NCBI GenBank assembly: GCA_025463515.1
Contig: JAODAQ010000053.1
Location: forward strand, 62,735-126,734
DNA from: Rhodoglobus sp.
Lineage (GTDB): Bacteria; Actinomycetota; Actinomycetes; Actinomycetales; Microbacteriaceae
Length of the DNA: 64,000 nucleotides
Direction of reading: 5' to 3'
Shown: piece after piece, positions 1-64,000 of the stretch
Layout: the number at the start of each line of letters is the position of its first letter
How positions within the stretch are numbered: position 1 is the stretch's first letter
Program-made: the position numbers and the translations under genes
The notes under the pieces: generated by a model
Databases searched by the model: none
Told to the model about the DNA's origin: nothing
What the model saw: the letters and a program-made list of their open reading frames with translations, nothing else

Positions 1-332
1 TGCGCCTGCGCATGCTCGGCAAGCAGGCCATCGCGGTGCAGGAGTCATGGATCCCCTACCTGCTCGTTCCCGGCCTTGCTCGCGACGGGCTCACCGAGGG
101 CTCGCTCTACAAGACGCTGCAGGAGCGCGCGGGCGTCGAGATCCGCTGGGCCGAGCAGGCGGTCACGGCTGCCCCCGCGGTCGGAGACATCGCCGAGCTA
201 CTGAGGCTGCCCGAGGGCAGCCCGGTGATCAGCATCCGGCGCGTGTCCTTCTCGGCGGGCAACGACCCCATCGAGGTCGCGCAGAGCCACACACTGCCCA
301 GCCTGCCCCTCATCGTCCGGCTCGACCGCTGA
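1..332 (+). CDS. GntR/HutC-family regulator, C-terminal UTRA effector domain (5' end outside window)
   Basis: ORF 12..332 is open to the window edge. The sequence (AVQESWIPY...GDIAELLRLPEGSPVISIRRVS...) resembles UTRA domains of HutC-type GntR regulators. Confidence 0.6.
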   Translation, partial: RLRMLGKQAIAVQESWIPYLLVPGLARDGLTEGSLYKTLQERAGVEIRWAEQAVTAAPAVGDIAELLRLPEGSPVISIRRVSFSAGNDPIEVAQSHTLPSLPLIVRLDR

Positions 333-338
333 GCACGG

Positions 339-1070
339 TCAGTCGACGAGGGTGAGGCCCCCGTCGACGACGAGGATCTCGCCCGTCACGTAGGACGCCC
401 CGAGTAGGAGGGCGACAGCGTTCGCCACGTCCACGGGTGTGGCCACGCGGCGCAGCGGGGCGATGCGCGCCACCTCTTCGCGCCGCTCGCCGTAGCCGGC
501 CGTCCACTGGGTGTCGACGAATCCGGGCGCGACCGCGTTGACCCGGATGCCGCGCGGGCCGAGGGCCCGCGCGAGAGTGCGGGTGAGCTGGTTGAGCGCG
601 GCCTTCGAGACCGAGTAGGGCAAGGAGCTGCCCGCGACCCGGATCCCGGCTGACGAGGAGACGCTGACGACCACCCCGTCTCCGGATGCCTCGAGGAGGG
701 CAGCACTCGCCTTCACCACGTTCCACGCGCCGATGACGTTGACATCGAGGATCCGGTGCCAGTCCTCGACAGTGATGCCGTCGAGGTCGGCGTGGTCCAC
801 GAACTTCGTGTAGCCCGCGCTGTTGACCACGATGTCGAGGCGGCCGTACCGCGCATCGATCTCGGCGATCATGCGGATCACGTCGGCCTCGTCGGCGACG
901 TCGCCCGCGATGTGCAGCGGACTCGTGCCATCGGCGAGCACGAGCGGCGACTCCGGCGCGTTGCGCGAGTTGACCACGACCGTGATGCCGTCGGCGGCCA
1001 GCCGTTCGGCGATGCCGCGGCCGATGCCCGAGCTCGCTCCTGTGATCAGTGCGACGCGCGTGCCGGTCAT
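339..1070 (-). CDS. SDR-family oxidoreductase
   Basis: 243 aa. N-terminal TGASSGIG Rossmann motif and a YSVSK catalytic motif. ATGA overlap with the upstream MaoC gene. Confidence 0.85.
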   Translation of the reverse strand: MTGTRVALITGASSGIGRGIAERLAADGITVVVNSRNAPESPLVLADGTSPLHIAGDVADEADVIRMIAEIDARYGRLDIVVNSAGYTKFVDHADLDGITVEDWHRILDVNVIGAWNVVKASAALLEASGDGVVVSVSSSAGIRVAGSSLPYSVSKAALNQLTRTLARALGPRGIRVNAVAPGFVDTQWTAGYGERREEVARIAPLRRVATPVDVANAVALLLGASYVTGEILVVDGGLTLVD

Positions 1071-1546
1071 CTGGCTTCTCCCTGGATCGGGCGGAACAGC
1101 GTGACGCTCTCCGCGACGCAGCTCGGGCGATCGGCGCCGTCCGCCGTGATGGTCATGCTCGCGCGCATCATCACGCGGTCCTCCTCCGGTCGGACGTCGA
1201 CGATAGTCACCGTGGCGCGCAGCGAGGAGCCCGCCGTCACCGGCGCAGGGAACCGCACGCGGTCGAGGCCGTAGTTCACGGCCATCTCGGCGCCGCTGAC
1301 GACCACCAGTTCATCCATGAAGTGGGAGAGCAGGGAGAGGGTCAGGAAGCCGTGTGCGATCGTGCCGCCGAACGCCGAGTCCTTCGCCCTGACGGGGTCG
1401 ACGTGGATCCACTGCCGGTCCTCGGTCGCCTCGGCGAAGGCGTCGATCCTGGCCTGGCTGACCAGTACGGGCTCGCTGGGCCCGACCGAGTCCCCGATGC
1501 GGGAGGCGAGGGTCGCGAGCGGCCACGGCTCAGCGAATGTAGCCAT
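1067..1546 (-). CDS. MaoC-like (R)-hydratase/dehydratase
   Basis: 159 aa. Hot-dog fold signature DRQWIHVDPVRAKDSAFGGTIAHGFLTLSL. Confidence 0.85.
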   Translation of the reverse strand: MATFAEPWPLATLASRIGDSVGPSEPVLVSQARIDAFAEATEDRQWIHVDPVRAKDSAFGGTIAHGFLTLSLLSHFMDELVVVSGAEMAVNYGLDRVRFPAPVTAGSSLRATVTIVDVRPEEDRVMMRASMTITADGADRPSCVAESVTLFRPIQGEAR

Positions 1547-2321
1547 TCGCGAGCCACCCTCCGTCGATGGAGAGCGTCGCGCCCGTGACGAAGGCCGAGA
1601 GCGGGCTGAGCAGGAACAGCACAGCCCCGACGACGTCGTCGGGCTGGCCGAACCGGCGAAGGGGGGTGCGCCCCTCGATGAGCTCCCGCGAGATGACGCC
1701 GCGCTCCAGGAGGTCGCGGGTGAGATCCGTCTCGATGTAACCGGGAGCGATGGCGTTCACCCGGATGCCGAGCGGCCCCCATTCGACGGCGAGGGCGCGC
1801 GTTATCCCGAGCACAGCTGTCTTGGACGCGACGTACGCCGCCCGCTCGGGCTGGCCGATGAAGGAGGAGAGCGAGGCGGTGTTGACGATCGCGCCGCCCT
1901 CCGTCATGAGGGCTGCGGCGGCCTGGGAGCAGGCGAACAGGCCGGCGACATTGACCGCGAGGATGCGCTGGAGGTCCGCGATGTCGTAGTCGATACTCGG
2001 GCCGACCTTCGTGATGCCCGCGTTGTTCACAAGCCCGTCGATGCGGCCGTACACCGACTGGATGTCTGCGAACACCCGCTTCACGTCCTCGGGGTCGGCG
2101 ATGTCGCCCGCGAAGGTGCGGATGTCGGATCCGGCTTCGGCCGCGGCGGTCTGGATGCCTCCGAGCCGGTCGGCGTCGCGGGCGATGATCGCGACCCGCC
2201 CGCCTGCGGCGACGATGCCGTGCACCATCGAGATGCCCATCCCGCGGCTCCCGCCCGTGACGACGATCACCTTGCCGCCGAGGTCGATGTTCGTGGATCC
2301 GGGAGCCCAGGGCTGGGTCAT
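1530..2321 (-). CDS. SDR-family oxidoreductase
   Basis: The track ORF 1530..2618 has an Arg/Pro-rich artefactual N-terminus. The real start is ATG at 2321 (MTQPW...VIVVTGGSRGMG), which forms an ATGA overlap with the upstream gene stop at 2318. YVASK motif present. Confidence 0.85.
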   Translation of the reverse strand: MTQPWAPGSTNIDLGGKVIVVTGGSRGMGISMVHGIVAAGGRVAIIARDADRLGGIQTAAAEAGSDIRTFAGDIADPEDVKRVFADIQSVYGRIDGLVNNAGITKVGPSIDYDIADLQRILAVNVAGLFACSQAAAALMTEGGAIVNTASLSSFIGQPERAAYVASKTAVLGITRALAVEWGPLGIRVNAIAPGYIETDLTRDLLERGVISRELIEGRTPLRRFGQPDDVVGAVLFLLSPLSAFVTGATLSIDGGWLANGYIR

Positions 2322-3028
2322 TTCGTTTCTCCTTGCTGCGAGGTCGATCGGTAGATGAGCCGGGCGATGCCGACGGCGTCGAGGTAGGCCCAGTGGTCGG
2401 CCTGGGCGCCTGGGGTTGGAGCATCCGGGTCGGCGGTGTAGCGGCCCGGGTAGGCGAGGGGATGCGATCCGTAGGGTGCGTGGACCACCGAGCCCACTGC
2501 GGGCGGTGCGGCGACGAGGTCGCGGGGTGACTCGGCGATCGCCAGGGTGCTGACGAGTTGCTCGACCGAGGCGATCACGGTGACGCCCGCTGCCACCAGG
2601 TCGCTGTCGTTGCGCCACGTGGCCGGGTCGGCCGACAGCAGGACGTTGCCCTCCTCGTCAGCCGCGTCTGCATGCACGAGGACGACGTCGGGCCGCACTG
2701 AGGCGATCGCGTCGTACACCTGCCCGGAGACCGGCGAAACGACGCTCGTCGTGCCGGTGCTCGTGGAGGGCCGGGGGAGGAAGTCCACGCCCAGCGCTGC
2801 CGCCTGGAACGCCTGCGGGGGCACGACGGTGAGCGGCTCGCAGCCGATGAGGGAGGCTTCCGGACCGTCGGCCCAGCCGATCAGGCGGACGTCGGTGCGG
2901 CCCTGCCGAGCGAGTTCGCGGACGAGCGCCAGAGGGCGGCGCGCGCCGCCGGCGCCCGCGATGCCCACGACGGCGCCCTTCGGGATCGAGGCGACAGCCT
3001 CGGCGATAGTCCGGATGAGCGGGCTCAT
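2318..3028 (-). CDS. CoA-transferase-like subunit (short, A-type)
   Basis: 236 aa. Its N-terminus (IAEAVASIPKGAVVGIAGAGG) resembles family I CoA-transferase alpha subunits. GGGAGG Shine-Dalgarno (SD) site upstream; ATGA overlaps at both ends. Confidence 0.6.
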   Translation of the reverse strand: MSPLIRTIAEAVASIPKGAVVGIAGAGGARRPLALVRELARQGRTDVRLIGWADGPEASLIGCEPLTVVPPQAFQAAALGVDFLPRPSTSTGTTSVVSPVSGQVYDAIASVRPDVVLVHADAADEEGNVLLSADPATWRNDSDLVAAGVTVIASVEQLVSTLAIAESPRDLVAAPPAVGSVVHAPYGSHPLAYPGRYTADPDAPTPGAQADHWAYLDAVGIARLIYRSTSQQGETK

Positions 3029-3807
3029 TGGGGGCCTCCCTTCAGGTACACGCCGTTGGGGTCGATCACTGTTCGCAGCAAGTGCAGCTCGTGCTCACTC
3101 GGCGGCGGAGTGGTGGGGAGGTCGTCCGGGCGGTCGATGTCGAAGCCCGTTGCGGCCTCGACATCCGCCCAGGTGATCCCCTCGTGGAGCGACGTCGCGT
3201 TCATGCGCTTGGTCGTCGCGTCGAAGCCGAACACCCCGAGGTCGGTGACGACGCCGATCGGCCCGCGGCCGTGCAATCCGGCTGCCTCGCGCGCTCCGGG
3301 ACCCGTGAGGTACCCGGGGGTGGTCAGGTGGTCGACCCGCTCGACGAAGGTCCGCCGGGTGTGCCTGACGACGATCAGGAACTCCTTGGCGGCGCTCGCG
3401 ATGTCGTTCGCGCCGCCGCTGCCGCCGAGCCGGGTAGCGGGGCGGGAGTAGCCCTCTCCGCCGACCGCGGTCGAGTTGATGTTGCCGAACCTGTCGACCT
3501 GCGCGCCGCCGAGCACGCCGAAGTCGACGTTGCCCCCGTGCAGCAGCAAGAGGCCGTCGAGCATGCCCGAGACCCGCCGCGCGGTGGACTGCAGGCGCGG
3601 ATCGCCAACGGCCCGCGCGATGGTGCGGGGCTCGGCGGCGAGCACGCCGGACTCGAACATGAGGGTCATGTTCGGCGCGTGGGTGGCCTTGGCCAGATAG
3701 GCCGCCACCATGGGCAGGCCCGTGCCGATGAAGGCCTTCCAGCCGTCGTGGATGAATCGCCCTGTGGCGACCGTCATCATCTCGTCGCGTGTGAATTCGC
3801 CGCTCAC
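3025..3807 (-). CDS. CoA-transferase subunit B
   Basis: GTG start at 3807 (VSGEFTRDEMM...) forms a GTGA overlap with the subunit A stop. GGSGGANDIA and FESG motifs are typical of beta subunits. The long 511-aa track ORF is an artefactual extension. Confidence 0.75.
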   Translation of the reverse strand: MSGEFTRDEMMTVATGRFIHDGWKAFIGTGLPMVAAYLAKATHAPNMTLMFESGVLAAEPRTIARAVGDPRLQSTARRVSGMLDGLLLLHGGNVDFGVLGGAQVDRFGNINSTAVGGEGYSRPATRLGGSGGANDIASAAKEFLIVVRHTRRTFVERVDHLTTPGYLTGPGAREAAGLHGRGPIGVVTDLGVFGFDATTKRMNATSLHEGITWADVEAATGFDIDRPDDLPTTPPPSEHELHLLRTVIDPNGVYLKGGPQ

Positions 3808-4739
3808 CACTCGCCCCGTCCTCGCGCCAGCATGTGGACCGGGTCCACGACCGCTTCCAGCAGGCGCTGGCTGCCGATCCGGTCGAGGTACTCGGCGTGG
3901 TCGGCGAGCCCGAAAATCCACTCGGCGAGGTAGGCGGCGACGGCCTCCTCCGAGCGTGATGCCTCGTAGTAGTGGTCCATGAGCTCCATGTCCTCGTCGT
4001 AGAGGCCGTACATGCCGCCCGGATAGGCGCCGTAGGGAGAGTGGACGACCTGGTCCACGAGGATGCCGGGCACCGTCACGAGCTGGTTGTTCCGCACGAT
4101 CTCCTCGGGCTCGACGATCCGCTCCGCCGTGACGATCACTCGCTTGGCGGCGCGGACCTGCGCATCGACGACCGAGATCTGGCCGCGGATGATGCCGTTG
4201 CCCTGGTTGTCGGACTCGCTCACATGGACGACGGCGACATCGGGGGAGAGAGGGGACAGCACGCCGACCTGCTCGTCCGAGAACGGGCTCGCGATCCGGC
4301 GGAACTTCGGCGCCGGGCCGGTCTGGATGTGCTCCAAGTCGCTGCCCGCCATCGTCCGGATCGGCATGAACGGCATGTCCCAGCCCGCCGCGAGCAGCCG
4401 CAGGGACAGGCCGAGGTGGCTGTGGTCGTCGGTTGTGATCCAGCCGTTCTCGACCGCACGGCAGATTGCGCGCACGCGTCCCAGGCCCTCGAACATGAGG
4501 TTGGACAGGTTGATGTGGTTCACCCGCCCGGCGGCGGTCAGCAGTTCCGCAGGCCAGCACTCCGCTACCGCGTGGAGCGTGAACCCGCCCTTTCCCTGCC
4601 TCAGCAGCTCGCGGACGAACGAGAGCGGGTGGCCGAAGTGGCCGAAGCCGCCGAACGAGAGCGACGCGCCCTCGGGCACGGTCGCCGCGGCATCCGCCAT
4701 GCTGACGATCTTGCTCGTGCCCGTCGAGTACGGGCTCAT
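3804..4739 (-). CDS. CoA-transferase subunit A
   Basis: ATG at 4739 (MSPYSTGTSKIVSMADAAATVPEGASLSFGGFG...) forms an ATGA overlap with the upstream SDR stop at 4736. Confidence 0.75.
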   Translation of the reverse strand: MSPYSTGTSKIVSMADAAATVPEGASLSFGGFGHFGHPLSFVRELLRQGKGGFTLHAVAECWPAELLTAAGRVNHINLSNLMFEGLGRVRAICRAVENGWITTDDHSHLGLSLRLLAAGWDMPFMPIRTMAGSDLEHIQTGPAPKFRRIASPFSDEQVGVLSPLSPDVAVVHVSESDNQGNGIIRGQISVVDAQVRAAKRVIVTAERIVEPEEIVRNNQLVTVPGILVDQVVHSPYGAYPGGMYGLYDEDMELMDHYYEASRSEEAVAAYLAEWIFGLADHAEYLDRIGSQRLLEAVVDPVHMLARGRGEW

Positions 4740-5506
4740 TGCGCTGTCAGCCCGCCGTCGATCGCGAGGTCGACGCCCGTCACGAAGGACGCCTCGTCGG
4801 AGAGGAGGTAGCGGACCGCGTACGCGATGTCGATGGGCTGGCCGAGCCGCCCCATCGGCACCTGCGCGGTGAGCCGCGCCTCGAGTGCGGCGGTCGCCGT
4901 CGGGTCGGCCTTGGGGCCGACGACCATGGCCATGCGCGCCTGCATCGGCCCCGGGTGCACCGAGTTGGCCCGGATGCCGCGAGCCGCGTACTCCGTTGCG
5001 ACCGACTTGGTGAGCAGCCGGACGCCGCCCTTGGTCGCCTGGTACGCGGTGCCTCCGCCCCGGCCCACGAGTCCGTCGACAGAGCCGATGTTCACGATGG
5101 AGCCCTTGCCCGCCTCGAGCATCGCGGGGATGACGGCGCGGACGCCGTACCACGCGCCCGTCAGGTTGATGTGCAGCGTCCGCTCCCAGATCTCGTCCTC
5201 GGTCTCGACGGCGCCGGCGCGGCTCAGTACCGCCGCATAGTTGACGAGCCCGTCGAGGCCGCCGAACTCGCGCTTCGCGGTAGCCACGAGCTCGTCCCAC
5301 GACTCCCTCGAGCCGACGTCGGCGGCAAGGCCGATTGCCGCTCCGCCCGCAGCGGCGACCTCGGCGGCGGCTGATGCCGCAGCCTCGGCCGAGGCATCCG
5401 CGATGATCACCTGGGCGCCGTGCTGGGCGAACAGTGCCGCACCGACGCGCCCCTGCGCGCCGCCGCCGCCTGCGACGATGATTCTCTTGCCTTCCAAGCT
5501 GTTCAT
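4736..5506 (-). CDS. SDR-family oxidoreductase
   Basis: 256 aa. Glycine-rich NAD site (VAGGGGAQG) and YQATK catalytic motif. Confidence 0.85.
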   Translation of the reverse strand: MNSLEGKRIIVAGGGGAQGRVGAALFAQHGAQVIIADASAEAAASAAAEVAAAGGAAIGLAADVGSRESWDELVATAKREFGGLDGLVNYAAVLSRAGAVETEDEIWERTLHINLTGAWYGVRAVIPAMLEAGKGSIVNIGSVDGLVGRGGGTAYQATKGGVRLLTKSVATEYAARGIRANSVHPGPMQARMAMVVGPKADPTATAALEARLTAQVPMGRLGQPIDIAYAVRYLLSDEASFVTGVDLAIDGGLTAQ

Positions 5507-5530
5507 GGTTCCTTCCGGAGGTTGGGTGGA

Positions 5531-6559
5531 TCAGAGGGTGATAACGCCGTGACGCCAGGACGAGCGGATGGCATCCATGAGCTCGGCGTTGCCGATTGAG
5601 TCCTCCAGGGTGATCAGAGGCTCGTCGTTGTCGAGCAGTACACGCGAGATGCTGGCCACCTCGAGCTCGAACTGGTCCTCGAAGGGGAGCCTCTCCACGG
5701 TCATGCCGCCCGGCTGGTCGAGCCGCTGGATGATGACATCACCCCAGTCGCTGCTCGTGCGGAAGGCGTTGGGGAGGCGCACGCGACCGCGGTCGCCCGT
5801 CAGGTCGACCACCGCGCCGCCCGGTACGTCCATCGCGCAGTAGAACTGGCCGAGCACGCCGTTGTCGAACAGCACCTCGCCGGAGAATCGCATGTCCACG
5901 CCGCTGTGCTCGCTCAGCAGTCGGCTGCTCACCGACACCGCTTTGCCGCCGGCGTAGGCCCGCAGACCGCTGATCGTGTACGAGCCGATGTCGCCGAGCG
6001 CGCCGCCGCCGAGGTCCGGATTGAGACGGATGTCGCCGGCCGCAGCCGCACGGTCGCCGGCGTAGTTCGCCCACAGGTCGTAGGTGTACGCGACGCGCAC
6101 GAGCCGCAGCGGGCCCAGTTCTTCCCGCGCGAGCTGCTGGACGTGGGCCACCCTCGGGTGGTACCGCCACATGAAGCCCTCGATGAGGAGGCGGTCCGCT
6201 GCCACCGCGGCATCCGCCATGGCGCGGACGTCCGCGGCGGAGAGCGCCATGGGCTTCTCGCACAGCACGTGCTTTCCCGCCTCGAGCGCCTTGATCGTCC
6301 ACTCGCGGTGAAGGGAGTTGGGGAGCGGGTTGTAGACGATGTCGACCGCGGGATCGGCGAGGAGGTCCTCGTAGCTTCCGTGCGCGTTCTCGGCACCGAG
6401 GAGGTCGGCCTGTCGCCGGGCGGCAGCGAGGTCGCGGCTCGAGGTGGCGACGAGCACGTTGCGGGGGTCGGACTCGATCGCGGGCGCGAGGCCCGTCTCG
6501 GTGATCCTCCCGGATCCGAGGATGCCCCATCGGATCTGCTCGCCGGGTACCTGGAACAA
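5531..6559 (-). CDS. Gfo/Idh/MocA-family oxidoreductase
   Basis: 342 aa. GILGSGRI Rossmann motif and EKP motif (VLCEKPMA). TTG start preceded by an AAGGAGG SD site. Confidence 0.85.
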   Translation of the reverse strand: MFQVPGEQIRWGILGSGRITETGLAPAIESDPRNVLVATSSRDLAAARRQADLLGAENAHGSYEDLLADPAVDIVYNPLPNSLHREWTIKALEAGKHVLCEKPMALSAADVRAMADAAVAADRLLIEGFMWRYHPRVAHVQQLAREELGPLRLVRVAYTYDLWANYAGDRAAAAGDIRLNPDLGGGALGDIGSYTISGLRAYAGGKAVSVSSRLLSEHSGVDMRFSGEVLFDNGVLGQFYCAMDVPGGAVVDLTGDRGRVRLPNAFRTSSDWGDVIIQRLDQPGGMTVERLPFEDQFELEVASISRVLLDNDEPLITLEDSIGNAELMDAIRSSWRHGVITL

Positions 6560-6613
6560 CGGAGCCTCCTTGCTCTGAACGTGCGCGGCCCGGTGAGGGC
6601 CGAGTCGAAAACA

Positions 6614-6629
6614 AGTATAGACATATAGT
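6614..6629. promoter_or_regulatory. Candidate GntR-type operator (GTATAGAC ATATAGTC) in a divergent promoter
   Basis: GTaTAgAC fits the generic GntR half-palindrome GT-N-TA-N-AC. It sits in the AT-richer 150-nt gap between divergent operons. Single weak match. Confidence 0.2.
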
Positions 6630-6709
6630 CCACACTCGCCTAGCGTGAATCAGGCGCTGCACAGTTGCAGCCAGCCGATAACGGCTCATTTACGACAGAG
6701 GGGTCTCGC

Positions 6710-7522
6710 ATGCCGATCACCGGTCTCACCAGGGTCCTCGCCGTGATCGGCGATCCTATCGACGGGGCGCGCGCTCCCGAGGCGCTCAGTGCCGTCATGG
6801 CCGACCTCGACCTCGATGTCGTCGTCATCCCGGTGGGGATCGGCTCAGACGGGCTGGCCGGATTCGTCAAGGCGGCGCGCTCGTGGCGCAATCTCGACGG
6901 AATCCTCGTCACCATGCCCCACAAGGCCGCGATGTGCGAGCTCGTCGACCACTTGAGTGCTCAGGCGAGGCTCACCGGAGCGGTGAACCTCGTCCGCCGG
7001 GCGCCTGACGGCGAGTTGTGGGGCGACCAGGTCGATGGCGAGGGCTTCGCGAACAGCCTTACCGCCCGCGGGTTCGCGCTCGAAGGGATGCACGTCGTGA
7101 TGCTCGGCGCCGGAGGAGTTGCACGCTCCATCGCCTTCTCCCTCGCCGCAGAGGGCATCGCATCGCTCACGATCGTCAATCGGTCTCGCGAGCGGGCGCT
7201 CGCCCTCGTGGACGACCTGGACGCGTCGTTTCCCGCCCTGAGGTCGAGCGTCGGCGACGAGTCCGCCGTCGCTACCGCCGACCTTCTCGTCAACGCGACG
7301 AGTGTGGGCTCTGTCGTGCAGCCGGGCAAGCCCCTCAACGACCTCACGCTCATCCACCCCGGCATGATCGTCGCCGATGTGGTCGCGAAGCCCATCGAGA
7401 CGGCCCTGCTGCTCGCCGCGGCTGATCGAGGAGCGACAACCCACGGCGGCGACCTCATGCAGAAGTCGCAGTTCGCATCCATCGTCGAGGTTTCGCAGGG
7501 CAGGCCCGGCGACCGCGAATGA
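6710..7522 (+). CDS. Shikimate/quinate dehydrogenase-like (AroE family)
   Basis: VTMPHK motif, GAGGVARS NAD(P) site, and an N-terminal substrate domain. Start taken at ATG 6710 (MPITGL). Confidence 0.75.
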   Translation: MPITGLTRVLAVIGDPIDGARAPEALSAVMADLDLDVVVIPVGIGSDGLAGFVKAARSWRNLDGILVTMPHKAAMCELVDHLSAQARLTGAVNLVRRAPDGELWGDQVDGEGFANSLTARGFALEGMHVVMLGAGGVARSIAFSLAAEGIASLTIVNRSRERALALVDDLDASFPALRSSVGDESAVATADLLVNATSVGSVVQPGKPLNDLTLIHPGMIVADVVAKPIETALLLAAADRGATTHGGDLMQKSQFASIVEVSQGRPGDRE

Positions 7523-7551
7523 GCACCCCGCGCACAATCGGAGGAGAACCC

Positions 7552-8364
7552 ATGCAGAAACCCGTTGCCGTCGTCACCGGCGCCGCGAGCGGGATCGGCC
7601 TCGCGCTGAGCCGCGCCCTCGTGGACGCGGGGTACCGCGTCGCCCTTGCGGATGTCCGCGCCGAGCCCCTGCGGGCGGCGCGCGACGGCATCCTCGGGGA
7701 TGTGCCGTCGGCGGAACTCCTTGATGTGGTGAGCGATGTGACGTCCGCGGAGTCGGTCGTGGCTCTCGCCGACGCCGTAGCGGGCGAATGGGGCGCGACA
7801 GACCTCGTGATCAACAACGCCGGCGTTATCGGCCCGGTGTCCACGACGTGGAGCGGGCCGCTCGAGCAGTGGCACCTCGCTGTCGACATCAACTTCTGGG
7901 GCGTGCTCCACGGGATGCGCGCCTTCCTGCCGGGCATGATCGAGCGGAATTCCGGGCGACTCGTCAATGTCGCATCCGTGGCTGCCTGGTCGTCGGCGCC
8001 GCAGATGGGCTCGTACGGAGCGACCAAGCACGCGGTCATGGCGCTCACCGAGTCCGCCTATCGCGAGCTCGCCGAGCTCGGCTCGAATGTCGCACTGTCG
8101 GTCGTGTGCCCGACCACCGTCAGGACGGGCCTCGTCAACCACCTCGAGGGGACCGCGAGCGCAGGCGAGGCGAAGCTCCTGGCTGCGCGCGAGCGCGGAC
8201 TGCAGCCCGCCGAGGTCGCGGCGCTCGTGCTCGACGGGATCGCGGCGGGGGACTACCTCATCACCACCGATCGGGCATGGCTCGTCAATGCGGCGAAGCA
8301 GCGGCTCGGGATCGCCGAGGGCGGGGAGCCGCCGCTGGACCGGGAACCGCCGCGCGCGTCCTGA
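7552..8364 (+). CDS. SDR-family oxidoreductase
   Basis: VVTGAASGIG and YGATK motifs. ATG 7552 is preceded by a GGAGGAG SD site. The alternative ATG at 7519 overlaps the aroE-like stop. Confidence 0.8.
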   Translation: MQKPVAVVTGAASGIGLALSRALVDAGYRVALADVRAEPLRAARDGILGDVPSAELLDVVSDVTSAESVVALADAVAGEWGATDLVINNAGVIGPVSTTWSGPLEQWHLAVDINFWGVLHGMRAFLPGMIERNSGRLVNVASVAAWSSAPQMGSYGATKHAVMALTESAYRELAELGSNVALSVVCPTTVRTGLVNHLEGTASAGEAKLLAARERGLQPAEVAALVLDGIAAGDYLITTDRAWLVNAAKQRLGIAEGGEPPLDREPPRAS

Positions 8365-8480
8365 TCCGCGTGGGCCGGTGGGCTCGGCTGCTGAGCTGCC
8401 GGCCCATCGCGGATGTCCTGAGTTCGGTGAATGGCGCGAATGGACTGGACTTCCAGGGGTGAGCCGACGAAGAATCCTTG

Positions 8481-8553
8481 TGGGCCCGGTGGGGCTCGAA
8501 CCCACGACCCGCGGATTAAAAGTCCGATGCTCTGCCAGCTGAGCTACAGGCCC
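8481..8553 (-). tRNA. tRNA-Lys (anticodon UUU)
   Basis: The reverse complement folds as a cloverleaf. Acceptor GGGCCUG/CGGGCCC, D arm GCUC..GAGC, anticodon loop CUUUUAA, T arm GUGGG-UUCGAGC-CCCAC, discriminator A. No encoded CCA. Confidence 0.9.
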
Positions 8554-8579
8554 TACGGATCAAGCGTACCGTTGAGTTG

Positions 8580-9209
8580 ATGGCCGACGACTTCCACAAG
8601 CCCACCCAGTACTCCGGGGACAAGTTCGACGAGTACGAGGGTGGTGAAGACCCGGCGCAAATCCTCCGGGTCGCCCACGACACCGCGCACGCCCTGGTCG
8701 ACCGGGCACGGGAGTCCGAGGATCCGGCCGTCATTGAACGCCTCGTCGCCTACACCGACGCCAACGGCATCGACGCGCTCGCCGAGCTCTGGGCGCGCTC
8801 GAGCCCGCGCAGCCTGCCGGGCGCGCTGTGGCGCATCTACCTGATCCGGGTGCTGATCCGGCAGGATGCCGCCGGCACGAGCCTGCTCTTCCAGCGCGGC
8901 CTCGACATCCTCCCGACGATCGACGCCCTCGTGGCGGGGGCGCCGATGCCGACCGGCCCCGACGAGATCACCGACCTCGCCGACCAGATCCTGCGGGGGC
9001 TGTTCCGCGGTGACTTCGCCATCGCGCTCGAGAGAGCGGCATCCTTCAGTCGAATTCTGGCGGCCGGATGCACGAGCCTCGCCGATGACGAAGAGCCCAT
9101 CAACCCCGACCGCGCGACGGAGCTGACCACCCGCGCCGACCGCCTCGCGCTCACGGCGGAGGAGTTCGCCGCCTGCGCACGGCTCTACCGCTCCGGGAAC
9201 CTGGAGTAA
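8580..9209 (+). CDS. Conserved hypothetical protein
   Basis: 209-aa ORF with GC3-rich codon usage. No motif I can name. Confidence 0.55.
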   Translation: MADDFHKPTQYSGDKFDEYEGGEDPAQILRVAHDTAHALVDRARESEDPAVIERLVAYTDANGIDALAELWARSSPRSLPGALWRIYLIRVLIRQDAAGTSLLFQRGLDILPTIDALVAGAPMPTGPDEITDLADQILRGLFRGDFAIALERAASFSRILAAGCTSLADDEEPINPDRATELTTRADRLALTAEEFAACARLYRSGNLE

Positions 9210-9388
9210 AATAGTCCAGCCGGGCCGTGGTAACCCCGGGCTCCACTAATAGCCGCTTCGAGCGGCCTTGCGCCGAGAGGCGTTCCGCGGCCCGGCACTA
9301 CAGCCCCTCTGAAGCCGGTCCAGGCCCCAGCGCCAAGCGCTCGGAGTGCGAGACCAAACCGGTGTGACCGTGGTGCCGAACCAGTCAC

Positions 9389-9871
9389 ATGTCACAGACA
9401 TCCAAGACACTCAGAATCACCCTCGCGGGTGCACTCGTTCTGCCGGCTCTGGCCTTTGCCCTTTCGGGATGCACAGGCTCTACGCCATCCCAGGTGCTGC
9501 CTTCTGAGAGCAGCACGGGCCAGCCGGCAGACACCCCTTCGATGGGCGGCATGGACATGGGCGGCGACACCGTCGTCACCATGAGCCTCAAGTTCATGCC
9601 GACCGACATCACCGTGCACGTGGGCGACACCGTCACGTGGAAGAACGGCGAGACCATCGGCCACACCATCACGTCGGGCGAGTGGGGAATGGTCAACGAG
9701 TCCACCGGGCTCCGCGGCGAGCAGACCCCCGACGGCATGTTCGACCACGCGCTGAGCCCCAAGGGCCAGGACGGCGACACCTTCAGCTTCACCTTCGACA
9801 AGGCCGGCACCTACCTGTACTACTGCCAGCCGCACCTGACCATGAACGCCAAGGTCATCGTCGAGCCGTAG
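9389..9871 (+). CDS. Cupredoxin (plastocyanin/azurin-like) copper-binding lipoprotein
   Basis: Signal peptide with lipobox LSGC. Type-1 Cu ligand pattern: H in GHTITSG, then YYCQPHLTM (C-x2-H-x2-M). Confidence 0.8.
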   Translation: MSQTSKTLRITLAGALVLPALAFALSGCTGSTPSQVLPSESSTGQPADTPSMGGMDMGGDTVVTMSLKFMPTDITVHVGDTVTWKNGETIGHTITSGEWGMVNESTGLRGEQTPDGMFDHALSPKGQDGDTFSFTFDKAGTYLYYCQPHLTMNAKVIVEP

Positions 9872-9924
9872 GGCACCAAGAACTTGCACCTGGGAACTGC
9901 AAAAACACCAACTAGGAGAAACTC

Positions 9925-10593
9925 ATGCGCAAGATCACCGCTTTCGCCGGCCTCGGCCTCGCAACGGCACTCGTCCTCACCGGTTGCTCCATGGCCGCTA
10001 CCGACACCCCCGCCACGGATGACACGACCACGACGGTCGTCGACACCGTCAACAGCGACGGCTCGGGGCTCCGCGCCGCGATCCAGGCTGCGCTCTACGA
10101 CCACGTGTACCTCGCCGGTGCCGCGATCAACCAGGCCCTTGCCGATGGTGGCGACCTGACCGCGCCCAAGACCGCGGCCGCCGTGCAGGCGCTCGACGAC
10201 AACTCGGTCGCCGTGTCGAAGCTCATCGGCTCCGTCTACCCGGATGCCGAGCAGCCGTTCCTCGACTCCTGGCGCTCGCACATCCCGTTCTTCGTCGACT
10301 ACACCCTCGGCAAGGTCACGGGGGACCAGGCGAAGGTCGACAAGGCAGTCTCCGACCTCGGCGCGTACGCGGTCTCGTTCGGCCAGCTGATCAACTCGGT
10401 AGTCCCCGAGCTGCCGGCCGAGGCCGTACAGGCCGAGCTCGAGGCTCACGCCACGTCGCTCCTCGCGGCGATTGACGCGAACATCGCGGGCGACCCGTCG
10501 TACTACACCCTCCTTCAGGAGGCCGCCGCTCACATGCAGATGACGGCAACCGCTCTCGCCGGTGGCATCGCCGCCAACAAGGGCATCGAGTAA
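9925..10593 (+). CDS. Lipoprotein, unknown function
   Basis: AGGAGA SD site, signal peptide with lipobox LTGC, helical Ala-rich body. Confidence 0.65.
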   Translation: MRKITAFAGLGLATALVLTGCSMAATDTPATDDTTTTVVDTVNSDGSGLRAAIQAALYDHVYLAGAAINQALADGGDLTAPKTAAAVQALDDNSVAVSKLIGSVYPDAEQPFLDSWRSHIPFFVDYTLGKVTGDQAKVDKAVSDLGAYAVSFGQLINSVVPELPAEAVQAELEAHATSLLAAIDANIAGDPSYYTLLQEAAAHMQMTATALAGGIAANKGIE

Positions 10594-10606
10594 CCACTCA
10601 CTGATA

Positions 10607-10637
10607 GCGGCGGGGGAGACACGCTCTTCCCCGCCGC
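10607..10637 (+). terminator. Intrinsic terminator candidate
   Basis: GCGGCGGGG / CCCCGCCGC 9-bp stem followed by TTCTGGTTT, 14 nt after the lipoprotein stop. Confidence 0.5.
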
Positions 10638-10659
10638 TTCTGGTTTAAGGAGCATCCCC

Positions 10660-11070
10660 ATGAAGATCGCAGCCGCCATCGTCGCCGCGCTCGCTCTCGC
10701 CGTCAACGCGTTCATCCACTTCCAGCTCGCCGGGCCGTTCGACGGCAACCCGGGCGCGCTCATCAGCCAGGGCGGGCTGTTCCGCGTGCAGGCCGTCGTC
10801 GACATCCTCGCCGCCGTTCTCATCGTCGCTCGCCCGCGCCGCTGGACCGCGCTGATCGCCGGGGTCGTCGCCCTGGGCGGGCTTGCACTCATCCTCATCA
10901 CCGTGAGCGTTCCGCTGGATCTCACGGCAATCGGTTTGCCCTACCTCTACGAACCTTCTTGGTACCAGGACAAGGTTGTGTCGGCAGTGGCCCAAGTGCT
11001 CGCTGCCGTAGCCGCCCTGATCGTGGCGCTGAAGTCAAGAGCGACGGCAACACCGTCGACAAAGAGGTAG
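10660..11070 (+). CDS. Integral membrane protein, unknown function
   Basis: 136 aa with four hydrophobic segments. AAGGAG SD site. Confidence 0.65.
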   Translation: MKIAAAIVAALALAVNAFIHFQLAGPFDGNPGALISQGGLFRVQAVVDILAAVLIVARPRRWTALIAGVVALGGLALILITVSVPLDLTAIGLPYLYEPSWYQDKVVSAVAQVLAAVAALIVALKSRATATPSTKR

Positions 11071-11077
11071 GGCTGAC

Positions 11078-11677
11078 ATGCTGGAGACCGTGACTGCTGA
11101 CAACGACGTGACAGCCGAGGGCCAGGCCCCCGCCGCTCGCCTGCAGGACCTTCTGGAGCGAGTCGCCCAGGCCGATCAGCGCGCGTTCTCCGAGCTGTAC
11201 GACGCCCTGTCGCCCCGTGTGTTCGGCCTGATCAAGCGCCTGCTGCGCGACCACGCGCAGTCGGAGGAGGTCACGCAGGAGGTTTTCCTGGAGATCTGGC
11301 AAACTGCTACGCGCTTCGATCCGAATAAGGGTGGAGCAACGACGTGGATCCTCACGATGGCCCACCGTCGTGCGGTGGACCGGGTGCGGTCCTCGCAGTC
11401 GTCGCGCGACCGAGACACCCGCATCGGCATCCGCGACTACAAGGTCGACTACGACCATGTCTCTGAAACCATTGAAGTCCGTCTCGAGCACGAAAGGGTG
11501 GAGAAAGCCATGACACGTCTTACCGAACTGCAGCGCCAGGCCGTCTCCCTCGCGTACTACGGCGGCTACAGCCACAGCGAGGTGGCGCAGATGCTCTCGG
11601 TGCCGATCGGCACGGTCAAGACCCGACTGCGCGACGGCATGATCCGCCTGCGCGATGAACTGGGGGTGACCTCATGA
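11078..11677 (+). CDS. sigK: ECF sigma factor, SigK-like
   Basis: Sigma-70 region 2 (AFSELYDALSPRVFGLIKRLLRD...EVTQEVFLEIW) and region 4 (LTELQRQAVSLAYYGGYSHSEVAQMLSVPIGTVKTRL). ATGA-coupled to an RskA-type anti-sigma gene. Confidence 0.85.
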   Translation: MLETVTADNDVTAEGQAPAARLQDLLERVAQADQRAFSELYDALSPRVFGLIKRLLRDHAQSEEVTQEVFLEIWQTATRFDPNKGGATTWILTMAHRRAVDRVRSSQSSRDRDTRIGIRDYKVDYDHVSETIEVRLEHERVEKAMTRLTELQRQAVSLAYYGGYSHSEVAQMLSVPIGTVKTRLRDGMIRLRDELGVTS

Positions 11678-12435
11678 CCCGCAAGGATGACGCGAGCCTC
11701 TCCGGCGCCTACGCCCTGAACGCTCTCGACGCCGAGGAGGCCAAGGCCTTCGAGGCCCACCTCGCCGAGAACGAGGAGACCCGCAACGAGGTGACCGAGC
11801 TCGCCGATACCGCGGTGCTGCTCGGCCTCGCGGTCGCCCCCGAGACTCCGCCCGCGTCGCTCAAGGCCAGCATCATGGCCCAGCTCGCGACGACGCCCCA
11901 GCTCGACCGCGAGCCGGTGACATCTCCGGATGCCCGCTTCGCAGGCCGCGCGGAGACCGCAGCGCAGGCGCGCTGGTTCCAGCGACCGGTGAACGCCATC
12001 ATCGGGATCGCGGCTGCCGTCGCCCTCATCATCGGCGGCGGTGTGGCCGTGAACGCGATCAGCACGAACGTGACGCAGTCCGCCGAGGCGAACCAGCTCG
12101 CGGCGATCCAGGCTGCCTCCGACTCGCAGAGCCTCAAGGGCTCCGTCGCCGGTGGCGGCAAGGCGACCCTCGTGTACGCGCCGAGCCTCAAGGCCTCTGC
12201 GCTCATCGTCGAGGGAATGAACGCGCTGCCCGCCGACAAGGTCTACGAGCTCTGGTACATCAACGAGGCGGGCGCGCGCCCGGCCGGTACCTTCACCATC
12301 GGCCCCGACGGCAAGATGTGGCAGGTGCTCGAGGGCACGATGACCCCGGGCGATGCCGTCGGCGTGACCGTGGAGCCGCACGGCGGCTCGACTGCCCCGA
12401 CCACCGACCCGGTGCTGGTGATCGCTAGCGCCTGA
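11674..12435 (+). CDS. rskA: Anti-sigma-K factor RskA
   Basis: N-terminal anti-sigma helix (LSGAYALNALDAEEAKAFEAHL), one TM segment, and the RskA C-terminal domain (YELWYINEAGARPAGTF...GVTVEPHGGS). Confidence 0.8.
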   Translation: MTRKDDASLSGAYALNALDAEEAKAFEAHLAENEETRNEVTELADTAVLLGLAVAPETPPASLKASIMAQLATTPQLDREPVTSPDARFAGRAETAAQARWFQRPVNAIIGIAAAVALIIGGGVAVNAISTNVTQSAEANQLAAIQAASDSQSLKGSVAGGGKATLVYAPSLKASALIVEGMNALPADKVYELWYINEAGARPAGTFTIGPDGKMWQVLEGTMTPGDAVGVTVEPHGGSTAPTTDPVLVIASA

Positions 12436-12438
12436 TCT

Positions 12439-12511
12439 CTGCGCGATCTGCTCGACCTGCGCGACTGCGCGACTGCGCGACCTCTGCACGACCTGCGCGA
12501 CCTCTGCACGG
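12439..12511. repeat. Short tandem repeats (CTGCGCGA x3 and a ~20-mer x1.5)
   Basis: CTGCGCGA occurs in tandem at 12457-12480. CCTCTGCACGACCTGCGCGA is then partly repeated, immediately after the rskA stop. Confidence 0.7.
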
Positions 12512-12674
12512 CCGAGGGCCCCGGGAAGCATCCTGGGGCCTTCGTTGTGCGGTCGGGCGCCCTGCGCTGAGGGGCCACTTTCTGCGGCCGGCCCCGGTCT
12601 CGTCGCAACAACTGGCCCTCGGCCGGCTGCGATGAAGTAAGGCGAAATCGCCTAGCCGCCCTCGACCCTCGCCC

Positions 12675-12726
12675 AACTTCCCCATATGGCTGTTCCCGAG
12701 CCCCGGAACAGCCATATGGGGAAGTT
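12675..12726. repeat. Perfect 22-bp inverted repeat (hairpin)
   Basis: AACTTCCCCATATGGCTGTTCC / GGAACAGCCATATGGGGAAGTT with an 8-nt loop. Confidence 0.85.
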
Positions 12727-12727
12727 C

Positions 12728-12827
12728 GCGGCGGCGGCGGCGGCGGCGGGGGCGGGGGCGGTGCGGGACGGTGCGGCGCGGGACGGGACGGGACGGTGCG
12801 GCGCGGGACGGGACGGGGCGGGGCGGG
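12728..12827 (+). repeat. (GGC)n plus a G-run tandem tract (G-quadruplex-prone)
   Basis: (GGC)6-7, then GGGGGCGGGGG, then a repeated GGGACGG(TGCGGCGC)GGGACGGGAC unit. 12805-12827 reads GGGacGGGacGGGGcGGGGcGGG. Confidence 0.75.
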
Positions 12828-12861
12828 ACGCGGTCGTCCGCCGCCGGGTCCGCGCGCATCC

Positions 12862-12938
12862 TTCGACACGATGCGGAGGTTTCGGCGACCGCATGGTGTC
12901 GAAACCTCCGCATGGGCGGACGGGCCGGCGCCCGAGAC
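12862..12938. repeat. Overlapping alternative hairpins (ATGCGGAGGTTTCG core) plus a conserved tail
   Basis: GACACGATGCGG/CCGCATGGTGTC and ATGCGGAGGTTTCG/CGAAACCTCCGCAT are mutually exclusive stems. The tail CCGCATGGGCGGACGGGCCGGCGCCCGAGA recurs at 41133-41165. Confidence 0.7.
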
Positions 12939-12955
12939 GAGCCATTAAGTGGGCT

Positions 12956-13007
12956 GAGCCTGTCGACATCCCCTCACGTAGAGCGTGGGTGAGATGTCGA
13001 CAGGCTC
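12956..13007 (-). terminator. Long hairpin downstream of pstB (terminator candidate)
   Basis: Perfect 15-bp arms GAGCCTGTCGACATC / GATGTCGACAGGCTC, extendable by CTCAC/GTGAG. It starts 17 nt past the pstB stop. Confidence 0.5.
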
Positions 13008-13024
13008 AATCCGCCCAAGAAGGA

Positions 13025-13804
13025 TCAACCGAACTTGCCGGAGACGTAGTCCTCGGTCGCCTGCACGGACGGCTTCGAGAACATCGTGACCGTGTCGTCG
13101 TACTCGATGAGCTTGCCGGGCTTGCCGGTGCCCGCGATGTTGAAGAAGGCGGTCTTGTCGGAGACGCGCGATGCCTGCTGCATGTTGTGGGTCACGATCA
13201 CGATCGTGTACTCCTGCTTGAGCTCCTCGATGAGGTCCTCGATGGCGAGCGTGGAGATGGGGTCGAGGGCCGAGCACGGCTCGTCCATGAGGATGACCTC
13301 GGGCGAGACGGCGATCGCGCGGGCGATGCAGAGGCGCTGCTGCTGGCCGCCCGAGAGGCCGGAGCCGGGGAGCGCCAGGCGGTCCTTGACCTCGTTCCAG
13401 AGGTTGGCGCCCTGGAGCGACTTCTCGACGAGGTCGTCGCCCTCGCTCCTCGACATGCGGCGGTTGTTGAGCTTGACGCCCGCGAGCACGTTGTCGCGGA
13501 TCGACATCGTCGGGAACGGGTTCGGGCGCTGGAACACCATGCCGACCTGCCGGCGCACGAGCACGGGATCGACGCCCGGGCCGTAGAGGTTGTTGCCGTC
13601 GATGAGCACCTCGCCCTCGACGTAGGCACCGGGGATCACCTCGTGCATGCGGTTGAGCGTGCGGAGGAACGTCGACTTGCCGCAGCCGGAGGGGCCGATG
13701 AACGCGGTCACCGTGCGGGGCTCGATCGACAGCGAGACGCCCTCGACGGCCTTGAACTTGCTGTAGTAGACGTTGAGGTCGTTGACTTCGATGCGCTTGG
13801 ACAT
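13025..13804 (-). CDS. pstB: Phosphate ABC transporter ATP-binding protein PstB
   Basis: Walker [18 protein letters not shown] signature, Walker B ILMDEP, typical PstB C-terminus. Confidence 0.95.
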
Positions 13805-13833
13805 GATTCCTGTCTGGGTCTGAAGGGGTAGGG

Positions 13834-14916
13834 TCAGCGGCCGAGTTTGGGCGAGAAGATGCGGGCGACGAGCCGCGCGATGAGGTTGAGCAGCATGACG
13901 ATGACGATGAGGGTCAGCGCTCCGGCCCAGGCCCGGTCGAGGTACGGCTGCACGTCAGAGCCGGGGTTGGCGTACTGGGTGTAGACGAAGACGGGGAGCG
14001 ACATCATCCGGTCGTCGAACAGGTCGTAGTTCATGCTCGCGGTGAACCCGGAGATGATCAGCAGCGGCGCGGTCTCGCCGATGACGCGCGCGATGGCGAG
14101 CGTCACACCGGTAGTGATGCCGGCGATCGAGGTCGGGATCACGATGCGCAGAATGGTGAGCCACTTCGGCACCCCGAGCGCGTACGCGGCCTCGCGCAGC
14201 TCGTTCGGGACGAGCTTGAGCATCTCCTCGCTCGAGCGCACCACGACCGGGATCATGAGCAGCGAGAGCGCGACAGAGCCGCCGAAACCGAACCGGATGC
14301 CCGGATCGTGCAGTACCAGGTCGAAGAACGCGAAGGCGAACAGGCCGGCGACGATCGACGGGATGCCCGTCATGACGTCCACGAAGAAGGTGATCGCGCG
14401 CGCGAGCGCTCCGCGGCCGTACTCCACGAGGTAGACCGCCGTGAGCAGCCCGACCGGGACCGAGATGAGCGCCGCCATGCCGGTGATCTCGAGGGTGCCG
14501 ACGATCGCGTGCAGGGCGCCGCCGCCCTCGCCGACCACGTTGCGCATCGAGCTCGAGAAGAAGCTCAGGTCGAAGCGGGGCAGGCCGTTCGAGACCACCG
14601 TGTAGAGCAGCGAGATGAGCGGGATCAGCGCGAGGATGAACGCCGTCGCGACGAGCGAGGTGACCAGGCGGTCCTTCGCCTGACGGATGCCCTCCACGAG
14701 GTAGGCCAGCACGAAGATCGCCACGTCGAACAGCACCGTGCCGAGTACGAGGGCCGCCGCGATGTTGAACTCGGTGCCGTTGGCCGCCGCCATGAACGCG
14801 AAGACCACGATCATGATGACCCAGCTGCCGGCGAGGATCACCCAGGGGCTCCACTTGGGCAGGCGCCCCGTGGTCAGCGAGTTGACGATGCCGGTGGCCT
14901 CGGTGGTCGTGGTCAT
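13834..14916 (-). CDS. pstA: Phosphate ABC transporter permease PstA
   Basis: ATG at 14916 forms an ATGA overlap with the pstC stop. Has the EAA-like loop [11 protein letters not shown]. The 599-aa track ORF is an artefactual extension. Confidence 0.9.
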
Positions 14917-15857
14917 CAGTTCGCTCCGGAGAATGCCTTGCGGCGGTTGATGACGACGCGGGCGATCGAGTTGATCACGAGCGTGATGCCGAACAGGATG
15001 AGGCCGGTAGCGATGAGCGCGTTGACATCCACGCCGTGCGCCTCGGGGAAGTTGAGCGCGATGTTGCCGGCGATCGTGGAGGAGTTCTGCGAGCCGGTGA
15101 GCACGAAGGTGATGAGGCCGGGCGAGGGGGAGAGCACCATCGCGACGACCATGGTCTCGCCGAGAGCGCGGCCGAGGCCGAGCATCGCCGCCGAGATCAT
15201 GCCCGGGCGGCCGAACGGGATGACCGCCATCTGGATCATCTCCCAGCGCGTGGCGCCGAGGGCCAGTGCGGCCTCCTCGTGGAGGCGCGGCGTCTGCAGG
15301 AAGACCTCGCGCGAGACGGCGGTGATGATCGGGATGATCATGACGGCGAGCACGATGGCGACGGTGAGGATGGTGCGGCCCGTGCCGGAGACCGGCGGGG
15401 CGAAGAGCGGGAACCAGCCGGCGTTGTCGACGAGCCATCCGTAGAGCGGGGTGACTGCCGGGGCCAGGACCTTGATGCCCCAGAGGCCGAAGACGACGGA
15501 GGGGACGGCGGCCAGCAGGTCGATGATGTAGCCGAGGCCCTGCGCGACGCGGCGCGGGGCGTAGTGCGAGATGAAGAGCGCGATGCCGAAGGAGATCGGC
15601 AGGGCCATCAGCAGGGCGAGGAAGGCCGCCCATACCGAGCCGAAGGCGAGGGGGAGGACGTAGGCCCAGAAGCTGGAGGGCGAGCCCTTCAGGTCGGCCG
15701 GGTCAGCGACGAGAGCGGGGATGCTCTGCGCGACCAGGAAGATGGCGACCGCCGCGAGGGCCAGCAGGATGAGACTGCCGGCGACGAGGGTGGCAGTGGA
15801 GAAGATTCGGTCTGCGGGTCGGAGCTTGGCTCTCGGCGACGCGGTTGCTGTCGTCAT
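14916..15857 (-). CDS. pstC: Phosphate ABC transporter permease PstC
   Basis: 313 aa, multi-TM, EAALALGATRWE loop. Confidence 0.9.
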   Translation of the reverse strand: MTTATASPRAKLRPADRIFSTATLVAGSLILLALAAVAIFLVAQSIPALVADPADLKGSPSSFWAYVLPLAFGSVWAAFLALLMALPISFGIALFISHYAPRRVAQGLGYIIDLLAAVPSVVFGLWGIKVLAPAVTPLYGWLVDNAGWFPLFAPPVSGTGRTILTVAIVLAVMIIPIITAVSREVFLQTPRLHEEAALALGATRWEMIQMAVIPFGRPGMISAAMLGLGRALGETMVVAMVLSPSPGLITFVLTGSQNSSTIAGNIALNFPEAHGVDVNALIATGLILFGITLVINSIARVVINRRKAFSGAN

Positions 15858-15982
15858 TCCTGTCTTCCTGCGAGACCTGGCGGTCGGAGTGGGGGAGTGG
15901 GTCCAAGTCTGTCGGGCTGCGACCCTGCGTGCAATCGCACGCGAGCCGCAGCCCGACAGGTACTACAAGGTGTGGCTAGCTA

Positions 15983-17074
15983 CTACTTGATGGTCGCGAT
16001 CGCGGCTGCGACCTTGGCCGAGAGCTCGGCCGAGAGGGGCGCGGAACCGGCGGAGGTAGCGGCCTCCTGCTGGCCCTCGTCGCTCGTGATGTAGGAGAGG
16101 AACGCCTTCACGTTCGGGGCGGCCTCCGCATCGGTGAACTCGAGGCAGGTGACGATGTAGCTCACGAGCACGACCGGGTAGTGGGTCGGGTCCGTGGTGA
16201 GGCGGTCGATGCTGATCGACAGGTCGGTGGCGGACGCGGTGGCGCCAGCCGGGGACTCGGCGACGACAGCTGCAGCGCCCTCAGCGGACGGCTTGACGAA
16301 CTCGTCGCCGACCTTGACCGCGACGACGCCGAGCTTGGCTGCCTTCGAGGCGTCGGCGTAGCCGATGGTGTTGGTGCCGTTGGTCACGGCGTCAACGACA
16401 CCCGAGGTGCCCTGTGCGGCCTCGCCGACCGTGTAGGGGAAGGCGTCAGCAGCGGGGGCGTCCCAGATCTCCGGGGCGACCTTGTTCAGGAAGTCCGTGA
16501 AGTTCTTGGTGGTACCCGAGTCGTCCGAGCGGTGCACGGCGGTGATGGGAGCCGAGGGAAGCGTCACGCCGTCGTTGAGAGCGGCGATGGCCGGGTCATC
16601 CCACGAGGTGATGGTGCCCTTGAAGATGCCGCCGATGGTCGCAGCGTCGAGGTTGAGGTCGGTGACGCCCTCAACGTTGAAGATGACGGCGATCGGGGAG
16701 ATGTAGACGGGCACCTGGAGGTAGCCGCTGTCCGCGACGCAACCGGCGAAGCCGCCGTCGATCTCCTCCTGCTTGAGGGCGGAGTCGGTGCCGGCGAAGT
16801 CAACGCCACCGGCGATGAACGCCTCGCGGCCCGCACCGGAGCCGGCGGGGTCGTAGTTGATGGTCACGTCGGGGTTGGCCGTCTGGAACGCGGCGACCCA
16901 GGCCTCCTGGGCCGAGCCCTGCGAGGACGCGCCGGAGCCGTCGATCGTGCCGGAGAGGGTGCTCTCGGGCGCGTCGGTCTCGGCGGGGGTTCCCTCGTTT
17001 GCTGCACACGAGGAGAGCAGGATGGTGCCTGCGATAGCAATGGCACCGATGGTGCCAAGGCGCTTGAAGTTCAC
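15983..17074 (-). CDS. pstS: Phosphate-binding lipoprotein PstS
   Basis: GTG 17074 is preceded by AAAGGGA. Lipobox LSSC; GSGASSQ and RSDDSGTT phosphate-binding motifs. Confidence 0.9.
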   Translation of the reverse strand: MNFKRLGTIGAIAIAGTILLSSCAANEGTPAETDAPESTLSGTIDGSGASSQGSAQEAWVAAFQTANPDVTINYDPAGSGAGREAFIAGGVDFAGTDSALKQEEIDGGFAGCVADSGYLQVPVYISPIAVIFNVEGVTDLNLDAATIGGIFKGTITSWDDPAIAALNDGVTLPSAPITAVHRSDDSGTTKNFTDFLNKVAPEIWDAPAADAFPYTVGEAAQGTSGVVDAVTNGTNTIGYADASKAAKLGVVAVKVGDEFVKPSAEGAAAVVAESPAGATASATDLSISIDRLTTDPTHYPVVLVSYIVTCLEFTDAEAAPNVKAFLSYITSDEGQQEAATSAGSAPLSAELSAKVAAAIATIK

Positions 17075-17149
17075 AGTTATCCCTTTCAGGGTTCTGGGGA
17101 GGTAATTCAGGACGGGCCGGTGCGACCCTCGGACGACGATATGCACAGC

Positions 17150-17190
17150 GGTTAACCAAGGTCGGCCCCGCAGGTGAACGGGAGGTTAAC
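17150..17190 (-). promoter_or_regulatory. PHO-box-like 11-nt direct repeats upstream of pstS
   Basis: The minus strand reads GTTAACCTCCC GTTCACCTGCG gggccgacctt GGTTAACC, 76-116 nt upstream of the pstS start. Confidence 0.5.
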
Positions 17191-17223
17191 GCGGGCGGAA
17201 CTCGGGGCGCGGCTGCGCCGGTT

Positions 17224-18161
17224 CTACGCGGCGGAGTGCGTCTCTACCGCTACGAGCCCGGACTTCGGATGCTTCAGCGAGACGTGCAGCACAGTGAAGT
17301 CCCCGGTGCTGAGTGCGGCGGCCCGGCGCAGTGCGGCATCCGCCTCGGACTCGGTGCGCGCCGCTATCTCCGCGACGATGCGCGGCAGCACGGGCCCGTG
17401 GCTGCACAGCACAGCGCCGACCTTGCGCTTGAGGCGCTTCGCCACGACCTCGGGCACACCGGAGCTGCCCGATTCGTAGGCGTCCTGGCTGATGGCGTCG
17501 GTCGCTTTGACCGGGATGCCCGTGAGCTCCGACAGCGGAGCAACAGTGGAGAGGCAGCGCACCGCGGTGCTGCTGATGATGCGCTCCGGTGCGAACGCCG
17601 CGATCCCCTTGGCGATGCCGGCAGCCTGGTCGGCGCCGCGGTGCATGAGCGGGCGGGTCGAGTCCGGGCCATCCCACGCGCTAGGGTCGACGGCCTTGCC
17701 GTGGCGCACCGCGATGATCGGGAAGGTGCGCGCGTTGCCGGCCTTGAAGCGGGCGGCGAACCTGTCGATCACGTCGACATCGTGCGCGTAGCTGAGCTTC
17801 TTGCGGGCGTCTTTGAGGGAGAGCCACTCGAGCGAGGCGATCTCGTCGTTGGGCGTGAAGCGGGCGAGCTCGAGCATGTGGTCGTTGACCTCGGCAGACC
17901 AGTAGTACACGACCTTGTCGCGGCCGCCGGGCAGTTGGTACTCGACCGTGCCGAGCGGAGCGCCGAGCACGACCCCGAGGCCGGTCTCCTCCTGGATCTC
18001 GCGCACCGCCGTCTCGGGCAGCGTCTCGCCCGGGTCGACCTTGCCCTTGGGCAGGGAGACGTCGGCGCGGGCCGCGCGGAACACCACGAGCACCTTGGGC
18101 TTGCCCTCGACCATGCGCCAGCACACGGCTCCGGCGGCGAGGACCGGCGTCGCTGCCCCGG

Positions 18162-18165
<4 letters not shown>
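17224..18165 (-). CDS. mutT1: NUDIX hydrolase fused to a histidine-phosphatase domain (MutT1-like)
   Basis: Nudix box [22 protein letters not shown]; C-terminal RHG motif (IIAVRHGKA). GTGA overlap with the ppk1 stop. As I recall, the same pairing occurs in mycobacteria. Confidence 0.8.
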
Positions 18166-20342
<2,177 letters not shown>

Positions 20343-20365
20343 CCGCTAATCCTGCCACTGACGCG

Positions 20366-20382
20366 TGAACGCGCGATTAACT
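20366..20382 (-). promoter_or_regulatory. PHO-box-like direct repeat upstream of ppk1
   Basis: The minus strand reads GTTAATCGCGC GTTCACGCGTC (two 11-nt units), ending 24 nt upstream of the ppk1 ATG. Confidence 0.4.
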
Positions 20383-20395
20383 GGTACCACCGCCG

Positions 20396-20429
20396 GTTGA
20401 GTAGGCGCCCCGGCGCCGTATCGAAACCA
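20396..20429 (+). repeat. REP-A unit (forward)
   Basis: GGTTGAGTAG-GCGCCCCGGCGCC-GTATCGAAACC. Confidence 0.85.
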
Positions 20430-20612
20430 CAGCGGGACCCCGCGAGCCCGCGGGCAGCCGAGCTCTCCCGCGCGCCCGCGCCGCCGTGCGTCCCGGCGTC
20501 GACCCAGGCCTCGGCGCGGGCCTCCGTGCGGGCTCCGGCCGCCGTGCGTGCAGCCGTCGACCCAGGCCCCCGTGCGGGCTCTTGGCGCGGGCTCTTGGCG
20601 CGCCCGCAGCGC

Positions 20613-20671
20613 GTTCCGCCAACTCAGGACATTAGTGAGGAACCCCGCCTAATGTCCTGAGTTGGCGGAAC
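20613..20671. repeat. Perfect 23-bp inverted repeat with TCAGGACA core
   Basis: GTTCCGCCAACTCAGGACATTAG / CTAATGTCCTGAGTTGGCGGAAC with a 13-nt loop. Confidence 0.85.
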
Positions 20672-20727
20672 GAGCAAAGGTCGCGCCTGCGCCCCGACGC
20701 GGCCAGGCTGCTCTCGTTGAGGCCGCG

Positions 20728-21603
20728 CTACTGGGTGGAGGCGCGGTACTGCACGTCGATCGACCGCTGCGTGAAGCCGAAGGAGCGGTACAGCCCGAGC
20801 GCCGGGGCGTTGTCGCCTTCGACGTAGAGGTGGGCGGTCCGGATGCCGCGGCTCTCCAACCTCGCGAGCCCCGCCTCGACCAGCTGGCGCCCCAGCCCCT
20901 CGCCCTGGCGGTCGGGGGAGACGCCCACGACGTAGAACTCGCCCTCCCCACCCTCGACCTTGAGCCAGCAGTAGCCGATCAGGTCGGGGCCGTCCCACAG
21001 GAGGAGGAAGTCGTCCGGGTCGAACCACGGCTCGGTTGTGAGTACCTCGAGGTCGGTGCGAGTGACCGCGCCCTGCTCCGGGTGGGTGGCGAAGGCGCGG
21101 GCATTGAGGGCCACCCAGGCGTCGCTGTCGCTGGTTGAGTAGGCGCCCCAGCGCCGTATCGAAACCTCGCCCGGTTTCGATACGGCCGCAGGCGGCCTAC
21201 TCAACCCGCTGGGGGAGGCCGCGGGCGGCCTGCTCAACCCGCGGAGTTCGAGGTGCAGCAGCTCGCGCACGGCCTCGAGGCCGTGCGACGCGGCGAGGGC
21301 CCGCGCGGCGGGGTGGTCGCCGTGCGCCCAGAAGAGCGTGTCGCCTGCGGTGAGGAGGTGCTCGAGCATGAGCGTTCCGTGGCCCTCCGCGCGAGCATCC
21401 GGGTCGACGACGAATTCTGCCTCGCCGGACTCGCGCAGCGCTGCCGCCGGACCCAGCCACAGCAGCTCGCGGCTGCCGTTGGCGAGCGCGACGAGAGCGC
21501 CGTCAGAGAAGGGGGGCGAGCCGTCGGCGAGGGTGGCGCGACGGATCAGCCCTTCGAGGGCCTCAGGGCGCGGTTGCGGCGGGCGCGAGTCGCTCGGTGT
21601 CAT
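20728..21603 (-). CDS. mshD: Mycothiol synthase (acetyltransferase) MshD
   Basis: 291 aa with two GNAT halves. The C-terminal half has AFATHPEQG and [17 protein letters not shown] (acetyl-CoA site). It sits next to a glnR-like gene, as I recall for Mycobacterium. Confidence 0.8.
21133..21240. repeat. REP-A cluster (F + R + partial R) inside the mshD reading frame
   Basis: F at 21133-21166, R at 21173-21206, partial R at 21216-21240. Translated in-frame as [36 protein letters not shown]. Confidence 0.85.
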
Positions 21604-22258
21604 CGTCGTAGACGTTGAAGCGGTAGCCGACGTTGCGGACGGTGCCGATGAGCGACTCGAGGTCGCCGAGCTTGGCGCGCAGGCGCCGCACGTGCACGTC
21701 GACCGTGCGGGTGCCGCCGAAGTAGTCGTAGCCCCACACCTCGCTCAGCAGCTGCTCGCGGGTGAAGACGCGGGACGGGTGGGTGGCGAGGAAGCGGAGG
21801 AGCTCGAACTCCTTGAAGGTGAGGTCGAGCGGGCGGCCGTGCACCTTCGCCGAGTACGAGGCCTCGTCGATGACGACGCCGGAGGCCTGGATCTTGGAGC
21901 TCGAGGAGTCCTGCGCCTGGCGGCCGAGGGCGAGGCGGATGCGCGCGTCCGCTTCGGCGGGGCCGGCGGAGGCGAGGATGACGTCGTCGACGCCCCAGTC
22001 CGCAGAGACCGCGGTGAGGCCGCCCTCGGTCAGGATGAGGATGAGCGGCACGTTCACGCCGGTGGTGGTCAGGATCTTGCAGAGGGACTTGGCGCTGGCC
22101 AGATCCTGCCGGGCATCGACGAAGATGAGGTCGCAGCTCGGCGCAGAGATGAGCGACGCGGGCGACGCAGGGATCTGCTTCGTGGTGTGGCTCAGAAGCC
22201 CCAATGCGGGAAAGACCTCAGTGTCGACCGCAGAGGTCAGGATCAACAGCTGCGCCAA
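21563..22258 (-). CDS. glnR: Orphan OmpR-family response regulator, GlnR-like
   Basis: Winged-helix C-terminus ([52 protein letters not shown]). The receiver lacks the N-terminal acidic pair. TTG start with a GGAGG SD site. Confidence 0.7.
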
Positions 22259-22308
22259 CGTGCCTCCAAAGTGCGTTCCGTTAGTCTACGGCGGCTTAAG
22301 ATCACTGT

Positions 22309-22566
22309 ATGACGTGGCAGATTTCCAGCATTCTCCCGGTGTGGGTGCTTTCCCTGGCCGGTGCCATTGTCATCGCTGTCACGCTACCGCGCGACCAGTA
22401 CCTCACGTGGGTCGCGATCGTGCTCGCGGGGGCGGTGATCCTCACCTTCCTGATCCAGCTCGGCCTGCGCCGCACGGAAGGGTTCGTGGTGCGCGCCATG
22501 GCGAGCATCGGTGTTTCAGTGGTCATCCTCGCCGTCGCCTCGGGCGTCGTCGCGCTGCTCGGATAA
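22309..22566 (+). CDS. Small membrane protein
   Basis: 85 aa with three hydrophobic helices. Confidence 0.6.
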   Translation: MTWQISSILPVWVLSLAGAIVIAVTLPRDQYLTWVAIVLAGAVILTFLIQLGLRRTEGFVVRAMASIGVSVVILAVASGVVALLG

Positions 22567-22575
22567 GGTAGGTAC

Positions 22576-22686
22576 ATGCTTCTCGCCCTTGAGCTCTTCT
22601 TCGTCGGCCTCCTCATCCTGGCCACGCTCTCGATCGGGTTCGTCTCGGTCGTCGTACTGTTCAACCTGTTCCGCGGCCAGCGCTAA
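22576..22686 (+). CDS. Candidate 36-aa hydrophobic micropeptide
   Basis: ATG 22576 lies 9 nt after the previous stop, with AAGGTAGG upstream. Sequence MLLALELFFVGLLILATLSIGFVSVVVLFNLFRGQR. Below the ORF-track length cut-off. Confidence 0.4.
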   Translation: MLLALELFFVGLLILATLSIGFVSVVVLFNLFRGQR

Positions 22687-22698
22687 GCGCGGTTTCCC

Positions 22699-23298
22699 AT
22701 GGTCATCGAGATCGATCCGACCATCCCGGCCGAGCTCGCCCCCATCTCCTGGCTGATCGGCCTGTGGGAGGGCACCGGCATCGTCGACTACAAGATCGGC
22801 GACGAGACCCGCTCCCTCGAGTTCGGGCAGCGCATCAGCTTTTCCCACGACGGGCTCCCGCACCTCAACTACAGCTCGTACACCTGGCTCCTCGACGAGA
22901 ACAACACCCCGCACGTCACCGAGACCGGCTACTGGAAGCTCACCCGGCCGGCCCTCGAGGGCGACCCGGGGCCCGGGCTGCTCCCCGGCGTGGGACCTCG
23001 GCCGTTCACGACGGCGCAGTCCGTCGAGACCCTGCGGCAGTCCGATGGCAGCTTCGAGATCGAGGTGTCGATCGTGCACCCCGGCGGCGTGAACGAGTTC
23101 TACCTCGGCCGCGCCATCCCGGCCCGCATCGATCTTTCGACGGATGCCGTACTGCGCACCGCGTCGGCAAAGGAGTACACGGCCGCGACCCGCCTCTACG
23201 GGCTGGTCGACAACCACCTGCTGTGGGCGTGGGATATCGCGGCTCTCGGCCAAGACCTCCGCACCCACGCCTCCGGACGGCTCGCTCGTGTCGAGTAA
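22699..23298 (+). CDS. FABP/nitrobindin-family beta-barrel protein (DUF1794-like)
   Basis: LSWLIGLWEGTG...YWK pattern typical of actinobacterial nitrobindins. Confidence 0.75.
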   Translation: MVIEIDPTIPAELAPISWLIGLWEGTGIVDYKIGDETRSLEFGQRISFSHDGLPHLNYSSYTWLLDENNTPHVTETGYWKLTRPALEGDPGPGLLPGVGPRPFTTAQSVETLRQSDGSFEIEVSIVHPGGVNEFYLGRAIPARIDLSTDAVLRTASAKEYTAATRLYGLVDNHLLWAWDIAALGQDLRTHASGRLARVE

Positions 23299-24310
23299 TT
23301 CGTTCGAGGGCCGCCCCGGTGCGGTGGGCTCTCCTCCCCAGCACTACGGAAACCCGCTCGGCGAGCAGAAGGCGCTCCTGACCGGCGCTGTCGTCGACCT
23401 CTCCGACCGCTCGGTCATCACCATCACCGGACCGGACCGCCTCACCTGGCTCGACTCGCTCACCTCGCAGTCTCTCGTCGGTCTCGCCCCGGGCGACTCC
23501 GCCGAGACGCTGCTGCTCGATCCGACCGGGCGCCTCGAACACGCGATCCGGCTCGTCGATGACGGCACCACGCTGTGGCTGCTCGTCGACGGCGCAGAGG
23601 GTGCGCCCCTCGCGGCGTGGCTCGAGCGCATGCGGTTCATGCTGCGGGTGGAGGTTTCCGACGTCTCTGACTCCTTCCTCACGCTCGGCGTTCTCGGCTC
23701 CACGGACATCCCCGCGATCGTCACCTGGGTCGACCCGTGGGAGGCCGGCCCGGGCCACACCTACGCGGCCTCGCGCCCCGACGCCCCATGGACGTACCGC
23801 GAGCTGCTCGTGCCCCGCGACACCTTCACCTACGACGGACCCGTCGCCGGAACGCTCGCCCTCGAAGCACTCCGCATCGCGGCCTGGCGACCGAGGCTGC
23901 AGGATGCCGACGAGAAGACGATCCCGCACGAGCTCGACTGGCTCCGCTCAGCGGTCCACCTCAACAAGGGCTGCTACCGCGGGCAGGAGACGGTCGCCAA
24001 GGTGCACAACCTCGGCCACCCGCCGCGTCGCCTCGTGCTGCTGCACCTCGACGGCACCGTCCCGGCGGTCGGCGCCGAGGTACTCCGCGGCGAGGACGTC
24101 GTCGGCCACGTGACCTCCTCCGCCCTGCACTGGGATCTCGGACCCATCGCGCTCGCCGTGATCAAGCGCTCCGTCGACCCGGGCATCGATCTCGTCGTGA
24201 CCACCGACGACGGCCCGATCGCCGCCGCGCAGGAGGTCATCGTCCCGACCGACGCCGGCGCCGAGGCGAACATCCCGCGCCTGCCCCGGCTCGGCACCGT
24301 CACCCGCTAG
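23288..24310 (+). CDS. ygfZ: Folate-binding YgfZ/CAF17-family protein
   Basis: GTG 23288 overlaps the previous stop. Motifs include DLSDRSVITITGPDRLTWLDSLTSQ and the C-terminal KGCYRGQE. Confidence 0.8.
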   Translation: MSSNSFEGRPGAVGSPPQHYGNPLGEQKALLTGAVVDLSDRSVITITGPDRLTWLDSLTSQSLVGLAPGDSAETLLLDPTGRLEHAIRLVDDGTTLWLLVDGAEGAPLAAWLERMRFMLRVEVSDVSDSFLTLGVLGSTDIPAIVTWVDPWEAGPGHTYAASRPDAPWTYRELLVPRDTFTYDGPVAGTLALEALRIAAWRPRLQDADEKTIPHELDWLRSAVHLNKGCYRGQETVAKVHNLGHPPRRLVLLHLDGTVPAVGAEVLRGEDVVGHVTSSALHWDLGPIALAVIKRSVDPGIDLVVTTDDGPIAAAQEVIVPTDAGAEANIPRLPRLGTVTR

Positions 24311-25413
24311 TGACCGACTCCGCACCGCTCCGCCGCCTGGCCCGGAGGGTGCGGGTCCGAGCGCAGGTACGCGCGGCGGACCGCCGCGCGACCGAGGCGC
24401 TGCCGGCCGCACTGCAGATCACGGTGGCGGCGATCGTCTCGTACTCCATCGCGCACTATCTGCTCGGGCATCCGGCGCCGTTCGTCGCGGTGGCCGTGAC
24501 GATCACGTCGCTCGGCCTGACTCGCGACGCCCGGCCGCGCAAGGTGCTCGAGACAGCGCTCGGCGTGACGATCGGAATCGCGCTCAGTGAGCTCATGGTG
24601 CTCGTGATCGGCAAGGGCGTCTGGCAGGTCGCGATCGTCCTGTTCGTAACGCTCGTGGTCGCGCGCGCGTTCTCACCCAACCCGGCGTTCGCGATCGCGG
24701 CCGCCGTGCAGTCGGCGATCGTCGTGATCGTCCCCGGACCGGTCGATGCCGTCTTCACCCGCAGCATCGACGCCGTCGTTGCGGGGGTGATCGCCCTGAT
24801 CGTGACCGCGCTGATACCGCGCGACCCTCGTCGTGTTGCCTCACGGGATGCCCGCCTCCTCTTCTCCGTCTTCCATGAATCGCTTGCCGGCGCCGTCGAG
24901 GCGCTCTCGCTCGGCACGCCCGCGCCCGCCGAGCTCGCACTCGACCGCTTGCGCCGCACCCAGTCCCTCGTCGACGACTGGCGCGTTTCTCTCGACACCG
25001 CAGTCTCGGTCGCCCGCATCTCGCCCTGGCTGCGCCGGCACCTGCCCGAACTGCGCGTCCAAGAGCGTGTGCTTCTCGGCGCTGACCTCGCCTCCCGCCA
25101 CCTGCGCACTATCACCCGTCGCATCGGTGTGATCGCGCACGGAACACCCCGCCCGAACCTCGCAGCGCTCATGGCCGAACTCGCCAACGCGATCGACCTC
25201 CTCGGCCGCGAGCTCGACGACCGCACCCTGGCCGGCTCCTCGCGCACCGCCCTCGTAGACCTCGCCCAACGCCTCGACCCCGCCACGCTCACACCGGAGG
25301 GGGAGCTGCGCGAGACCCTGATCGTGGTGCTGGTCCGCCCGCTCGTGGTCGACCTTCTCGTCGCAACCGGGATGCCCGTGGACGACGCCCGCGCGCTGCT
25401 ACCGCCGGTCTAA
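24310..25413 (+). CDS. FUSC/aromatic-acid-exporter-like membrane protein
   Basis: GTG 24310 overlaps the ygfZ stop (TAGTG). N-terminal multi-TM region plus a helical cytoplasmic C-terminus. Confidence 0.65.
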   Translation: MTDSAPLRRLARRVRVRAQVRAADRRATEALPAALQITVAAIVSYSIAHYLLGHPAPFVAVAVTITSLGLTRDARPRKVLETALGVTIGIALSELMVLVIGKGVWQVAIVLFVTLVVARAFSPNPAFAIAAAVQSAIVVIVPGPVDAVFTRSIDAVVAGVIALIVTALIPRDPRRVASRDARLLFSVFHESLAGAVEALSLGTPAPAELALDRLRRTQSLVDDWRVSLDTAVSVARISPWLRRHLPELRVQERVLLGADLASRHLRTITRRIGVIAHGTPRPNLAALMAELANAIDLLGRELDDRTLAGSSRTALVDLAQRLDPATLTPEGELRETLIVVLVRPLVVDLLVATGMPVDDARALLPPV

Positions 25414-26186
25414 TCCCAGCTGAATCCCTGGGGGCTCACGGCGCCCCATGCCACTGTCAACTCGCCGAGACGCCACCTCGCTTTCGTCCCCAGGATCGGC
25501 CACGTCTCCTTCATCGACGAGGCCACCGCGACCCATCGCTGCGACGGGCCGTACACACCCAAGGGTGCGTGCACCGCCCACCAGCGATCGAGGTCGAGCA
25601 GATACCGGTGAATAGATTCGCCGGGGACGTTCCTGTGGATGAGAACCTTCGGCAGCCGCTCAGCGACGATGGACGGCTTGTCGAGGTCGGCCAGGCGGAG
25701 CGAAACGGTGAGGGTCTGTGGGCCATCGGCCGTGACATCCACCCAGCTGGCTACCCGGCCGACCTCGTTGCACGTCCCCTCCACAAGCACGCCGCCCGGC
25801 TGCAGTCTCCCCACCATGCCGCGCCACGCGTCGAGCACCTCCGACTCGTCGTACTGTCGCAGGACATTGAGCGCACGGATGACCGTGGGGCTGTCGCCCG
25901 GCACCTCGAACCCGCCGAGCCGGAAGCTCACGCCAGCCCGTGCACTCTTCGACGCCAGCGCGACCCGCGCGGGCTCGATCTCGATGCCGACGACCTTCAC
26001 GTCCGGCCGTCTGTGAGAGAGGCGGTGATACAGCTCGAGAGTGGTGGTGGCGGATGCCCCGTACCCGAGATCCACGACCAGCGGCGTCTCGGCGCGGCGC
26101 AGGGCGGGCAGTTGCGCGATCCACCTGTCGATGCGGCGGAGGCGGTTGGTGCCGGTGGTTCCGCGCGTGACCTGGCCGATGGGCAT
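25410..26186 (-). CDS. Class I SAM-dependent methyltransferase
   Basis: ATG 26186 forms an ATGA overlap with the hepT stop. Motif I is VVDLGYGAS. Confidence 0.7.
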   Translation of the reverse strand: MPIGQVTRGTTGTNRLRRIDRWIAQLPALRRAETPLVVDLGYGASATTTLELYHRLSHRRPDVKVVGIEIEPARVALASKSARAGVSFRLGGFEVPGDSPTVIRALNVLRQYDESEVLDAWRGMVGRLQPGGVLVEGTCNEVGRVASWVDVTADGPQTLTVSLRLADLDKPSIVAERLPKVLIHRNVPGESIHRYLLDLDRWWAVHAPLGVYGPSQRWVAVASSMKETWPILGTKARWRLGELTVAWGAVSPQGFSWD

Positions 26187-26524
26187 CAGAGCGCACGTTT
26201 CGTGCGGGCGAGCTCGCCTATCTGCGGGAAATCCGTGGCGACTGTCTCCCACAGCACATCCAGATCAATGATGTTGTAGTGGTGAACGATCTTGTCGCGA
26301 TTCTTGGCCGCGAATGACCAGACTGGTTCAGAGAATCGTTGAGAGTCGAGCTGGGTCAATTGCTTCGCCACTTCGCCGAGCCGATTGCTGAGCGCCTCGA
26401 ATGCGAGACGGATCGCAATGTCGTCGTCGAAGGCGATGCGCCCTCGCGCGACCAGTTCGGCTGCGGCTTGCAGGGTCTTCTCGAGATCTTCGAGCAAGCC
26501 CTCGGCTCGATCGTCCGCGTTCAT
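26186..26524 (-). CDS. hepT: HepT (DUF86/HEPN) toxin
   Basis: 112 aa with the R-x4-H motif (NRDKIVHHY). ATGA overlap with the upstream mntA. Confidence 0.8.
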   Translation of the reverse strand: MNADDRAEGLLEDLEKTLQAAAELVARGRIAFDDDIAIRLAFEALSNRLGEVAKQLTQLDSQRFSEPVWSFAAKNRDKIVHHYNIIDLDVLWETVATDFPQIGELARTKRAL

Positions 26525-26991
26525 AAGGGGATCGACTGGTCGAGCATCGCTTTGTCCCGGGGTCGAGTCAGATCGAGCGCTGAGCGAGTTATGACATCCA
26601 CGGGACGCCCGAGTACCTGTTCCAGGTCTGTCTCGAACCCCGCGATATCGAACAGCGAAGCACCTGGCTTTGCATCGACCAGGAAGTCGATGTCGCTGTC
26701 GAACCGTTGCTCGCCGCGCGCGACGGAACCGAACACGGCGACGTGATCGAAGCCCCATACGGTGCCGAGGCGTTTGATCAGGTCACGTCTGGACTGAATC
26801 TGCTCTAGGCCTACTGTTCCTGCCGCGCTGTTCTTCAGTTCCAAGTACACCGAGTAGGGGAGTATCGCGGCCTCTGGCTTGCGGTGCGAGCCGATGATTG
26901 CGACGTCGATCTGGTGAGCCGTCATCCCATCCACGAGCGCGGAAAGACTGCTGCGGGCCTCCGCCATTCCCATCACCCGATCGTCCATCAC
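26521..26991 (-). CDS. mntA: MntA-type nucleotidyltransferase antitoxin with an N-terminal Phd/YefM-like domain
   Basis: N-terminus AEARSSLSALVD...IGSHRKPEAAILPYSVYLEL is Phd/YefM-like. NTase motif GSVARGEQRFDSDIDFLV. The start could instead be an internal ATG. Confidence 0.8.
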   Translation of the reverse strand: MMDDRVMGMAEARSSLSALVDGMTAHQIDVAIIGSHRKPEAAILPYSVYLELKNSAAGTVGLEQIQSRRDLIKRLGTVWGFDHVAVFGSVARGEQRFDSDIDFLVDAKPGASLFDIAGFETDLEQVLGRPVDVITRSALDLTRPRDKAMLDQSIPL

Positions 26992-27002
26992 GCAATTCTA
27001 CC

Positions 27003-27030
27003 AAAAATGTACATATTTACGCACATTTTT
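27003..27030. promoter_or_regulatory. AT-rich inverted repeat (candidate TA operator/promoter)
   Basis: AAAAATGT-N12-ACATTTTT, with an internal TGTACA. It lies 12-40 nt upstream of mntA in an otherwise GC-rich context. Confidence 0.35.
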
Positions 27031-27108
27031 TCACATCGGACGATACGCCTTCTTCTCGCATCGTGAAACCCCTTCCCGGTCATCCGGCCATCGTCTTAGC
27101 GTCGAAGC

Positions 27109-27456
27109 ATGGCAGTGAAACTGAACAAGCCCGCACTCGAGCACGCTCGTTCGCTCGTGCGCGCCGGCAAAGTGGTGAGGGACGAGCGCGACGCCTGGAG
27201 CGAGGATGCGCCGAGCGCGTCAGACGAGAACGCCTACGTCGACAAGCACGGCTGGACCGAGTACTCGCACTGGCACCTCGGCATCGACACGGATAAGACG
27301 GACGAGACCAAGGGGCACTACGAGTTCCCGTTCGGCGACTTCACAAAGGTGCACCGGTGTGCCGTGATCTCGCTTGAGAGCCGTGCCGCGCAGTTCGACC
27401 ACGACGACATCGCGAAGGCCGCGAAGGAACTGCTGGAGCTGATCGACAAGGACTAG
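27109..27456 (+). CDS. Hypothetical protein
   Basis: 115-aa ORF with coding-like codon usage. No motif recognised. Confidence 0.5.
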   Translation: MAVKLNKPALEHARSLVRAGKVVRDERDAWSEDAPSASDENAYVDKHGWTEYSHWHLGIDTDKTDETKGHYEFPFGDFTKVHRCAVISLESRAAQFDHDDIAKAAKELLELIDKD

Positions 27457-27599
27457 GGCTGCGCCTCGACAGGCAGCTCCTCCTCGGGGTCTTCGCCGTG
27501 GTGCGCGGGAACCTCGGGATCGCTGTCGAGTTCGTCGACAACGTCCTCGGGGTCGACGAAGCTGGCGTCGGGGTCAGGGGTGAAGTTGGTGTCGCTCAT
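27453..27599 (-). CDS. Candidate small acidic protein (MSD..., Asp/Pro/Glu-rich)
   Basis: 48 aa from ATG 27599. Weak SD site. Composition resembles the microproteins at 40355-40820. Confidence 0.3.
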   Translation of the reverse strand: MSDTNFTPDPDASFVDPEDVVDELDSDPEVPAHHGEDPEEELPVEAQP

Positions 27600-27704
27600 G
27601 AGCCCAGCCCACCACGGAGGGGTGCCGGGCGGCACCCCCTTGACCAGCTCTGCGAGTAGGTCGTGTGCGGGTCATCCGGATCATTCTCGCGCTATTCTCG
27701 CCGC

Positions 27705-28094
27705 ATGAGTGATGCACAGCTGCCCGCCCCCGCCGACCCCACACCGAGCACCCCGGGAGTTCCGGCCGGGTGGTACGCGGACCCGAACTCGGGCCGCCAG
27801 CGCTGGTGGGACGGTACGAGGTGGACGGAGAACTTCGGCGCTTCAGCGACCAACGGCGCGGCGATCGCGGCGCTCGTGCTCGGTATCGTCGGCTTCGTCC
27901 TGACGCCCATCCCCCTGTTCATCGGGCTCTTCCTCGGCGGTATTCCGGCCATCCTCGGTGTCATCTTCGGCATCGTCGGCCTGACCCACTCGGCGCCCCT
28001 CGGCGGCATCGGAAAGGTGCCCGCCATCGTCGGAATCGTCCTCGGCGGCCTAGCAATCCTGTCGATCTTCGTGGGCGCGGGAACCATCTGGTAA
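27705..28094 (+). CDS. DUF2510/DUF4190-like membrane protein
   Basis: GWYADPNSGRQRWWDGTRWT motif followed by two Gly-rich TM helices. Confidence 0.7.
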   Translation: MSDAQLPAPADPTPSTPGVPAGWYADPNSGRQRWWDGTRWTENFGASATNGAAIAALVLGIVGFVLTPIPLFIGLFLGGIPAILGVIFGIVGLTHSAPLGGIGKVPAIVGIVLGGLAILSIFVGAGTIW

Positions 28095-28108
28095 TCGCCC
28101 ACAACGAA

Positions 28109-28138
28109 GAAGGCCCGCTCCCAGAGGAGCGGGCCTTC
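28109..28138. terminator. Bidirectional intrinsic terminator
   Basis: Perfect 13-bp stem GAAGGCCCGCTCC / GGAGCGGGCCTTC with a CAGA loop, between convergent genes. Confidence 0.7.
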
Positions 28139-28152
28139 GGTGTTCTCGAGCG

Positions 28153-28821
28153 TTAGTCGTCGAGGTCCGACGTGCTGCCGCTGCACATGGCGAACGCGTA
28201 CGCGCCAGTCGCGGTGTTCTCGGAGATGACCTTGCCGTCGATGGTGATCTTGCAGCTGATCGTTCCGCCGTCAGCACCCGTGCTCGCCGACAGCGAGTAG
28301 ATGTTGAAGTCGAAGGCGCCGCCGCGCTCGACGTCGGAGGTGATCGACCATGGCAGTGGTGCGTCCGCGACCTGGGACGTTCCGCTGTTGTTGTCGTCGT
28401 AGGTCGAGTAGGTGATGTTCGACGCGGTGGCCGTGTCGCCGCTCACTTCGTAGACGAGCGGGACGAGCACGGAGGCGGCCTCTTCGGCCTGATCCATGTC
28501 GTCCTTGACGCTGCTGGCGACGGTCGCGATTCCGACGAGGCTCACGATGAGCCCGACGATGATTGCGAGGATGCCCAGCGCGAGGCCGATCGCGGGCGTG
28601 ACCTTCTTGCGGTTCTTGGCGACAAGCCCGGCGATGGCGAGGCCGATGGCGACGAGGGCCGGGACCCACGCGATGAAGCTCAGGAAGGGGATGATCGCGA
28701 AGAGGAAGGCGACGGCACCGACGATGAGGGAGCCGAGGCCGACGGGGTTGCCCTGCTTGGTCGCGGGCGGCGGGACCGGCACGGACGAATCGGGCGTGCT
28801 GGGGGGAGGGGTGATCGACAT
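28153..28821 (-). CDS. Membrane protein (DUF4190-like N-terminus, beta-rich extracytoplasmic C-terminus)
   Basis: 222 aa with a Pro-rich N-terminus, three TM helices, and a C-terminal domain containing two Cys. Confidence 0.65.
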   Translation of the reverse strand: MSITPPPSTPDSSVPVPPPATKQGNPVGLGSLIVGAVAFLFAIIPFLSFIAWVPALVAIGLAIAGLVAKNRKKVTPAIGLALGILAIIVGLIVSLVGIATVASSVKDDMDQAEEAASVLVPLVYEVSGDTATASNITYSTYDDNNSGTSQVADAPLPWSITSDVERGGAFDFNIYSLSASTGADGGTISCKITIDGKVISENTATGAYAFAMCSGSTSDLDD

Positions 28822-28954
28822 TGAGGACCTTTCGAGTCTGACTAGGGTCCTCAGAGATTATCGGATTCCTCAACTTCCGCTGCGCCACCGGGCCGCAGAG
28901 AGGCAACACGAACAGGGGCTAGGAGCAGAGCGCTCGCGACTACTCTCGAAAGGG

Positions 28955-29386
28955 ATGGAGTCATGGGCGAGCAGCCCAGCAGTCCGCAAGTCGATGCTGG
29001 GCAACAAGCGACGCGACACGCAGATCGAACTGCGCGTCCGCCGGCTGCTCCACGCCCGTGGCCTCCGCTACCGAGTCGACTACGCGCCCCTCGACAAGCG
29101 CCGCCGCGCAGACATCGTCTTCACCCGCCAGCGGGTCGCTATCTTCATCGACGGCTGCTTTTGGCACGGATGCCCCCTGCACTACATCCAGCCCAAGACG
29201 AACGCCCACTACTGGTGGCCGAAGATCGAGCGCAACATCGCCCGCGACCTCGAGAACACGCACAGACTCGGTGACGCAGGGTGGGCGGTCGTGCGGTTCT
29301 GGGAGCACGAGGACCCCGACGAGATCGCCGACTCGATAGCGGAACTGATCGCGAGCCTCCGCGCCCAGAGCAGCCTCGCGTCCTAG
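28955..29386 (+). CDS. vsr: Very-short-patch repair endonuclease Vsr
   Basis: [32 protein letters not shown]...ADIVF...[13 protein letters not shown]...W.KI..N..RD...L...GW.V.RFWEH. ATG 28955. Confidence 0.85.
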
Positions 29387-29409
29387 CCGCGGATCGGTAC
29401 GCTGGACCC

Positions 29410-30156
29410 ATGACCCACACGCTCATCCTGCTCCGCCACGGCAACTCCGACTGGAACCAGAAGAACCTCTTCACCGGATGGGTCGACGTGCGCCTCAGCG
29501 ACCAGGGCGTCGCCGAGGCGAAGCGCGCGGGTGAGCTCATCGCCGAGTCGGGCCTCAAGCCCGACATCCTCTACACGAGCGTGCTGACCCGCGCGATCCA
29601 GACGGCAAACATCGCCCTGGATGTCGCGGACCGCGCCTGGCTTCCGGTCAAGCGGTCGTGGCGCCTCAACGAGCGTCACTACGGCTCGCTCCAGGGTCTG
29701 GATAAGGCCGAGACCCTCGAGAAGTACGGCCCCGAGAAGTTCATGGAGTGGCGCCGCAGCTTCGACGTCCCCCCGCCCCCTCTCGACGACGACGCCGAGT
29801 ACTCCCAGGTGCACGACGAGCGCTACATCGGAATCGACGGCGAGATCCCGCGCACCGAGTCCCTCAAGATCGTGATCGACCGGATGCTCCCCTACTGGGA
29901 GTCGGACATCATCCCGTCGCTCGCCTCAGGGCAGACGGTCCTGGTCACTGCGCATGGCAACTCGCTGCGCGCGCTGGTGAAGCACCTCGACGGCATCTCC
30001 GACGAGGAGATCGCCGAGTTGAACATCCCGACGGGGATTCCGTTGGTGTACGAACTCGACGACGGTTTCAAGCCGACCGGTCCAGCGAAATACCTCGATC
30101 CCGAAGCCGCAGCCGCGGGTGCTGCGGCCGTGGCGGCGCAGGGGGCCAAGAAGTAG
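29410..30156 (+). CDS. gpmA: 2,3-bisphosphoglycerate-dependent phosphoglycerate mutase
   Basis: [32 protein letters not shown] and AHGNSLRAL motifs. Confidence 0.95.
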
Positions 30157-33100
30157 TCTCGCAGTCAGGATTCCAACCCGAATCGAGTCCCACTTGTTCA
30201 GTCTTTGTTGCTTTTTCTGTCCCAACAACGAGTTCGAGGCGCGGACGCTAGACGACTCTTGTGCCAGTTGCGGGCGCCAGTACGACTATCCCCTTGCGCA
30301 TGCGCCGGAACGGATCGGGACCTACGAAATCGTCAAGCCGCTTTCTCGCGGCTTTTATGCGGCAACTTTCGTGGCAAAGTATGGACAGCTAGGCAACCTT
30401 GTCGTGCTCAAGGTAGCGCCAGTCGACCTCTATAGGTTCTTTGGGAAAGACTTTCCAGCAGAGTGCACACGCCACCAAGAAGTAGCTGATGGCAGTGAAC
30501 ACTTGGTTCAGATTCGGGACTATCTCGACGTGGACGTCGACTTTGGCGATGCGACCCTGCGTTGCCATGTCGCGGTCCTGGACTACGTCAAGGGAGACCC
30601 CTTCGATGAGTTCCTCGATTCAGCGCCGTCCTTGGAATCGCTCGGCCAAGTCGCCATCGACCTCCTGCAGCTTCTGCAGGAGCTGAAGGATGCGCGCTTC
30701 TATCACAACGACCTGCACGACCAGAACATCCTCGTCCAGTCCCTATCCGGAAGCGCTCGACGACACGGTGCTCTCGACCCGTCTATCCGCGCGATTGCGA
30801 TCGATCTTGGTTCGACCGCGTCTGTCGATCGACAGGACCAGCAACATCTCGGTGATCTCCAGGCAGTTGTTATGCATCTTTTCGGGATCGCCCAAACGGT
30901 CCTAGAGTCGGCCACCATCGACACCTCGGAATATCGGATCGCTTATGCGATCGACGAAGTAAGTCACATGTTGTCACCGGACCGTGCAAGTCAGCGAGAT
31001 CCAGATTTCGATGGGGCGATAAGAAGGATTCGAGCTGGCTTGGATCCTGCGCGAAGTGGATGGTCAACGCCGCAGGTTCTTCAGCGGTTTGACGATTCTT
31101 ACAACGCTCAAACACTTCACCCTTGGCTATTGCCGCGCCTGCTAGTCGACCCGGAGGGGGAGTGGCTCGCAAGCGTGAGTGTTCGGGGTCCTCAGCTGAT
31201 TACGGGCATGCGTGGTTGCGGAAAGACGATGCTTCTTCGCGCGATGGACATTCACGCGCGCATCATCCAGCACGAGATTGACAGCAAACCGTCCATCGCG
31301 GACGCGCTTCAACACGACGGCTACGTGGGGCTGTACGTCTCGTGTACGCGTCTTCTTGACCCCCTCGGACAGGTCGGAAGCGCTATGCATGAGCCGTACG
31401 CGCGACTCCTTGTCGCGTACGCCCGCGAGGCATGTGCAGGACTTCAACACATCGATGACCGTCAACCTGGCGCGATCCGGGACGACGCGGCATCGGAGAT
31501 TGGCGACGTTTGTGCGTCCGCCCTCAACGGGGCTGACCTGTTGCGTGGTGCGAGCAGTCTCACGGAACTCGAGCAGAGATTGCAGCGAGTTCTCAGCTCG
31601 TTGGATCGGGGCGAGTTGACCTTCAAGATGCTCAAGAATCCTGCGATCGCTTTTCCGCAGCTAGGCGAAGCTGTCATAGCTGCCGTCCCTGGTCTATATG
31701 GCAGCCAAGTCCTGTTCTTGCTCGACGACGTGTCTACGCGGCACGTCTCAAAGGAAGACGTCGATGAACTGATTTCGGCGCTTCTATTCAGCCATCCAGG
31801 ATCAGCCTTCAAGATGACGACGGAAGCACAGACATTTCTTCGTTCCCCCGGTCAAATCGAGATAGCTAGATCCGGTCGCGACTACCAAACGTTCGATCTC
31901 GGGGCCGAGGTGAACGCGAAGCTGAGAGACAAGAACTCGTCGGAAGGGCTCGCATTCGTGAGCCAGATCCTTGAGAATCGCGCGGAGCATTTTGGCTTGC
32001 ATCCGACCCATAAGCCCATGCAGCTGTTGGGTGACGCAACGCTCGAATCCATCGCCCAGAACATAGTTTCCACTTCCAAAACATCACGTGAAAAGAAGTC
32101 CATCTACCGGGGACTTTCGGCTCTTAGGGCTGTTTGCGTCGGCGACATCGGCGACGTCATTAGTATTTACGACCTGATGCTTTCGAAGGCTCGCGATCGC
32201 AGGGAGATGCCCATTGCCGCCGCTACCCAATCCGAGGCGCTCCAAGAGTTTTGCGCGCGCCGGTTGTATCAGGTGAACAGACGTGACGGTCGCTTGAAAG
32301 ACTTCGCCCTGTCCTTTGCTGGTGCTGCTCATGAACTGCTCGTTCGATCCTCGGCGAACGGTGGACGACTGCGGCAGTACAACTCGATCTACGTTCGGCT
32401 GTCCCCCGATGCAACCTCGACGCAATATGAGCAGATCCGCCAACTTGTGGACGCTGGAGTTTTTGTACTGCGCGGTGGCACAGAGACCCCGCGCACAAAG
32501 TCGCGGGATCGCGATCCGATGCAGCAGTTCGCATTGACCTTCCGTAAGCTATTCGGACTCTCAAGCTTCATCGGCCTGGCGGAGCGCGACCGCTTTGAGC
32601 TGTCGGGGCCTGAGTTGGCCGAGTGGCTAGACTCCCCGTCGCGGGGGAGGGAGATACTGTTGCGCAACCTGGGAGGAGATGTTGACTCCGTTGCGAACGA
32701 CGAGGAATCCGGAATCGAGGTGACCCTGAACTCGTCGCCACTTGCCCTTACTGATCGCCCATCAGAGTTGAGTTACCCCGCCGAATCGATACCTTCGCCA
32801 CCCCAGAATCCTCCGGCAGATCCCTTCCTGGACGGACACCGTCCGTCGGGATGGACTCTCTCCGATGCACAGCTGGAGGAGCAACCCATTGAACACGTCG
32901 TTTTGGGACTTGGATTTGAGGAGCGCGCACTCGACTCAGCCAAGGAGCTGCTGGAAAGGACCCGGCCCAGCAGCGCAACATTGGTTAGGTATGAGTTGCA
33001 GGGCTTGGGCGCTGAGATCGAGAAGTTGGTGCGATCAAAAGTTGGCCATGTCGAAGTCATTGACTACGCTGCTGCTTCTGGGAGGACGTGGACTCCGCGC

Positions 33101-33790
33101 TTCGACGGTCTGACCCTTGTCGATGCAAGCGGCCTCGCAAAAGGGGCTTTGTTCAGGGCTGTTTTGGAAGCACTCAAGACGGGATCAGTAGTTGTCTCTT
33201 CGACTAGCGCACAGCACTACTATCCTGCGGACAAAGAGATCGAGGAGGTGCTCTCCGCCAGCAACGATGACTCGTTCGAATTGGTCCAGCGCTTGAACGA
33301 CCTCTGGTCAGGAGAGCAAGGCCCCTACACCTCTACGGAGCTACTTGGGAGGCTTTCTGATGGTTCCAAGCCACGTGTACTAGTTGCGGCTTCTTCGGCA
33401 AAGCCCGAGCGCCTTCTTTCGCTGCTTGAGGCTCGCGAATCAGACCACGTTGCTCTATCAGTCACGACCGCCAACAGCTCTCGTGGGGATTTGGCGAGGC
33501 TGGCAGCGGCGGTTGCCGTTCCCGACAGTCAAGCGGAGACAATTGATGCCAATGACCCATTGCAAGAACTCGAGTTCATAGCCCGCCAGTTCGCCATATA
33601 TTCGCCGAAGAGCGGATTCGAACTTGAGGTTGGTCTCACCGGTTCGAAAATGCAAACGGTTGCTTGCGCCGTTGCTGCAGCATGCCTTCCCTTGACCAAG
33701 GCCTGGTATACATCGCCGGCAGTCTTCGATCCGATCCGATTTAGCTCCGGGGTTGGGTCACGTCGTACGTATTTGTTCCGGATTGGCTAA
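30119..33790 (+). CDS. Large multidomain protein: Zn-ribbon + protein-kinase-like + P-loop NTPase + tandem Rossmann-like C-terminus
   Basis: 1223-aa ORF. CxxC...CxxC at aa 31-51. Kinase-like [16 protein letters not shown] and IDLGS. Walker A GMRGCGKT (31205-31228) and Walker B VLFLLDD (31709-31729). Start uncertain: GTG 30119 overlaps gpmA by 38 nt; the alternative is TTG 30194. Confidence 0.8.
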
Positions 33791-33888
33791 AGGCGCAGCG
33801 CTTTTCTCGCCGTGCAAATGACCCTATTGGTTGAGACTTAGTCGCGGCAGGCGTCCAGTACTCTGGCTTGACTGATCCTGGGAGTGCA

Positions 33889-35523
33889 ATGTCTGAGTTG
33901 GAACCGCTCATTCTGACCTTCGACCCGCAGACCGTGGACCATCTGGGCGCGAAGATGTACTCACATCTACCGAATGCGCTCGCGGAACTTGTCGCAAACT
34001 CTTACGACGCGGATGCCAAACACGTTCGTGTCGTCGTCGAAGGCAATGGCTCCATCTCGATCACGGATGACGGGCATGGAATGTCCAGGGAGGACGTACG
34101 GGAGAAGTACTTGCACATCGGCAGGAATCGTCGCACTGATGAGAGTGGCCTAACGGAGAGCGGCCGTCGCCAAGTGTCCGGGAAAAAGGGTCTTGGCAAG
34201 TTGGCGCTTTTCGGAATCGGCAAACGAGTCGAGTTGAAGACGACTCGAGCTGGCTCTTCTGCCCGAACACAGATAGTTCTCGACTATGACGAGATGAAGC
34301 AATCCACTGGGCCGTACCGGCCAACAGAAACGCAAGCTTCGATCTTGGAAGGTAGGCATGGAACCGTCGTGCGACTGAGTCAGCTCAAGAGATCCAGTGC
34401 GGTTTCCGCGGCGAGCGTGGCCAGAAGCCTTGCGCGACTATTCAATTATGTTGACGAGGAATTCGAAGTAACGATCGTTGGTCCGGAAGGGACCGAGTAT
34501 CGAGTCACGCCCGAGTCACGACTTGATGCAATCGAAGTGGAGTTCAGCTGGACCTTTCCAGACGACGGCGGCGTCGACAATCCTGACTTGAGGGATCTTG
34601 GTGTGGGTGGTCGTGTCGTATCAACGCCCAAACCAGTTCCACAGTCAATTCGCGGCATAGCACTTTATGTGAACGGACGTCTGGCGAATGAAGCTGACTA
34701 CTTCGACTCCTCGGCGTCTAGCTATGCGTACTCGTACTTGTCTGGATATCTGAACGTCGATTATCTAGACCGTCTCGAGCCTGATGTGATCGCGACGGAC
34801 CGAAGAGCCCTTGACTGGGGGCGCGACGAGACCATTGACCTTCGTGTGAAGCTGACCGACTTTGTTACCTGGATAGCGGGTGACTGGCGCCGCCGGCGCC
34901 GCGAAGCTAGCGCTGTGCGAGCCACGGAGGTATTGGGTGGCTCGACGGAAGAGTGGGTTTCCTCCATCAAGACTGAGGAAGGTGCTGTCGTCCGCGAACT
35001 TGTGGAGGCAATCGCGTCAGAAGAAGTCGAGATATCCGCCGAGCAACAGGGCGCGCTACTTTCCCTCATGAAACGCGCGGTGCCACCGCACGCCGAGTAC
35101 ACCTGGCGCCACCTACACCCTTCGATCCAGGACGCTACGCGTGACCGCTACCTAATAGACGATTTTTACGGTGCCGTCCAGGAAGGCATTAAGCGATACG
35201 TGAACGCCGCGCGCGATAAGTCGGGTGTTCCTCACGATGAAGCCACCAAGATCGTGGTGAACGCATTTGGCGAGAGTGGACGACTCCACGTTTTCCAACG
35301 CTTCACGGAGAGTTTCTCTGAGGCGACAGCAAAGAATGTCGAGGAAGGGCAGAAGCACGTTTCCATGGGAATCGTGGCTGGCTTCAGAAATCCGATGGCA
35401 CACGAAGAAGTGCTTCGATTGCATGAGAGCGGCGCATTCACGTTCGACGACTGCTTAGATGCGCTCAGCATTGTTTCGCACCTCATGCGGCGACTCGACG
35501 AGGCCGAACTGATTGTCGAGTAA
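33889..35523 (+). CDS. GHKL (MORC/MutL-like, HATPase_c_3-type) ATPase fused to a TIGR02391/Hypoth_Ymh-like C-terminal domain
   Basis: Bergerat motifs: N box ELVANSYDA, G1 DDGHGM, G2 GKKGLGKLALFG. C-terminus has HPSI...FYGAVQEGIKRY...GFRNPMAHE (R-x4-H). ATG 33889 is preceded by GGGAG; the track ORF starts at TTG 33868. Confidence 0.8.
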   Translation: MSELEPLILTFDPQTVDHLGAKMYSHLPNALAELVANSYDADAKHVRVVVEGNGSISITDDGHGMSREDVREKYLHIGRNRRTDESGLTESGRRQVSGKKGLGKLALFGIGKRVELKTTRAGSSARTQIVLDYDEMKQSTGPYRPTETQASILEGRHGTVVRLSQLKRSSAVSAASVARSLARLFNYVDEEFEVTIVGPEGTEYRVTPESRLDAIEVEFSWTFPDDGGVDNPDLRDLGVGGRVVSTPKPVPQSIRGIALYVNGRLANEADYFDSSASSYAYSYLSGYLNVDYLDRLEPDVIATDRRALDWGRDETIDLRVKLTDFVTWIAGDWRRRRREASAVRATEVLGGSTEEWVSSIKTEEGAVVRELVEAIASEEVEISAEQQGALLSLMKRAVPPHAEYTWRHLHPSIQDATRDRYLIDDFYGAVQEGIKRYVNAARDKSGVPHDEATKIVVNAFGESGRLHVFQRFTESFSEATAKNVEEGQKHVSMGIVAGFRNPMAHEEVLRLHESGAFTFDDCLDALSIVSHLMRRLDEAELIVE

Positions 35524-35533
35524 TCCCACGTAG

Positions 35534-36607
35534 TTACAGCGCCTTAGCAAGAGAGCGACCGATCGCGGCACCAAGAGGGATTGGAACCGCATTGCCAATT
35601 TGGCGGGCTATTGCTGTTTTGGACCCCACAAAGCGATGAGATGGCGGAAAGCCCTGAAGAGTCGCGGCTTCATAATGTGTGATCGCCCGGTTGGCCGTGG
35701 GGTGCAAATAGCGGCCCTTTTCTGGTTTGAAGAACTCGGTCCTGATGGTGACCGAAGGCTTGTCTAGACGAAGCCTCCCCATGACGTCTCCCGAACCAGA
35801 ATTGTGATTAACCCAACAAGGTGCAAGAAGGTGCGGTGGGAGATTCTTCCGATTCCCTCCCGGAGGTATCTCTTTGAACCTAGCGCGCGAAAGTGATGAA
35901 TAGTTGCGCCCAAGATGGAGCTCATCTGCGGTGAACGAGCCTTCGAACGTGTGCCCGTCGAACTCATACTTTCGCCCCTGCGGGAGTTCCACACCATTCA
36001 CTTCGTGAGGAATCCCTGCGAAAGCTTCGGCAACATTGATGTGATTGCCAAAATGTGTCAATTCAGGGAATCCAGGAAACTCAAGGTCACGGTGGTGACC
36101 GATCAAGACGGCGCGTTTTCGGGCTTGGGGAGCACCGAAATCCGCGGCATTGAAAATTCTGTGCTGGAAGTCGTAGTCCTTCAGGAACCCATTCGTGACC
36201 GCTGCTTGAAACTGCTCAAATTGCGGCGACTTCGCGAATGCGGCCACGTTCTCGACGACGAAATACTTCGGCTTGGTTGCGAGGATGGCGTGCCCGTATT
36301 GCTCCCAAAGGGAGTTTCGCTCGTCTTCTACTTCTCGCTTGCCAAGAGTCGAGAAGCCTTGACATGGCGGCCCTCCGACTATGACATCCACGTGGGTTGG
36401 GACATCCCCTGATCTGAGCCAGTCTTGGATCGGAAGCGCTTGTACGATCCCTTGTCCGAATGTCGCCTCATAGCTGGCCGCGGCCGAGCGGTCCCATTCA
36501 ACTGCGGCAATGGACTTGAATCTGGAGGAGGCGGCATGCAGGCCAGCGGTCATGCCGCCTGCTCCAGCGAAGAGATCGAGCACTCGAATAGCGGAATGAG
36601 AGCCCAT
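35534..36607 (-). CDS. dcm: DNA (cytosine-5)-methyltransferase
   Basis: Motif I DLFAGAGG, motif IV GGPPCQGFS, motif VI VVENV, motif X RQIGNAVP. Convergent with the GHKL gene across a 10-nt gap. Confidence 0.9.
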   Translation of the reverse strand: MGSHSAIRVLDLFAGAGGMTAGLHAASSRFKSIAAVEWDRSAAASYEATFGQGIVQALPIQDWLRSGDVPTHVDVIVGGPPCQGFSTLGKREVEDERNSLWEQYGHAILATKPKYFVVENVAAFAKSPQFEQFQAAVTNGFLKDYDFQHRIFNAADFGAPQARKRAVLIGHHRDLEFPGFPELTHFGNHINVAEAFAGIPHEVNGVELPQGRKYEFDGHTFEGSFTADELHLGRNYSSLSRARFKEIPPGGNRKNLPPHLLAPCWVNHNSGSGDVMGRLRLDKPSVTIRTEFFKPEKGRYLHPTANRAITHYEAATLQGFPPSHRFVGSKTAIARQIGNAVPIPLGAAIGRSLAKAL

Positions 36608-37028
36608 GTATTAGGAGTGTAGCCGGCATGAGAGGTCCCTGGGGACATAATGCGAATCGCGTCTACAAACAGTGACTAGCCCAAAGCGTAGGGCAGCGCG
36701 TCATGCGCGTCGAGAGCCCATTTTCCTGCTTCGTGACAAAACTACGGAGGTCGTTGAACCTACCGGAAGGTGCGAGCTGGCCTGGGATAGTCGCCAGCTG
36801 TGCGCCCCGACCTGGGTGTAAAGGTGTGGACGCGCAGGAGCTACGGTCGTCCGTCGGCACGCCGCAAGCATGGTGCGCGGCCGCCCGCCGTCGGCGAACC
36901 GCGCCGCCGCCCCGATGATGCGGTCCGGGGTGGGGAAGCGTTGGGCGCCCATGTCCTGATCCTCCTGATCGATGAGGGCGACTGCGGTCTGTCCGAACGA
37001 TGACGCCGGCTGCCGATACCCTGACCCC

Positions 37029-40000
37029 ATGTTCCTGCTCGATGGCACGGTCGTCACGAGCCCGAGCGACCTCACCACCGCCGCGCACTGCGAGTTCGCG
37101 TTCGCCCGGCAGCTCGACGCGAAGCTCGGGCTCATCGAGATCGAGCGGGTGCCGCGCGATCCGCTCGAGGCCAGGGCCGCAGAGCTCGGGGACGAGCACG
37201 AGAACCGGTGGCTCGAGTACTACCGGGCGAACAAGAGTGTTGTCGAGATCGAGCGGCCGAGCATCCGGCGCGATGCACTGAGAGAAGCCGCCAAAAAGAC
37301 GGAAGAAGCGTTCCGCAACCAAGCAGAGGTCGTATTTCAGGCCACATTCTTCGACGAGTCAGACCCCACCGCACCGATGATCGGGTTCGCCGACTTCATC
37401 GTGCGGCAGCCCGACGGGCGGTATCGGGTACAGGATACGAAGCTGGCGCGGTCCGTGAAGGTGACGGCGCTGCTGCAGCTCGCGGCGTACTACGACCAGC
37501 TCGTGCGGCTGAACGTGCCGGCGGATGAGACCGTCGAGCTGATCCTCGGGACCGATGAGGTGGTGCCGCAGGACGTGAACGACATCCTCCCGGTGTACCG
37601 GAAGCGCAAAGCGCGGCTACACCAGATCGTGGCCGAGCGAGCGGCGGCGACGCAGGCAGCGCAGTGGGGCGACCGCCGGTACTCCGTCGACGGGCGGTGT
37701 GAGTTCTGTGAGCCGGAGGTGGAGGCATCCCGAGACCTGTTGCTTGTCGCCGGGATGCGGCTGGCTCAGCGGGCGAAGTTGATTGAGGCGGGCATCGTCA
37801 CCATCGACGACCTCGCAGTCTCAGAGGATGCGCCGGCCGGTCCCAGGCAGCAGGCCGCGCTGCAGCTGCAGGCGACAGGGCCGATCCCGCCGTTCGTCAT
37901 GTTCGCGCCCGAGCTCATCGGGCACCTGCCCGAGCCCGACCCGGGCGACATCTTCTTCGACTTCGAGGGCGACCCGCTCTACCGCGAGGAGCACACCTGG
38001 GGCCTCGACTACCTGTGGGGGCTCGTCGATCGCGATGAGACGTTCACCGCGTTCTGGGCACACGACTTCGAGGCCGAGCGAAAAGCACTGGAGCAGTTCC
38101 TGGCGTGGGTGACGGAGCGGCGCAAGCAGTACCCGAACATGCACATCTACCACTACGCCTCCTACGAGCGCACCCACCTGCTCACCATCTCCGCGCGGCA
38201 CGGCGTCGGCGAGCACATCGTCGACGGCCTGCTGCGGGATAACGTGCTCGTCGACCTGTATCCGCTGGTGAAGAAGACCGTGCGGGTGGGCGGCCGCTCG
38301 TACTCGATCAAGAAACTCGAGCCGCTGTACATGGGGGAGGAGCTGCGGGAGAGCGAGGTCGCGAACGCCGCGGCATCCATCGAGCAGTACGACCTCGCGA
38401 TGCGGTCGGAGCCCGCCGAACAAACCAGGCTGCTCGAGACGATCGCCGACTACAACCGGTACGACTGCGTCTCCACGCTGCGGTTGCACGAGTGGCTGCT
38501 GGCCCGGGCGAGCGAGTTGGGCGTGCAGCCCGGCATGTACGCCGAGCCTGTGGAGGAGCGGCTGCCGTTCGAGCCGAGCATCCTGGCCGGGCAGCTGCTG
38601 GCGCTGGAGGACGGGTCCGGCGCCTTCGCGCTCGCCTCCGCCGCCGTCGACTACCACCGCCGCGAGAACAAGAGCTTCTGGTGGGAGCACTTCGCCCGCC
38701 TCGAATACCCGGTCGAAGAATGGCAGGATGCCCGGGGCGTATTCCTCGTCACGAGCGGCGAGGTCGTGTCCGAGTGGTTCACCAAGACCTCGGCGAGCTA
38801 CCGGACGGTAAAGCTCCGCGGCGAGTGGGCCCCCGGCAGCGCCACCTCCACCGGCGAGGCGTTCACGCTCTACGACCCGCCCGGCCCCTACCGCGACCCC
38901 CGCATCGGCGGCGGGCTGCGCCTGCCCGTCAACGCCTCCAGCGTGTTCCCCGACGAGGACGACCCCGACGTCGTCTACGTCACCGAGCGCTGCCCCGGCG
39001 GCCAAGAGCCATGGGCCCGGATGCCGCTGGCCATAGCCCCCGGACCGCCTCCCCGCGCCGCCTCCCTCGACCAGGCCATCGAGACCGTGGGCGCGCGGCT
39101 GTGCGAGGATCCGTGGCCGAAGTCCTCGATCGGCGACATCCTGCGGCGCACCCCGTCGCGCACGAAGTCGGGCGTGCTGAGCCCGGCCAACGGCGACGTG
39201 CGAGCGGCCGTTGTCACGAGCATCCTCGATCTCGATGATTCGTACCTCGCCGTGCAGGGCCCGCCCGGTACCGGCAAGACCACCCTCGCCGCCACCGTGA
39301 TCACGACGCTCGTGCGCGACCACGGCTGGCGCGTCGGCGTCGTCGCGCAGTCGCACAAGGTGGTCGAGAACGTGCTGCGCGCGGTGGTGAAGGCCGGGCT
39401 CGACCCCGACCGGGTCGCGAAGGCCCCGCCGACCGGCGGCAGCTACTCCGACGAGCCCTTCTTCGAGCTGCAGAAAGACACGCACCAGCTGTTCGCGCAG
39501 CGCAAGCACACCGGCTATGTCATGGGCGGCACCGCCTGGGACATGACCAACACCAAGCGCGTCGGCCGCCTCCAGTTCGACCTGCTCGTGATCGACGAGG
39601 CCGGCCAGTTCTCGCTCGCCGCGACCGCCGCCGTGAGCGTGAGTGCGCGCAATCTGCTCCTGCTCGGCGACCCGCAGCAGCTGCCGCAGGTGAGCCAGGG
39701 CACCCACCCGGCGCCGGTCGACCAGTCCGCGCTCGGGTTCATTGCCGACGGCCACGCGGTGCTGCCGCGCGAGTACGGCTACTTCCTCGCCAAGAGCTGG
39801 CGCATGCACTCCGCGATCACGGCGCCCGTCTCCGCCCTGGCCTACGACGGCGCCCTCCGTTCAGCCCCCAGCGCAGACGCCCGGATGCTCGTAGGCGTCG
39901 CTCCCGGACTCCATCCCCTCCCCGTGGCGCACCACGGCAACGCCACCCACTCCGTCGAAGAGGCGGCTCATGTCGTCGCCCTCGTGGAAGCGCACCTCGG

Positions 40001-40358
40001 CCGCGACTGGAACGGCACGCCCCTCACGCAAGACGACATCATCGTGGTCACGCCCTACAACGCGCAGGTCGAGTGCATCCGACTCGCGCTCGCCGACTAC
40101 CCCGGCGTGCGGGTGGGCACGGTCGACAAGTTCCAGGGGCAGGAGGCCGTGATCTCCATCGTGTCGCTCGCGGCGTCGAGCCCGGTCGACGTTCCGCGCG
40201 GGCTCGACTTCCTGCTGTCGCGCAACCGCCTCAACGTGGCCATCAGCCGGGCTCAGTGGGCGGCGTACCTGCTGTACTCACCCGAGCTGACCGACTTCCT
40301 GCCGTACACGGCGGAGGGCGTGGCCGACCTGAGCCGCTTCATCCGGCTGGTGTCTTAG
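37029..40358 (+). CDS. RecB-like PD-(D/E)xK nuclease + RNase-H-like exonuclease + SF1 (Dna2/Upf1-like) helicase fusion (TM0106-family-like)
   Basis: GFADFIV...QDTKLA...QLAAYY (37392-37490), FFDFEGDP (37944-37976), Walker A GPPGTGKT (39258-39281), LLVIDEAGQ (39582-39608), VDKFQGQE. ATG 37029 (MFLLDG...) is preferred over ATG 36972. Confidence 0.85.
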   Translation: MFLLDGTVVTSPSDLTTAAHCEFAFARQLDAKLGLIEIERVPRDPLEARAAELGDEHENRWLEYYRANKSVVEIERPSIRRDALREAAKKTEEAFRNQAEVVFQATFFDESDPTAPMIGFADFIVRQPDGRYRVQDTKLARSVKVTALLQLAAYYDQLVRLNVPADETVELILGTDEVVPQDVNDILPVYRKRKARLHQIVAERAAATQAAQWGDRRYSVDGRCEFCEPEVEASRDLLLVAGMRLAQRAKLIEAGIVTIDDLAVSEDAPAGPRQQAALQLQATGPIPPFVMFAPELIGHLPEPDPGDIFFDFEGDPLYREEHTWGLDYLWGLVDRDETFTAFWAHDFEAERKALEQFLAWVTERRKQYPNMHIYHYASYERTHLLTISARHGVGEHIVDGLLRDNVLVDLYPLVKKTVRVGGRSYSIKKLEPLYMGEELRESEVANAAASIEQYDLAMRSEPAEQTRLLETIADYNRYDCVSTLRLHEWLLARASELGVQPGMYAEPVEERLPFEPSILAGQLLALEDGSGAFALASAAVDYHRRENKSFWWEHFARLEYPVEEWQDARGVFLVTSGEVVSEWFTKTSASYRTVKLRGEWAPGSATSTGEAFTLYDPPGPYRDPRIGGGLRLPVNASSVFPDEDDPDVVYVTERCPGGQEPWARMPLAIAPGPPPRAASLDQAIETVGARLCEDPWPKSSIGDILRRTPSRTKSGVLSPANGDVRAAVVTSILDLDDSYLAVQGPPGTGKTTLAATVITTLVRDHGWRVGVVAQSHKVVENVLRAVVKAGLDPDRVAKAPPTGGSYSDEPFFELQKDTHQLFAQRKHTGYVMGGTAWDMTNTKRVGRLQFDLLVIDEAGQFSLAATAAVSVSARNLLLLGDPQQLPQVSQGTHPAPVDQSALGFIADGHAVLPREYGYFLAKSWRMHSAITAPVSALAYDGALRSAPSADARMLVGVAPGLHPLPVAHHGNATHSVEEAAHVVALVEAHLGRDWNGTPLTQDDIIVVTPYNAQVECIRLALADYPGVRVGTVDKFQGQEAVISIVSLAASSPVDVPRGLDFLLSRNRLNVAISRAQWAAYLLYSPELTDFLPYTAEGVADLSRFIRLVS

Positions 40359-40507
40359 CGGTTCTTCTCGTCGTCGTCATCCGCGCGGGGCAGCTCTTCG
40401 TCGCCGCGCGGATCGGCGAGCTCGTTGATGCCGTCGACCAGCGCGTCGGCGACCGAGGGCGGGTTGTCGAGGTAGTCCTGGTTGGGCTCGTTCGTGGGAT
40501 CAGACAT
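40355..40507 (-). CDS. Microprotein S3 (50 aa, acidic)
   Basis: AAGGAG SD site 7 nt upstream of ATG 40507. Sequence MSDPTNEPNQDYLDNPPSVADALVDGINELADPRGDEELPRADDDDEKNR. GC3-rich codons. Below the track cut-off. Confidence 0.55.
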   Translation of the reverse strand: MSDPTNEPNQDYLDNPPSVADALVDGINELADPRGDEELPRADDDDEKNR

Positions 40508-40518
40508 GACTCAACTCC

Positions 40519-40662
40519 TTATCGGCGGGGGAGGGGGAGCGTGATCGGCCCCGTCAGCGGCAGTTTCGAGAGGTCGATCTGCAGGTTGTCGGGGTCAGGC
40601 ATGACGAGCACGGGCGGCTCGGCGACGGGGGTCTTCGACCTGGTCGAGTGCTTGCCGGTCAT
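40519..40662 (-). CDS. Microprotein S2 (47 aa)
   Basis: ATG 40662 forms an ATGA overlap with the S1 stop; GGAGA upstream. Sequence MTGKHSTRSKTPVAEPPVLVMPDPDNLQIDLSKLPLTGPITLPLPRR. Confidence 0.5.
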   Translation of the reverse strand: MTGKHSTRSKTPVAEPPVLVMPDPDNLQIDLSKLPLTGPITLPLPRR

Positions 40663-40820
40663 CGCTCGACATCTCCGTCGAGCTCGTCGTTCGCGCGCAC
40701 CGTGTCGTTGCCGCCGAGCTCCTCGGCGCCGGGGTCGCGCGGGTCGCGGTCGGGGCGGTCGAAGGGTGTGGGGTCGGGAGTCGCTTCGGCTCCGCCCAGA
40801 GGTTCTTGTGGGTCACTCAT
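40659..40820 (-). CDS. Microprotein S1 (53 aa, acidic)
   Basis: AGGAG SD site upstream of ATG 40820. Sequence MSDPQEPLGGAEATPDPTPFDRPDRDPRDPGAEELGGNDTVRANDELDGDVER. Confidence 0.5.
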   Translation of the reverse strand: MSDPQEPLGGAEATPDPTPFDRPDRDPRDPGAEELGGNDTVRANDELDGDVER

Positions 40821-41132
40821 GGGAGCTCCTTCCAGGCTTCACGCATAATTTCAACAAATCGCGTGCCGCGTAAAAAGGGCTTGACGGATGCTCGCGCGCC
40901 TGTTTCAGCGCCCCTCCCCTCGTGCGCGCTCGACCCGCTTCGCGAGCCTCAACAAGTGAGGCCTGCGAATGCTCGCGCGCCCGTTTCGGCGCGACGCTCC
41001 CGCGCCGGCAGGCGCATGGCGCCGAAAGGGGCGCGTGGGCGGATCGGGACGCCCCGCCGCGCCGCCCGCGGCGCCCATGCGGAGGTTTTGACGCGATGCT
41101 GCTGCCGCGGCATCCGCATGGGCCCGAAAGGT

Positions 41133-41165
41133 CCGCATGGGTGGACGGAGCCGGGCGCGCGAGAG
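41133..41165. repeat. Copy of the CCGCATGGG(Y)GGACGG...CGAGA element
   Basis: About 28 of 33 nt match 12908-12938. It is preceded by CATGCGGAGGTTTTGA (compare 12870-12884). Confidence 0.6.
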
Positions 41166-41184
41166 CCCAGAGGCCGGGAGCCGG

Positions 41185-41218
41185 GGTTTCGATACGGCCG
41201 CGGACGGCCTACTCAACC
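41185..41218 (-). repeat. REP-A unit (reverse)
   Basis: GGTTTCGATAC-GGCCGCGGACGGC-CTACTCAACC. Confidence 0.85.
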
Positions 41219-41224
41219 CGCCGG

Positions 41225-41258
41225 GGTTTCGATACGGCCGCGGGCGGCCTACTCAACC
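41225..41258 (-). repeat. REP-A unit (reverse), tandem with the previous unit
   Basis: GGTTTCGATACGGCCGCGGGCGGCCTACTCAACC, identical to 52909-52942. It ends 2 nt before the phoU stop. Confidence 0.85.
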
Positions 41259-41260
41259 CG

Positions 41261-41914
41261 CTAGTTCGAGGGGGAGACCCAGTCGCCGGTCGCCAGGTAC
41301 TGGACCTTCTTGGCGATGGAGACCGCGTGGTCCGCGAAGCGCTCGTGGTAGCGCGACGCGAGGGTGGCGTCGACCGTGTCGACGGCCGCGCCCTTCCAGG
41401 TCTCGCCGAGCACCTTGTCGAACACCGAGAGGTGCAGCGCGTCGATCTTGTCGTCGTCGTTGCGGATCTCCTCGGCGAGCTTGACGTCCTCCGTCTTGAG
41501 GAGCTCGACGAGCTTGCGGGCGATCGCGACATCCAGTTCGCCGAGCTGGGCGAACGTGCCGCGCAGCGACTTCGGGACGACCTTGTCGGGGAAGCGGTAG
41601 CGCGCGAGCTGCGCGATGTGCTCGGCCATGTCGCCCATGCGCTCGAGCGACGCGGAGATGCGCAGCGCAGAGACGACAATGCGGAGGTCGCGGGCGACGG
41701 GCTGCTGGCGGGCCAGGATGTTGATGGCCAGCTCGTCCAGCTCGGCGGCGGCGGTGTCGATCTTCTCGTCGTCGGCGATGACCGTCTCGGCGAGGGACAC
41801 GTTGGACTCGTTGAAGGCTCGCGTCGCGTTCTCGATCGACTCGGCCACGAGGGTCGAGATCTCGACGAGGCGGTCCTGCACCTCTCGCAGTTCCTGCTGG
41901 AATACTTCGCGCAC
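41261..41914 (-). CDS. phoU: Phosphate signalling complex protein PhoU
   Basis: 217 aa with two PhoU repeats (E/DxxxD motifs, e.g. RMGDMAEHI and RFADHAVSI). Confidence 0.95.
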   Translation of the reverse strand: MREVFQQELREVQDRLVEISTLVAESIENATRAFNESNVSLAETVIADDEKIDTAAAELDELAINILARQQPVARDLRIVVSALRISASLERMGDMAEHIAQLARYRFPDKVVPKSLRGTFAQLGELDVAIARKLVELLKTEDVKLAEEIRNDDDKIDALHLSVFDKVLGETWKGAAVDTVDATLASRYHERFADHAVSIAKKVQYLATGDWVSPSN

Positions 41915-41954
41915 GCTTACGGTCCCTTCGTTGTGGGCATAGTGAGACCCACAC

Positions 41955-42009
41955 GGTTCACGGCCACACTGCCCTCGTCAGGTTAACGGTGGGTGCCGAC
42001 GGCGTGAAC
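41955..42009. promoter_or_regulatory. GTTCAC / GTTAAC / GTGAAC hexamers in the phoU-senX3 divergent promoter
   Basis: GGTTCAC at 41955, GGTTAAC at 41981, GTGAAC at 42004. These are the same hexamers seen upstream of pstS and ppk1, but the spacing is irregular. Confidence 0.3.
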
Positions 42010-42082
42010 ATCGCCTGAAGTGCAGCGGCGGCGGAGCAACGCCGACCGGTCCACGCGGCAGATTGAAACTAATCTAGTCCCC

Positions 42083-43237
42083 ATGGACTCCGCGTGGCTG
42101 GTACCGGCCGCCCTTGCCTTCGGCGTCATCGTCGGGGCGGGCGTTTTCGCCATCGTCCTGATAGCTGCGCGGCGAGGGCAGAGGGCTGTGGATGTCACGT
42201 CCACGGCGGTCCCGGACGGGGTCGACCAGGTACTCGACGCCCTCGAGTCCGCGGGGGTGGTGATCGACCCGTCGAACAACGTCGTCAAAGCCTCGCCCGG
42301 CGCCCTGAGCCTCGGCCTCGTGTGGAACAGCGCGCTCGTGCATCCGGAGCTCACCAAGCTCGTCGACCAGGTCCGTCGCAACGGCGACCCGGTCAGCGAG
42401 GAGCTGCACCTCTCGCGAGGGCCATTCGGCGACGCGACGATCTACCTGGGTGTGCGCATCGCGCGGCTGGGGGCGCGGTACATCCTGCTGCTCGCCGAGG
42501 ACCGCACCGAGTCGTTCCGCCTCGACGAGGTGCGCCGCGACTTCGTGGCCAACATCAGCCACGAGCTCAAGACCCCGATCGGCGCGGTCGGCCTGCTCGC
42601 CGAGGCACTGGTCAGCGCGAGCGACGAGCCCGAGCAGGTCAAGCGCTTCGCGAAGCGCCTGACGAAAGAGTCCGAGCGGCTGGCGCGCATCACGCAGGAG
42701 ATCATCGAGCTCTCCCGCTTGCAGGCGACGGATGCCCTCGCCAAAGCCGAGCTCGTCGACATCGACCAGGTGGTCGCCGTCGCGATCGACCAGAACCGCG
42801 TGCTCGCCGAGGCGCACAAGGTGCAGCTCGTGAGCGGAGGGGATGCCGGCGCCGAGGTCTACGGCGACGAGACCCTGCTCGCGGTCGCGCTCCACAACCT
42901 CGTCTCCAACGCCATCCAGTACTCGCCGAAGAGCACGCGCGTCGGGATCGGCGTCAGCAACCGGGAGGGCGTCGTCGAGATCGCCGTGACCGACCAGGGC
43001 GTCGGCATCCCAGATGAAGACCAGGACCGGGTGTTCGAGCGGTTCTTCCGCACGGATCCGGCCCGCAGCAGGAACACCGGGGGCTCCGGTCTGGGGCTCA
43101 GCATCGTCAAGCACGCGATCCAGAACCACGGCGGCGACGTCCGGGTCTGGTCGCAGCCGGGGCACGGATCAACCTTCACCATCAGGCTGCCAGAGGCATC
43201 GCACGCGGCAGCCGCATCCTTGGGAGCACAGCAATGA
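42083..43237 (+). CDS. senX3: Sensor histidine kinase SenX3-like
   Basis: One TM segment; H box ISHELKTPIG; N and G boxes (NAIQYS, DQGVGIP, GGSGLGLSIV). ATG 42083. Confidence 0.85.
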   Translation: MDSAWLVPAALAFGVIVGAGVFAIVLIAARRGQRAVDVTSTAVPDGVDQVLDALESAGVVIDPSNNVVKASPGALSLGLVWNSALVHPELTKLVDQVRRNGDPVSEELHLSRGPFGDATIYLGVRIARLGARYILLLAEDRTESFRLDEVRRDFVANISHELKTPIGAVGLLAEALVSASDEPEQVKRFAKRLTKESERLARITQEIIELSRLQATDALAKAELVDIDQVVAVAIDQNRVLAEAHKVQLVSGGDAGAEVYGDETLLAVALHNLVSNAIQYSPKSTRVGIGVSNREGVVEIAVTDQGVGIPDEDQDRVFERFFRTDPARSRNTGGSGLGLSIVKHAIQNHGGDVRVWSQPGHGSTFTIRLPEASHAAAASLGAQQ

Positions 43238-43914
43238 CCCGCATCCTCATCGTCGAAGACGAGCCCTCGCTGAGCGACCCGCTCGCCTTCCTGCTGGGTC
43301 GAGAAGGGTACGAGACCGCGATCGCGGCCGACGGCCCCTCCGCGCTCGCCGAGTTCGACCGCAGCGGAGCCGACCTGGTGCTGCTCGACCTTATGCTCCC
43401 GGGGCTGCCCGGCACCGAGGTCTGCCGCGAGCTGAGGACGCGCTCGAGCGTGCCGATCATCATGCTCACCGCGAAGGACAGCGAGGTGGACATCGTGGTG
43501 GGCCTCGAGCTCGGCGCCGACGACTACGTCACGAAGCCGTACTCGACGCGCGAGCTGCTGGCGCGCATCCGGGCCGTCCTTCGTCGCCGGGTCGAGACCG
43601 AGGACGACGACGAGGCCGTGCTCGAGGCAGGAGCGGTGCGCATGGATGTCGAGCGCCATGCGGTCAGCGTCGACGGCGTGACCGTGCCGATGCCGCTCAA
43701 GGAGTTCGAGCTGCTGGAGCTGCTGCTGCGCAACGCGGGGCGGGTGCTCACGCGCGGCCAGCTGATCGACCGGGTGTGGGGCGTCGACTACTTCGGCGAC
43801 ACCAAGACGCTCGACGTGCACATCAAGCGGATCCGCTCGAAGATCGAGAAGGAGCCGTCGGAGCCGGTCATGCTCGTGACCGTGCGGGGGCTCGGGTACC
43901 GCTTCGAGGCCTAG
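43234..43914 (+). CDS. regX3: Response regulator RegX3-like (OmpR family)
   Basis: ILIVEDE...LLDLMLPG receiver plus a winged-helix C-terminus. ATGA overlap with senX3. Confidence 0.9.
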   Translation: MTRILIVEDEPSLSDPLAFLLGREGYETAIAADGPSALAEFDRSGADLVLLDLMLPGLPGTEVCRELRTRSSVPIIMLTAKDSEVDIVVGLELGADDYVTKPYSTRELLARIRAVLRRRVETEDDDEAVLEAGAVRMDVERHAVSVDGVTVPMPLKEFELLELLLRNAGRVLTRGQLIDRVWGVDYFGDTKTLDVHIKRIRSKIEKEPSEPVMLVTVRGLGYRFEA

Positions 43915-43917
43915 GCC

Positions 43918-44004
43918 GGTTGAGTAGGCCGCCCGCGGCCGTATCGAAACCCAGTAAGTCGCACTACCGGTTTCGATGCAGGCGCCAGAGCGCCTTACTC
44001 AACT
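43918..44004. repeat. REP-A inverted pair (F 43918-43951, R 43969-44004)
   Basis: The pair fills the whole convergent gap between the regX3 stop and the lipoprotein stop. Confidence 0.85.
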
Positions 44005-44006
44005 CG

Positions 44007-44513
44007 CTAGCGCAGGATCTCCGGCGGCAGCAGGTCTTTGTACTCGGGGTGGTTGTCGGCGTTGAGCACCGGAACCAGGAGCTCCTTGCCCTCGTTGTCG
44101 CCGTACTGGAAGTAGACGGGGAGCAGCCCGCCCGCCTCGACGCCGGGGTTCAGGATGATGATCTGCGTGTCGTCGGGGGAGGTGCCGTAGGTAGCGACGT
44201 CGCCCGCGCGCACCGACTTGGTGATCGTGGTCTTCTCACCGCCGGACTGGTACTGCACGTTGACGTTGGCGATCTTCGAGCCCGTGTTCACGAACGTGAC
44301 CATGAGGCTGATCGCGTGGCCGTCCTTGTTGATGAGGGCCACGGCATTGCGGACGGCGACGTTGCCGACCTCGGTGCCGATGCCGTCACTGGGGTCGTAC
44401 TGGATAAGCGTCGCCTGCTGCGCGATGAAGGTGCAGCCGGTTGTGCCGATAAGCAGGGCACCGGCCAGGACAACGGATGCCGCGGCTCGGGCGGCGGCTG
44501 AGCGAGCTATCAC
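44007..44513 (-). CDS. Lipoprotein (LpqE-like by position)
   Basis: Signal peptide with lipobox TTGC and a beta-rich body. It sits upstream of carD, as I recall for lpqE in Mycobacterium. Confidence 0.65.
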   Translation of the reverse strand: MIARSAAARAAASVVLAGALLIGTTGCTFIAQQATLIQYDPSDGIGTEVGNVAVRNAVALINKDGHAISLMVTFVNTGSKIANVNVQYQSGGEKTTITKSVRAGDVATYGTSPDDTQIIILNPGVEAGGLLPVYFQYGDNEGKELLVPVLNADNHPEYKDLLPPEILR

Positions 44514-44531
44514 GGGGTTCAGCTTATCGCG

Positions 44532-44601
44532 GGTTGAGTAGGCCGCCTGCGGCCGTATCCAACCCGGTTTCGATACGCGCGCCAGAGCGCGCTACTCAAC
44601 C
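44532..44601. repeat. REP-A inverted pair (F 44532-44564, R 44566-44601)
   Basis: The pair lies in the divergent promoter region between the lipoprotein gene and carD. The R unit is identical to 49379-49414. Confidence 0.85.
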
Positions 44602-44680
44602 CGCGGAGGCACTAAAGTAAGGCAACCCTAACCTTGAAGTCCCTGTGATAAACTAGGTGTCTTCGAAAGGACCCCCATTC

Positions 44681-45163
44681 ATGTTGTTTGAGGTCGGCGA
44701 GACTGTCGTATACCCCCACCACGGCGCAGCAACCATCTCCGAGGTGAAGACCAGGATCGTCAAGGGCGAGGAGAAGCTCTACCTCAAGCTGCGGGTCACC
44801 CAGGGCGATCTGACGATCGAGGTTCCCGCTGAGAACGTCGACCTGGTCGGCGTCCGCGATGTCATCGGCAAGGAAGGCCTGGACAAGGTCTTCGAGGTGC
44901 TGCGCGCCCCCTTCACGGAGGAGCCCACCAACTGGAGCCGCCGCTACAAGGCGAACCTCGAGAAGCTCGCGTCCGGCGATGTCATCAAGGTGTCGGAGGT
45001 CGTCCGCGACCTGTGGCGCCGCGACCAGGACCGCGGCCTCTCCGCCGGCGAGAAGCGCATGCTCGCGAAGGCCCGCCAGATCCTGATCTCCGAGCTCGCG
45101 CTCGCCGAGAAGACTGACGAGGAGAAGGCCTCCACCGTGCTCGACGAGGTTCTGGCCTCCTAG
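44681..45163 (+). CDS. carD: RNA polymerase-binding transcription factor CarD
   Basis: [19 protein letters not shown]...W.RRYKAN. AAAGGA SD site 10 nt upstream of ATG 44681. Confidence 0.9.
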
Positions 45164-45196
45164 CGGTTCTGTCGGTTTCGACAGGCTCAACCAGCG

Positions 45197-46342
45197 ATGA
45201 TCGGCATCATCGTCGTCGCCGCGGGCAGTGGCACGCGCCTCGGCGCTGAGCAGCCCAAGGCGTTCGTCGAGGTGCGCGGCGTCCCGATGCTCGAGCGCGC
45301 CCTCGCGGGGGTGTTCGGGTCTGTCGAGCCCGCCCAGGTCGTGGTCGTCGCGCCGGCGTCGCACGTCGTGGCGGCACGGGCGATTGCCGCGCGGGCGGCG
45401 GGTGCGGCATCCGGAGCCGTGTCGGTAGTCGTCGGGGGCGCTACGCGACAGGACTCCGTGGCGAACGGGCTTGCCGCCCTCGACCCATCGGTCGACGTTG
45501 TGCTGGTGCACGACGCGGCACGCGCCCTCACCCCGAGCGTGCTGTTCGATCGCGTCGTACGTGCGGTCGTGGCATCCGGCGCCGGAGTCATTCCGAGCCT
45601 GCCGGTGAGCGACACGATCAAGCGGGTCGCCGAGAACACCGTGCTCGAGACTGTCGACCGCAGCTCGCTCGTGCACGTGCAGACGCCGCAGGGTTTCCCG
45701 CGGGCGCAGCTGGTTGAGGCCTACGCCTCCGCCGCGCAGGAGTTCACAGACGACGCCGCCCTGTTCGCCGCCGCCGGCCACCCGGTCGAGATCGTCGAGG
45801 GGGAGGCGCGCGCCTTCAAGATCACGACCCCGTGGGATTTGGCCCGGGCCGAGAACGTGCTCGGCATCACGACGTCCATGCGCACCGGTGTCGGCATCGA
45901 CGTGCACGCCTACGACGCCGCGGAGCCGCTGTGGCTCGGCGGCTTGTACTGGCCCGACGAGGTCGGCCTCGCGGGCCACTCCGACGGCGACGCCATGTGC
46001 CACGCCATCTGCGACGCGCTGCTCTCGGCGGCGGGCCTCGGCGACATCGGCGGGCGTTTCGGCACGGATGACCCGCGCTTCGCGGGCGCGCACGGCGACG
46101 TGTTCATCGGCGAGACTCTCGCGCTCGTGTCAGGCGCCGGCTGGGCGGTGGGCAACATATCCGTACAGCTCGTGGCGAAGCACCCCCGCCTCGGCGCCCG
46201 CCGCACGGAGCTCGAGAGCCACCTCTCCGCGCTCGTCGGCGCGCCCGTCAGCGTCTCGGCGACCACCTCGGACGGGCTCGGGTTCACCGGCCGCGCCGAG
46301 GGCGTCGCTGTTGTCGCGACGGCGCTGATCACTCGCGCCTGA
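45197..46342 (+). CDS. ispDF: Bifunctional IspD/IspF (MEP cytidylyltransferase / MEcPP synthase)
   Basis: N-terminus VVAAGSGTRLG...PKAF (IspD). C-terminus GIDVHA...GHSDGDA..HAI.DALL (IspF). Both lie in one uninterrupted 381-aa ORF. Confidence 0.9.
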   Translation: MIGIIVVAAGSGTRLGAEQPKAFVEVRGVPMLERALAGVFGSVEPAQVVVVAPASHVVAARAIAARAAGAASGAVSVVVGGATRQDSVANGLAALDPSVDVVLVHDAARALTPSVLFDRVVRAVVASGAGVIPSLPVSDTIKRVAENTVLETVDRSSLVHVQTPQGFPRAQLVEAYASAAQEFTDDAALFAAAGHPVEIVEGEARAFKITTPWDLARAENVLGITTSMRTGVGIDVHAYDAAEPLWLGGLYWPDEVGLAGHSDGDAMCHAICDALLSAAGLGDIGGRFGTDDPRFAGAHGDVFIGETLALVSGAGWAVGNISVQLVAKHPRLGARRTELESHLSALVGAPVSVSATTSDGLGFTGRAEGVAVVATALITRA

Positions 46343-46470
46343 GTACTTCCGGGGCGCTCCTCTCCCTCCCCCCGCGGGCCTAGTGGGGTGCCGGGTTGCC
46401 GGCCGGACGCCCTGCCCTGCCCGGCCGCCGCCGCTCGGTGTGCCGCCCCCGCCCGGCCTGCCAGCTCCGG

Positions 46471-46523
46471 CCCTGCCCGGCCCTGCCCAGCCCTGCCCAG
46501 CCCGGCCCAGCCCGGCCCGGCCC
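46471..46523 (-). repeat. (CCCNN)11 pentanucleotide tract (G-quadruplex-prone on the minus strand)
   Basis: Eleven consecutive CCC runs separated by 2-nt spacers (tg/gg/ag), embedded in a ~240-nt C-rich low-complexity tract (46385-46620). Confidence 0.85.
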
Positions 46524-46630
46524 TGCTGTGCGCGCCCTCCCTGCGCGCCTGCCCTGCCCTGCTGGCCGCGCTGCCCTGCCCGCCCGCCGGCCCAGCCTGT
46601 CTCCTCTGTTCGGCACCCTCCTCCTGGTCG

Positions 46631-46665
46631 TTCACCGTATTCAGGACACGGCGAAGCGTCCTGAG
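46631..46665. repeat. TCAGGACA-family hairpin, truncated copy
   Basis: The left arm TCACCGTATTCAGGACA is identical to 60187-60203. Only a 7-bp stem remains (TCAGGAC/GTCCTGA), with a 10-nt loop. Confidence 0.7.
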
Positions 46666-46888
46666 CCGGGGCGTGGAAGCGCGACAACCGCCGAACGTTC
46701 GGAGAGGCGGGCGTTTGCGTCCGAGCGGTGAGTCAGCGGGGAGCGGGCGCCAGCGAGGATAGGGCAGGTGTGGCGCCGGCGGAGCGCGAGCGGGAGTGGG
46801 GGAGAGGGCGGGAGTGGGTCGGGGCGCACGTGCGGCGCAGATTCGGCCCTCAGAGCCCTGCTGGCCGCGCCCCCGCTAAACTTGCCCG

Positions 46889-48307
46889 GTGACAGTGCGG
46901 CTCTACGACACCAAGGCGCAAGCCGAGGCCGACTTCGTTCCTCTTGTTGAGGGCAAGGTCGGTATGTACGTCTGTGGACCCACGGTGCAGTCCAGCCCGC
47001 ACATCGGCCACCTGCGCTCGGCGCTCGTCTACGACCTGTGGCGGCGCTGGTTCACCTATCGCGGCTACGACGTCACGCTCGTGCGCAACGTGACCGACAT
47101 CGACGACAAGATCCTCGCGGCGGTGTCGGCAGGCTCGATCCCCGGCGGCGAGCAGTGGTGGGCCCTCGCATACCGGTACGAACTGGAGTTCACGGCGGGC
47201 TACACGCGGCTGGGCATCCTGCCACCCACGTACGAGCCGCGCGCAACGGCGTCGATCGGGGAGATGCGCGAGATCATCCAGCGCCTCATCGACTCGGGCC
47301 ACGCGTATGCCGCCGCGGGCGACGTCTACTTCGACACGGCGAGCTGGCCGAACTACGGCGAGCTCACCCGCCAGAAGCCCGAGAACATGGAGGCCGCCGG
47401 CGACGCCGACCCCCGTGGCAAGCGCGCCGCCCAGGACTTCGCCCTCTGGAAGGGCCGCAAAGACGACGAGCCGACGGACGCCTCGTGGCCGTCGCCCTGG
47501 GGCGAGGGCCGTCCTGGCTGGCACATCGAGTGCTCGGCCATGTCCCGACGCTACCTCGGGCCCGCCTTCGACATCCACGGTGGCGGACTCGACCTGCGCT
47601 TCCCCCATCACGAGAACGAGATCGCGCAGTCCACGGCCGCGGGCGACCCGTTCGCAAGCTACTGGGTGCACAACGGCCTCGTGAACGTCGAGGGCCAGAA
47701 GATGTCGAAGTCGCTCGGCAACTCCATCTTCGCCGCCGAGTTCCTCGAGCTGGCGCGGCCGATCGTCGTGCGCTACTTCCTCGGGGCCGCGCACTACCGG
47801 TCGACCATCGACTACCACGACGGCTCCCTCGCCGAGGCGGAGGCCGCGCTCGACCGCATCGAGGTCTTCCTCACCCGCGCCGACCGTCGCCTCGCCGGCA
47901 CCAAGTTCGCCGGCAGCGGCGTCGAGCTCATCCCGGAGGCGTTCGGCGCCGCCATGGACGACGACCTCGGTGTGCCCCAGGCGCTCGGCGTGCTGCACGA
48001 GACCGTGCGCGCCGGCAACGCCGCGCTCGACAACGGGGATCTCGCGGCCGTGGCATCCGCCCGGGGTGAAGTCCTCGCAATGAGCGAGGTGCTCGGCATC
48101 AACCCGCTGTCGCCGCAGTGGAAGGCCGACTCGGCCCCCGCCGACCGCGCGCTGGGCCAGCTCGTCGAGACCCTGATCGCCGACCGCAATGCCGCACGCG
48201 CGGCCAAAGACTTCGCAGCGGCTGACAGGATCCGTGATGAACTTGCCGCTGCGGGCATCGCCGTCGAAGACGGCCCGACCGGATCCCATTGGAGCATCGA
48301 CTCATGA
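46889..48307 (+). CDS. cysS: Cysteine--tRNA ligase
   Basis: HIGH (SPHIGHLR) and KMSKS motifs. GTG start. Confidence 0.95.
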   Translation: MTVRLYDTKAQAEADFVPLVEGKVGMYVCGPTVQSSPHIGHLRSALVYDLWRRWFTYRGYDVTLVRNVTDIDDKILAAVSAGSIPGGEQWWALAYRYELEFTAGYTRLGILPPTYEPRATASIGEMREIIQRLIDSGHAYAAAGDVYFDTASWPNYGELTRQKPENMEAAGDADPRGKRAAQDFALWKGRKDDEPTDASWPSPWGEGRPGWHIECSAMSRRYLGPAFDIHGGGLDLRFPHHENEIAQSTAAGDPFASYWVHNGLVNVEGQKMSKSLGNSIFAAEFLELARPIVVRYFLGAAHYRSTIDYHDGSLAEAEAALDRIEVFLTRADRRLAGTKFAGSGVELIPEAFGAAMDDDLGVPQALGVLHETVRAGNAALDNGDLAAVASARGEVLAMSEVLGINPLSPQWKADSAPADRALGQLVETLIADRNAARAAKDFAAADRIRDELAAAGIAVEDGPTGSHWSIDS

Positions 48308-49338
48308 AAAGCCCAGGAAACAAGCCCCGCGCGGGCGCCGTCCGCAAGTCGCGAAAGGGGCCGCAGGTCGGCTCCGGCGGGCAGGGGCGCCAGGCCCTCG
48401 AGGGCAAGAAGCCCACGCCCAAGGCTGTGGACCGTCCGTACCATCCCGCCGGCAAGCGCAAGGCCGCGGCCGAGCGCTTCGAGGCGGCGGGCGGCAAGCG
48501 CACCGGCAAGGGGCCGGAGAGCTCGGACGGGAGGTCTCGACAGGCTCGACCGACGAAAGACCGCAGCCCGAAGTCTGCCGACGAGTCGGAGATGGTGACC
48601 GGGCGCAACTCGGTGCTCGAGGCGCTGCGCGCGAAGATCCCGGTGACGACGCTCTACATGGCGGCGCGCATCGAGTTCGACGACCGCGTGAAGGAGATCC
48701 TCTCCATCGCGACCGGCCGCGGTGTGCCGATCCTCGAGGTCATGCGCCCCGAGCTCGACCGTCTCGCGGGCTTCGACTCCGTGCACCAGGGCGTCGCGCT
48801 CAAGGTCCCGCCGTACGAGTACGCGCACCCCATGGAGCTGCTCGACAAGGTGATCTCGCGCGGGCAGGTCCCCCTGTTCGTCGCGCTGGACGGGATCACC
48901 GACCCGCGCAACCTCGGGGCGATCATCCGGTCGGTTGCGGCTTTTGGCGGCCATGGCGTGATCGTGCCCCAGCGGCGCTCGGTCGGGCTCACCGCCTCGG
49001 CGTGGAAGACCTCCGCGGGAGCCGCGGCGCGCACGCCCGTGGCCATGGCGGGCAACCTGACCCAGACGATCAAGGCGTTCAAGGATCGCGGCGTCTTCGT
49101 GCTCGGGCTCGACGGCGGCGGAGACACCATGCTCCCCGACCTGCAGCTCGCGAAGGAGCCCGTGCTCGTCGTGGTCGGCAGCGAGGGCAAGGGCCTCTCG
49201 CGCCTCGTGACCGAGAACTGCGACGCGGTGGTGTCGATCCCGATCAGCGCGTCGACCGAGTCGCTCAACGCCGGCATCGCGGCGAGCGTGACCCTCTACG
49301 AGATCTCGAGGCTGCGCGCGGCGGCGAAGAAGAAGTAA
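48304..49338 (+). CDS. rlmB: 23S rRNA 2'-O-methyltransferase, RlmB/TrmH (SpoU) family
   Basis: Lys/Arg/Gly-rich N-terminus and a SpoU domain (DGITDPRNLGAIIRS, GSEGKGLS, SLNA). ATGA overlap with the cysS stop. Confidence 0.85.
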   Translation: MKSPGNKPRAGAVRKSRKGPQVGSGGQGRQALEGKKPTPKAVDRPYHPAGKRKAAAERFEAAGGKRTGKGPESSDGRSRQARPTKDRSPKSADESEMVTGRNSVLEALRAKIPVTTLYMAARIEFDDRVKEILSIATGRGVPILEVMRPELDRLAGFDSVHQGVALKVPPYEYAHPMELLDKVISRGQVPLFVALDGITDPRNLGAIIRSVAAFGGHGVIVPQRRSVGLTASAWKTSAGAAARTPVAMAGNLTQTIKAFKDRGVFVLGLDGGGDTMLPDLQLAKEPVLVVVGSEGKGLSRLVTENCDAVVSIPISASTESLNAGIAASVTLYEISRLRAAAKKK

Positions 49339-49343
49339 CCGCC

Positions 49344-49414
49344 GGTTGAGTAGGCCGTTCACGGCAGTATCGAAACCAGGTTTCGATACGCGCGCCAGAG
49401 CGCGCTACTCAACC
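49344..49414. repeat. REP-A inverted pair (F 49344-49377, R 49379-49414)
   Basis: The pair fills the convergent gap between rlmB and the amidohydrolase gene. Confidence 0.85.
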
Positions 49415-49425
49415 AGCGGGGCTCG

Positions 49426-50859
49426 CTACTTCTTGTACTGGTACGGGTTGAAGAGCACCTCGGACTCGGGGATCTCGGGGTGCTGCCCGGAGATCCACTC
49501 GTCGCCGACCTCGGTCTCGAGGTAGCTGACTGTCGCGTCCAGCTTCTTCTTCACGCCGGCCAGGTCGCCGGCGACGACCTTGCCCTCGGACTTGACGACC
49601 TCGCCGCCGACGAGCACCGTGTGCACGTCGCCGCGCTGGGCCTGGTACACGACCTGGCCCCACGGGTTGATGAGCGGGGCCCAGGTGGGCGAGTCCTCGT
49701 TCTTGAGCAGCACGACGTCGGCGAGCTTGCCCTTCTCGAGCGAGCCGATCTGGTCGTCCTTGCCGATCGCCTGAGCACCGCCGCGGGTCGCCATGTGCAC
49801 GACGTCCTCCGCGCGCAGCTTCACGTGGGTGATCGTCTCGGCCGGCTCCAGCTGGTGTGCGTGGTAGTGCTCCAGCGCGCGGTCGGCGTTCACCGTCGCC
49901 CGCATCGCGGAGAACAGGTCGGCGCTGAACCAGACACTCGTGTCGACGGAGAGCGACGCGGGGATGCCGTACTTCCGCAGCTGGTGGATGGGCGGGTAGC
50001 CCTGGCCGCAGGTGTCCTCCGACTCGGTCGCCAGCGACACGTTGCCGCCGGTCGCCGCGATCTTCAGGTACGAGTCCTCGGTGAGCGAGGCGGCGTGCAC
50101 GTAGGTGAAGCCCTCCTCCATGACGCCGGCGTCATAGGCGTTACGGATGCCCCAGTCATTGGTCGCGCCCCAGACACCGGAGTGCGTGGTGACGCGCAGG
50201 CCCAGCTCCTTCGCTGCCTGGTAGGCGCCGAGCTCGGGGAAGTTCGGGTCTTGGTTGGGGACGTCGAAGGCGATCTGGGTGCCGAACATGCGCGAGTCAT
50301 CCCGCGACTTCGTCAGCAGCGCCTGGACCGCCGGGTCGTTCGCCCACTCCCACGGCGACTGGTGGATGTTGCCGTAGGCGAAGACGAAGCGTCCCGGGGA
50401 GTTCACGAGCGCGTCGAACGCGGCCTCGCCGTGCTCGACCGTGCGCAGGCCGTGCGACCAGTCGACGCTCGTCGTGACACCGGACTCGACAGCGTCGAGT
50501 GCGGAGATCAGGTTGCCGGCGGCGTAGTCCTCCGGGCGGAACTTCATGCCGTGCTGCAGGTAGTACCAGACGAAGTACTGCGTGAGCGTCCAGTCGGCTC
50601 CGTAGCCGCGCATCGCGGTCTGCCACATGTGGCGGTGGGTGTCGACCATGCCGGGCATGATGATGCCGCCCTTGGCGTCGATCTCGAAGGTGTTGTCGGG
50701 TACCGAGAGGCTCACGCCCACCTCGGCGATCTTTCCGTCGACGACGAGGACGTCGCCGTTCGGGATGACCGTGTGGGAATCGTCCATCGTCAAGACGATG
50801 CCGTTCCGGAACACGATGGGTTGGCCGGGCTTGGGTGTGGCGGGCATTCTGACGCTCAT
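49426..50859 (-). CDS. Amidohydrolase-superfamily protein (deaminase/chlorohydrolase-like)
   Basis: 477 aa. GMVDTHRH metal motif, plus later conserved His/Asp positions. Confidence 0.8.
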   Translation of the reverse strand: MSVRMPATPKPGQPIVFRNGIVLTMDDSHTVIPNGDVLVVDGKIAEVGVSLSVPDNTFEIDAKGGIIMPGMVDTHRHMWQTAMRGYGADWTLTQYFVWYYLQHGMKFRPEDYAAGNLISALDAVESGVTTSVDWSHGLRTVEHGEAAFDALVNSPGRFVFAYGNIHQSPWEWANDPAVQALLTKSRDDSRMFGTQIAFDVPNQDPNFPELGAYQAAKELGLRVTTHSGVWGATNDWGIRNAYDAGVMEEGFTYVHAASLTEDSYLKIAATGGNVSLATESEDTCGQGYPPIHQLRKYGIPASLSVDTSVWFSADLFSAMRATVNADRALEHYHAHQLEPAETITHVKLRAEDVVHMATRGGAQAIGKDDQIGSLEKGKLADVVLLKNEDSPTWAPLINPWGQVVYQAQRGDVHTVLVGGEVVKSEGKVVAGDLAGVKKKLDATVSYLETEVGDEWISGQHPEIPESEVLFNPYQYKK

Positions 50860-51112
50860 CCTCCTTGATGACTGCGGTCTGTCGCGCGCGGACCGAGCCG
50901 GCGGACTTCACTCAGGTTAAACAATGCTGCACATCCTGTCCAGTAGCACTTTGGATGAATATGCTCGGCCGGGCGGCCTTAAAGGGCGGTTGGGGCAGAC
51001 GCGGCCAGCTTGACGGAGGCCTCGCGCGGCGTCTAGCCTGCGTTAAGCAGCAATGAACGAGGACGTTCGGGTCCCGAGTGCCAAGTGCTGCGAATTGCGG
51101 AGGATCCACAGC

Positions 51113-52009
51113 ATGAGCGCGCGATTTGTCGTCCGAGCGGCGAGCGATGCCGAGTACGCCGATCCCGGTGATCTGGCCCCCGGATCCGTGGGGCTGACGC
51201 GCTGGGCGGCGGTCACCGAGGACGACGGCGCGGTCCACACCGGCTTCGGGATCTCACGGCTCGCGCCGGGCGGAACGGTTCCCACTCACGTCCATTCGTT
51301 CGAGGAGAGCTTCCACGTGCTCGAGGGCTCGGTCATCCTTGTCACGCCCGAAGCCACCGTGGAACTCGTCGCCGGCGACTACGGGGTGGTGCCGATCGGA
51401 GTGCCGCACTCGTGGCACGCGACCGGCTCGGCCGACGCCGCCTGGTCTGACGTGTTCAGCCCGGTTCCGCGCGCGGCGCACGGGTACGACACGTACCTCG
51501 TGGCGCCGATCCCGGCGGGAGAGCCGGTGAAGGTGGATGCCCGCGACCCCCGCACCCGCTCGTTCGGAGCCATCACCGCTCAGCAGATGGACCCGTCGCG
51601 CCAGTCGCAGAAGAACCTCGCCCAGTCGGCGAGCATGCGCACGGCCCTGCTCGTCTACAGCGGCATCTCGCTCAAGATGATGGTCGACTCCGACCTCGGC
51701 GCCGTGCTCGCGACCATGTTCATGGTGCAGTACGAGCCCGACGGCGTCGCGGGACCGCACGACCACCCGCTCGAGGAGGCCTACCTCATCACCGAGGGCG
51801 AGGTCGACGCGACGTTCGACGGCCAGCCCTTCCGGCTGGGCGTGGGCGACATCGCCTGGGCGGGCGTGGGCTGCGTGCACTCCTTCGCGGCGACCGGCGC
51901 GCCCGTGCGCTGGCTGGAGACCCAGTCGCCCCAGATGCCGGCCCGCCACGCCTACCGGTTCGCCCGGGACTGGAACTACCTGATCGACAAACTGGAGGAG
52001 CAGCAATGA
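51113..52009 (+). CDS. Bicupin protein
   Basis: Two cupin cores (GGTVPTHVHSFEESFHVLEG and GVAGPHDHPLEEAYLITEG). ATG 51113 with a GGAGGA SD site. Confidence 0.7.
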   Translation: MSARFVVRAASDAEYADPGDLAPGSVGLTRWAAVTEDDGAVHTGFGISRLAPGGTVPTHVHSFEESFHVLEGSVILVTPEATVELVAGDYGVVPIGVPHSWHATGSADAAWSDVFSPVPRAAHGYDTYLVAPIPAGEPVKVDARDPRTRSFGAITAQQMDPSRQSQKNLAQSASMRTALLVYSGISLKMMVDSDLGAVLATMFMVQYEPDGVAGPHDHPLEEAYLITEGEVDATFDGQPFRLGVGDIAWAGVGCVHSFAATGAPVRWLETQSPQMPARHAYRFARDWNYLIDKLEEQQ

Positions 52010-52710
52010 CGCGCACCATCGTCATCATCGGCGGCACGAGCGGCATCGGGCTCGAGATCGCCAAGGACGCCATCGCGCGCGGGGAGCACGTCGTGCTCAC
52101 CGGCCGCGATCTCGCCAACACGCAGGCGATCGCCGCGACCCTAGGCGACGGCGCCACGGGCCTCGCGGTCGACATCTCGGAGCCCGAGTCGATCAAGGCG
52201 AGCCTCGCGAGCGTCGGCCCGATCAACGGCCTCGTGCTCGCCGCGATCGAGCGCGACGCGAACACCGTGCGCGAGTACGACATCGCCCGGGCCGTGCGGC
52301 TCGTGACCCTCAAGCTCGTCGGCTACACCGAGACCGTGCACACGCTGCTCGACCGGCTCGAGCCCTCGGTCGAGACCGGCATCGTGCTCTTCGGCGGCCG
52401 GGCGAAGGATGCGCCCTACCCCGGTTCGACGACCGTCTCGACGATCAACGGCGGCGTCGAGGGACTCGTGACCACGCTCGCCCACGAGCTCACGCCGATC
52501 CGCGTGAACGCCATCCACCCCGGGATCATCGGCAACAGCCCGTTCTGGGCCGCCAAGCCCGAGGGAGTGCTCGACGCGTACCAGTCGCGCACGCCCGGCG
52601 GCGAGCTCGCGACCATGGAGGACGTGGTCGGCGCTACCCGGTTCCTGCTGGACAACCGCGGGGTGTCGGCGACCAACCTGTTCGTGGACCGGGGCTGGCG
52701 CATCACCTGA
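52006..52710 (+). CDS. SDR-family oxidoreductase
   Basis: IIGGTSGIG motif. ATGA overlap with the bicupin gene. Confidence 0.8.
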   Translation: MTRTIVIIGGTSGIGLEIAKDAIARGEHVVLTGRDLANTQAIAATLGDGATGLAVDISEPESIKASLASVGPINGLVLAAIERDANTVREYDIARAVRLVTLKLVGYTETVHTLLDRLEPSVETGIVLFGGRAKDAPYPGSTTVSTINGGVEGLVTTLAHELTPIRVNAIHPGIIGNSPFWAAKPEGVLDAYQSRTPGGELATMEDVVGATRFLLDNRGVSATNLFVDRGWRIT

Positions 52711-52716
52711 CCCGTG

Positions 52717-52753
52717 GGTTGAGTAGCGCCCTCTGGGGGCGCGTATCGAAACC
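52717..52753 (+). repeat. REP-A unit (forward)
   Basis: GGTTGAGTAG-CGCCCTCTGGGGGCGC-GTATCGAAACC. Confidence 0.85.
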
Positions 52754-52773
52754 GGTGGCGTGACTGCTTCTGT

Positions 52774-52855
52774 GCACTATTCAGGACAGTTGGGATCGGC
52801 CGTGCCGGTCAAGCGCTGAACGGCGACGGTTGACGCGGCTCGTCCTGAATTGTGC
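52774..52855. repeat. TCAGGACA-family hairpin
   Basis: GCACTATTCAGGAC / GTCCTGAATTGTGC (one mismatch) with a 54-nt loop, nested between REP-A F (52717) and R (52909). Confidence 0.75.
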
Positions 52856-52908
52856 GCGGTGTTGGCGGCGGATGGTGCCGAGGCGCCGCGAGCCCCTCGC
52901 GCGGGCAC

Positions 52909-52942
52909 GGTTTCGATACGGCCGCGGGCGGCCTACTCAACC
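52909..52942 (-). repeat. REP-A unit (reverse) overlapping the MFS gene stop codon
   Basis: GGTTTCGATACGGCCGCGGGCGGCCTACTCAACC. The CTA at 52933-52935 is the transporter stop codon. Confidence 0.85.
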
Positions 52943-54063
52943 GACCGGGCGGCCACCAGGGCCACCGTGACGGAGCCCAGCGCGAGCAGGAGCGCGAGCA
53001 TCCCGACGCCCGCGTAGCCGGCCGAGCGCATGATGAGGTCGGCGACCGCAGTCGCGGCCGAGCTCGCGAAGAACGTGGTCGCCATGAACACGGTGTTCGC
53101 GCGGCCGGACTCGGCGGGGTCGACGGATGCCAGGGCGTTCGCCTGGCTGGAGACCTGTGAGCTGCTCATCCCGAAGGAGACGAGGAAGAGCCCCAGGAGC
53201 ACCACGGGCACGGTGTGGCTGAAGGCGGCGATGAGGGCGGCGCCGAGGATGAGGGCTCCGAGGGAGAGCGGCAGGGCGCGACGGGTGCCGATGCGCGGCT
53301 GCACCCGCGCGGAGGCGACGGTCGCGGCGCCGCCCACGAGCCCCGCGAGGCCGATCGCGGCGGTCTGCGTCACCGAAAGGCCGAGCTCGGTGACGCCGTA
53401 GAGGGTGACCATCGACCACACCGAGATGAACGCCGAGAAGGCGAGCGCGTGGGTGATGGTCAGCAGCCGGAGGGTGCGCGAGCCGGCGACGATCCGGGGG
53501 ATCGAGGCGAGGATCCGGAGGTAGCTCGCAGAGCCGGGCGGTCGTGAGCCGGGGGCGAACCGCAGGGTCAGCGGGATGCACGCGAGCACGAGTACCGCGG
53601 CACCGACGAGTACGGCGCGCCACCCGAGGGCCTCAGCGAACGTGCCGAGCAGGGTGCGAACGCCGAACAGCCCGATCAGGAACGACCCGACGAGTACCGC
53701 GGCCGTCCGGGCGCGCACTGCAGGCGGCGCGAGTCGCAGGGCGGCGGACACCAGGATCTGCCCGATGGTCGCGGCCGCCCCCGCCACGAACATCATGACG
53801 GTGAACAGCGCGAAGCTGCCCGCGGCCGCCGCAACGAGGATGGCCGCCGCGGTGACCGCGAGCTGGATCGACACCTGCAGCCGGGGGATGAGCCGGTCGC
53901 CGAGCGAGACGAGGAACACGACGCCGATCGCGTAGCCCGCCTGCACCGCCACGGTCGCGCTCGAGGACTGCGCGAGCGGCACGCCGAGCTCCTCGGCCGC
54001 GAGGGTCTGGATCGGCTGCGGTACGTAGATTATCGAGACGCCGACGGCCGCGATGACCGCCAT
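52933..54063 (-). CDS. MFS transporter
   Basis: 376 aa with about 12 hydrophobic segments. Confidence 0.8.
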   Translation of the reverse strand: MAVIAAVGVSIIYVPQPIQTLAAEELGVPLAQSSSATVAVQAGYAIGVVFLVSLGDRLIPRLQVSIQLAVTAAAILVAAAAGSFALFTVMMFVAGAAATIGQILVSAALRLAPPAVRARTAAVLVGSFLIGLFGVRTLLGTFAEALGWRAVLVGAAVLVLACIPLTLRFAPGSRPPGSASYLRILASIPRIVAGSRTLRLLTITHALAFSAFISVWSMVTLYGVTELGLSVTQTAAIGLAGLVGGAATVASARVQPRIGTRRALPLSLGALILGAALIAAFSHTVPVVLLGLFLVSFGMSSSQVSSQANALASVDPAESGRANTVFMATTFFASSAATAVADLIMRSAGYAGVGMLALLLALGSVTVALVAARSVE

Positions 54064-54109
54064 AGCGGCGACCCGCGCGGCCCATCCCGTGCTGTCGGTG
54101 GCGGTCAGC

Positions 54110-55111
54110 TCAGCGCCGCCGGAACTTCGACCACGCGTCGAATCCGACGGCGAGCAGGATGATGACGCCCAGCGCGATCCCCTGGAACAGCGGGTCGATG
54201 CGCAGCAGGGTGAAGCCGTTGTAGAGCATCGCGATGAACAGGATGCCGAGCACGGTGCGCCAGATCGCGCCCTCGCCGCCCAGGATCGACGTGCCTCCGA
54301 CCACGATGCCCGCGAGCACGGTGAAGGTCAGTGTCGTCGAGATTGCGTCGTTCTCCGGAACGGACGGCGTGCGCGCGAGGTCGATGACCCCGGCGAGGCC
54401 CGAGGCGAGGCCGGCCAGCGCGAAGGTCGAGATGCGCACGATGTTCACCCGGATGCCCGCGAGGCGCGCCGCCTCCGCGTTGCCGCCCGCCGCGTACACG
54501 TAGCGGCCGAAGGTAGTCCTCCACAGCACGATGCCGAGGATCACGAGCACCACGAAGGCGATCCACGTCGGCAGCGAGATGCCGAGGGGCTTGGTCGTTG
54601 CGAGCCACCGGAACTCCGGGACATCCACGCGGATCTGGCCCACGCCCTGCTTGCCGAACTGCGAGACGAGCTTGGTGGCGCCGAGGATGATGAAGCTCAT
54701 GGCGAGCGTCGCGATCAGCGGGTTCACCTTGAGGTAGGTGCTGATGATGCCGTTCACGATGCCCACGAGGAGTCCGGCGAGAACGCCGACCGTGATGCCG
54801 AGCACGGCGCCCGCGACGCCGCCCACCTTCACGATCAGGGTGCCGCAGATCACCGCCGTGAACATGTAGGTCGCGCCGATCGAGAGGTCGATACCGCCCG
54901 CGATGAGCACGAGCGTGCTCGCCGCGGCGACGATCAGGATGCCCGACTGGCGGTCGAGCACATTGCCGACGTTCTGGAACGTGAGGAACGCGGGGCTGCC
55001 GATCGACAGCGCGATGAACACCGCCAGGAACGGGACGACGATGGCGAGCGAGCGCCACGGGATGCGCCGGGCGAAGCTGCGGGACGGCTGGGTCAGGGTG
55101 TCGGTACTCAT
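54110..55111 (-). CDS. Sugar ABC transporter permease (RbsC-like)
   Basis: 333 aa, multi-TM, branched-chain/ribose-type permease pattern. ATGA overlap with the ATPase gene. Confidence 0.85.
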   Translation of the reverse strand: MSTDTLTQPSRSFARRIPWRSLAIVVPFLAVFIALSIGSPAFLTFQNVGNVLDRQSGILIVAAASTLVLIAGGIDLSIGATYMFTAVICGTLIVKVGGVAGAVLGITVGVLAGLLVGIVNGIISTYLKVNPLIATLAMSFIILGATKLVSQFGKQGVGQIRVDVPEFRWLATTKPLGISLPTWIAFVVLVILGIVLWRTTFGRYVYAAGGNAEAARLAGIRVNIVRISTFALAGLASGLAGVIDLARTPSVPENDAISTTLTFTVLAGIVVGGTSILGGEGAIWRTVLGILFIAMLYNGFTLLRIDPLFQGIALGVIILLAVGFDAWSKFRRR

Positions 55112-56634
55112 ATGCTTCCGCTCGTGATCGGGTCCGCGAAGGCCGCGGTCAGGACTTTCTCCTCGGTCATGTCAGCGCCGGTGAGCTCGGCCACGACCCG
55201 GCCCGCGCGGATCACGAGGATCCGGTGCGCGAGACCCAGCACCTCCTCCACGTCGGACGAGATGACCAGCACGCCGATGCCCTGCGCGGCCTGGTCGACG
55301 ATGAGGTCGTAGATCGCGCGGCGCGAGCCGACGTCGACACCGCGGGTGGGCTCGTCGGCGATGAGGACCTTGCGCGAGCGCTGCAGCGCGCGGGCGAACA
55401 GCACCTTCTGCTGATTGCCGCCGGAGAGGGCTGACACGTCGCGCCGGTCGTCGCCGGCCACCGTCACGCGCTCGAGCATGTCGCGCGAGGCGCGCCGCTC
55501 CTTCGCGGGCATCACCCAGTTGCCGTTGGTGACGAGGGCGAGGTTCGACAGGGTCACGTTCTGCCGGATCGGCCGGCCGAGCACGAGGCCCTGCTCCTTG
55601 CGCGACTCCGGGATGAGGAAGATGCCCTTGCCGAGCGCCTCCGGGATGGACTGCCCGCAGTCGACGCCGTCGACCTCGACAGTTCCGGCGGAGCGGCGCA
55701 CCGAGCCGTAGATCGCGTGGGCGATCTCGCTGCGGCCCGCGCCGACGAGGCCGGCGAGTCCGACGATCTCTCCAGCGCGCACGGTGAGCGAGACCCCGTT
55801 GACCCCGGGGGCGACGAGGTCGGTGACGACGAGCACCTCGTTCTCGGCGGTCGGCAATGGCGGCTTCTCGGGGAACACCGACCCGAGCGTGCGGCCGAGC
55901 ATCCCCTCGATCAATGACGCCTCTGTCTCGCCGGCGGCGGGCGCGGTCCGGATGAGGCGGCCGTCGCGCAGGATCGTAATGGTGTCGCTCAGCTCGAGCA
56001 CCTCGGAGAGGTAGTGCGAGATGAGCAGGACGGTGTGGCCGGATGCCGCGAGCTGCCGCACCACGTCGTGAAGCAGTTCGGTGTCCCGGCCCGAAAGGGC
56101 GGCGGTGGGCTCATCCATGATGATGAGCGACGCGCCACGGGCCAGGGCCCGCAGGATCTCGACCTTCTGCTGGTCGGCGGTGCGGAGGCTCCCCACCGGC
56201 ACGTCGGGGTCGAGGGCGAAGCCGGTGCGCTCGGCGAGGGCGACGAACTCCTTGCGGAGCTGGCGGCGGCCGATCCAGCCGAGGGTGCGGGGCTCGCGCC
56301 CCAGGAAGACGTTCTCCGCTACGGAGAGGGCGGGCACGAGCGCGAGCTCCTGGGCGATCGCGGCGATGCCGCGGTCGAGTGCCTCGCGAGGAGTGCCGAA
56401 GCTCTGCTCCTCGCCATCGACGAGGAGCTCGCCGGAGTCCGCGGAGTAGATACCCGCGATGATCTTGCTGAGCGTCGACTTGCCCGCACCGTTCTCGCCG
56501 ACTAGGGCGTGCACCGAGCCGGGCTCGAGCCGCAGGTCGATGTCAGTGAGGACGGGCACGCCGCCGAAGGACTTGCCGACACCCCGCAGCTCCACGAGGA
56601 GCTGCGGGGTGTCGAGAGCTGCCGTGTTGGGCAC
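55108..56634 (-). CDS. Sugar ABC transporter ATP-binding protein (duplicated ABC, RbsA-like)
   Basis: Two ABC cassettes: GENGAGKST / IIMDEP, and a second LSGGNQQK / LIADEP. Confidence 0.9.
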   Translation of the reverse strand: MPNTAALDTPQLLVELRGVGKSFGGVPVLTDIDLRLEPGSVHALVGENGAGKSTLSKIIAGIYSADSGELLVDGEEQSFGTPREALDRGIAAIAQELALVPALSVAENVFLGREPRTLGWIGRRQLRKEFVALAERTGFALDPDVPVGSLRTADQQKVEILRALARGASLIIMDEPTAALSGRDTELLHDVVRQLAASGHTVLLISHYLSEVLELSDTITILRDGRLIRTAPAAGETEASLIEGMLGRTLGSVFPEKPPLPTAENEVLVVTDLVAPGVNGVSLTVRAGEIVGLAGLVGAGRSEIAHAIYGSVRRSAGTVEVDGVDCGQSIPEALGKGIFLIPESRKEQGLVLGRPIRQNVTLSNLALVTNGNWVMPAKERRASRDMLERVTVAGDDRRDVSALSGGNQQKVLFARALQRSRKVLIADEPTRGVDVGSRRAIYDLIVDQAAQGIGVLVISSDVEEVLGLAHRILVIRAGRVVAELTGADMTEEKVLTAAFADPITSGSI

Positions 56635-56637
56635 TAG

Positions 56638-57672
56638 TTATCCGGCCCACTCGCCGGTGAACTGGCTTGCGGTGTCTTTCGTCATGACTCCGTTGTTCGG
56701 GAAGTCGGCGAACGGGTCGACGTCACCGGCGTTCTTGCCGTTGCGCAGTGCGTCGATGAGCGCCTCCATACCGAGACGGCCGGTGGTTGCCGGAGCCTGC
56801 ACGACGTCGGCGAACACGGTGCCATCGGCGACCTTGCCCTGGCCCCATGCGGAGCCGCCGTACCCGACGAGCAGGAAGTCGCTCGTCTTCTTGCCGGCGG
56901 CCTCGATCGCCTGGACAGCGCCCTGCAGGCCCTGGTCGGAGGTGGCGATCAGGTCGACGTCCGGGTTGGCGGTGAGGATGTCGGTGACCGCGGTCTGCGC
57001 GGCTGCCGGGTTGTAGAACGTCTCACCCTCGGCGACGACCGTGACGGGGCTGCCCTTGGTCGCGGCGGTGAAGCCGTCCCACAGGGCGACGCCGACCGCG
57101 GAGGCCTTCACGTCGTGGAGGTACGCGACGTTGCACGGGTCGAGGTTCATCGACGCGCAGGCGGCGACCGTCTGCTCGCCGAACTTCGTGCCGAGCTCGG
57201 AGGGGACGAAGACCACGTTGGCGGCGAGGCCGTCGACCTGGGTCTTGCCGGTGGTGAAGTCGTCACCGAGGATCTGGTCGATGTTCACGACCGTGATGCC
57301 CGCGTCGATCGCCTGCTTTGTCACGTCGACGATCGCCGGGCCGTAGATCGGCTGGGTGATGATGCCGTCGTACTGGCCAGACGTGATCGCGTCCTGGATG
57401 AGGGTGACCTGGAGGTTGGGGTCCAGGTTGCCGTCGAGGACGGTGAGCACGGCGTTGTTCGCGTCGGCCACCTTCTGCGCCTCGGCGAGCATCGGCTCGT
57501 CGTAGGTGTTGGCGACCGCGAACGAGATGTACGCGATCTGCAGCGGCTCTTCCGACGGGGCGTCGGAGGCGTCGGGTGCGGGGGTGGAGCATGCTGCGAG
57601 GGCGAGCGCCGTTGCGGCCGCCGCTCCGACTGCGAGGGTTCGGCGGAATATCGCCGACCGTGATTGCCTCAT
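56638..57672 (-). CDS. Sugar ABC transporter substrate-binding lipoprotein (RbsB-like)
   Basis: ATG 57672 with an AAGGAG SD site. Lipobox LAACS. Periplasmic-binding type I fold pattern. Confidence 0.85.
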   Translation of the reverse strand: MRQSRSAIFRRTLAVGAAAATALALAACSTPAPDASDAPSEEPLQIAYISFAVANTYDEPMLAEAQKVADANNAVLTVLDGNLDPNLQVTLIQDAITSGQYDGIITQPIYGPAIVDVTKQAIDAGITVVNIDQILGDDFTTGKTQVDGLAANVVFVPSELGTKFGEQTVAACASMNLDPCNVAYLHDVKASAVGVALWDGFTAATKGSPVTVVAEGETFYNPAAAQTAVTDILTANPDVDLIATSDQGLQGAVQAIEAAGKKTSDFLLVGYGGSAWGQGKVADGTVFADVVQAPATTGRLGMEALIDALRNGKNAGDVDPFADFPNNGVMTKDTASQFTGEWAG

Positions 57673-57902
57673 GGTGATTTCTCCTTTGAAACCGCTCGGA
57701 CCGAGGATCGACCTCGATCCTGGGCTGGTTCTTTCAGTGAGACTATACACACCGTGCACTGGCAATGAAACAGTGTCCAGAGAAGCTTCATTCGAGCGCA
57801 ACGTATCCCGTTTGGACGCGGCGCAAGGGCCCGAGTCGTCAAAAAGTGCGCCTCACGAGCCGCTGAAGAGCAACGTGTGACGACTCGCGAGTGCGCGAAG
57901 GC

Positions 57903-58595
57903 CTACAGATCGTCCATCGCGCGGAGCACGTCCACCGCCGAGGAGAGGGGCACGCCGGCGCCGCGCGGCTCGGTGCCCGGGGCGGTCGGCATCGCGAGGT
58001 TCTGCTGGCGGCGGCCGAACACGAACCACACTCCGCGGGCCACCACGTCACCGTTGTTCGAGTAGAGATGGGGCCGCACGGAGTCGAAGTACATCGAGTC
58101 GCCGGGCTCGAGCACATAGGTGTCGAAGTCGAGCTGCAGGGTGAGCCTTCCCTCGATGATGTAGGCGTACTCGATGCCCGCGTGCCGCATGAGCTTGCCC
58201 TCGATCGAGCTGGATGCCCCGGGGTCGTAGCTCACGAGCAGGCCGTCGGCCGGCCCGTTCTCGCCGGCCAGGCGCTCCCACCGCACGCCGTTCTCCATCT
58301 CGAGCACGGGGTTGTCCGCGGCGCGCTGCACGGGAGGGGATGCCGCATACGCGGGCATCACGACGGCCTCCGGCCCCTCGGGCACCGCGCGAGCTGGGGT
58401 GCCCATGACGTCGTCGATCGAGATGCCGAGGTGCGTGACTAGTGCGTACAGCGTGGACACGGAGGGCTGCGTCTTGCCGGTCTCCACCTGTGAGATCAGG
58501 CTCGCGGAAACGCCAAGGGCCTGGGCCACACTGCGGAGGCTGAGCCCCTGCTGCAGCCGGGCTTCACGGAGGCGCGCCCCGATGTCCGCAGTCAT
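57903..58595 (-). CDS. XRE-family regulator with a C-terminal cupin domain
   Basis: HTH IGARLREARLQQGLSLRSVAQALGVSASLISQVETGK, plus a cupin core. Confidence 0.8.
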   Translation of the reverse strand: MTADIGARLREARLQQGLSLRSVAQALGVSASLISQVETGKTQPSVSTLYALVTHLGISIDDVMGTPARAVPEGPEAVVMPAYAASPPVQRAADNPVLEMENGVRWERLAGENGPADGLLVSYDPGASSSIEGKLMRHAGIEYAYIIEGRLTLQLDFDTYVLEPGDSMYFDSVRPHLYSNNGDVVARGVWFVFGRRQQNLAMPTAPGTEPRGAGVPLSSAVDVLRAMDDL

Positions 58596-58721
58596 CCGGC
58601 GAGAATACCATTGCGGAAGGCTCAGACCCGGCGGCAATCTCCACGCTGGCGTGTGCAGCGGTGTTAACCTATGCTAAACATTGATTTTTGTACCGCTGAA
58701 CGCGGCAACGAGGAGGACTCG

Positions 58722-60104
58722 ATGAAGAGCACCGGAACGACGGGCACGAACGCGGTTGACTGGGAAGCCAGGGTCGACTTCGATCGCCTGCGCTCGGAGC
58801 GGCTCGCGCGCCTCAAGGCCGAGCTCGAGATCTCGAGCATGGGGGCGCTGCTCGCGTTCGACTTCTCGAACATCCGGTACATGACCTCCACCCACATCGG
58901 CACGTGGGCGATGGACAAGCTCATCCGCTTCAGCCTGCTCACCCGCAACACCGATCCCATCTCCTGGGACTTCGGCTCCGCTGCCAAGCACCACCAGCTG
59001 TACAACCCGTGGCTCGACCGCACGACCGCCGAGATGGATGCCGACCCCAGCGCTCCCCACGAGGGCGCCACCCGCCCCCGGCTCGAGAGCGGGGCAAGGG
59101 CCGGCATCTCGACGCTGCGCGGAGCGTTCACGCCCGACGCCGAGATCGCGGACAAGGTGGCCGCGAAGATCAAGCGCGAGCTCGAGAAGTTCGGCGTCGC
59201 CGACCAGCCCCTCGGTGTCGACGTGATCGAGCTGCCGGTGCTGTTCGCGCTGCAGAAGCTCGGCATCCAGGTCGTCGACGGCCAGCAGGTCTTCATGGAG
59301 GCCCGCCGCATCAAGACCCACGACGAGATCCGCCTGCTCACCCAGGCCGCGTCGATGGTGGATGCCGCGTACGAGGAGCTCTACCGCTTCCTCAGGCCCG
59401 GCGTTCGTGAGAATGAGGCCGTCGGCCTGGTCGCCAAGACCCTGTACGACCTCGGCTCGGAGTACGTGGAGGGTGTCAACGCCATCTCGGGTGAGCGCTG
59501 CTCGCCGCATCCGCACGTCTTCTCGGACCGCCTCATCCGGCCCGGCGACCCCGCCTTCTTCGACATCCTGCACAGCTTCAACGGCTACCGCACCTGCTAC
59601 TACCGCACCTTCGCGGTCGGCTCGGCGTCGAGCGCGCAGAACGATGCGTACACGCGCGCCCGGGAGTACATGGACCGCGCGATCGCCTTGGTGAAGCCCG
59701 GAGCCACGACCGCGGACATCGTCTCCGTGTGGCCGACCGCCCAGGAGTTCGGCTTCGCCGACGAGGAGGCCGCGTTCGCACTGCAGTACGGCCACGGCGT
59801 CGGCCTCTCCATCTGGGAGAAGCCGATCTTCTCGCGCCTCGTCTCGCTCGACCACCCCGAGGAGCTCAAGGAGGGCATGGTCTTCGCCCTCGAGACCTAC
59901 TGGCCGTCGAAAGACGGCTGGGGCGCCGCGCGCATCGAGGAGGAGGTCGTCGTGACCGCCGACGGCTGCGAGGTCATCACGAAGTTCCCCGCGGAGGAGC
60001 TGCTCGTCGCCGGGCAGCGCTACTACTCCGTCGGCGGAGTGCTCGGCCACGCCCGCGACTCCCAGTCGCACCTGAACACGCCGGCGGGCCGGGGCGAGGC
60101 CTAG
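58722..60104 (+). CDS. M24-family metallopeptidase/hydrolase (creatinase/Xaa-Pro-like)
   Basis: GAGGAGGA SD site. Pita-bread motifs (HGVGLSIWE, ALETYW, EEEVVVT). Confidence 0.8.
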   Translation: MKSTGTTGTNAVDWEARVDFDRLRSERLARLKAELEISSMGALLAFDFSNIRYMTSTHIGTWAMDKLIRFSLLTRNTDPISWDFGSAAKHHQLYNPWLDRTTAEMDADPSAPHEGATRPRLESGARAGISTLRGAFTPDAEIADKVAAKIKRELEKFGVADQPLGVDVIELPVLFALQKLGIQVVDGQQVFMEARRIKTHDEIRLLTQAASMVDAAYEELYRFLRPGVRENEAVGLVAKTLYDLGSEYVEGVNAISGERCSPHPHVFSDRLIRPGDPAFFDILHSFNGYRTCYYRTFAVGSASSAQNDAYTRAREYMDRAIALVKPGATTADIVSVWPTAQEFGFADEEAAFALQYGHGVGLSIWEKPIFSRLVSLDHPEELKEGMVFALETYWPSKDGWGAARIEEEVVVTADGCEVITKFPAEELLVAGQRYYSVGGVLGHARDSQSHLNTPAGRGEA

Positions 60105-60186
60105 GCCTTCTGTAGGTCGCCGACGCCGCTCGAAGTGCCGTCCAACCGTCACGTTCAGCGCGGGCAGGTGCAGCGTGTTGAGGTGC

Positions 60187-60279
60187 TCACCGTATTCAGG
60201 ACAAGACTGCGGTGCCGGTGGCGAGGAGTCTGAGCGAAAGCACAGGAGCGAGTCGCGTCGTCCGTCCTGAATACGGTGA
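60187..60279. repeat. TCAGGACA-family hairpin (perfect 16-bp arms)
   Basis: TCACCGTATTCAGGAC / GTCCTGAATACGGTGA with a 61-nt loop. Confidence 0.85.
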
Positions 60280-60285
60280 AGGATT

Positions 60286-60328
60286 CACCCTGGCACCCTG
60301 GCACCCTGGCACCCTGGCACCCTGGCAC
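60286..60328 (-). repeat. Tandem 8-mer (CACCCTGG)x5 plus a partial copy
   Basis: Five perfect copies. The minus strand reads GGGTGCCA repeats, i.e. G3N5G3N5G3N5G3N5G3. Followed by CACCGGAGCACCG x2 and GCTGCGGCCGGGGCGC x2. Confidence 0.9.
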
Positions 60329-60494
60329 TACCCGCCGGCACCGGAGCACCGACACCGGAGCACCGGGGCTGTGGGCGGCGAGGCGCCGGAGTGGCGAGGC
60401 ACGGAGCACCGCGGGCCCGGCCCGCACGGCAGGCCCCGACCCACGCTGCGGCCGGGGCGCGCTGCGGCCGGGGCGCCGCTGCGGCTAGGGCGCG

Positions 60495-61358
60495 CTAGCG
60501 CCCGCGGGTGACCTCCGCTACGGCCGACCAGTCGAGCTCGGCGAGGTCCGGGTCGGCGAGGGCCGTCTCGAAGCGGTCGCGCAGCACGGGCGCGCTCGGC
60601 AGCGTGACGCCGCCCTCGGCCGCCAGGTCTTCGGCGAGGCCGAGGTCCTTGAGGCCGAGCGGCATGGAGAAGCCGGGCGGGGTGTAGCGGCGCTCGGCCA
60701 TCATCGAGCCGTACCCGGAGTACACGACCCCCGGGAAGAGGGTGCCCGACAGCAGCTCGATGAAGTCGCCGGCCTCGAGCCCCTGCGACTCGACGAGGCT
60801 GATGCCCTCGGCCATCGCCTGCAGCGCGTGCAGGATCGTGAAGTTCACGGAGATCTTCACGCCGTTGGCGCGGCTCGGCTGCTCGCCGAAGCGCCAGGTG
60901 CGCACCCCCAGGACGTCGAGGTAGGGGGCTGCGGCCGCCACGAGCGCCTCCGGCCCCGCGACGAGGAGGTTGAGGTTGCCGGCGGCCGCGACCGCTGGCC
61001 GGCCGAGCACGGGGGAGGCGAGGTATCCGACCCCCGCCGACCCGGCGACCGCCGTCAGCCGCTCGGCCGCCGCCGTGCTGATCGAGGCCATGTTGACGTG
61101 CATTCGACCCTCGGCCCCCGCGAGGTTCTCCGCGGACAAGACGGCCTCGGCCGCCTCGTCGTTGGCGAACATCGAGAACGAGACGGATTCCGCGAGCGCC
61201 TCCCGCGCGGACGACACCCGCACCGCGCCCTTCGCGACGAGCTCGTCGCACGCGTCGGGGCTGCGGTTCCACACGCGCAGCTCGTGCCCGGACTCCAGGA
61301 GCCGCCCGGCCATCGCGCTGCCCATGTTGCCCATCCCCAGGAAGCCGAGGGTCGCCAT
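60495..61358 (-). CDS. NAD(P)-dependent 3-hydroxyacid dehydrogenase (HIBADH/6PGDH-NAD-binding family)
   Basis: ATG 61358 (MATLGFLGMGNMGSAMA). The 614-aa track ORF is an artefactual extension. Confidence 0.85.
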   Translation of the reverse strand: MATLGFLGMGNMGSAMAGRLLESGHELRVWNRSPDACDELVAKGAVRVSSAREALAESVSFSMFANDEAAEAVLSAENLAGAEGRMHVNMASISTAAAERLTAVAGSAGVGYLASPVLGRPAVAAAGNLNLLVAGPEALVAAAAPYLDVLGVRTWRFGEQPSRANGVKISVNFTILHALQAMAEGISLVESQGLEAGDFIELLSGTLFPGVVYSGYGSMMAERRYTPPGFSMPLGLKDLGLAEDLAAEGGVTLPSAPVLRDRFETALADPDLAELDWSAVAEVTRGR

Positions 61359-61360
61359 CG

Positions 61361-62737
61361 TCAGCCCTTCCAGACCGTCTTGAGGTTGCAGAACTCCCGG
61401 ATGCCCGCTGCCGCGAGCTCGCGCCCGTAGCCCGAGTCCTTGATGCCGCCGAAGGGCAGCTCCGGGTACGAGATCGTCATGCCGTTGATGAACACGGCGC
61501 CGGCATCGAGGGAGTTGACGAAGAAGTCCTCGTCGTCGGCATCCGTGGTCCACACCGCCGAGCTGAGCCCGAACGTGGTCTGGTTCGCGATGTCGCGGGC
61601 CTCTTCGCGCGAGGAGACGCGGTACAGGGATGCCACGGGGCCGAACGCCTCCTCGAGCACGAGCCGCATGCCGTCGTGCAGGTCGGCCACCAGGGTCGGC
61701 TCGTAGAACCAGCCCGGGCGGTCGGGGGTGTGTCCGCCGGCGAGGATCGTGGCGCCGTGCTTGACCGCGTCGTCGACCAGCTCGGCCAGCTCGTCGCGGC
61801 CGGACTCGGTGGCCAGCGGGCCGACCTGCGTCGCAGCATCCATGGGGTCGCCGACCACCAGCGCAGAGAGCTTGGACGCGAAGAGCGCCGAGAACTCCTC
61901 GTAGATGTCGGCGTGCACGATGAAGCGCTTGCCGGCGATGCACGACTGCCCGTTGTTCTGCACGCGCGCGGTGACCGCGACGTCGACGGCCTTCGCGAGA
62001 TCGGCCGAGGGCATGACGACGAACGGGTCGGAGCCGCCGAGCTCGAGCACGGCCTTCTTGATCTGCCCGCCCGCATTCGCGGCGACCTCGCGGCCGGCCG
62101 GCTCGGAGCCGGTGAGGGTCACGGCCTTCACGCGCTTGTCCTGCAGCACGGCGGCCACCGCGCCGGAGCCGATGAGCAGCGTCGAGAACGCACCCTCGGG
62201 GAAGCCGCCGCGGGTGAAGAGGGCGTCGAGGTACAGCGCCGACTGGGGAACGTTGGAGGCGTGCTTGAGCAGCCCCGAGTTGCCGGCCATGAGCGCGGGC
62301 GCGGCGAAGCGCACGACCTGCCACAGCGGGTAGTTCCACGGCATGACGGCCAGCACGGCCCCGAGCGGCTCATACCGCGCGTAGGCCGAAGAGGCGTTGA
62401 CCGACGACGGGTCGGCGAGCGGCTCGTCGGCGAGGAACTCGTGCGCGTGGTCGGCGTAGAACCGCATGCCCTTGACGCACTTGAGCGCCTCGCCCTTCGC
62501 CTGCGCGAGCGGCTTGCCCATCTCGGTGGTCATGATCACGGCTACCTCGTCGGCCTCGGCCTCGAGGAGGTCGGCGGCGGCGCGCATCCATACCGCCCGC
62601 TCTTCGAAGCTCGTGGTGCGCATGGCCCTCGTCGCGGCATCCGCGAGGGCGATGCGGCGCTCGACCTCGGCGGCGTCGTGGGGCTCGAAAGTCTTAACGG
62701 TCTCTCCCGTTGCCGGGTTGATGGTGGCGATCGCCAT
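61361..62737 (-). CDS. NAD(P)-dependent aldehyde dehydrogenase (succinate-semialdehyde dehydrogenase-like)
   Basis: 458 aa with ELGG and GQSCIAGKR catalytic motifs. Confidence 0.9.
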   Translation of the reverse strand: MAIATINPATGETVKTFEPHDAAEVERRIALADAATRAMRTTSFEERAVWMRAAADLLEAEADEVAVIMTTEMGKPLAQAKGEALKCVKGMRFYADHAHEFLADEPLADPSSVNASSAYARYEPLGAVLAVMPWNYPLWQVVRFAAPALMAGNSGLLKHASNVPQSALYLDALFTRGGFPEGAFSTLLIGSGAVAAVLQDKRVKAVTLTGSEPAGREVAANAGGQIKKAVLELGGSDPFVVMPSADLAKAVDVAVTARVQNNGQSCIAGKRFIVHADIYEEFSALFASKLSALVVGDPMDAATQVGPLATESGRDELAELVDDAVKHGATILAGGHTPDRPGWFYEPTLVADLHDGMRLVLEEAFGPVASLYRVSSREEARDIANQTTFGLSSAVWTTDADDEDFFVNSLDAGAVFINGMTISYPELPFGGIKDSGYGRELAAAGIREFCNLKTVWKG

Positions 62738-62773
62738 GGATGGTGCCTTTCGTCGGTGAGTGGCAGTGGTGGT

Positions 62774-63454
62774 CTAGGGGAGGAGGTCGAAGACCTCTGG
62801 GTGCCGGGCGAGGCCCAGCCGGGTGCGGCGGATGTGGCCGGCGAGGATGCGCTCCGCATCGTCCGCGTCGCCGGCACGGATCGCGCCGACGAGCATGTGG
62901 TGCTCGTCGTGGACGACGCGGGTGGCGTGCTCGTCGAGCAGGAGGGTGAAGGCGCGGCGGTAGTGCTGCGTGGTATTCCACAGCCGGCGCACGAGGTCGC
63001 CGAGCACGGTGGTCTCGGCGGCCTCGTACGAGCCGAGGTGGAACTCGCGGTCGAGCCGCAGGAACTCCTCGACGCCGTCGGTGCGCTGCATCTGCGCGGC
63101 GAGCTCCTCGAGCCGGTCGGCGTGCGCCTCGTCGATGTGGGGGAGCGCGTAGCGCAGCAGCAGCGGCTCGACGCGCTCGCGGGTCTGGTACACCTCGTCG
63201 CACTCGGTGAGGCTGAGCCGCGACACCCATGCGCCGGTGTTGGCGACGAGGGTCACGAGCCCGTCGGCCTCGAGCGTGCGGAACGCCTCGCGCACGGGAA
63301 CCCGGCTCGCCCCGAAGCGCTGCGCGACATCCTCCTGCCGCAGGCGCTGCCCGGGCTGGTACTCGCCGTGCAGGATCGCCGCGCGCAGAAGCTCGGCGAT
63401 GCGCGCACTCGAGTTGCCGTGCGCGACGAGGTCGGTGATCGCGGCGTTGGTCAC
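62774..63454 (-). CDS. GntR-family regulator (FadR/FCD subfamily)
   Basis: N-terminal wHTH (LRQEDVAQRFGASRVPVREAFRTLEADGLV) plus a helical FCD domain with conserved His residues. Confidence 0.85.
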   Translation of the reverse strand: MTNAAITDLVAHGNSSARIAELLRAAILHGEYQPGQRLRQEDVAQRFGASRVPVREAFRTLEADGLVTLVANTGAWVSRLSLTECDEVYQTRERVEPLLLRYALPHIDEAHADRLEELAAQMQRTDGVEEFLRLDREFHLGSYEAAETTVLGDLVRRLWNTTQHYRRAFTLLLDEHATRVVHDEHHMLVGAIRAGDADDAERILAGHIRRTRLGLARHPEVFDLLP

Positions 63455-63467
63455 AGGGTCCAGTCTT

Positions 63468-63986
63468 TCACTTCGCGGGATGCCACAGCAGAACAGGGGC
63501 GTCCTTCTCGTACGCCTTCCCGTTCGGGAAGCTCACGAGCTCGAACTGCATGCCCCACGGGCTGAGGAAGTAGACCCAGCGCTGGCCGAGGCTCGCACTG
63601 CCGCTCGCCGTCGGCTCGCCCAGGATCCGGATGCCCTCGGCGCGCAGGTAGTCCACCGCCGCGTCGAGGTCGTCCACGTAGAAGGCGAGGTGGTGGCCGC
63701 CGAGGTCGCTGTTGCGGGGCTGGGGCGCCTGCCCGTCGGCCGCCTCGTACTCGAAGACCTCGAAGTTGGCGCCGTTGCCGCAGCGGTAGAAGTTGAGCTT
63801 GCGCATGACGGTGCGGGGATGCACGCCCAGGTGCTCGTGCATCCAATCACCCTCCTCGCGGGCGAACGGGCCGAGTGAGTACACGTACTCGCAGCCGAGC
63901 ACGCGCACGAAGAAGTCATGGGCTGCCTCGAGGTCGGGCACGGTGAAGCCGATGTGGTCGGTGCCGCGCAGTCCGGGGAGCGCCAT
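63468..63986 (-). CDS. VOC (glyoxalase/dioxygenase) family protein
   Basis: 172 aa. Paired beta-alpha-beta3 modules (HIGFTVPDLEAA...; HHLAFYVDDLDAA...). Confidence 0.8.
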   Translation of the reverse strand: MALPGLRGTDHIGFTVPDLEAAHDFFVRVLGCEYVYSLGPFAREEGDWMHEHLGVHPRTVMRKLNFYRCGNGANFEVFEYEAADGQAPQPRNSDLGGHHLAFYVDDLDAAVDYLRAEGIRILGEPTASGSASLGQRWVYFLSPWGMQFELVSFPNGKAYEKDAPVLLWHPAK

Positions 63987-64000
63987 GTCATCCTCCTTGA

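Follow-up and report, generated by a model that had tools for sequence, protein, structure and literature searches.

A potentially quadruplex-forming pentanucleotide repeat in the spacer between convergent rskA and pstB genes of a Rhodoglobus genome

A G-rich stretch between two convergent genes of a Rhodoglobus genome raises the question of whether a sequence that satisfies the rule for a G-quadruplex (G4) is a regulatory element or a by-product of the repeat in which it lies. In the window, by which is meant the whole 64,000-nt stretch of DNA analysed here, the initial annotation had drawn attention to a tight G4 motif at 12805-12827 of the plus strand, GGGACGGGACGGGGCGGGGCGGG, and the DNA reads there letter for letter as it was given. 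Five G runs of 3, 3, 4, 4 and 3 nucleotides are separated by the loops AC, AC, C and C, and the canonical rule of four G3+ runs joined by N1-7 is satisfied with loops of 1-2 nt. The longer G-run tandem tract said to surround the motif is likewise present, with 11 runs of three or more guanines across 12748-12827; the minus strand, on which pstB is read, carries the C-rich complement, and no gene lies on the plus strand over the tract. As for what the match means, the tract is probably a hypervariable, degenerate pentanucleotide microsatellite, capable in principle of forming a G4 in vitro and with no evidence of selection for one. The motif is the tail of a strain-specific non-coding repeat that is absent from close relatives, and is thus most likely an ordinary product of slippage rather than a regulatory element.

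The repeat and its surroundings

A sigma factor gene and rskA lie on the plus strand and pstB on the minus strand, so that two transcription units converge on the spacer that holds the tract. On the far side of pstB, gene calls on a metagenome contig from a close strain (L013, described below) place pstA and then pstC. The non-coding spacer between rskA and pstB spans 589 nt (12436-13024), and the tract stands 184 nt from the stop codon of pstB and 282 nt from that of rskA. The features of the locus, in window coordinates, are as follows.

11078-11677, plus strand: ECF sigma factor gene, upstream of rskA
11674-12435, plus strand: rskA-like anti-sigma factor gene, left flank
12439-12510, plus strand: CTGCGCGAC-type 9-mer tandem repeat, directly 3' of the rskA stop codon
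12514-12549, plus strand: terminator-like hairpin of rskA, with a 13-bp stem, the loop AGCA and a GTTGTG tail
12675-12726, unstranded: pal1, a perfect 22-bp inverted repeat with an 8-nt loop, abutting the tract (z -8.7)
12728-12830, plus strand: G-rich imperfect tandem tract of 103 nt, delimited by TRF
12728-12748, plus strand: (GCG)7, start of the tract
12748-12759, plus strand: (GGGGGC)2, second block of the tract
12760-12829, plus strand: 14 in-phase GGNNC pentamers with zero indels
12805-12827, plus strand: tight-loop G4 motif GGGACGGGACGGGGCGGGGCGGG, the sole G3+N1-7 x4 match in the tract
12838-12853, plus strand: CCGCCGCC-type stretch, imperfect inverted partner (81%) of the (GCG)n tract start
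12862-12917, unstranded: pal2, a REP-like palindrome (ATGCGGAGGTTTCG...CGAAACCTCCGCAT; z -4.6)
12955-13008, unstranded: pal3, an inverted repeat with 16-bp arms and an inner hairpin, 17 nt after the pstB stop codon (z -8.4)
13025-13804, minus strand: pstB, phosphate ABC transporter ATPase gene, right flank, convergent with rskA

Over 12728-12830 TRF reports arrays of period 5, 20 and 25, the first with 19 copies and the last, a 25-nt higher-order repeat, with 2.5 copies at 94% identity; the composition of the tract is 66% G, 24% C, 7% A and 3% T (90% G+C). The head-to-tail repetition of short units that characterizes microsatellites is plainly present. Read from 12760 to 12829, the pentamers are GGTGC, GGGAC, GGTGC, GGCGC, three of GGGAC, GGTGC, GGCGC, two of GGGAC, two of GGGGC and a final GGGAC. 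Because so many units are GGGAC or GGGGC, the array comes to include a single canonical tight-loop G4 motif, along with several that are near-canonical. Fourteen units in strict 5-nt phase, the 25-nt higher-order repeat and the preceding (GCG)7 are together the signature of tandem duplication. The motif would then be the distal end of a lineage-specific, non-coding array that runs from (GCG)7 through (GGGGGC)2 to (GGNNC)14 and that may have grown by replication slippage and duplication of units. To the right of the tract, 12838-12853 forms with 12731-12746 a 16-nt imperfect inverted repeat pair.

The predicted capacity of the G-rich strand to fold is very high. G4Hunter scoring, which had been proposed as a check on the motif, gives 2.39 for the 23-mer by hand count and 2.20 for the best 25-nt window, and in our own implementation the merged region covers 12718-12840 (123 nt, mean 1.44, maximum window 2.20) and ranks among the longest few in the genome. 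Folding models, too, favour a three-layer G4 at the motif for a single-stranded plus strand; with G-quadruplex energies, the ViennaRNA minimum-energy fold of this strand has one at about 12805-12823, and the Watson-Crick fold of the tract is no better than that of shuffles on either strand (z +1.3, and +2.95 on the minus strand). As a naked oligonucleotide the G-rich strand would very probably form a stable parallel G4, the most stable G4s being those with short loops and long G tracts (PMC7015867). In the cell, the tract would be expected to be double-stranded and to lie past both terminators.

Several ORFs of at least 60 aa cross the tract region or sit within it, and long ORFs occur on both strands. 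Those over the tract have a flat GC content at the three codon positions (GC1, GC2 and GC3 of about 0.7, 0.7 and 0.75), as against a GC3 of 0.92-0.98 in the neighbouring genes. Pfam gave no match for the minus-strand tract ORFs tested, and a 208-aa ORF on that strand (12243-12869) has zero relatives among 5.8 billion proteins. On these three grounds a coding sequence at the tract was rejected.

The rest of the spacer is also laden with repeats. Each of the three palindromes folds far better than its own shuffles, as the z values listed above indicate, and pal1, pal2 and pal3 all have the stable imperfect-palindrome hairpin that marks REP and related palindromic repeats, which the tract does not. 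The tract resembles the REP-like elements of this genome (the pal1, pal2 and pal3 families) in occupying the same spacer and in that pal1-family copies abut G-rich tracts at two loci, but differs from them in being non-palindromic and in having no significant Watson-Crick fold. pal3 is likely the terminator hairpin of the pst operon, and partial copies of one of its arms are found elsewhere in the genome. The pal2 family (ATGCGGAGGTTTCG ... CGAAACCTCCGCATGG) has at least eight further genome copies (C6:4784-4835, C29:49961-50016, C44:19544-19598, C44:20660-20712, C65:151549-151619, C65:161001-161072, C72:3343-3414 and C25:16790-16856), and a pal2-like match of 85% identity lies in a related genome, G017 (C1:942483-942549).

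pal1 (AACTTCCCCAWATGGCT ... AGCCATWTGGGGAAGTT) represents a small palindrome family of about five genome copies, those outside the window lying at C65:23426-23473, C68:31617-31664, C68:32653-32700 and near 16192 on C38. The copy at C65:23426-23473 has G-rich tandem tracts on both sides and (CCG)n at the end, and the layout of a pal1-like palindrome, a GGTGCGG-type G tract and (CCG)n recurs once, at C65:23303-23586. A mobile composite element made of pal1 and the G tract was considered and set aside, since one recurrence, with three other clear pal1-family copies standing without a G tract, is too little for a family. Neither a sigma-70-type promoter nor a U-tract terminator was predicted in the tract region. 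An Rfam scan of 11500-14000 (E<=1) returned only two far-sub-threshold palindrome matches of miRNA type, on pal1 and pal2, and a known RNA family was rejected on this result.

The spacer in relatives and strains

The gene pstB is present in 24 same-genus genomes, at up to 93% DNA identity, and in none of these 24 was any match to the spacer found. In 11 same-genus genomes (pstB 84-93% identical at the DNA level) the 700 nt downstream of pstB are of unrelated sequence and contain no canonical potential quadruplex sequence (PQS), and in eight metagenome relatives, one of them with a 99% identical PstB, tract and motif are absent downstream of pstB. The nearest named relatives of RskA are Rhodoglobus sp. 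MAGs. The metagenome relative L015 (PstB 99.2% and RskA 92% identical in amino acids) has a 516-nt spacer that shares with that of the window only the rskA hairpin, at 94% identity over 12506-12554, and in L016, L020, L021 and L040 the spacers are 75-150 nt long with one or two hairpins each, which is plausibly the ancestral state. From the absence of the tract from relatives it follows that the tract and the three palindromes were gained in this lineage or are confined to it; that near relatives lack the tract speaks against a part in regulating pst or SigK-RskA. Exact-word scans with the pal1 arm in metagenome and genome collections gave no matches, and a look-up of the sigma-factor protein returned no record.

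Across the genus the length of the rskA-pstB spacer ranges from about 90 nt to 4.2 kb. Other simple repeats occur downstream of rskA or pstB in same-genus genomes, namely three copies of GCGCCTGACCTGCACCA in L007 and (GCAGAC)n in L006; the spacer is thus a place where repeats have formed more than once within the genus.

Looking up the exact PstB and RskA proteins retrieved two contigs that bear directly on the tract. One, L014, a Logan contig of SRR13312974, is 100% identical to the window over 11626-12917, and since this assembly is independent the tract cannot be put down to a single assembler. The other, L013, is a JGI metagenome contig (sample 3300076274) whose single end underlies the whole strain comparison. 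It is 98.9% identical to the window over pstC-pstA-pstB, pal3 and pal2, ends within the spacer, and diverges at the right edge of the tract, just left of 12838-12853, with only 24 nt remaining to the contig end. These last 24 nt, at the contig end (L013:3468-3482), adjoin GGTCCGCGCGC and match the reverse complement of window 12741-12764 exactly. Three readings would account for such an end: the tract may have been inverted between the short inverted repeats, the strain may carry a long hairpin with a G arm and a C arm, or the contig end may be artefactual. It is the sole hint of instability at the level of strains, between which the length or arrangement of the tract may differ.

Arrays of G runs across the genome

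The draft genome (3.32 Mb, 69.4% GC) contains 293 canonical PQS loci, against 190-258 in simulations with Markov models of order 1-5, and 22 tight PQS loci (loops of 1-2 nt), against 7-15 in the same simulations. One free-standing tight PQS in 64 kb would not be remarkable. The pattern GGGNN x4, by comparison, occurs 10 times at 2 loci of the window against 0.04 expected from dinucleotide shuffles; the excess arises because the motifs belong to tandem arrays, and not because an isolated motif has beaten the odds. Genes were called with a home-made GC-frame likelihood caller (3126 genes, 88.9% coding), so that counts by gene context are approximate. The 11.1% of the genome that is non-coding by these calls holds 16 of the 22 tight loci, where a Markov-3 model trained on non-coding DNA predicts 1.75 (an excess of about 9-fold), and 83 of the 293 canonical loci, where it predicts 30. 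Within non-coding DNA, GGG arrays with 1-2-nt spacers stand 7.3-fold over the Markov-3 expectation and GGC, GCG and CGG arrays only 1.8-2.9-fold, a difference implying that G runs in particular are favoured, by mutation or by selection.

Arrays of G3N2 units occur in convergent, divergent and tandem spacers alike. With a minimum length of 45 nt and a best window of 1.8 or more, the genome has 159 long tracts of strong G/C skew; 64 of these are mostly non-coding, and these too are found in spacers of all three kinds. The period-5 pattern matches 30 times here and 0 to 26 times in same-genus genomes. A perfect 11-bp inverted repeat lies within 100 nt of 12% of the tracts and of 4% of control spacer segments, a modest difference (p = 0.017). 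All five of the period-5 arrays that TRF lists as best rows for the genome are built of G3N2 units (GGGCA, GGGCT, GGGAC and GGGCG).

The orientation of such tracts is uneven. In convergent spacers, 17 of 20 strongly skewed tracts, the present one included, are oriented so that the RNA of the nearer gene would be C-rich, and in tandem spacers the bias is weak (14 versus 9). When the 95 convergent spacers of at least 150 nt are taken as a whole, the half nearer a gene has more C than G on the sense strand of that gene in 69 of them (Wilcoxon p = 8e-7). Coding strands also are slightly richer in C than in G (-0.039), and the skew of tracts and spacers may therefore be a general compositional property. 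For the skew of convergent spacers, a termination signal, a mutation bias and errors in gene calling are candidate causes.

Set beside the PQS catalogued in bacteria (Bartas et al. 2019, PMC6539912), the motif looks familiar in that it meets the G3+N1-7 x4 rule, exceeds the G4Hunter threshold (1.2, with high confidence from 1.5), lies outside coding DNA, as PQS often do, and belongs to an actinobacterial host, from a group with high PQS density. It departs from them in its score, 97.9% of catalogued PQS falling at 1.2-1.4 and the motif higher, although the web-server classes offer no direct comparison for region scores from our own script. It departs from them also in being made by a tandem array rather than standing isolated, and in its genome, which is PQS-poor at 1.54 per kb against an actinobacterial mean of 2.82 per kb (PMC6539912).

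What the tract may be

At the level of sequence, then, the match to the G4 rule was correctly called, but the significance it seemed to confer, that of a discrete G4 element, is unsupported: the motif is the end of an array, is downstream of both genes and so in neither a promoter nor a 5' UTR, would belong to neither transcript by design, has no promoter-like site near it and is absent from relatives. It is most likely an ordinary instance of the incidental G4 property of a simple repeat. The tract shares with the bacterial microsatellites able to adopt non-B DNA (PMC7015867) its short head-to-tail units, its periodic G runs and its strain-specific occurrence, with one close strain differing at the edge, and differs from them in that its units are degenerate (GGNNC) rather than a pure repeat. 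As it lies neither in a promoter nor in a reading frame, it is not a classical contingency locus of the phase-variation type. We infer a slippage origin and neutrality. The tract would have grown in a repeat-laden spacer between the terminator hairpins of the convergent operons sigK-rskA and pstSCAB, would have no selected function, would be unstable in length or arrangement between strains, and would at most cause occasional stalling of polymerase. Its position between the conserved rskA hairpin (12514-12549) and the pstB-proximal hairpins counts in favour of a neutral repeat. Against pure neutrality count the 7.3-fold excess of G3-run arrays, compared with the 1.8-2.9-fold excess of other GC-trimer arrays, and the orientation bias of 17 in 20, though the latter matches the general strand skew of the genome.

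Regulatory G4s provide the obvious comparison. Examples with experimental support named in the catalogue (PMC6539912) are one upstream of nasT in Paracoccus denitrificans and those near transcription start sites in Deinococcales. As those examples are described there, the present tract resembles them in offering a G4-capable, G-rich motif in a GC-rich genome, but they sit upstream, or 5', of the genes they control, whereas the tract lies downstream of both neighbours, between convergent 3' ends and beyond hairpins on both sides, and is unconserved at the orthologous position in the 11 same-genus genomes and the eight metagenome relatives. A functional G4 of DNA or RNA could in principle act here in another way, as a roadblock or insulator between the convergent operons, with the plus strand folding whenever the duplex opens. 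It would either stall polymerase that runs on from pstB and copies the G-rich strand, or take the form of an RNA G4 or R-loop when transcription continues past rskA. This is unlikely, given that the tract is lacking even where PstB is 99% identical, lies past terminator-type hairpins whichever operon is read through, has counterparts in every gene orientation and belongs to a genome whose G4Hunter density is below the actinobacterial mean. What speaks for it is the very high propensity of motif and best window, the G4 in the ViennaRNA fold, the lack of any competing hairpin in the tract, and the roughly 9-fold excess of tight G4 motifs in non-coding DNA, above that of other GC-trimer arrays. 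The opposite strand suggests a different role, in which read-through RNA from pst would carry the C-rich sequence as a putative Rho-loading, rut-like zone for back-up termination and would shield sigK-rskA from antisense transcription when pst is strongly induced. The genome does encode Rho, as a 644-aa open frame whose length suggests a large N-terminal insertion like that of M. tuberculosis Rho. Downstream of pstB the sense strand offers about 100 nt (103 nt by TRF) of C-rich, G-poor sequence (66% C, 24% G) that folds worse than its shuffles (z +2.95), and C>G bias is given in PMC13650167 as a feature of classical rut sites. The C-richness on the nearer gene's RNA in convergent spacers, both of the tracts and of the spacers as a whole, agrees with such a role. 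In M. tuberculosis, however, the mapped Rut sites of the full-length Rho, with its large insertion, have no significant C>G bias and a lower G+C content, and are best told apart by U>G bias and low structure (PMC13650167); composition alone is thus a poor test for rut in this phylum, and a tract of 90% G+C is unconvincing as such a site. Since the tandem-spacer bias is weak, coding strands too have more C than G and relatives have no such tract, we regard a Rho-loading function as improbable.

A broader proposal takes the G3N2 pentamer arrays of this Rhodoglobus genome as a selected, strand-asymmetric class of spacer element, C-rich on the transcript of the nearest gene and G4-capable on its template, that provides hairpin-independent termination or insulation and that may, at this locus, flip between short inverted repeats; we hold it very unlikely. 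Flipping taken by itself, with the tract as a segment invertible between (GCG)n and CCGCCGCC, or as the remnant of a long hairpin with a G arm and a C arm, and with the orientation of the G-rich strand differing by cell or strain, is highly improbable. It would account well for the end of L013, which is exactly what an inversion with breakpoints in the 12731-12746/12838-12853 repeat would yield, and a join through an 8-9-nt repeat is presumably not expected from a long-word assembler; a palindrome elsewhere in the genome, at C57:9227-9438, stands between a C-rich tract and a G-rich one. But the case depends on 24 nt at the end of a contig, where fold-back and chimeric artefacts concentrate, and no recombinase gene is evident beside the tract. 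Barely credible is the idea that the tract is an artefact of assembly or sequencing, or else a low-complexity segment of a protein. G-rich repeats are hard to sequence, 7 of the 36 longest G-rich tracts of the draft are no more than a few hundred bases from a contig end, and long ORFs do cross the tract on both strands; an independent assembly nevertheless agrees across the whole tract, and the flat codon-position GC, the Pfam result and the protein search all weigh against coding. The neutral, slippage-born repeat is the reading that we retain.

By itself the tract matters little, as a further potential G4 in a spacer of a GC-rich actinobacterium. It carries a caution: in genomes of this kind, tight G4 motifs for the most part arise as by-products of tandem G-rich arrays, and contig breaks concentrate there. 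The excess of G3-run arrays and the C-richness on the sense side downstream of genes bear on how transcription ends in actinobacteria that lack U-tract terminators, and their interpretation depends on transcript ends.

The occurrence of long G tracts at contig ends (for example C32:289-389, C21:144-233, C65:166309-166478, C64:10099-10181 and C49:59-135) suggests that such tracts break assembly. In G037, a genome of the same order, there are about 780 matches to the pattern and uninterrupted poly-G runs of 50-70 nt (C2:241747-241799, C3:236576-236643), which look like sequencing or assembly artefacts rather than biology. The window itself holds a second, longer G3N2 array on the minus strand at 46471-46523, (GGGCY/GGGCA)n with 8 overlapping period-5 matches, and near it a further G-rich tract on the plus strand at 46792-46824; both lie in a non-coding spacer beside a GTCCTGAATACGGTGAAC-type palindrome.

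Follow-up and report, generated by a model that had tools for sequence, protein, structure and literature searches.

In-frame REP palindromes in the interdomain hinge of a mycothiol synthase from Microbacteriaceae

The window, by which we mean the whole 64-kb stretch of Microbacteriaceae DNA that was analysed, carries mshD, the gene for mycothiol synthase, as an intact 291-aa open reading frame with tandem GNAT domains (20728..21603, minus strand, from the list of open reading frames). Its product scores 211.3 bits against the NCBIfam equivalog TIGR03448 (cut-off 163.1), aligning to profile positions 13–294 of 294, and Pfam places a GNAT domain at residues 189–277, in the C-terminal half. The nearest solved structure by sequence is that of MshD from M. 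tuberculosis (1OZP/2C27; HMMER, E = 3e-29). Orthologous loci keep the gene order of a glnR-like response regulator, mshD, ppk, a nudix gene and pstSCAB. Inside the mshD frame lie two complete units and one partial unit of a palindromic repeat, REP-A, arranged as follows.

21133..21166, minus strand: complete REP-A unit in the sense of the gene, an exact match to the search pattern; codes for 11 aa, residues 147–157
21167..21172, minus strand: 6-nt spacer between the head-to-head units, GGGCGA on the gene strand; gives the codon for G145 and most of that for E146
21173..21206, plus strand: complete REP-A unit antisense to the gene, an exact match; codes for (G) and 11 aa, residues 133–144
21217..21239, plus strand: partial REP-A unit without its head, made up of the stem-loop GGCCGCGGGCGGCC and the tail TGCTCAACC; codes for (G)LSRPPAA, residues 122–129
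21127..21208, minus strand: REPIN-like long hairpin of the two inverted units with a stem of ~33 bp, predicted by RNA folding for mshD mRNA or single-stranded DNA

The minus strand of 21133–21240 translates to a 36-aa peptide that corresponds to residues G122–T157 of the protein, exactly as the first-pass annotation had it. The earlier account of one unit running one way and a full and a partial unit running the other agrees with both the pattern scan and the sequence, and its span of 108 nt holds, including the 6-nt spacer and the 10 nt that separate the full antisense unit from the partial one. The tail of the partial unit has one mismatch. That the frame is preserved without a stop is likewise borne out: the antisense unit is closed in two of its three frames (GGT TGA; G GTT GAG TAG), and the single stop-free frame (GG TTG AGT AGG) is the one used in mshD, while the gene-sense unit is open in all three. 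Three relatives (L081, L082 and L083) have a REP unit across the stop codon of mshD, and there it is the unit's own stops that end the protein (RVE* or AG*); mshD of a fourth locus, L329, ends in AG*, as where REP units overlap the stop codon. When the minus strand of 21120–21250 was folded as RNA, the minimum free energy was −77.7 kcal/mol (z = −4.69), a stability that 0 of 200 shuffles matched. The partial unit is also the 64%-identity member of repeat family D1, at 21202–21246.

REP-A is abundant in the window. The pattern GGTTTCGATAC-N10-18-TACTCAACC gave 11 exact matches against 0.00 in 100 shuffles, and allowing up to two mismatches per flank brought the number of units in the 64 kb to 13. 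Judged by a GC3-based gene map, which is approximate, the other ten units look intergenic, several of them within a few nucleotides of stop codons. Head-to-head pairs, the arrangement of a REPIN, occur at four places including mshD, with 0–17 nt between the units. The pattern scan located the units outside mshD as follows.

20395..20428, minus strand: the closest REP-A unit outside mshD, in the gap that separates the mshD stop from the ppk start
41185..41258, plus strand: two tandem REP-A units between genes
43918..44004, no single strand: head-to-head REP-A pair between convergent genes
44532..44601, no single strand: head-to-head REP-A pair between divergent genes
49344..49414, no single strand: head-to-head REP-A pair between convergent genes
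52717..52942: two REP-A units, 52717–52753 on the minus strand and 52909–52942 on the plus strand

Units are 31–37 nt long, with a head of 11 nt and a tail of 9 nt as the conserved parts. On the strand complementary to the search pattern they read GGTTGA-GTAG-GCCGCC..., so that a GTAG tetranucleotide directly adjoins the stem. The unit downstream of mshD (20395..20428) and the gene-sense unit within it belong to the same stem subfamily (GGCGCC). An open reading frame flanked by REPs (44007–44513) was considered as a RAYT and set aside; by eye it resembles a small secreted or lipoprotein-like protein and not a transposase. A single-copy gene such as that for a RAYT would be unlikely to fall within 64 kb.

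In public genomes, stems of very different sequence are found between the same flanks. In a set of 40 distinct 35-nt units, 99.1% of cells at the four variable pairs of the stem are paired, and 68 double-change cells were counted against 20.8 in shuffles, a value that 0 of 500 shuffles reached. This covariation indicates that the REP-A unit is maintained as a hairpin. The common C-T-N-C-G loops were also considered as UNCG tetraloops, but once pairing is taken into account the loop proper is 3 nt long with a closing C-G pair, and few G-U pairs occur; there is therefore no evidence here for selection at the level of RNA over DNA. Searches of Rfam returned no repeat family, either for the whole window at gathering thresholds, where the only match was a tRNA at 8481–8553, or for 20300–21700 at E-values up to 10, where matches were at chance level. 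A literature search with motif strings found only primers and unrelated matches, and a 50-aa synthetic REP-peptide query had no match among proteins at E ≤ 1, a result that is uninformative. Intragenic copies outside mshD are rare: among 161 units in 86 high-GC loci there is one convincing case, in a gene for SMC (L113).

In order to compare the REP-bearing segment with its counterparts, the hinge between the GNAT domains was measured from one conserved anchor (...LLHLE) to the other (DAW..LNARAF). Its length is 39 aa in the window MshD against 18 aa (APVRHFAETLRESGFHAD) in L085 (P0022), the closest REP-free relative with DNA, and 19–27 aa in most Actinomycetes, where it follows the motif P..LP[DE]G[VS].[VIL]R.F.PG. 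REP-free orthologues thus have different linkers, mostly of 18–27 aa, rather than an equivalent one. HMMER aligns the REP segment to residues ~138–158 of M. tuberculosis MshD, covering the linker at 141–150, and sets a REP-coded 10-aa stretch against PDGVVIRTYA, with VSIRRWG paired with VVIRTYA. The DNA of the native hinge is gone; we therefore infer that REP DNA replaced the native linker and β-strand 1 of the C-terminal domain and did not enter as a clean 36-aa insertion. The net gain would, from the hinge lengths, be ~12–21 aa and not 36. The alignment with orthologues that the first-pass annotation had proposed accordingly shows an in-frame, REP-derived segment that would stand in place of the native hinge. 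Compared with a MITE, which spans 70–300 bp and has terminal inverted repeats and a target-site duplication, the mshD dimer is 74 nt long and symmetric, and no target-site duplication was seen at its junctions, the original ones having been lost because the native sequence there was replaced.

An AlphaFold model computed from a 29-sequence alignment (pLDDT 87.7, pTM 0.81) has as its top Foldseek matches 2C27 (TM 0.81) and 1OZP (TM 0.73). It shows a strand at residues 109–121, coil at 122–149, a strand at 150–154 (RRWGA) and a helix from residue 157; pLDDT falls below 50 at 126–134 and 141–147 and averages 95 for residues 151–160. The alignment contains orthologues with native strands at the REP columns, which may inflate the confidence of the REP-coded strand. 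In the model, ~28 REP-coded residues (122–149) would form a disordered surface loop or floppy hinge, in keeping with the looping out that had been proposed for structural modelling. The last ~8 (RRWGAYST) are predicted to stand in for the native strand 1 and turn, and appear to mimic the native V-x-I-R-x-[FY] / A-Y-T-P motif. According to both AlphaFold and HMMER, then, it is the gene-sense unit (21133..21166) that supplies the C-terminal GNAT domain with its β-strand 1 and turn. The earlier placement of the segment in the linker between the GNAT halves is right as to the junction and falls short at its end, where these residues are modelled as ordered.

Window MshD and M. tuberculosis MshD (Rv0819; PDB 1OZP, 1P0H, 2C27) have in common the tandem-GNAT fold (TM 0.81), a catalytic Glu and a catalytic Tyr, and the P-loop motif for AcCoA. 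The hinge of the M. tuberculosis enzyme is native and ~10–14 aa long (residues 141–150), whereas in the window repeat DNA encodes both the hinge and strand 1 of the C-terminal domain; the N-terminal domain is also somewhat shorter in the window MshD. The C-terminal GNAT domain of the M. tuberculosis protein comprises residues 151–315 (PMC4964394).

The REP-A hinge is shared by relatives of the window. A neighbour-joining tree built without the hinge places the window, L081 (P0002), L082 (P0004), L084 (P0003) and P0001 in one clade (bootstrap 92), all members of which carry REP-A. Their junctions are the same: LHLE-x-R followed by GGTTGAG on one side, and TACTCAACC followed by x-x-[DA]-DAW on the other. 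P0001 is a 98%-identical protein with the same hinge as the window, the junctions also recur in L083, and L086 has a decayed version of REP-A. The architecture of the hinge varies within the clade as follows.

Window: partial unit, antisense unit, 6 nt, sense unit
L081: as in the window, with a 12-nt spacer
L082: remnant, antisense unit, 12 nt, sense unit, extra partial unit
L084: antisense unit, 12 nt, sense unit

The spacer is thus 6 nt in the window against 12 nt of unrelated sequence in L081, L082 and L084. Within the clade the two units differ at 3–4 of 68 positions (~5%), at a gene dS of 0.29–0.42 and with spacers that are unrelated. On this sequence evidence the insert has long been present in the window's clade (dS 0.29–0.42) and has been remodelled since, through gain, loss or decay of units and change of the spacer. 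Since the encoded peptide belongs to a loop that is disordered, the constraint would fall on the DNA (or RNA) of the units and not on the peptide. Its source could be homogenisation with other copies, a repeat-specific binding protein, or a function; the low divergence of the units could also be due, in place of selection, to gene conversion or to units having been inserted again and again.

In the wider tree, REP-A hinges fall in three places, namely the window's clade, P0006 with P0015 (bootstrap 76; L086 holds a decayed copy), and P0005 alone. This distribution may reflect one ancestral insertion followed by losses, independent insertions, or short-tract recombination. P0005 itself groups with P0012 and P0013 (bootstrap 100), and the corresponding genes (L083, L329 and L330) are nearly identical in DNA over long stretches on both sides of the hinge and have three unrelated hinges: REP-A, a native-like PEALEG...ISRAS, and a palindrome GGTCGAGCGAAGCCGAGAC...GATCTCGACTCCGCTCGATC that is read as LVERSRD...ISTPLDH.

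The hinge also holds other repeats. A second family, GGTCTCGACAAGCTCGACC (read as VSTSST), is found in the hinges of L010, L206 and L208, and in a collection-wide scan it proved to be a widespread, often arrayed repeat of Actinomycetota, present in >120 stretches. The LVERSRD palindrome occurs in the hinges of L207 and L330, with a related motif in that of L008. A second palindromic family therefore occupies the hinge in other relatives, and the LVERSRD palindrome is probably a third, as judged from these sequences. In the loci themselves (2.4–21 kb), 12-mers taken from the hinges of L206, L207 and L208 did not recur elsewhere. Further Microbacteriaceae hinges contain a perfect palindrome with 19-nt arms (L005) and tandem repeats (L001 and L005). 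The hinge may either be hit preferentially or be one of few sites where a hit survives, with a resident REP attracting more; short-tract recombination between alleles may also play a part.

We consider it very probable that a REPIN-like dimer and a fragment of a third unit were fixed in frame in the mshD hinge, replaced the native linker and were tolerated by the enzyme. The head-to-head pair and the fragment belong to a family of GTAG-tagged palindromic repeats with many intergenic copies in this Microbacteriaceae genome; by this scheme they would have become fixed in the interdomain hinge, where REP DNA took the place of a native hinge of 18–27 aa. Residues 122–149 would loop out, RRWGAYST would take over β-strand 1 and the turn of the catalytic GNAT domain, and the REP-bearing MshD would still make mycothiol. 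The units would be held near consensus by a DNA-level constraint, either homogenisation or binding of a repeat-specific protein, and the hinge would be a place that such elements repeatedly reach, or in which they repeatedly survive. The name REPIN, and the mobilisation that it would imply, are taken here solely from the architecture of the pair.

The same observations can be read as signs that the repeats have been put to use. In the stronger form of this idea, which we regard as rather unlikely, the MshD hinge is a specific and recurrent site of integration or exchange for unrelated hairpin families across Microbacteriaceae, and REP-A is maintained there, co-opted both as a core β-strand and as a ~33-bp mRNA hairpin linking translation to how the two domains fold or are expressed; if this were true, mobile palindromes would act as interchangeable protein-linker cassettes under selection. 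In a more general form, which seems to us unlikely, the hairpin or a REP-bound protein regulates mshD (for instance by making translation pause between the domains, by controlling how stable the mRNA is, or as a site for gyrase or a nucleoid protein), or the peptide adds a new property, and REP-A would be kept on that account beyond mere tolerance. The units do evolve ~6–8 times more slowly than synonymous sites, comparing the 5% above with the dS, and the spacer is free to change; the hairpin is very stable, and palindromic elements hold the hinge in many relatives. However, homogenisation within the repeat population explains the conservation of the units equally well, the families that occupy the hinge are unrelated, and a native, REP-free hinge persists in close relatives, which points to tolerance and not to a requirement. 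The REP-coded loop has the very low model confidence of an unconstrained linker. A scan of 20300–21700 for promoters and terminators was also empty, and the idea of the REP pair as an internal terminator was dropped for that reason.

The first-pass annotation had left open whether the segment was a tolerated expansion of the linker or had modified or inactivated the enzyme. A decaying mshD, in which the REP cluster destroyed the hinge and β-strand 1 and the open frame is a mere remnant, would account for the loss of the native strand and linker sequence, and two long-read metagenome-assembled relatives (L015 and L024; no genomes in the species collection are closer) do have hinges whose lengths are not a multiple of 3; these were treated as long-read indel errors or pseudogenes and left out of the comparisons. 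Outside the hinge, however, dN/dS against REP-bearing orthologues is 0.12–0.23 (dS 0.29–0.60; four of them, with dS up to 0.57, were compared over ~230 codons), and against the REP-free L085 it is 0.23 (dS 0.65), indicating from these alignments that the rest of mshD is under purifying selection. At least six independent assemblies preserve the REP-bearing frame. Residues E222 and Y272 align to Glu234 and Tyr294 of M. tuberculosis MshD, the latter of which we take to be the catalytic acid, and both are invariant in 29 homologues, as is the AcCoA motif (R/Q-x-x-G-x-G), present here as RQGEGLG. Glu234 is the proton acceptor (PMC4964394). The score exceeds the TIGR03448 cut-off and the two-domain model is confident. 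Given the low dN/dS and the conserved catalytic residues and motif, we take the gene to be functional, and the REP-bearing enzyme probably still makes mycothiol; decay is very unlikely, although another copy of mshD may lie outside these 64 kb. Between the two readings that had been offered, it is tolerance that fits the dN/dS, E222 and Y272, and the retention of the insert in diverged orthologues, and inactivation that does not.

A repeat-induced misjoin that placed REP copies inside mshD is hardly conceivable: REPs are multi-copy and can confuse assemblers, and the comparison sequences are mostly metagenomic, but both halves of the gene lie in frame around REP-A in independent NCBI, JGI and ENA assemblies with lineage-specific differences, the 98%-identical P0001 has the same hinge, and a misjoin would not restore the frame together with both conserved flanks. 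Equally hard to credit is a native hinge that resembles REPs by chance or convergence, with no insertion at all, since, for all the likeness of the REP-coded VSIR...AY(S/T) to the V-[SV]-I-R-x-[FY]-x-P that is native to this position, two 34-nt stretches of the hinge match the family head (11 nt) and tail (9 nt) exactly, each mshD unit is one base away from a copy outside genes, and REP-free orthologues have unrelated hinge DNA.

With fixation of REP-A in the hinge as the preferred account, the closest precedent is the family of GTAG/CGTC-tagged REPs, in-frame intragenic copies of which have been described (Di Nocera, De Gregorio and Rocco, 2013, BMC Genomics 14:522; PMC3733652). The GTAG tag defines one of two REP superfamilies, more than half of the intragenic GTAG/CGTC REPs are dimers or groups coding for 20–30 aa, and the same genes were struck in different species (PMC3733652). 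REP-A resembles these elements in being a GC-rich palindrome of 20–40 bp with GTAG beside the stem, mostly intergenic near the 3′ ends of open reading frames, often in inverted dimers and with rare in-frame copies; its size, GC-rich stem-loop, flanking GTAG and many mostly intergenic copies are those of a GTAG-tagged REP. The host genes highlighted in that study are those of DNA repair and replication, whereas REP-A is found here in mshD. Its text (PMC3733652) mentions no Actinobacteria, Leifsonia or Clavibacter and contains none of four REP-A motif fragments.

The first-pass annotation had instead likened the insert to the palindromic elements of Rickettsia, which are ~100–150 bp long, restricted to that genus and each encode a conserved peptide (PMC10969869). 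The comparison is apt as to behaviour, in that both are in-frame palindromes at fold-compatible positions in genes thought to be functional (PMC10969869, PMC3733652), and it yields to the GTAG/CGTC REPs as the nearer parallel. Unlike the Rickettsia elements, REP-A consists of clustered 34-nt units with rare intragenic copies in a high-GC actinobacterial host (Microbacteriaceae), and by size and host it does not belong among them. The mshD pair also resembles REPINs, which are mobilised by RAYT transposases (Bertels and Rainey, 2011, PMC3116915; PMC3337134), in having two inverted REPs, a short spacer and one long hairpin. The classic REPIN systems are those of Pseudomonas and enterobacteria and are described as extragenic; the mshD pair is intragenic and actinobacterial.

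In-frame intragenic REPs are already known as a phenomenon, because Di Nocera et al. and the work on the Rickettsia elements describe such cases. Within the literature searched, the apparently new features are the host lineage and gene, the REP-coded strand and the replacement of a native hinge, as well as the occupancy of one hinge by several families in several clades and the near-identical alleles that differ only in the cassette. REP palindromes have here been carried in frame in a housekeeping redox enzyme over the long term (dS ~0.3–0.4) with no signs of decay in the host gene, and the modelled β-strand suggests that DNA of repeat origin can come to code for ordered structure as well as loops. 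The near-identical mshD alleles with native, REP-A and other palindromic hinges form a natural series for hinge tolerance in tandem-GNAT proteins and for REP turnover. In annotating actinobacterial proteins, an odd peptide such as VSIRRWSAYST can be taken as the mark of a translated REP.

The REP-A units, GTAG-tagged palindromic repeats of about 34 nt, have the flanks GGTTTCGATAC ... (C)TACTCAACC around stems that vary and covary, a pattern that draws on the units in the window and on loci L087-L205 of the comparison set. These flanks occur in exact form, with variable, covarying stems between them, in Microbacteriaceae, Propionibacteriaceae, Chloroflexota/Anaerolineae and Treponema MAGs, the last of which are low in GC (42-48%). 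This sharing of one architecture across phyla suggests that a conserved and horizontally spread recognition protein may lie behind REP-A. A counterpart to the architecture was found neither in Rfam nor in the literature searched.

Apart from the pieces in mshD, a scan of 161 units yielded a single convincing intragenic copy, an in-frame unit within an SMC chromosome-segregation protein (L113, 4487-4521) that is translated as GFDTRAERATQP and adjoins four tandem copies of the motif VDLSGLSSAE(x)S(x).

REP-A also overlaps the 3' end of mshD in three orthologous loci (L081, 10870-10905; L082, 10883-10916; L083, 10877-10912). The last MshD residues and the stop codon are there supplied by the overlapping unit through its built-in TAG or TGA, such that the protein ends in RVE* or AG*; the AG* ending is also found in L329, an mshD allele near-identical to that of L083. 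The spacer between the mshD stop and the start of the next gene, ppk, contains 2-4 REP-A units in these three loci; the window instead has a large hairpin, with direct repeats just upstream of it.

Repeats in and near the mshD-ppk spacer of the window
20597-20687: hairpin with 39-nt arms (87% complementary) and a 13-nt loop (repeat listing, I14)
20470-20579: two 52-nt direct repeats (repeat listing, D9)

The hinge joining the two GNAT halves of MshD is native-like in L329 and contains the 18-mer CCTGAGGCTCTCGAAGGG (PEALEG) at gene positions 364-381. The same 18-mer is present at codons 15-20 of this gene (positions 43-60). Internal duplication may account for the pair, as may gene conversion, with the beginnings of the two GNAT halves as the sites involved. 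Two long-read MAGs have an mshD hinge whose length is not divisible by three (L015, 3319-3379; L024, 3346-3403), which places the two halves of mshD in different frames; an indel introduced by sequencing could explain this, and so could a genuine pseudogene. The first 41 nt of mshD (window 21563-21603) also form the 3' end of the glnR-like response-regulator gene upstream, and the two genes overlap by 29-47 nt in every orthologous locus examined.

The window also harbors a second palindromic repeat family (ATGCGGAGGTTTCGGCGACCGCATGG...), unrelated to REP-A, whose two copies are far apart and 72% complementary over 78 nt, and a short GC-rich tandem run.

Other repeats in the window
12854-12931 and 41059-41136: copies of the second palindromic family (repeat listing, D6, I2)
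46445-46519: short GC-rich tandem repeat run, GCCCNGCCC... (repeat listing, D8)

Follow-up and report, generated by a model that had tools for sequence, protein, structure and literature searches.

The question raised by the segment at 30.1-36.7 kb of the window, as we call the whole stretch of 64,000 nucleotides analysed here from a Rhodoglobus sp. contig (JAODAQ010000053.1), is whether its three genes, here named A, B and C, form a single defence system not previously described, as an earlier note on this DNA had proposed, or whether they are known parts that have been brought together.

A low-GC island of three genes

Open reading frame and composition analysis delimits this segment as a low-GC island which holds exactly three intact genes. 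The GC content over positions 30000-36500 is 0.55-0.60 against 0.63-0.72 in the flanks and, at 100-nt resolution, the fall runs from about position 30150, next to the gpmA stop at 30156 (NF010718, 429 bits), to about 36750-36800, where the earlier note had also placed it. The GC3 values of A, B and C are 0.63, 0.62 and 0.58 respectively, whereas gpmA has 0.84 and the helicase gene on the other side 0.91; on the strength of these contrasts the island is foreign, that is, horizontally acquired. Gene A (plus strand; longest reading frame 30119-33790, 1223 aa from a GTG at 30119) is followed after 78-98 nt by gene B (plus strand, 33868-35523; 551 aa from a TTG at 33868, or 544 aa from an ATG at 33889), and B converges with gene C (minus strand, 35534-36607, 357 aa) across a gap of 10 nt, so that the reading frame coordinates bear out both the gene count and the spacings first given.

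The surroundings had been described as defence-flavoured and all three of the neighbours concerned were identified: a HepT/MntA pair upstream (26186-26991), a Vsr gene, and downstream a gene with PD-(D/E)XK, RNase_H_2 and SF1 helicase domain calls (36972-40358). A Pfam domain search of the island returned no Z1, AIPR, PglX or PglZ, in line with the first reading, and no CRISPR array was found in the window. Among the named systems of PADLOC v2, NCBIfam (June 2026) and Pfam, none accounts for the cassette as a system.

The methyltransferase and Vsr

Gene C (35534..36607, minus strand) is a complete Dcm-type C5 cytosine DNA methyltransferase, as had been claimed, which scores 195 bits against PF00145 and 163 bits against TIGR00675 (cut-off 100.65) and retains motif I (FAGAGG), motif IV with the expected C82 (PPCQ, PC82Q), ENV, QARKR (QxRxR) and GNAV. 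The methyltransferases closest to it adjoin homologues of either B (67.5-70% identity) or A (61-66%). The Vsr T:G mismatch endonuclease (28961..29386, plus strand; TIGR00632, 124 bits, cut-off 97.85; PADLOC Vsr) lies outside the island, 24 nt upstream of gpmA, and has a host-like GC3 of 0.89. It is probably the functional companion of C, and is 63% identical to the Vsr which adjoins an A homologue in Microbacterium (L064).

Gene B: a GHKL ATPase with a HEPN domain

In its 544-aa form (33889..35523, plus strand; alternative TTG start at 33868), B is a paraMORC-type GHKL ATPase joined to a Ymh-family HEPN domain (Pfam HATPase_c_3, 4.5e-22; Hypoth_Ymh, 2e-18), an architecture found in 674 homologues. 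The GHKL ATPase and a transducer-like middle domain take up approximately residues 1-310 (33889..34818, plus strand) and carry the motifs ELVAN44, D67DGHG and GKKGLGK. The AlphaFold2 model (pLDDT 83.6) was matched by Foldseek to the N-terminal and middle domains of Hsp90/TRAP1, to the MORC2 ATPase with DNA (9cdj) and to SMCHD1, each with a probability of 1.0, and a profile search of the PDB gave MutL and MORC2/3. The C-terminal feature that had been described as an R-x4-H tail can now be assigned to a HEPN domain (residues 414-543, 35107..35496, plus strand; PF09509; TIGR02391, 51.8 bits, cut-off 39.45), within which R507-N-P-M-A-H512 forms part of FRNPMAHE, the R and H being invariant among 34 homologues. 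The PADLOC models Aga_HEPN and PD-Lambda-3_B match the same region.

The architecture of B is already known from the literature. GHKL proteins with Hypoth_Ymh (R.NmeAIP-type) were described in restriction-modification (R-M) neighbourhoods in 2008, among putative restriction endonucleases (PMC2441816), and paraMORC proteins with Ymh HEPN domains in R-M contexts in 2013 (PMC3710099); a role like that of PrrC or RloC has been proposed for this architecture (PMC2441816, PMC2292703, PMC3710099).

Gene A: a CARF, kinase and ATPase protein

Gene A encodes a Zn-ribbon, a minimal kinase, an ORC/Cdc6-like AAA+ ATPase and two CARF domains. The whole protein aligns to the PADLOC model PDLC01925 'CARF6--CARF_STK_AAA' with 1312 bits (residues 29-1217 on profile positions 4-1181 of 1187). 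More than 928 full-length homologues share 42-56% identity with it. Family profiles and homologues begin at a TTG at 30194, 37 nt past the gpmA stop, which is therefore probably the true start, giving a protein of 1198 aa (30194..33790, plus strand).

All of the domains lie on the plus strand. The N-terminal Zn-ribbon, read from the sequence (CCFFC...CASC, residues 30-52, 30206..30274), has a nearly invariant C31 and invariant C48 and C51 among 21 homologues. The kinase-like domain (about residues 63-300, 30305..31018) has VLK98, E115, HND198LHxxN203 (here HNDLHDQN) and D229LGS, motifs which are invariant in the homologue alignment. Its own matches to Pfam Pkinase and ABC1 are weak; homologues bear precomputed matches to PF00069, PF07714, PF03109 and PF01636 and a kinase profile searched against the PDB found StkP and Staphylococcus aureus PknB (4eqm, 3.8e-5). 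The short C-lobe, the lack of an APE segment and the weak ABC1/Bud32/APH-like matches make this an atypical kinase domain, for which a protein substrate would not be assured. The AAA+ domain (residues 326-632, 31094..32014; PF24389, 1.2e-18, 67.6 bits, cut-off 27) has an invariant Walker A (GMRGCGK369T) and Walker B (LLD536D537VS).

The Zn-ribbon, kinase-like and Walker NTPase regions had been recognised before; the remaining C-terminal part, earlier called Rossmann-rich, is resolved by AlphaFold2 and Foldseek as tandem CARF domains (residues 907-1223, 32837..33787), CARF-1 at about 924-1077 and CARF-2 at about 1086-1221, with the signature loops D1002-A-S-G-L-A-K1008 and L-T1174-G-S-K1177, of which the motif residues are invariant. 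The model is confident (pLDDT 93.9, pTM 0.93) and its top match, the E-values being modest, is Can1 (6sce_A; E 4.6e-5, probability 1.0, TMq 0.51), followed by TtCsm6, Sis0455, Cam1 and Cad1, a ring nuclease being included among these. Like Can1, A has an intramolecular CARF pair in the predicted model; the pair found in A occurs only at the C-terminus of proteins, which are about 1200-1270 aa when full length. Judging by the PADLOC model name, the family is already catalogued in a CARF census. That census (Makarova et al. 2020) may also describe the neighbourhood of A.

Gene neighbourhoods of A and B

An A-centred census of 80 genomes and the window gave 81 loci, in which a methyltransferase cluster was found 71 times, a gene for a thymidine-phosphorylase-like (TP-like) enzyme 59 times, Vsr 40 times and a B-like GHKL gene 10 times. 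In the 57 loci that extend 5 kb or more to either side of A, a C5 methyltransferase lies within 10 kb of A in 52 (91%), from 12 or more phyla, and the TP-like gene is coupled with A in 74%, with a median gap of 4.5 nt. This enzyme resembles thymidine/pyrimidine-nucleoside phosphorylases and keeps the STGG and S-x-x-KK motifs; it is the most constant partner of A, to which it is usually coupled translationally, but is absent from the window, as it is from the closest trio relative of A. The restriction-type partners vary, from GHKL proteins and Z1-AIPR cassettes to BREX, NaeI and a UvrD-nuclease. That a C5 methyltransferase stays close to A even as the accompanying nuclease or ATPase is exchanged indicates that A depends specifically on m5C modification. 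The island had been contrasted with GHKL-Z1-AIPR cassettes; Z1 and AIPR are indeed missing here, yet the A family accompanies precisely such cassettes elsewhere, and the contrast is not supported.

The genes are truly co-conserved. The trio recurs in one metagenomic lineage (L081/L082; identities of 56% for A, 58% for B and 70% for C) despite a rearranged order, B>A><C; three further close relatives of A (L165-L167, 51-53%) adjoin GHKL and methyltransferase pairs, as most of its nearest relatives do; and in nine other loci the stop codon of A is overlapped or immediately followed by a GHKL gene. Together with the foreign composition common to all three genes, this would favour one obligate three-component system in which A and B act only together and the methylase self-marks. 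However, in a B-centred census of 80 metagenome loci neither A nor the TP-like gene was found once, whereas a methyltransferase, usually adjacent and often with Vsr, was present in 26 of the 29 loci with a full-length B; L083 and L084 likewise hold B and a methyltransferase without A. From the other side, 54 of the 81 A loci lack any GHKL partner, similarity to the B-like GHKL was seen in 15 of the 57 well-flanked loci and the HEPN type of B in only two, and operons of methyltransferase>TP-like>A stand alone (L072 and L013, for example). These censuses show two modules and not one obligate trio, and the single-system reading is accordingly unlikely.

Equally doubtful is the opposite view, that two functionally independent defence genes or modules merely happen to be neighbours within a defence island and that A is unrelated to B or C. 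The autonomy of each elsewhere fits such a view, as do the other defence-type genes nearby, HepT/MntA for example, and the integrases or resolvases near A in 10 of the 81 loci. Against it stand the association of A with C5 methyltransferases across phyla while partners change, the tight spacing or overlap of A, TP-like, methyltransferase and GHKL genes on one strand, and the retention of the GHKL and methyltransferase pair in the closest A lineage.

We therefore favour, as somewhat the more probable account, a defence islet of two separately conserved modules which converge on one m5C methyltransferase. A defence-type cassette around a C5 methyltransferase, as first proposed, is supported; the domain calls of the earlier note were right, and every catalytic residue it named in the three proteins is in place. 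Known parts are combined here in a new way, rather than making up a wholly new system; both modules are catalogued, their activities being predicted from sequence.

Putative roles of the two modules

The first module, B and C with Vsr nearby, would be an R-M-like or abortive-infection pair. C would mark host DNA with m5C and B would act as the effector, a MORC/MutL-like ATPase clamp ending in the HEPN domain. Unmarked invader DNA, or subverted methylation or restriction, may trigger ATP-driven dimerisation, whereupon two HEPN domains would meet to form an Rx4H RNase site, leading to RNA cleavage and growth arrest. A DNA-cleaving role of B is possible given its N-terminus, which resembles the GHKL domain of genuine and putative type II restriction endonucleases (NF050001, BbrUII/HgiDII, 215 bits; PADLOC REase_II, 3e-26 and 5e-24). 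That B and C are a classical type II R-M system, with B a GHKL-assisted DNA endonuclease, as REBASE-style annotation of relatives of R.NmeAIP and R.HgiDII would have it, and A an accessory regulator, is nevertheless quite improbable. B does adjoin a methyltransferase and belongs to a class placed among putative endonucleases (PMC2441816), but the likeness extends no further than the GHKL domain (positions 3-221 of the 659 in the profile) and scores far under the 550-bit cut-off, AlphaFold2 and Foldseek gave no PD-(D/E)XK, HNH, GIY-YIG or PLD fold in B, and characterised members of the family of HEPN domains with Rx4H are mostly RNases (PMC3710099).

The second module, A, would be a signalling hub, and the least probable reading is that A and the TP-like enzyme, found so steadily with Dcm and Vsr and with a kinase like small-molecule or atypical kinases, serve m5C-linked housekeeping or regulation (for example of 5-methyl-pyrimidine nucleosides from methylated DNA, alongside Vsr repair), since A is patchily distributed (about 149 of 185,579 species representatives), foreign in composition here, linked to BREX, Z1-AIPR, NaeI, UvrD-nuclease and integrases, set in a CARF and HEPN context typical of immunity, and without the TP-like gene in this window.

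Under the two-module account, the Can1-like CARF pair of A would bind a nucleotide-type ligand, the AAA+ domain would provide ATP-dependent assembly or DNA binding, and the minimal kinase would write the output. In this way A may gate or amplify m5C-linked defence through phosphorylation of B, of C, of further proteins or perhaps of a small molecule. Crosstalk between A and B may be absent, as the two are linked only in a minority of loci, and without its usual TP-like partner this copy of A may be crippled, or wired in another way. No cyclase was found among the annotated recurrent neighbour clusters of the A-centred census, and the CARF ligand is thus probably not a CRISPR cOA. By analogy with RtcR, an attractive candidate would be RNA ends with a 2',3'-cyclic phosphate, as HEPN cleavage yields; CARF regulators attached to restriction systems, and 2',3'-cyclic phosphate RNA as their possible ligand, have been discussed previously (PMC11090510).

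Gene content and composition of the island

Three genes occupy a low-GC island between gpmA and a downstream helicase gene, and the open reading frames described in the earlier note held up in their coordinates, spacers and convergence. Gene A (30119-33790, plus strand; 1223 aa by ORF analysis) encodes a Zn-ribbon/kinase/AAA+ protein with two CARF domains, gene B (33868-35523, plus strand) a paraMORC-type GHKL-HEPN(Ymh) protein of 551 aa, or 544 aa from the ATG at 33889, and gene C (35534-36607, minus strand; 357 aa) a Dcm-type C5-methyltransferase (MTase). The spacer between A and B is 78-98 nt, B and C converge with a gap of 10 nt, and every residue named in that note was found in the three products. 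GC content is 0.55-0.60 over 30.0-36.5 kb compared with 0.63-0.72 outside, and the fall previously placed between the gpmA stop and about 36.8 kb was recovered at 100-nt resolution, running from 30156 to approximately 36.75-36.8 kb. The GC3 values of A, B and C (0.63, 0.62 and 0.58) contrast similarly with those of gpmA (0.84) and the downstream helicase gene (0.91), and this compositional break from the flanks is a clear signature of recent foreign origin.

The upstream neighbour, gpmA, is full length right to the island border. A search for integration scars found no convincing direct repeats flanking the island and no tRNA near it, the sole tRNA of the window being at 8480, and a promoter and terminator scan gave counts at or under shuffled expectation. 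An ORF at 36701-37135 (minus strand), considered as a Vsr or controller gene, was without a family match and had a non-coding-like codon GC, and was taken as spurious.

Architecture of the CARF-kinase protein

Protein A matches end to end the PADLOC family PDLC01925, “CARF6--CARF_STK_AAA” (E = 0, 1312 bits; residues 29-1217 against profile positions 4-1181 of 1187), and retains all of the family-invariant kinase, Walker and CARF residues. The PADLOC and NCBIfam libraries searched assign no system, ligand or function to this family. Its annotation is also misleading, as PGAP names the members “hypothetical protein” and the NCBI record of A itself (P0001, from a Rhodoglobus sp. MAG) is a 972-aa protein called from too late a start, so that it lacks the Zn-ribbon and the greater part of the kinase domain. 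The start is most likely the TTG at 30194, since both the family profiles and the homologues begin at the Zn-ribbon.

Residues 69-247 gave weak Pfam matches to Pkinase and ABC1, and a profile built from 21 homologues found bacterial Hanks kinases in the PDB (PknB, 4eqm, 3.8e-5; also StkP). The motifs VLK98, E115, HND198LHxxN203 and D229LG are all present and invariant in the family; the C-lobe following DLG is short (~70 aa) and without an APE segment, and there are further weak matches to Bud32, ABC1 and APH-type kinases. “Kinase-like” is therefore the fair label, with the substrate left unassigned. An ORC/Cdc6-like AAA+ domain follows at residues 326-632 (Pfam, 1.2e-18, 67.6 bits), in which the Walker motifs GMRGCGK369T and LLD536D537 are likewise present and invariant.

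The C-terminal 317 residues (907-1223) were modelled with AF2 from a 61-sequence alignment, which gave two Rossmann-like domains in succession (pLDDT 93.9, pTM 0.93). The top Foldseek match in the PDB was Can1 (6sce_A; E 4.6e-5, probability 1.0, TMq 0.51), a cA4-activated nuclease with two CARF domains in one chain, followed by TtCsm6, the Sis0455 ring nuclease, Cam1 and Cad1, all at probability 1.0. Both halves carry invariant CARF-type loops (D1002-x-S-G-x-x-K1008 and T1174-G-S-K1177), and the two domains, lying in one chain as in Can1, could form a single ligand pocket. When 1.84 billion representatives were searched exhaustively with phmmer, this CARF pair was found in just 229 clusters, C-terminal in every case and with full-length carriers of ~1200-1270 aa. 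The pair, detectable by sequence within its own family alone, is essentially exclusive to one protein architecture.

The GHKL-HEPN protein, the methylase and Vsr

Protein B comprises a GHKL ATPase domain (HATPase_c_3, 4.5e-22, 79 bits) and a C-terminal Hypoth_Ymh domain (PF09509, 2e-18, 66.8 bits, cut-off 25; TIGR02391, 51.8 bits, cut-off 39.45). The GHKL motifs E40/N44, D67xGxG and GKKGLGK are all present, and the FRNPMAHE segment corresponds to the HEPN Rx4H motif (R507-x4-H512), the R and H of which are invariant in 34 homologues. Foldseek matched the AF2 model (pLDDT 83.6) to the Hsp90/TRAP1 N-terminal-middle region, the DNA-bound MORC2 ATPase and SMCHD1; past the GHKL-middle module a long helix leads into a helical HEPN domain, and no DNase fold was found in the model by this search. 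The fold comparison suggested earlier supplied folds for B and for the A C-terminus, and both proteins belong to families already catalogued.

Identification of B as a full-length BbrUII/HgiDII enzyme was rejected, as the match to NF050001 (215 bits) is well under the cut-off of 550 and covers only profile positions 3-221 of 659, leaving the C-terminal domain unaligned; this match and the PADLOC “REase_II” match are both confined to the GHKL domain. The partner of A in locus L036 does align over the full length of NF050001, also under the cut-off (299 bits). A close precedent is found in the paraMORC-Ymh class. R.NmeAIP has been recorded as a GHKL + Hypoth_Ymh protein (Orlowski & Bujnicki, 2008, PMC2441816), paraMORCs were defined in restriction-modification (R-M) operons with Dcm and Vsr (Iyer, 2008, PMC2292703), and Ymh HEPN-paraMORC fusions were described from R-M neighbourhoods with a proposed PrrC/RloC-like role (Anantharaman, 2013, PMC3710099). 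B shares with this class the GHKL domain, the transducer-like middle domain and the Rx4H-bearing Hypoth_Ymh HEPN domain, as well as its setting beside a C5-MTase and often Vsr, but differs from most members in adjoining a CARF-kinase giant. No experimental study of the class was found in the literature searched, and it stands as a computational prediction.

C is a complete Dcm-type methylase (PF00145, 195 bits; TIGR00675, 163 bits; both over the cut-off) with motifs I, IV (PCQ), VI (ENV), VIII (QxRxR) and X (GNAV) at residues 13, 80, 119, 161 and 338. Its nearest relatives beside B homologues are 67.5-70% identical. The idea that C belongs only to B was abandoned, because C-like MTases of 61-66% identity adjoin A homologues without B (L064, 66%; L018, 62%; L015, 61%). 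A 17-nt inverted repeat (36522-36567, 94% complementary, 12-nt loop) lies within the 5' end of the C coding sequence.

The Vsr gene (28961-29386, plus strand) ends 24 nt upstream of gpmA (ATG 29410), 0.8 kb upstream of the island, and between it and C, which is the window's one Dcm gene, lie gpmA, A and B. Its GC3 is host-like (0.89), which together with its position suggests either that Dcm/Vsr genes occupied the gpmA-phoU site at an earlier time or that Vsr was acquired separately.

Distribution of A homologues

With each GTDB species represented by a single genome, 149 relatives of A were found and 80 loci were retrieved, spanning at least 12 phyla as listed: Acidobacteriota, Actinomycetota, Pseudomonadota, Bacteroidota, Planctomycetota, Verrucomicrobiota, Desulfobacterota, Nitrospinota, Bacillota, Saccharibacteria, Zixibacteria and Balneolaceae. 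Clustering covered every ORF in these loci and in the window (81 loci). A C5-MTase was present in 71, a thymidine-phosphorylase-like (TP-like) gene in 59, Vsr in 40 and a B-like GHKL gene in 10. Where A was well flanked (at least 5 kb on both sides, n = 57), an MTase lay within 10 kb in 52 loci (91%), the TP-like gene in 42 (74%, median gap 4.5 nt) and Vsr in 32. A search of plasmids yielded a sole full-length homologue, on a 512-kb Loktanella replicon, a single match which leaves plasmid-borne spread of A unsupported.

The TP-like gene (~403 aa) is directly upstream of A with stop and start overlapping (e.g., L013, 8782-9999; L072, 8788-9999). It encodes a divergent homologue of thymidine/pyrimidine-nucleoside phosphorylases (Glycos_transf_3, 4e-7; TIGR02644, 113 bits, far under cut-off) without a match in PADLOC, and retains STGG and S-x-x-KK motifs, which correspond to the phosphate- and base-binding motifs of thymidine phosphorylase. 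In L072 and L013 the order MTase>TP-like>A makes up a tightly spaced operon that stands alone, the flanking genes being on the opposite strand or separated by gaps. Most members of the family have this overlapping gene, whereas A in the window is without one: when the 59 TP-like genes were used as tblastn queries, nothing in the 64 kb was matched except Vsr. As no remnant was detected and gpmA is intact to the island border, the TP-less state is not a truncation artefact; it is common to the window and L081, and L167 also lacks the gene. TP-like is a frequent associate of A and not a strict defining feature of the family.

The remaining partners of A vary. GHKL-Z1-DUF4420-AIPR cassettes lie directly beside A in 14 of the 81 loci. 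Among the others, HgiDII-like or Ymh-type GHKL proteins occur in 10 loci, UvrD-PD-(D/E)XK proteins in seven, GHKL-histidine-kinase proteins with receiver partners in seven, BREX PglX/PglZ/BrxL in four, ABC ATPases in four and NaeI in three as well as on the Loktanella replicon; no variable partner was recognised in 33 loci. A GHKL gene is directly 3' of A on the same strand in nine loci besides the window, with overlapping ORFs in five of them (L036, L037, L049, L052 and L073). Such direct juxtaposition suggests, but does not prove, crosstalk of A with MORC-type partners such as B.

Two smaller observations were made among loci of A homologues. In NaeI-type R-M loci TP-like is absent and a ~167-aa protein adjoins A (L051, 13637-14140; L057, L079, L080; L168, 10620-11114) for which no Pfam, PADLOC or NCBIfam family was matched. 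Downstream of a close A homologue in L165 (11569-15227) there are thymidylate-kinase, second Glycos_transf_3 and SHMT-like genes, which resemble a pyrimidine-modification or salvage cluster.

Distribution of B and recurrence of the three genes

The B family gave 674 matches, many of them in Microbacteriaceae and named merely “TIGR02391 family protein”. In Salinibacterium (L083) B and an MTase converge as in the window (B> <MTase), and in Subtercola (L084) the order is MTase> B> Vsr>; A is absent from both. Relatives of B were taken from 80 metagenomic loci. At 29 of them the GHKL-middle-HEPN architecture is complete, and an MTase was found in 26 of these, mostly adjacent, the other three ending at contig edges. 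Neither A nor the TP-like gene occurred in any of the 80, among them the 11 full-length-B loci that extend 5 kb or more to each side.

The three genes were found together again on one contig, L081, which carries the nearest A homologue (P0002, 56% identity), a B homologue (P0134, 58%) and an MTase 70% identical to C in a shuffled order (B> A> <MTase <SNase Vsr>). The next relatives of A with usable context lie in L165 (MTase>GHKL(700)>MTase>hyp>TP-like>A), L166 (MTase>GHKL(695)...TP-like>A) and L167 (MTase>GHKL(668)>A), while L169-L171 are too short or have different neighbours. The co-conservation expected of a single system was thus only partly recovered: the trio is conserved in one lineage, but A is missing from all 80 B-centred loci.

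Discussion

Two modules that have one methylase in common give the best reading of the cassette. The first, B and C with Vsr upstream in native-GC DNA, stands alone in other genomes and is of a type predicted earlier on computational grounds. The second is A, a member of a catalogued CARF family for which a neighbouring C5-MTase is the one near-constant requirement. The earlier note had proposed an undescribed defence system from the three genes together, and no named system in the PADLOC, NCBIfam or Pfam libraries searched covers them; in the cassette a CARF-kinase module without TP-like is joined to one of paraMORC-HEPN/Dcm type, a new combination of catalogued parts. C5-MTases are few per genome, and since they accompany A so regularly across phyla while its nuclease partner changes, we infer from the raw counts that the association goes beyond the crowding of defence islands. 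This co-occurrence points to a functional dependence of A on m5C marking.

Several known systems share features with this arrangement. The Dcm/Vsr-linked GHKL-Z1-DUF4420-AIPR cassettes and other MORC/paraMORC R-M systems have in common with the window a C5-MTase, Vsr and a GHKL ATPase. Z1, DUF4420 and AIPR are missing here and the GHKL protein bears HEPN instead, so that the domain search agrees with the earlier reading of the island as free of Z1 and AIPR; the contrast drawn with such cassettes is weaker than supposed, however, as A homologues adjoin them elsewhere. B also resembles in concept PrrC/RloC, anticodon nucleases that guard R-M systems, as a predicted NTPase-regulated HEPN RNase that would form a second line behind a modification system, differing in that its ATPase is GHKL and theirs ABC. 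RtcR-like CARF regulators attached to restriction systems (CoCoNuTs), with 2',3'-cyclic-phosphate RNA proposed as the signal (PMC11090510), share with A a cyclase-free CARF sensor in a restriction setting. They are sigma54 activators, however, whereas A is a kinase/AAA+ fusion and the window is without a McrBC-type component. Pgl/BREX type 2 (the Ser/Thr kinase PglW, the methylase PglX, the ATPase PglY, and PglZ) likewise combines a protein kinase, a P-loop ATPase and a DNA methylase in a phage-resistance locus. In the window the methylase is of C5 and not N6 PglX type, the kinase and the ATPase share a chain with CARF sensors, and Pfam and PADLOC gave no PglX, PglZ or BrxL match among the three island genes, in keeping with what had been noted of PglX and PglZ.

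CARF sensors are known almost exclusively in one role, in which they receive cyclic oligoadenylates (cOA) made by Cas10 and nucleases are switched on. In spite of the fold of its C-terminus, A is probably not a cOA-signalling ancillary effector of type III CRISPR or CBASS. Unlike Can1, Csm6, Cam1 and Cad1, whose outputs are nuclease, pore or deaminase, A carries a kinase and an AAA+ ATPase, and there was no linked cyclase (Cas10, CD-NTase) or array at the loci examined: none of the annotated recurrent neighbour clusters of the 81 A loci is a cyclase, and no CRISPR-like array was found in the window. With neither linked, the ligand is likely to be a non-cOA molecule. Membership of MADS (MAD6, E 0.024, 13 bits against a cut-off of 460; mad8 limited to the P-loop), Druantia, Mokosh or PD-T4-6 was dismissed as just generic kinase, P-loop or MTase similarity.

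A mechanism may be outlined in which C would mark self DNA and B would act as a DNA-clamping GHKL dimer, ATP-driven dimerisation pairing its HEPN domains into an RNase site. B might then be the effector, restriction-like or abortive in kind, and act on unmarked DNA or once the modification system is subverted, while A could join a CARF-bound nucleotide signal to AAA+ assembly and signal via its kinase. At this locus 2',3'-cyclic-phosphate RNA, the expected HEPN product, would be an attractive ligand for A; for most relatives, an alternative is that the signal is produced or removed by the TP-like enzyme, which could also be an effector that depletes nucleotides.

It is conceivable, though we consider it rather improbable, that A, a C5-methylase and usually TP-like form the core of a widespread, unnamed and cyclase-free immune system, in which m5C would distinguish self, the CARF pair would respond to a signal other than cOA and the output would be phosphorylation; the window would then contain a TP-less variant with a MORC-HEPN RNase recruited as effector. 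Candidates for the signal are RNA ending in a 2',3'-cyclic phosphate, or else a metabolite of pyrimidine or 5-methyl-pyrimidine type which TP-like makes or consumes. A Dcm-TP-like-CARF-kinase operon is not recorded as a system in PADLOC v2 or NCBIfam, and the literature searched, which did not include the primary CARF census, contained nothing relevant on CARF6, CARF with phosphorylase or methyltransferase, TP with Vsr, or GHKL with HEPN and methyltransferase. Should the reading of A as such a core be true, no earlier pathway would have led from CARF to a kinase, nor would CARF sensing have been functionally coupled to DNA methylation before.

The locus presents a well-conserved tandem CARF on a kinase/AAA+ protein, tied to C5-MTases and Vsr across at least 12 phyla, and as a compact set of three genes it offers a testable entry to non-CRISPR CARF sensing and possible phosphorylation signalling. 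It is also a natural setting in which to ask how a MORC-like clamp reads methylation and controls an RNase, a role predicted for MORC-HEPN fusions since 2013 and one which bears on eukaryotic MORC biology.

Other features of the window

A HepT-like RNase (PF01934, 2e-7) and MntA-like nucleotidyltransferase (PF01909, 2e-13) pair lies at 26186-26991 (minus strand) within a second, smaller patch of lower GC (~0.61 over 26.0-27.5 kb), and is probably an independently acquired toxin-antitoxin pair. Downstream of the island, a 1128-aa PD-(D/E)XK + RNase_H_2 + SF1 helicase protein (36972-40358, plus strand; TIGR03491, 160 bits) has partial MkoA/MkoC matches in the helicase region only, and its host-like GC3 of 0.91 places it outside the low-GC segment. 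Further on, two tandem copies of a 40-nt unit (41180-41261, 97% identity) end at the end coordinate of the phoU ORF (41261-41914, minus strand).

Follow-up and report, generated by a model that had tools for sequence, protein, structure and literature searches.

The fusion of a protein kinase with an AAA+ ATPase and a CARF domain has been described, in exactly this architecture, as a 'small family' whose description includes a Zn ribbon and mentions a wHTH (Makarova et al., 2014, Front Genet 5:102; PMC4012209). PADLOC holds a model of its own for it, PDLC01925 "CARF6--CARF_STK_AAA", placed among the CARF accessory models. The architecture is already catalogued and the family is experimentally uncharacterised: a literature search for experimental work on its members, with the 2020 CARF census outside its reach, found none, and RefSeq-type annotation labels the relatives 'hypothetical protein'. 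Several other systems offer points of comparison. PglW of BREX type 2, Stk2, PD-T4-6 and Mad6 of MADS combine a eukaryotic-like kinase fold with a defence setting, and PglW and Mad6 function beside a DNA methylase. In Mycobacterium tuberculosis PknG, a Cys-rich metal-binding (rubredoxin-like) module directly precedes the kinase core. PrrC is an NTP-sensing abortive-infection effector inside a restriction-modification locus, and in Detocs a kinase relay is linked to an effector of the nucleoside-phosphorylase type.

The gene analysed here, named KAC (kinase-ATPase-CARF) in this report, lies in a stretch of 64,000 nucleotides (the window) from a Rhodoglobus sp. MAG, and its product almost certainly belongs to the CARF_STK_AAA (CARF6) family. 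The PADLOC model matches it end to end (E=0, 1312 bits, aa 29-1217), and the Zn ribbon, the Ser/Thr/Tyr-type kinase, the AAA+ ATPase with an Arg in its P-loop and the CARF module are shared residue for residue along the model. The original prediction did not recognise this exact fusion; it had, however, been described in 2014 (PMC4012209) and carries the dedicated model named above. The family is patchily distributed, being present in 123 of 185,579 species genomes from many phyla. More than 900 homologs were found (934 at E<=1e-3), and the best 120 of the 934 are nearly all 1190-1290 aa long with query coverage of 96-100%. The frame is intact in relatives, and, judged on sequence, the ORF and its motifs are far more than chance would produce. 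Table 1 gives the coordinates.

Table 1. Features at the KAC locus; positions are those of the window.
Feature	Position	Strand	Details
Vsr-like very-short-patch repair endonuclease	28985..29386	+	tblastn 5e-25; Pfam Vsr 6.3e-18
gpmA (phosphoglycerate mutase), native	29410..30156	+	NCBIfam NF010718, 5e-129, above cut-off
Maximal KAC ORF	30119..33790	+	1223 codons from GTG; ORF listing and translation
KAC gene (kinase-ATPase-CARF)	30194..33790	+	1198 aa from favoured TTG; PADLOC match
Foreign cassette, ~6.4 kb (KAC, GHKL-Ymh, Dcm)	30200..36600	.	GC and GC3 step
Zn ribbon CCFFC...CASC	30206..30271	+	aa 30-51; cysteine conservation in 29 homologs
CFFC to CASC	30209..30271	+	aa 31-34 and aa 48-51
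Hanks-type protein kinase domain	30305..31018	+	aa ~63-300; AF2, Foldseek, profile search
K98 in VVLKVAP	30410..30412	+	
Catalytic loop HNDLHDQN	30704..30727	+	aa 196-203
DLG	30803..30811	+	aa 229-231
AAA+ ATPase, ORC/Cdc6-like	31094..32014	+	aa 326-632; Pfam PF24389, 1.2e-18
Walker A GMRGCGKT	31205..31228	+	aa 363-370; Arg inside P-loop
Walker B VLFLLDD	31709..31729	+	aa 531-537
Helical region, conserved, possibly winged-helix	32015..32755	+	aa 633-879
Pro-rich linker, variable	32756..32860	+	about aa 880-915
Tandem CARF-like module (predicted)	32861..33787	+	~309 aa, C-terminal; AF2 and Foldseek
GHKL ATPase (HATPase_c_3) fused to Hypoth_Ymh	33868..35523	+	Pfam 4.5e-22 and 2e-18
C5 DNA cytosine methyltransferase (Dcm type)	35534..36607	-	Pfam DNA_methylase, 2.4e-57

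The long ORF claimed in the original prediction exists, and so do the features it had listed around the start: the GTG lies within gpmA with an overlap of 38 nt (gpmA stop TAG, 30154-30156), the TTG at 30194 has no obvious SD site, and there is no ATG nearby, the first in-frame one being M252, where the public annotation begins (972 aa, P0001). In a 29-sequence alignment, the N-termini of KAC homologs fall 2-5 residues before the CCFxCP motif. The closest relative has a TTG at the matching aligned position, and nucleotide similarity to it ends upstream of this shared codon. TTG 30194 is therefore the likely start on the basis of these comparisons. No promoter or terminator consensus was found in the gpmA-KAC interval, and the GC boundary of the cassette is located in the 37-nt gap between the two genes. 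Transcription of KAC by putative read-through from gpmA is plausible.

All the domain calls made from the raw sequence hold, and so do the motif positions, except that Y195 of the catalytic loop quoted as YHNDLHDQN at 30704-30727 lies one codon upstream of that span. In the Zn ribbon, all 29 sequences keep C48 and C51, and C31, F32 and P35 are nearly invariant, which bears out the proposed ribbon. The kinase-like core is confirmed, at the level of the predicted structure, as a true Hanks-type protein kinase fold. The AF2 model (pLDDT 84.6) matched at least 1,997 protein-kinase chains at E<=1e-3 in Foldseek, with PknG first (5e-10), and a profile search of the region against PDB returned kinases only. 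Residues K98, E115, H196-N197-D198, N203 and D229 are invariant in the same alignment. PknG is the best structural match of the N-terminal model, and the KAC profile alignment to it starts upstream of the kinase core. Unlike KAC, PknG carries a TPR domain after the kinase, has no ATPase or CARF module, and is a metabolic and virulence regulator that is not island-borne. The resemblance to PglW, Stk2 and PD-T4-6 that had been pointed out is confined to the kinase fold (E 1e-4 to 0.05) and is marginal, as is that to Mad6 (PD-T4-6 1.4e-4, Mad6 0.024). KAC differs from these defence kinases in its accessory domains and in having a C5 methylase as partner, and no BREX or MADS core genes are present in the window.

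The central P-loop NTPase is also real, as its Pfam match indicates. G363, R365, G366, C367, G368, K369 and T370 of Walker A and D536 and D537 of Walker B are invariant in the 29 sequences, and a profile search of this region against PDB found no sequence relative among solved structures. Conservation is strong in the helical region that follows (motifs such as CVGDIGD and DRFELSG), whereas the Pro-rich linker (columns ~905-1010) is gap-rich and less conserved than any other part of the alignment.

For the C-terminal 309 aa, the prediction is a tandem of two CARF-like domains that comes nearest to Can1, a nuclease activated by cA4. This would agree with the sensor-type module originally proposed. 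The AF2 model (pLDDT 91.7, pTM 0.92) contains two Rossmann-like halves, and Foldseek ranks Can1 first (6sce; 6e-6, prob 1.0, TMq 0.52), with Csm6, Cam1 and the ring nuclease Sis0455 next (prob 0.97-1.0). Like Can1, KAC would thus have two CARF domains per chain and a potential intramolecular ligand pocket, and it shares with the Can1, Csm6, Cam1 and Crn-type proteins the CARF-type Rossmann fold with a basic residue after strand 4. The CARF signature [DN]X[ST]XXX[RK] follows strand 4 (PMC4012209). The D-x-S-x-x-x-K found there in KAC, within DASGLAK (aa 1002-1008) of the first half, agrees with it, and LTGSK (aa 1173-1177) follows strand 4 in the second half; the ligand-pocket motifs are intact. 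The CARF likeness is structural only; against single-CARF proteins the TMq is about 0.3, and the model also scores with generic Rossmann enzymes. A sequence profile of the module gave no match in PDB, G-F-E stands where CARF strand 1 typically ends in a polar S/T, and in the second half the Lys stands at +3, not +4, from the conserved Thr. At the family level KAC does not depart from the 2014 description; in detail, its C-terminus is modelled as a pair of CARF-like halves that no wHTH follows.

KAC lies in a cassette with a GC content of 0.53-0.60 and sharp edges, against 0.64-0.72 in the flanks; GC3 is 0.58-0.63 within it and 0.84-0.91 for gpmA, Vsr and the helicase gene. The cassette was acquired horizontally, and no repeats or tRNA were found at its flanks. 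The 3' end of gpmA, whose NF010718 alignment begins at aa 44 of the ORF, abuts it, and the Vsr-like gene upstream of gpmA has native base composition. Besides KAC, the cassette encodes a GHKL-HEPN-type protein, in which the Hypoth_Ymh domain carries an Rx4H motif (RNPMAH) and the N-terminal part only matches the NCBIfam BbrUII/HgiDII REase family, and a Dcm-type methylase. The closest KAC homolog has the same three genes (identities of 55% for KAC, 58% for GHKL-Ymh and 70% for Dcm).

Across bacteria, KAC family genes are found almost obligatorily next to a Dcm-type methylase. Among 81 non-redundant KAC loci, Dcm occurs in 70, a PyNP-like (pyrimidine-nucleoside-phosphorylase-like) gene in 60, where it abuts KAC on the same strand with a median gap of 8 nt, and Vsr in 43. 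The window copy differs from those 60 loci in having no PyNP-like gene in the window. Every other genuine gene family is found in at most 12 of the 81, the sole exception being an antisense shadow-ORF cluster with 14. Where at least 7 kb is available on both sides, Dcm is present in 51 of 57 loci, and Dcm or the PyNP-like gene in 56 of 57. The linkage is specific and co-inherited: divergence of Dcm correlates with that of KAC (rho 0.57, against 0.58 for the abutting partner; reached in 0 of 500 permutations), a correlation that could come partly from shared host phylogeny. The setting is that of a defence island: Mza, GajB-like helicases, OLD-like ATPases, NaeI, BREX genes and integrases are among the other genes near KAC. 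Seventeen complete-flank loci consist of Dcm, the PyNP-like gene and KAC alone, and 12 further ones of just Dcm and KAC. No GHKL, UvrD-type or Mza gene was found in these minimal loci, although, by minor clusters, some of them do carry a nuclease, for instance NaeI in L083.

Since it nearly always stands beside a DNA cytosine methylase, KAC would be part of an unstudied methylation-linked defence module. We infer that it is a CARF_STK_AAA member acting as an ATPase-kinase switch that is gated by a nucleotide and tied to 5-methylcytosine restriction-modification or defence modules, and we hold this statement, taken whole, with about even confidence. As in Can1, the two CARF halves would pair within one chain into a pseudo-dimer; its ligand would be nucleotide-derived and would arise or be altered in the course of infection. 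Binding might then be relayed to the AAA+ module, altering its ATP-dependent conformation or oligomeric state and releasing the N-terminal kinase. Phosphorylation of host or phage proteins, or of co-encoded effectors (phosphorylase-like, GHKL-HEPN), could lead to growth arrest or restriction. An ATPase-kinase in Dcm-type restriction-modification loci, usually with a PyNP-like partner, may be likened to PrrC-EcoprrI and Detocs, but these show no homology to KAC and the likeness is a functional analogy, not a classification.

It is possible, if rather doubtful, that KAC itself instead provides the restriction-like arm in a self/non-self system marked by Dcm, triggered by DNA that lacks the cognate 5-methylcytosine. 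The ORC/Cdc6-like AAA+ and the helical or winged-helix part would then read DNA, whereupon the kinase fires, and the CARF module would be only a modulator; this overlaps with the nucleotide-gated switch, the primary trigger being DNA and not a small ligand. ORC/Cdc6-type AAA+ proteins that carry a winged helix bind DNA. The minimal loci, the co-divergence of Dcm and KAC and the wHTH noted for the family (PMC4012209) are likewise consistent with such a role. However, the central-region profile lacks any PDB match, and KAC looks accessory because in many loci, the window included, a separate restriction-type gene (GHKL-REase-like, NaeI, Mza, UvrD/PD-(D/E)XK) lies next to the same Dcm. Moreover, KAC is conserved while the methylases next to it differ greatly from one another (18-100% pairwise identity), which argues against sequence-specific reading by KAC. 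A role for KAC as accessory effector in a cyclic-oligonucleotide pathway (type III CRISPR-Cas or CBASS) whose genes lie at another site in the genome, with cA4 or cA6 binding the CARF pseudo-dimer and switching the kinase on, would suit both the top structural matches, which are cOA-binding CARF proteins, and the placement of the family in PADLOC. It is nevertheless unlikely. The 64-kb window contains no CRISPR array, its scanned flanking genes include no cas10, other cas or cyclase gene, and no neighbour cluster of the 81 loci contains cyclase or cas genes; over these neighbourhoods and scanned window genes, the family has no link to CRISPR-Cas or CBASS. Its constant partner is a C5 methylase, and among 1.84 billion representatives the tandem-CARF profile matches this architecture only. 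KAC also differs from type III CARF proteins in lacking a nuclease or membrane effector, its output being a kinase via an AAA+ ATPase, and in lacking CRISPR/cyclase context and sequence-level similarity.

The original prediction compared KAC to STAND/Avs-type proteins, in which case the C-terminal module would directly recognise a phage protein and NTPase oligomerisation would activate the kinase effector. The tripartite layout of N-terminal enzyme, central P-loop NTPase and C-terminal non-catalytic module is real and shared with these proteins, and the Walker B, hhhhDD, is similar to theirs. Such an identity is very unlikely, however: no NACHT, NB-ARC, nSTAND or Avs model matches (AAA_16 only 0.048), the NTPase belongs by Pfam with the ORC-CDC6-like AAA+ group, the C-terminus is a small Rossmann/CARF fold of small-ligand type and not a TPR, WD40 or LRR array, and the obligate Dcm linkage would be left unexplained. 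It is highly improbable, finally, that the copy in the window has lost any current function, as a passenger that is stranded, decaying or poorly expressed, or that the family is a housekeeping signalling kinase outside defence. With its TTG start, no SD site, no promoter of its own, a cassette cut off right at the start codon and the usual PyNP-like partner missing, this copy may be poorly expressed, and the 'hypothetical protein' labels of relatives would suit such a reading. On the other hand, the 1198-codon frame is intact with all catalytic residues present, the closest relative shares the TTG start, and the patchy family is island-borne amid restriction and defence genes.

KAC, the kinase-ATPase-CARF protein encoded by ORF 30119-33790 of the window (residues are counted from GTG 30119), matches the PADLOC model PDLC01925 'CARF6--CARF_STK_AAA' over nearly its whole length (E=0, 1312 bits; aa 29-1217 against profile positions 4-1181 of 1187). 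All features of the CARF6 family are present, namely a Zn ribbon followed by a kinase, an AAA+ ATPase with a P-loop arginine and a CARF domain downstream of the ATPase. The arginine inside the P-loop motif described for the ATPase of this family (Makarova et al., PMC4012209) corresponds to the Arg of GMRGCGKT in KAC. The exact fusion, which the original prediction did not recognise, is therefore already catalogued, given the PADLOC match (PDLC01925) and the published description (PMC4012209). KAC adds a member to a computationally defined family, with an architecture that is not in itself new; the points that deserve further attention are the strong linkage to a C5 DNA cytosine methylase (Dcm), Vsr and a phosphorylase-like protein, and the reading of the C-terminus as a tandem CARF module. 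To date, no experimental work on the CARF6 family was found in the literature, the 2020 CARF census being outside the reach of the search, and the only kinases mentioned in the CoCoNuT paper and by Kaur et al. (2020) are different ones.

The reading frame of KAC is real, comprising 1223 codons from the GTG, and the motif coordinates originally proposed were all confirmed, apart from one small slip, in that the range assigned to YHNDLHDQN begins a codon too late to include the Y. A search of 5.8 billion proteins recovered 934 relatives, the best 120 of which are almost all 1190-1290 aa long at a query coverage of 96-100%. The frame is therefore conserved and not split. GTG 30119 lies inside gpmA (stop TAG 30154-30156), and TTG 30194 follows this stop by 37 nt without a clear SD site. 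We favour TTG 30194 as the probable start, yielding a product of 1198 aa, because homologs in an alignment of 29 sequences (43-56% identity to the window KAC) begin 2-5 residues ahead of the CCFxCP motif, the closest relative keeps the TTG (cTTGTTCAGT in both) at the same aligned position, and nucleotide similarity to this relative disappears altogether upstream of the codon. The gpmA/KAC junction contains no promoter or terminator consensus, with counts at or below shuffled expectation. As anticipated, no ATG occurs near the start, the first in frame being M252. The public record of the window KAC (Rhodoglobus sp. MAG, 972 aa) begins at this residue (window 30872), past the DLG motif, and hence misses the Zn ribbon and the kinase catalytic core. 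Annotation from M252 hides the kinase, and similar mis-calls may conceal other family members; many shorter database 'homologs' of KAC may be such mis-calls or fragments.

The CxxC...CxxC cysteines of the predicted Zn ribbon are conserved, with C48 and C51 invariant in the 29-sequence alignment, as are the kinase residues K98, E115, H196-N197-D198, N203 and D229 (as DLG). Pfam Pkinase is weak on sequence alone (E 0.01; 15.7 bits vs a cut-off of 31.7). Protein kinases were the only matches for the N-terminus when the family profile was compared with the PDB, and a Foldseek search at E<=1e-3 with an AlphaFold2 model covering aa 26-330 (pLDDT 84.6) retrieved at least 1,997 chains of kinases, with PknG of M. 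tuberculosis on top (5e-10). The kinase fold, on which the original prediction hinged, was thus confirmed by model and search to be of the Hanks type. KAC carries a trimmed Hanks-type kinase, because the activation segment is short, with ~17 residues from DLG to the invariant G245-D246, and lacks the APE motif; judging from conservation, G245-D246 together with invariant R273 may stand in for the APE-type end of this segment. The resemblance to PglW pointed out originally is limited: the kinase similarity is marginal, and the core genes of BREX type 2 (PglX, PglZ, BrxL) and MADS (mad1-8) are missing from the low-GC cassette, which consists of KAC, a GHKL ATPase-Ymh fusion (GHKL-Ymh) and Dcm alone. 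BREX genes adjoin KAC in a few other loci only.

The central ATPase was assigned to the ORC-CDC6-like family of Pfam (PF24389; aa 326-632, 1.2e-18). Walker A residues G363, R365, G366, C367, G368, K369 and T370 and Walker B residues D536 and D537 are invariant in the alignment, R365 being the arginine inside the P-loop (GMRGCGKT) in all 29 homologs. A profile of aa 331-860 returned only noise and no solved relative from the PDB, so that the AAA+ assignment rests on Pfam.

The AlphaFold2 model of aa 915-1223 (pLDDT 91.7, pTM 0.92) consists of two Rossmann-like halves and not of a repeat-type (TPR, WD40, LRR) or an Avs-type phage-protein sensor. Within the PDB the model comes closest to Can1 (E 6e-6, prob 1.0, TMq 0.52), a cA4-activated nuclease with two CARF domains in one chain, to which the predicted double module of KAC would correspond. 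The next structural matches are CARF domains of Csm6, Cam1 and the ring nuclease Sis0455 (prob 0.97-1.0), and generic Rossmann enzymes match as well. The sequence profile of the module found no match in the PDB, so that structure prediction and the PADLOC model are the basis of the CARF assignment. CARF domains have a six-stranded Rossmann-like core in which a conserved basic residue comes right behind strand 4, often within the signature [DN]X[ST]XXX[RK] (PMC4012209). In the first half, D1002-A-S-G-L-A-K1008 directly past strand 4 (model residues 84-88) fits this signature; in the second, the equivalent place, past the strand formed by model residues 254-259, is taken by T1174-G-S-K1177, whose K is at +3. 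Both belong to motifs invariant in the 29 sequences, D1002-x-[ST]-G-x-x-K1008 and L-T-G-S-K1177. Strand 1 is followed by an invariant G-F-E-x-R in place of the polar S/T that CARF domains carry where this strand ends, with invariant S940 one helical turn on. A tandem-CARF profile recovered 436 representatives among 1.84 billion proteins; among the matches listed, the module is always at or near the C-terminus and full-length proteins have ~1200 aa.

The family is found in 123 of 185,579 species genomes, spread over at least 9 phyla. Unbiased clustering of neighbours within 7 kb of KAC in 81 non-redundant loci revealed a C5 methylase in 70, a ~400-aa pyrimidine-nucleoside-phosphorylase-like (PyNP-like) gene in 60 and Vsr in 43, with every other genuine gene family confined to 12 loci or fewer. 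The only cluster above that number (14 loci) is an antisense shadow ORF. In high-GC DNA, several of the most frequent 'neighbour families' proved to be such shadows, lying antisense to Dcm, the PyNP-like gene or UvrD, and they were set aside. Among loci with complete flanks, Dcm is present in 51 of 57, and Dcm or the PyNP-like gene in 56 of 57. The PyNP-like gene lies on the same strand at a median of 8 nt upstream of KAC, abutting or overlapping its start (for instance, L003:8803-10008, L002:8787-10001 and L013:1429-2649). Its product is a homolog of pyrimidine-nucleoside/thymidine phosphorylases over nearly full length (E 1e-39 to 1brw), keeps their STGG, R and SKK motifs and has no PADLOC model. 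The divergence of Dcm follows that of KAC as closely (Spearman 0.57) as does the divergence of the abutting PyNP-like partner (0.58), with Vsr at 0.29, values reached in 0 of 500 permutations. These data show that the link of KAC to C5 methylases in defence islands is specific and co-inherited, with no such link to cyclases or cas genes in the neighbourhoods analysed. GHKL as a simple substitute for the PyNP-like partner was rejected, since 11 loci have both and 5 have GHKL only.

The restriction-type genes beside Dcm differ by locus and comprise GHKL restriction-enzyme-like genes, the Mza system, UvrD/PD-(D/E)XK and NaeI. Other genes in the vicinity are those for integrases, BREX components and OLD-like ATPases. 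A complete Mza set (MzaB, MzaC, MzaD and MzaE by PADLOC) adjoins KAC in 9-12 loci (L023, L033, L040, L042, L052, L076 and others) and apparently shares Dcm and Vsr with it. No family member was found in the phage collection. The plasmid collection contained a single full-length one, on the Loktanella salsilacus plasmid NZ_CP072995 (L088; 439558-445929). Its annotation reads 'hypothetical protein', and after it come a 164-aa ORF, a DNA cytosine methyltransferase and a restriction endonuclease of the NaeI family.

Within the window, GC drops from ~0.66-0.70 to 0.53-0.60 between ~30200 and ~36600. The three cassette genes have GC3 values of 0.63, 0.62 and 0.58, and those of gpmA, Vsr and the helicase gene outside it are 0.84-0.91, showing that the cassette is foreign in origin. 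Its edges bear no convincing direct or inverted repeats, no tRNA lies within 24-40 kb of it, and an Rfam scan of the window returned a distant tRNA only. The N-terminal 220 aa of GHKL-Ymh resemble restriction enzymes of the BbrUII/HgiDII family, and its Rx4H motif suggests a putative HEPN-type RNase. Dcm is encoded on the strand opposite to KAC. The trio evidently travels together, because the closest KAC relative (55% identity) is likewise flanked by GHKL-Ymh (58%) and Dcm (70%), in a different gene order. The PyNP-like gene is absent from the window, and the 551-aa neighbour was rejected as a homolog of the ~400-aa partner found elsewhere. Vsr lies upstream of gpmA and the low-GC Dcm cassette downstream, and Dcm-type modules may insert recurrently at this locus. 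The ORF listed for Vsr, 28496-29386, reaches far upstream of the Vsr domain.

Features of the window around the KAC cassette
Feature	Coordinates	Strand	Remarks
tRNA	8481-8553	-	
HepT-like (HEPN toxin) ORF	26186-26758	-	in low-GC patch 26000-27400
Low-GC3 ORF	26898-27296	+	in low-GC patch 26000-27400
Vsr-like mismatch endonuclease	28985-29386	+	Pfam 6e-18; native GC3 0.86; just upstream of gpmA
KAC	30119-33790	+	
GHKL ATPase + Hypoth_Ymh fusion	33868-35523	+	551 aa; Rx4H motif (GFRNPMAHEE)
Dcm	35534-36607	-	
ORF without Pfam match	36663-37322	-	219 aa; between Dcm and the helicase protein
PD-(D/E)XK + RNase H-like + SF1 helicase (AAA_11/AAA_12)	36972-40358	+	1128 aa; directly right of cassette; native GC3 0.91

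The analysis shows that both the kinase and the P-loop ATPase of KAC are intact and that its double module is of the CARF type and has ligand-pocket motifs. In the proposed mechanism, the CARF pseudo-dimer would bind a nucleotide-derived ligand, the AAA+ module would turn binding into an ATP-dependent switch, and the kinase would phosphorylate targets, leading to growth stop or activation of co-encoded effectors. Virus-induced modified nucleotides have been proposed as CARF ligands (PMC4012209). The neighbours share a link to pyrimidines, through 5-methylcytosine, T:G repair and pyrimidine-nucleoside phosphorylase, and this hints at a signal derived from a pyrimidine, as a lead and not a result. 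It is conceivable, if still doubtful, that Dcm, KAC and, where present, the PyNP-like gene constitute a distinct, unnamed immune system keyed to 5-methylcytosine, in which the tandem CARF senses a nucleotide other than cOA (e.g. pyrimidine-derived), the output is phosphorylation and not a nuclease, and the CARF signal may be produced or removed by the phosphorylase-like protein. To our knowledge, all CARF sensors characterised so far respond to cyclic oligoadenylates (or SAM-AMP) from type III CRISPR-Cas, and their outputs are nuclease, protease, membrane or transcription. In the KAC family, the CARF fold is combined with an AAA+ ATPase and a protein kinase, and in 70 of 81 loci the gene lies beside a C5 methylase and not CRISPR; if the unnamed-system reading is true, its sensor would be the first of the CARF type to act outside cyclic-oligonucleotide signalling and the first whose output is a kinase. 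If the module is active, it would bring together three fields that are mostly treated separately, namely nucleotide second-messenger sensing, Ser/Thr phosphorylation and methylation-based self/non-self marking, and offer a concrete, clonable three-gene system for study.

Other explanations have lower standing. It is unlikely that the ORC-like part of KAC reads unmethylated DNA directly. It is less probable still that KAC serves as effector of a distal cOA pathway (type III CRISPR/CBASS): Can1 is the closest structure to its C-terminus, but no CRISPR array occurs in the 64-kb window, and no cyclase or cas gene or cluster was found among the flanking window genes scanned or in the 81 neighbourhoods. 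We give very little credence to the STAND/Avs model of the original prediction. Its layout of effector, NTPase and sensor survives in so far as a kinase, a P-loop ATPase and a C-terminal module are present, but the class does not, the ATPase being ORC-CDC6-like instead; no NACHT, NB-ARC or nSTAND model matched in Pfam and no Avs model in PADLOC, and AAA_16 reached 0.048. Least probable is that KAC is a stranded or non-defence gene.

Elsewhere in the window, a second and smaller low-GC patch (0.60-0.63) spans 26000-27400 and, with its HepT-like ORF, may represent a toxin-antitoxin module. In addition, tandem repeats with no obvious role are located at 41180-41261 (40 nt x 2 at 97% identity) and 20462-20594 (58 nt x 2.3).
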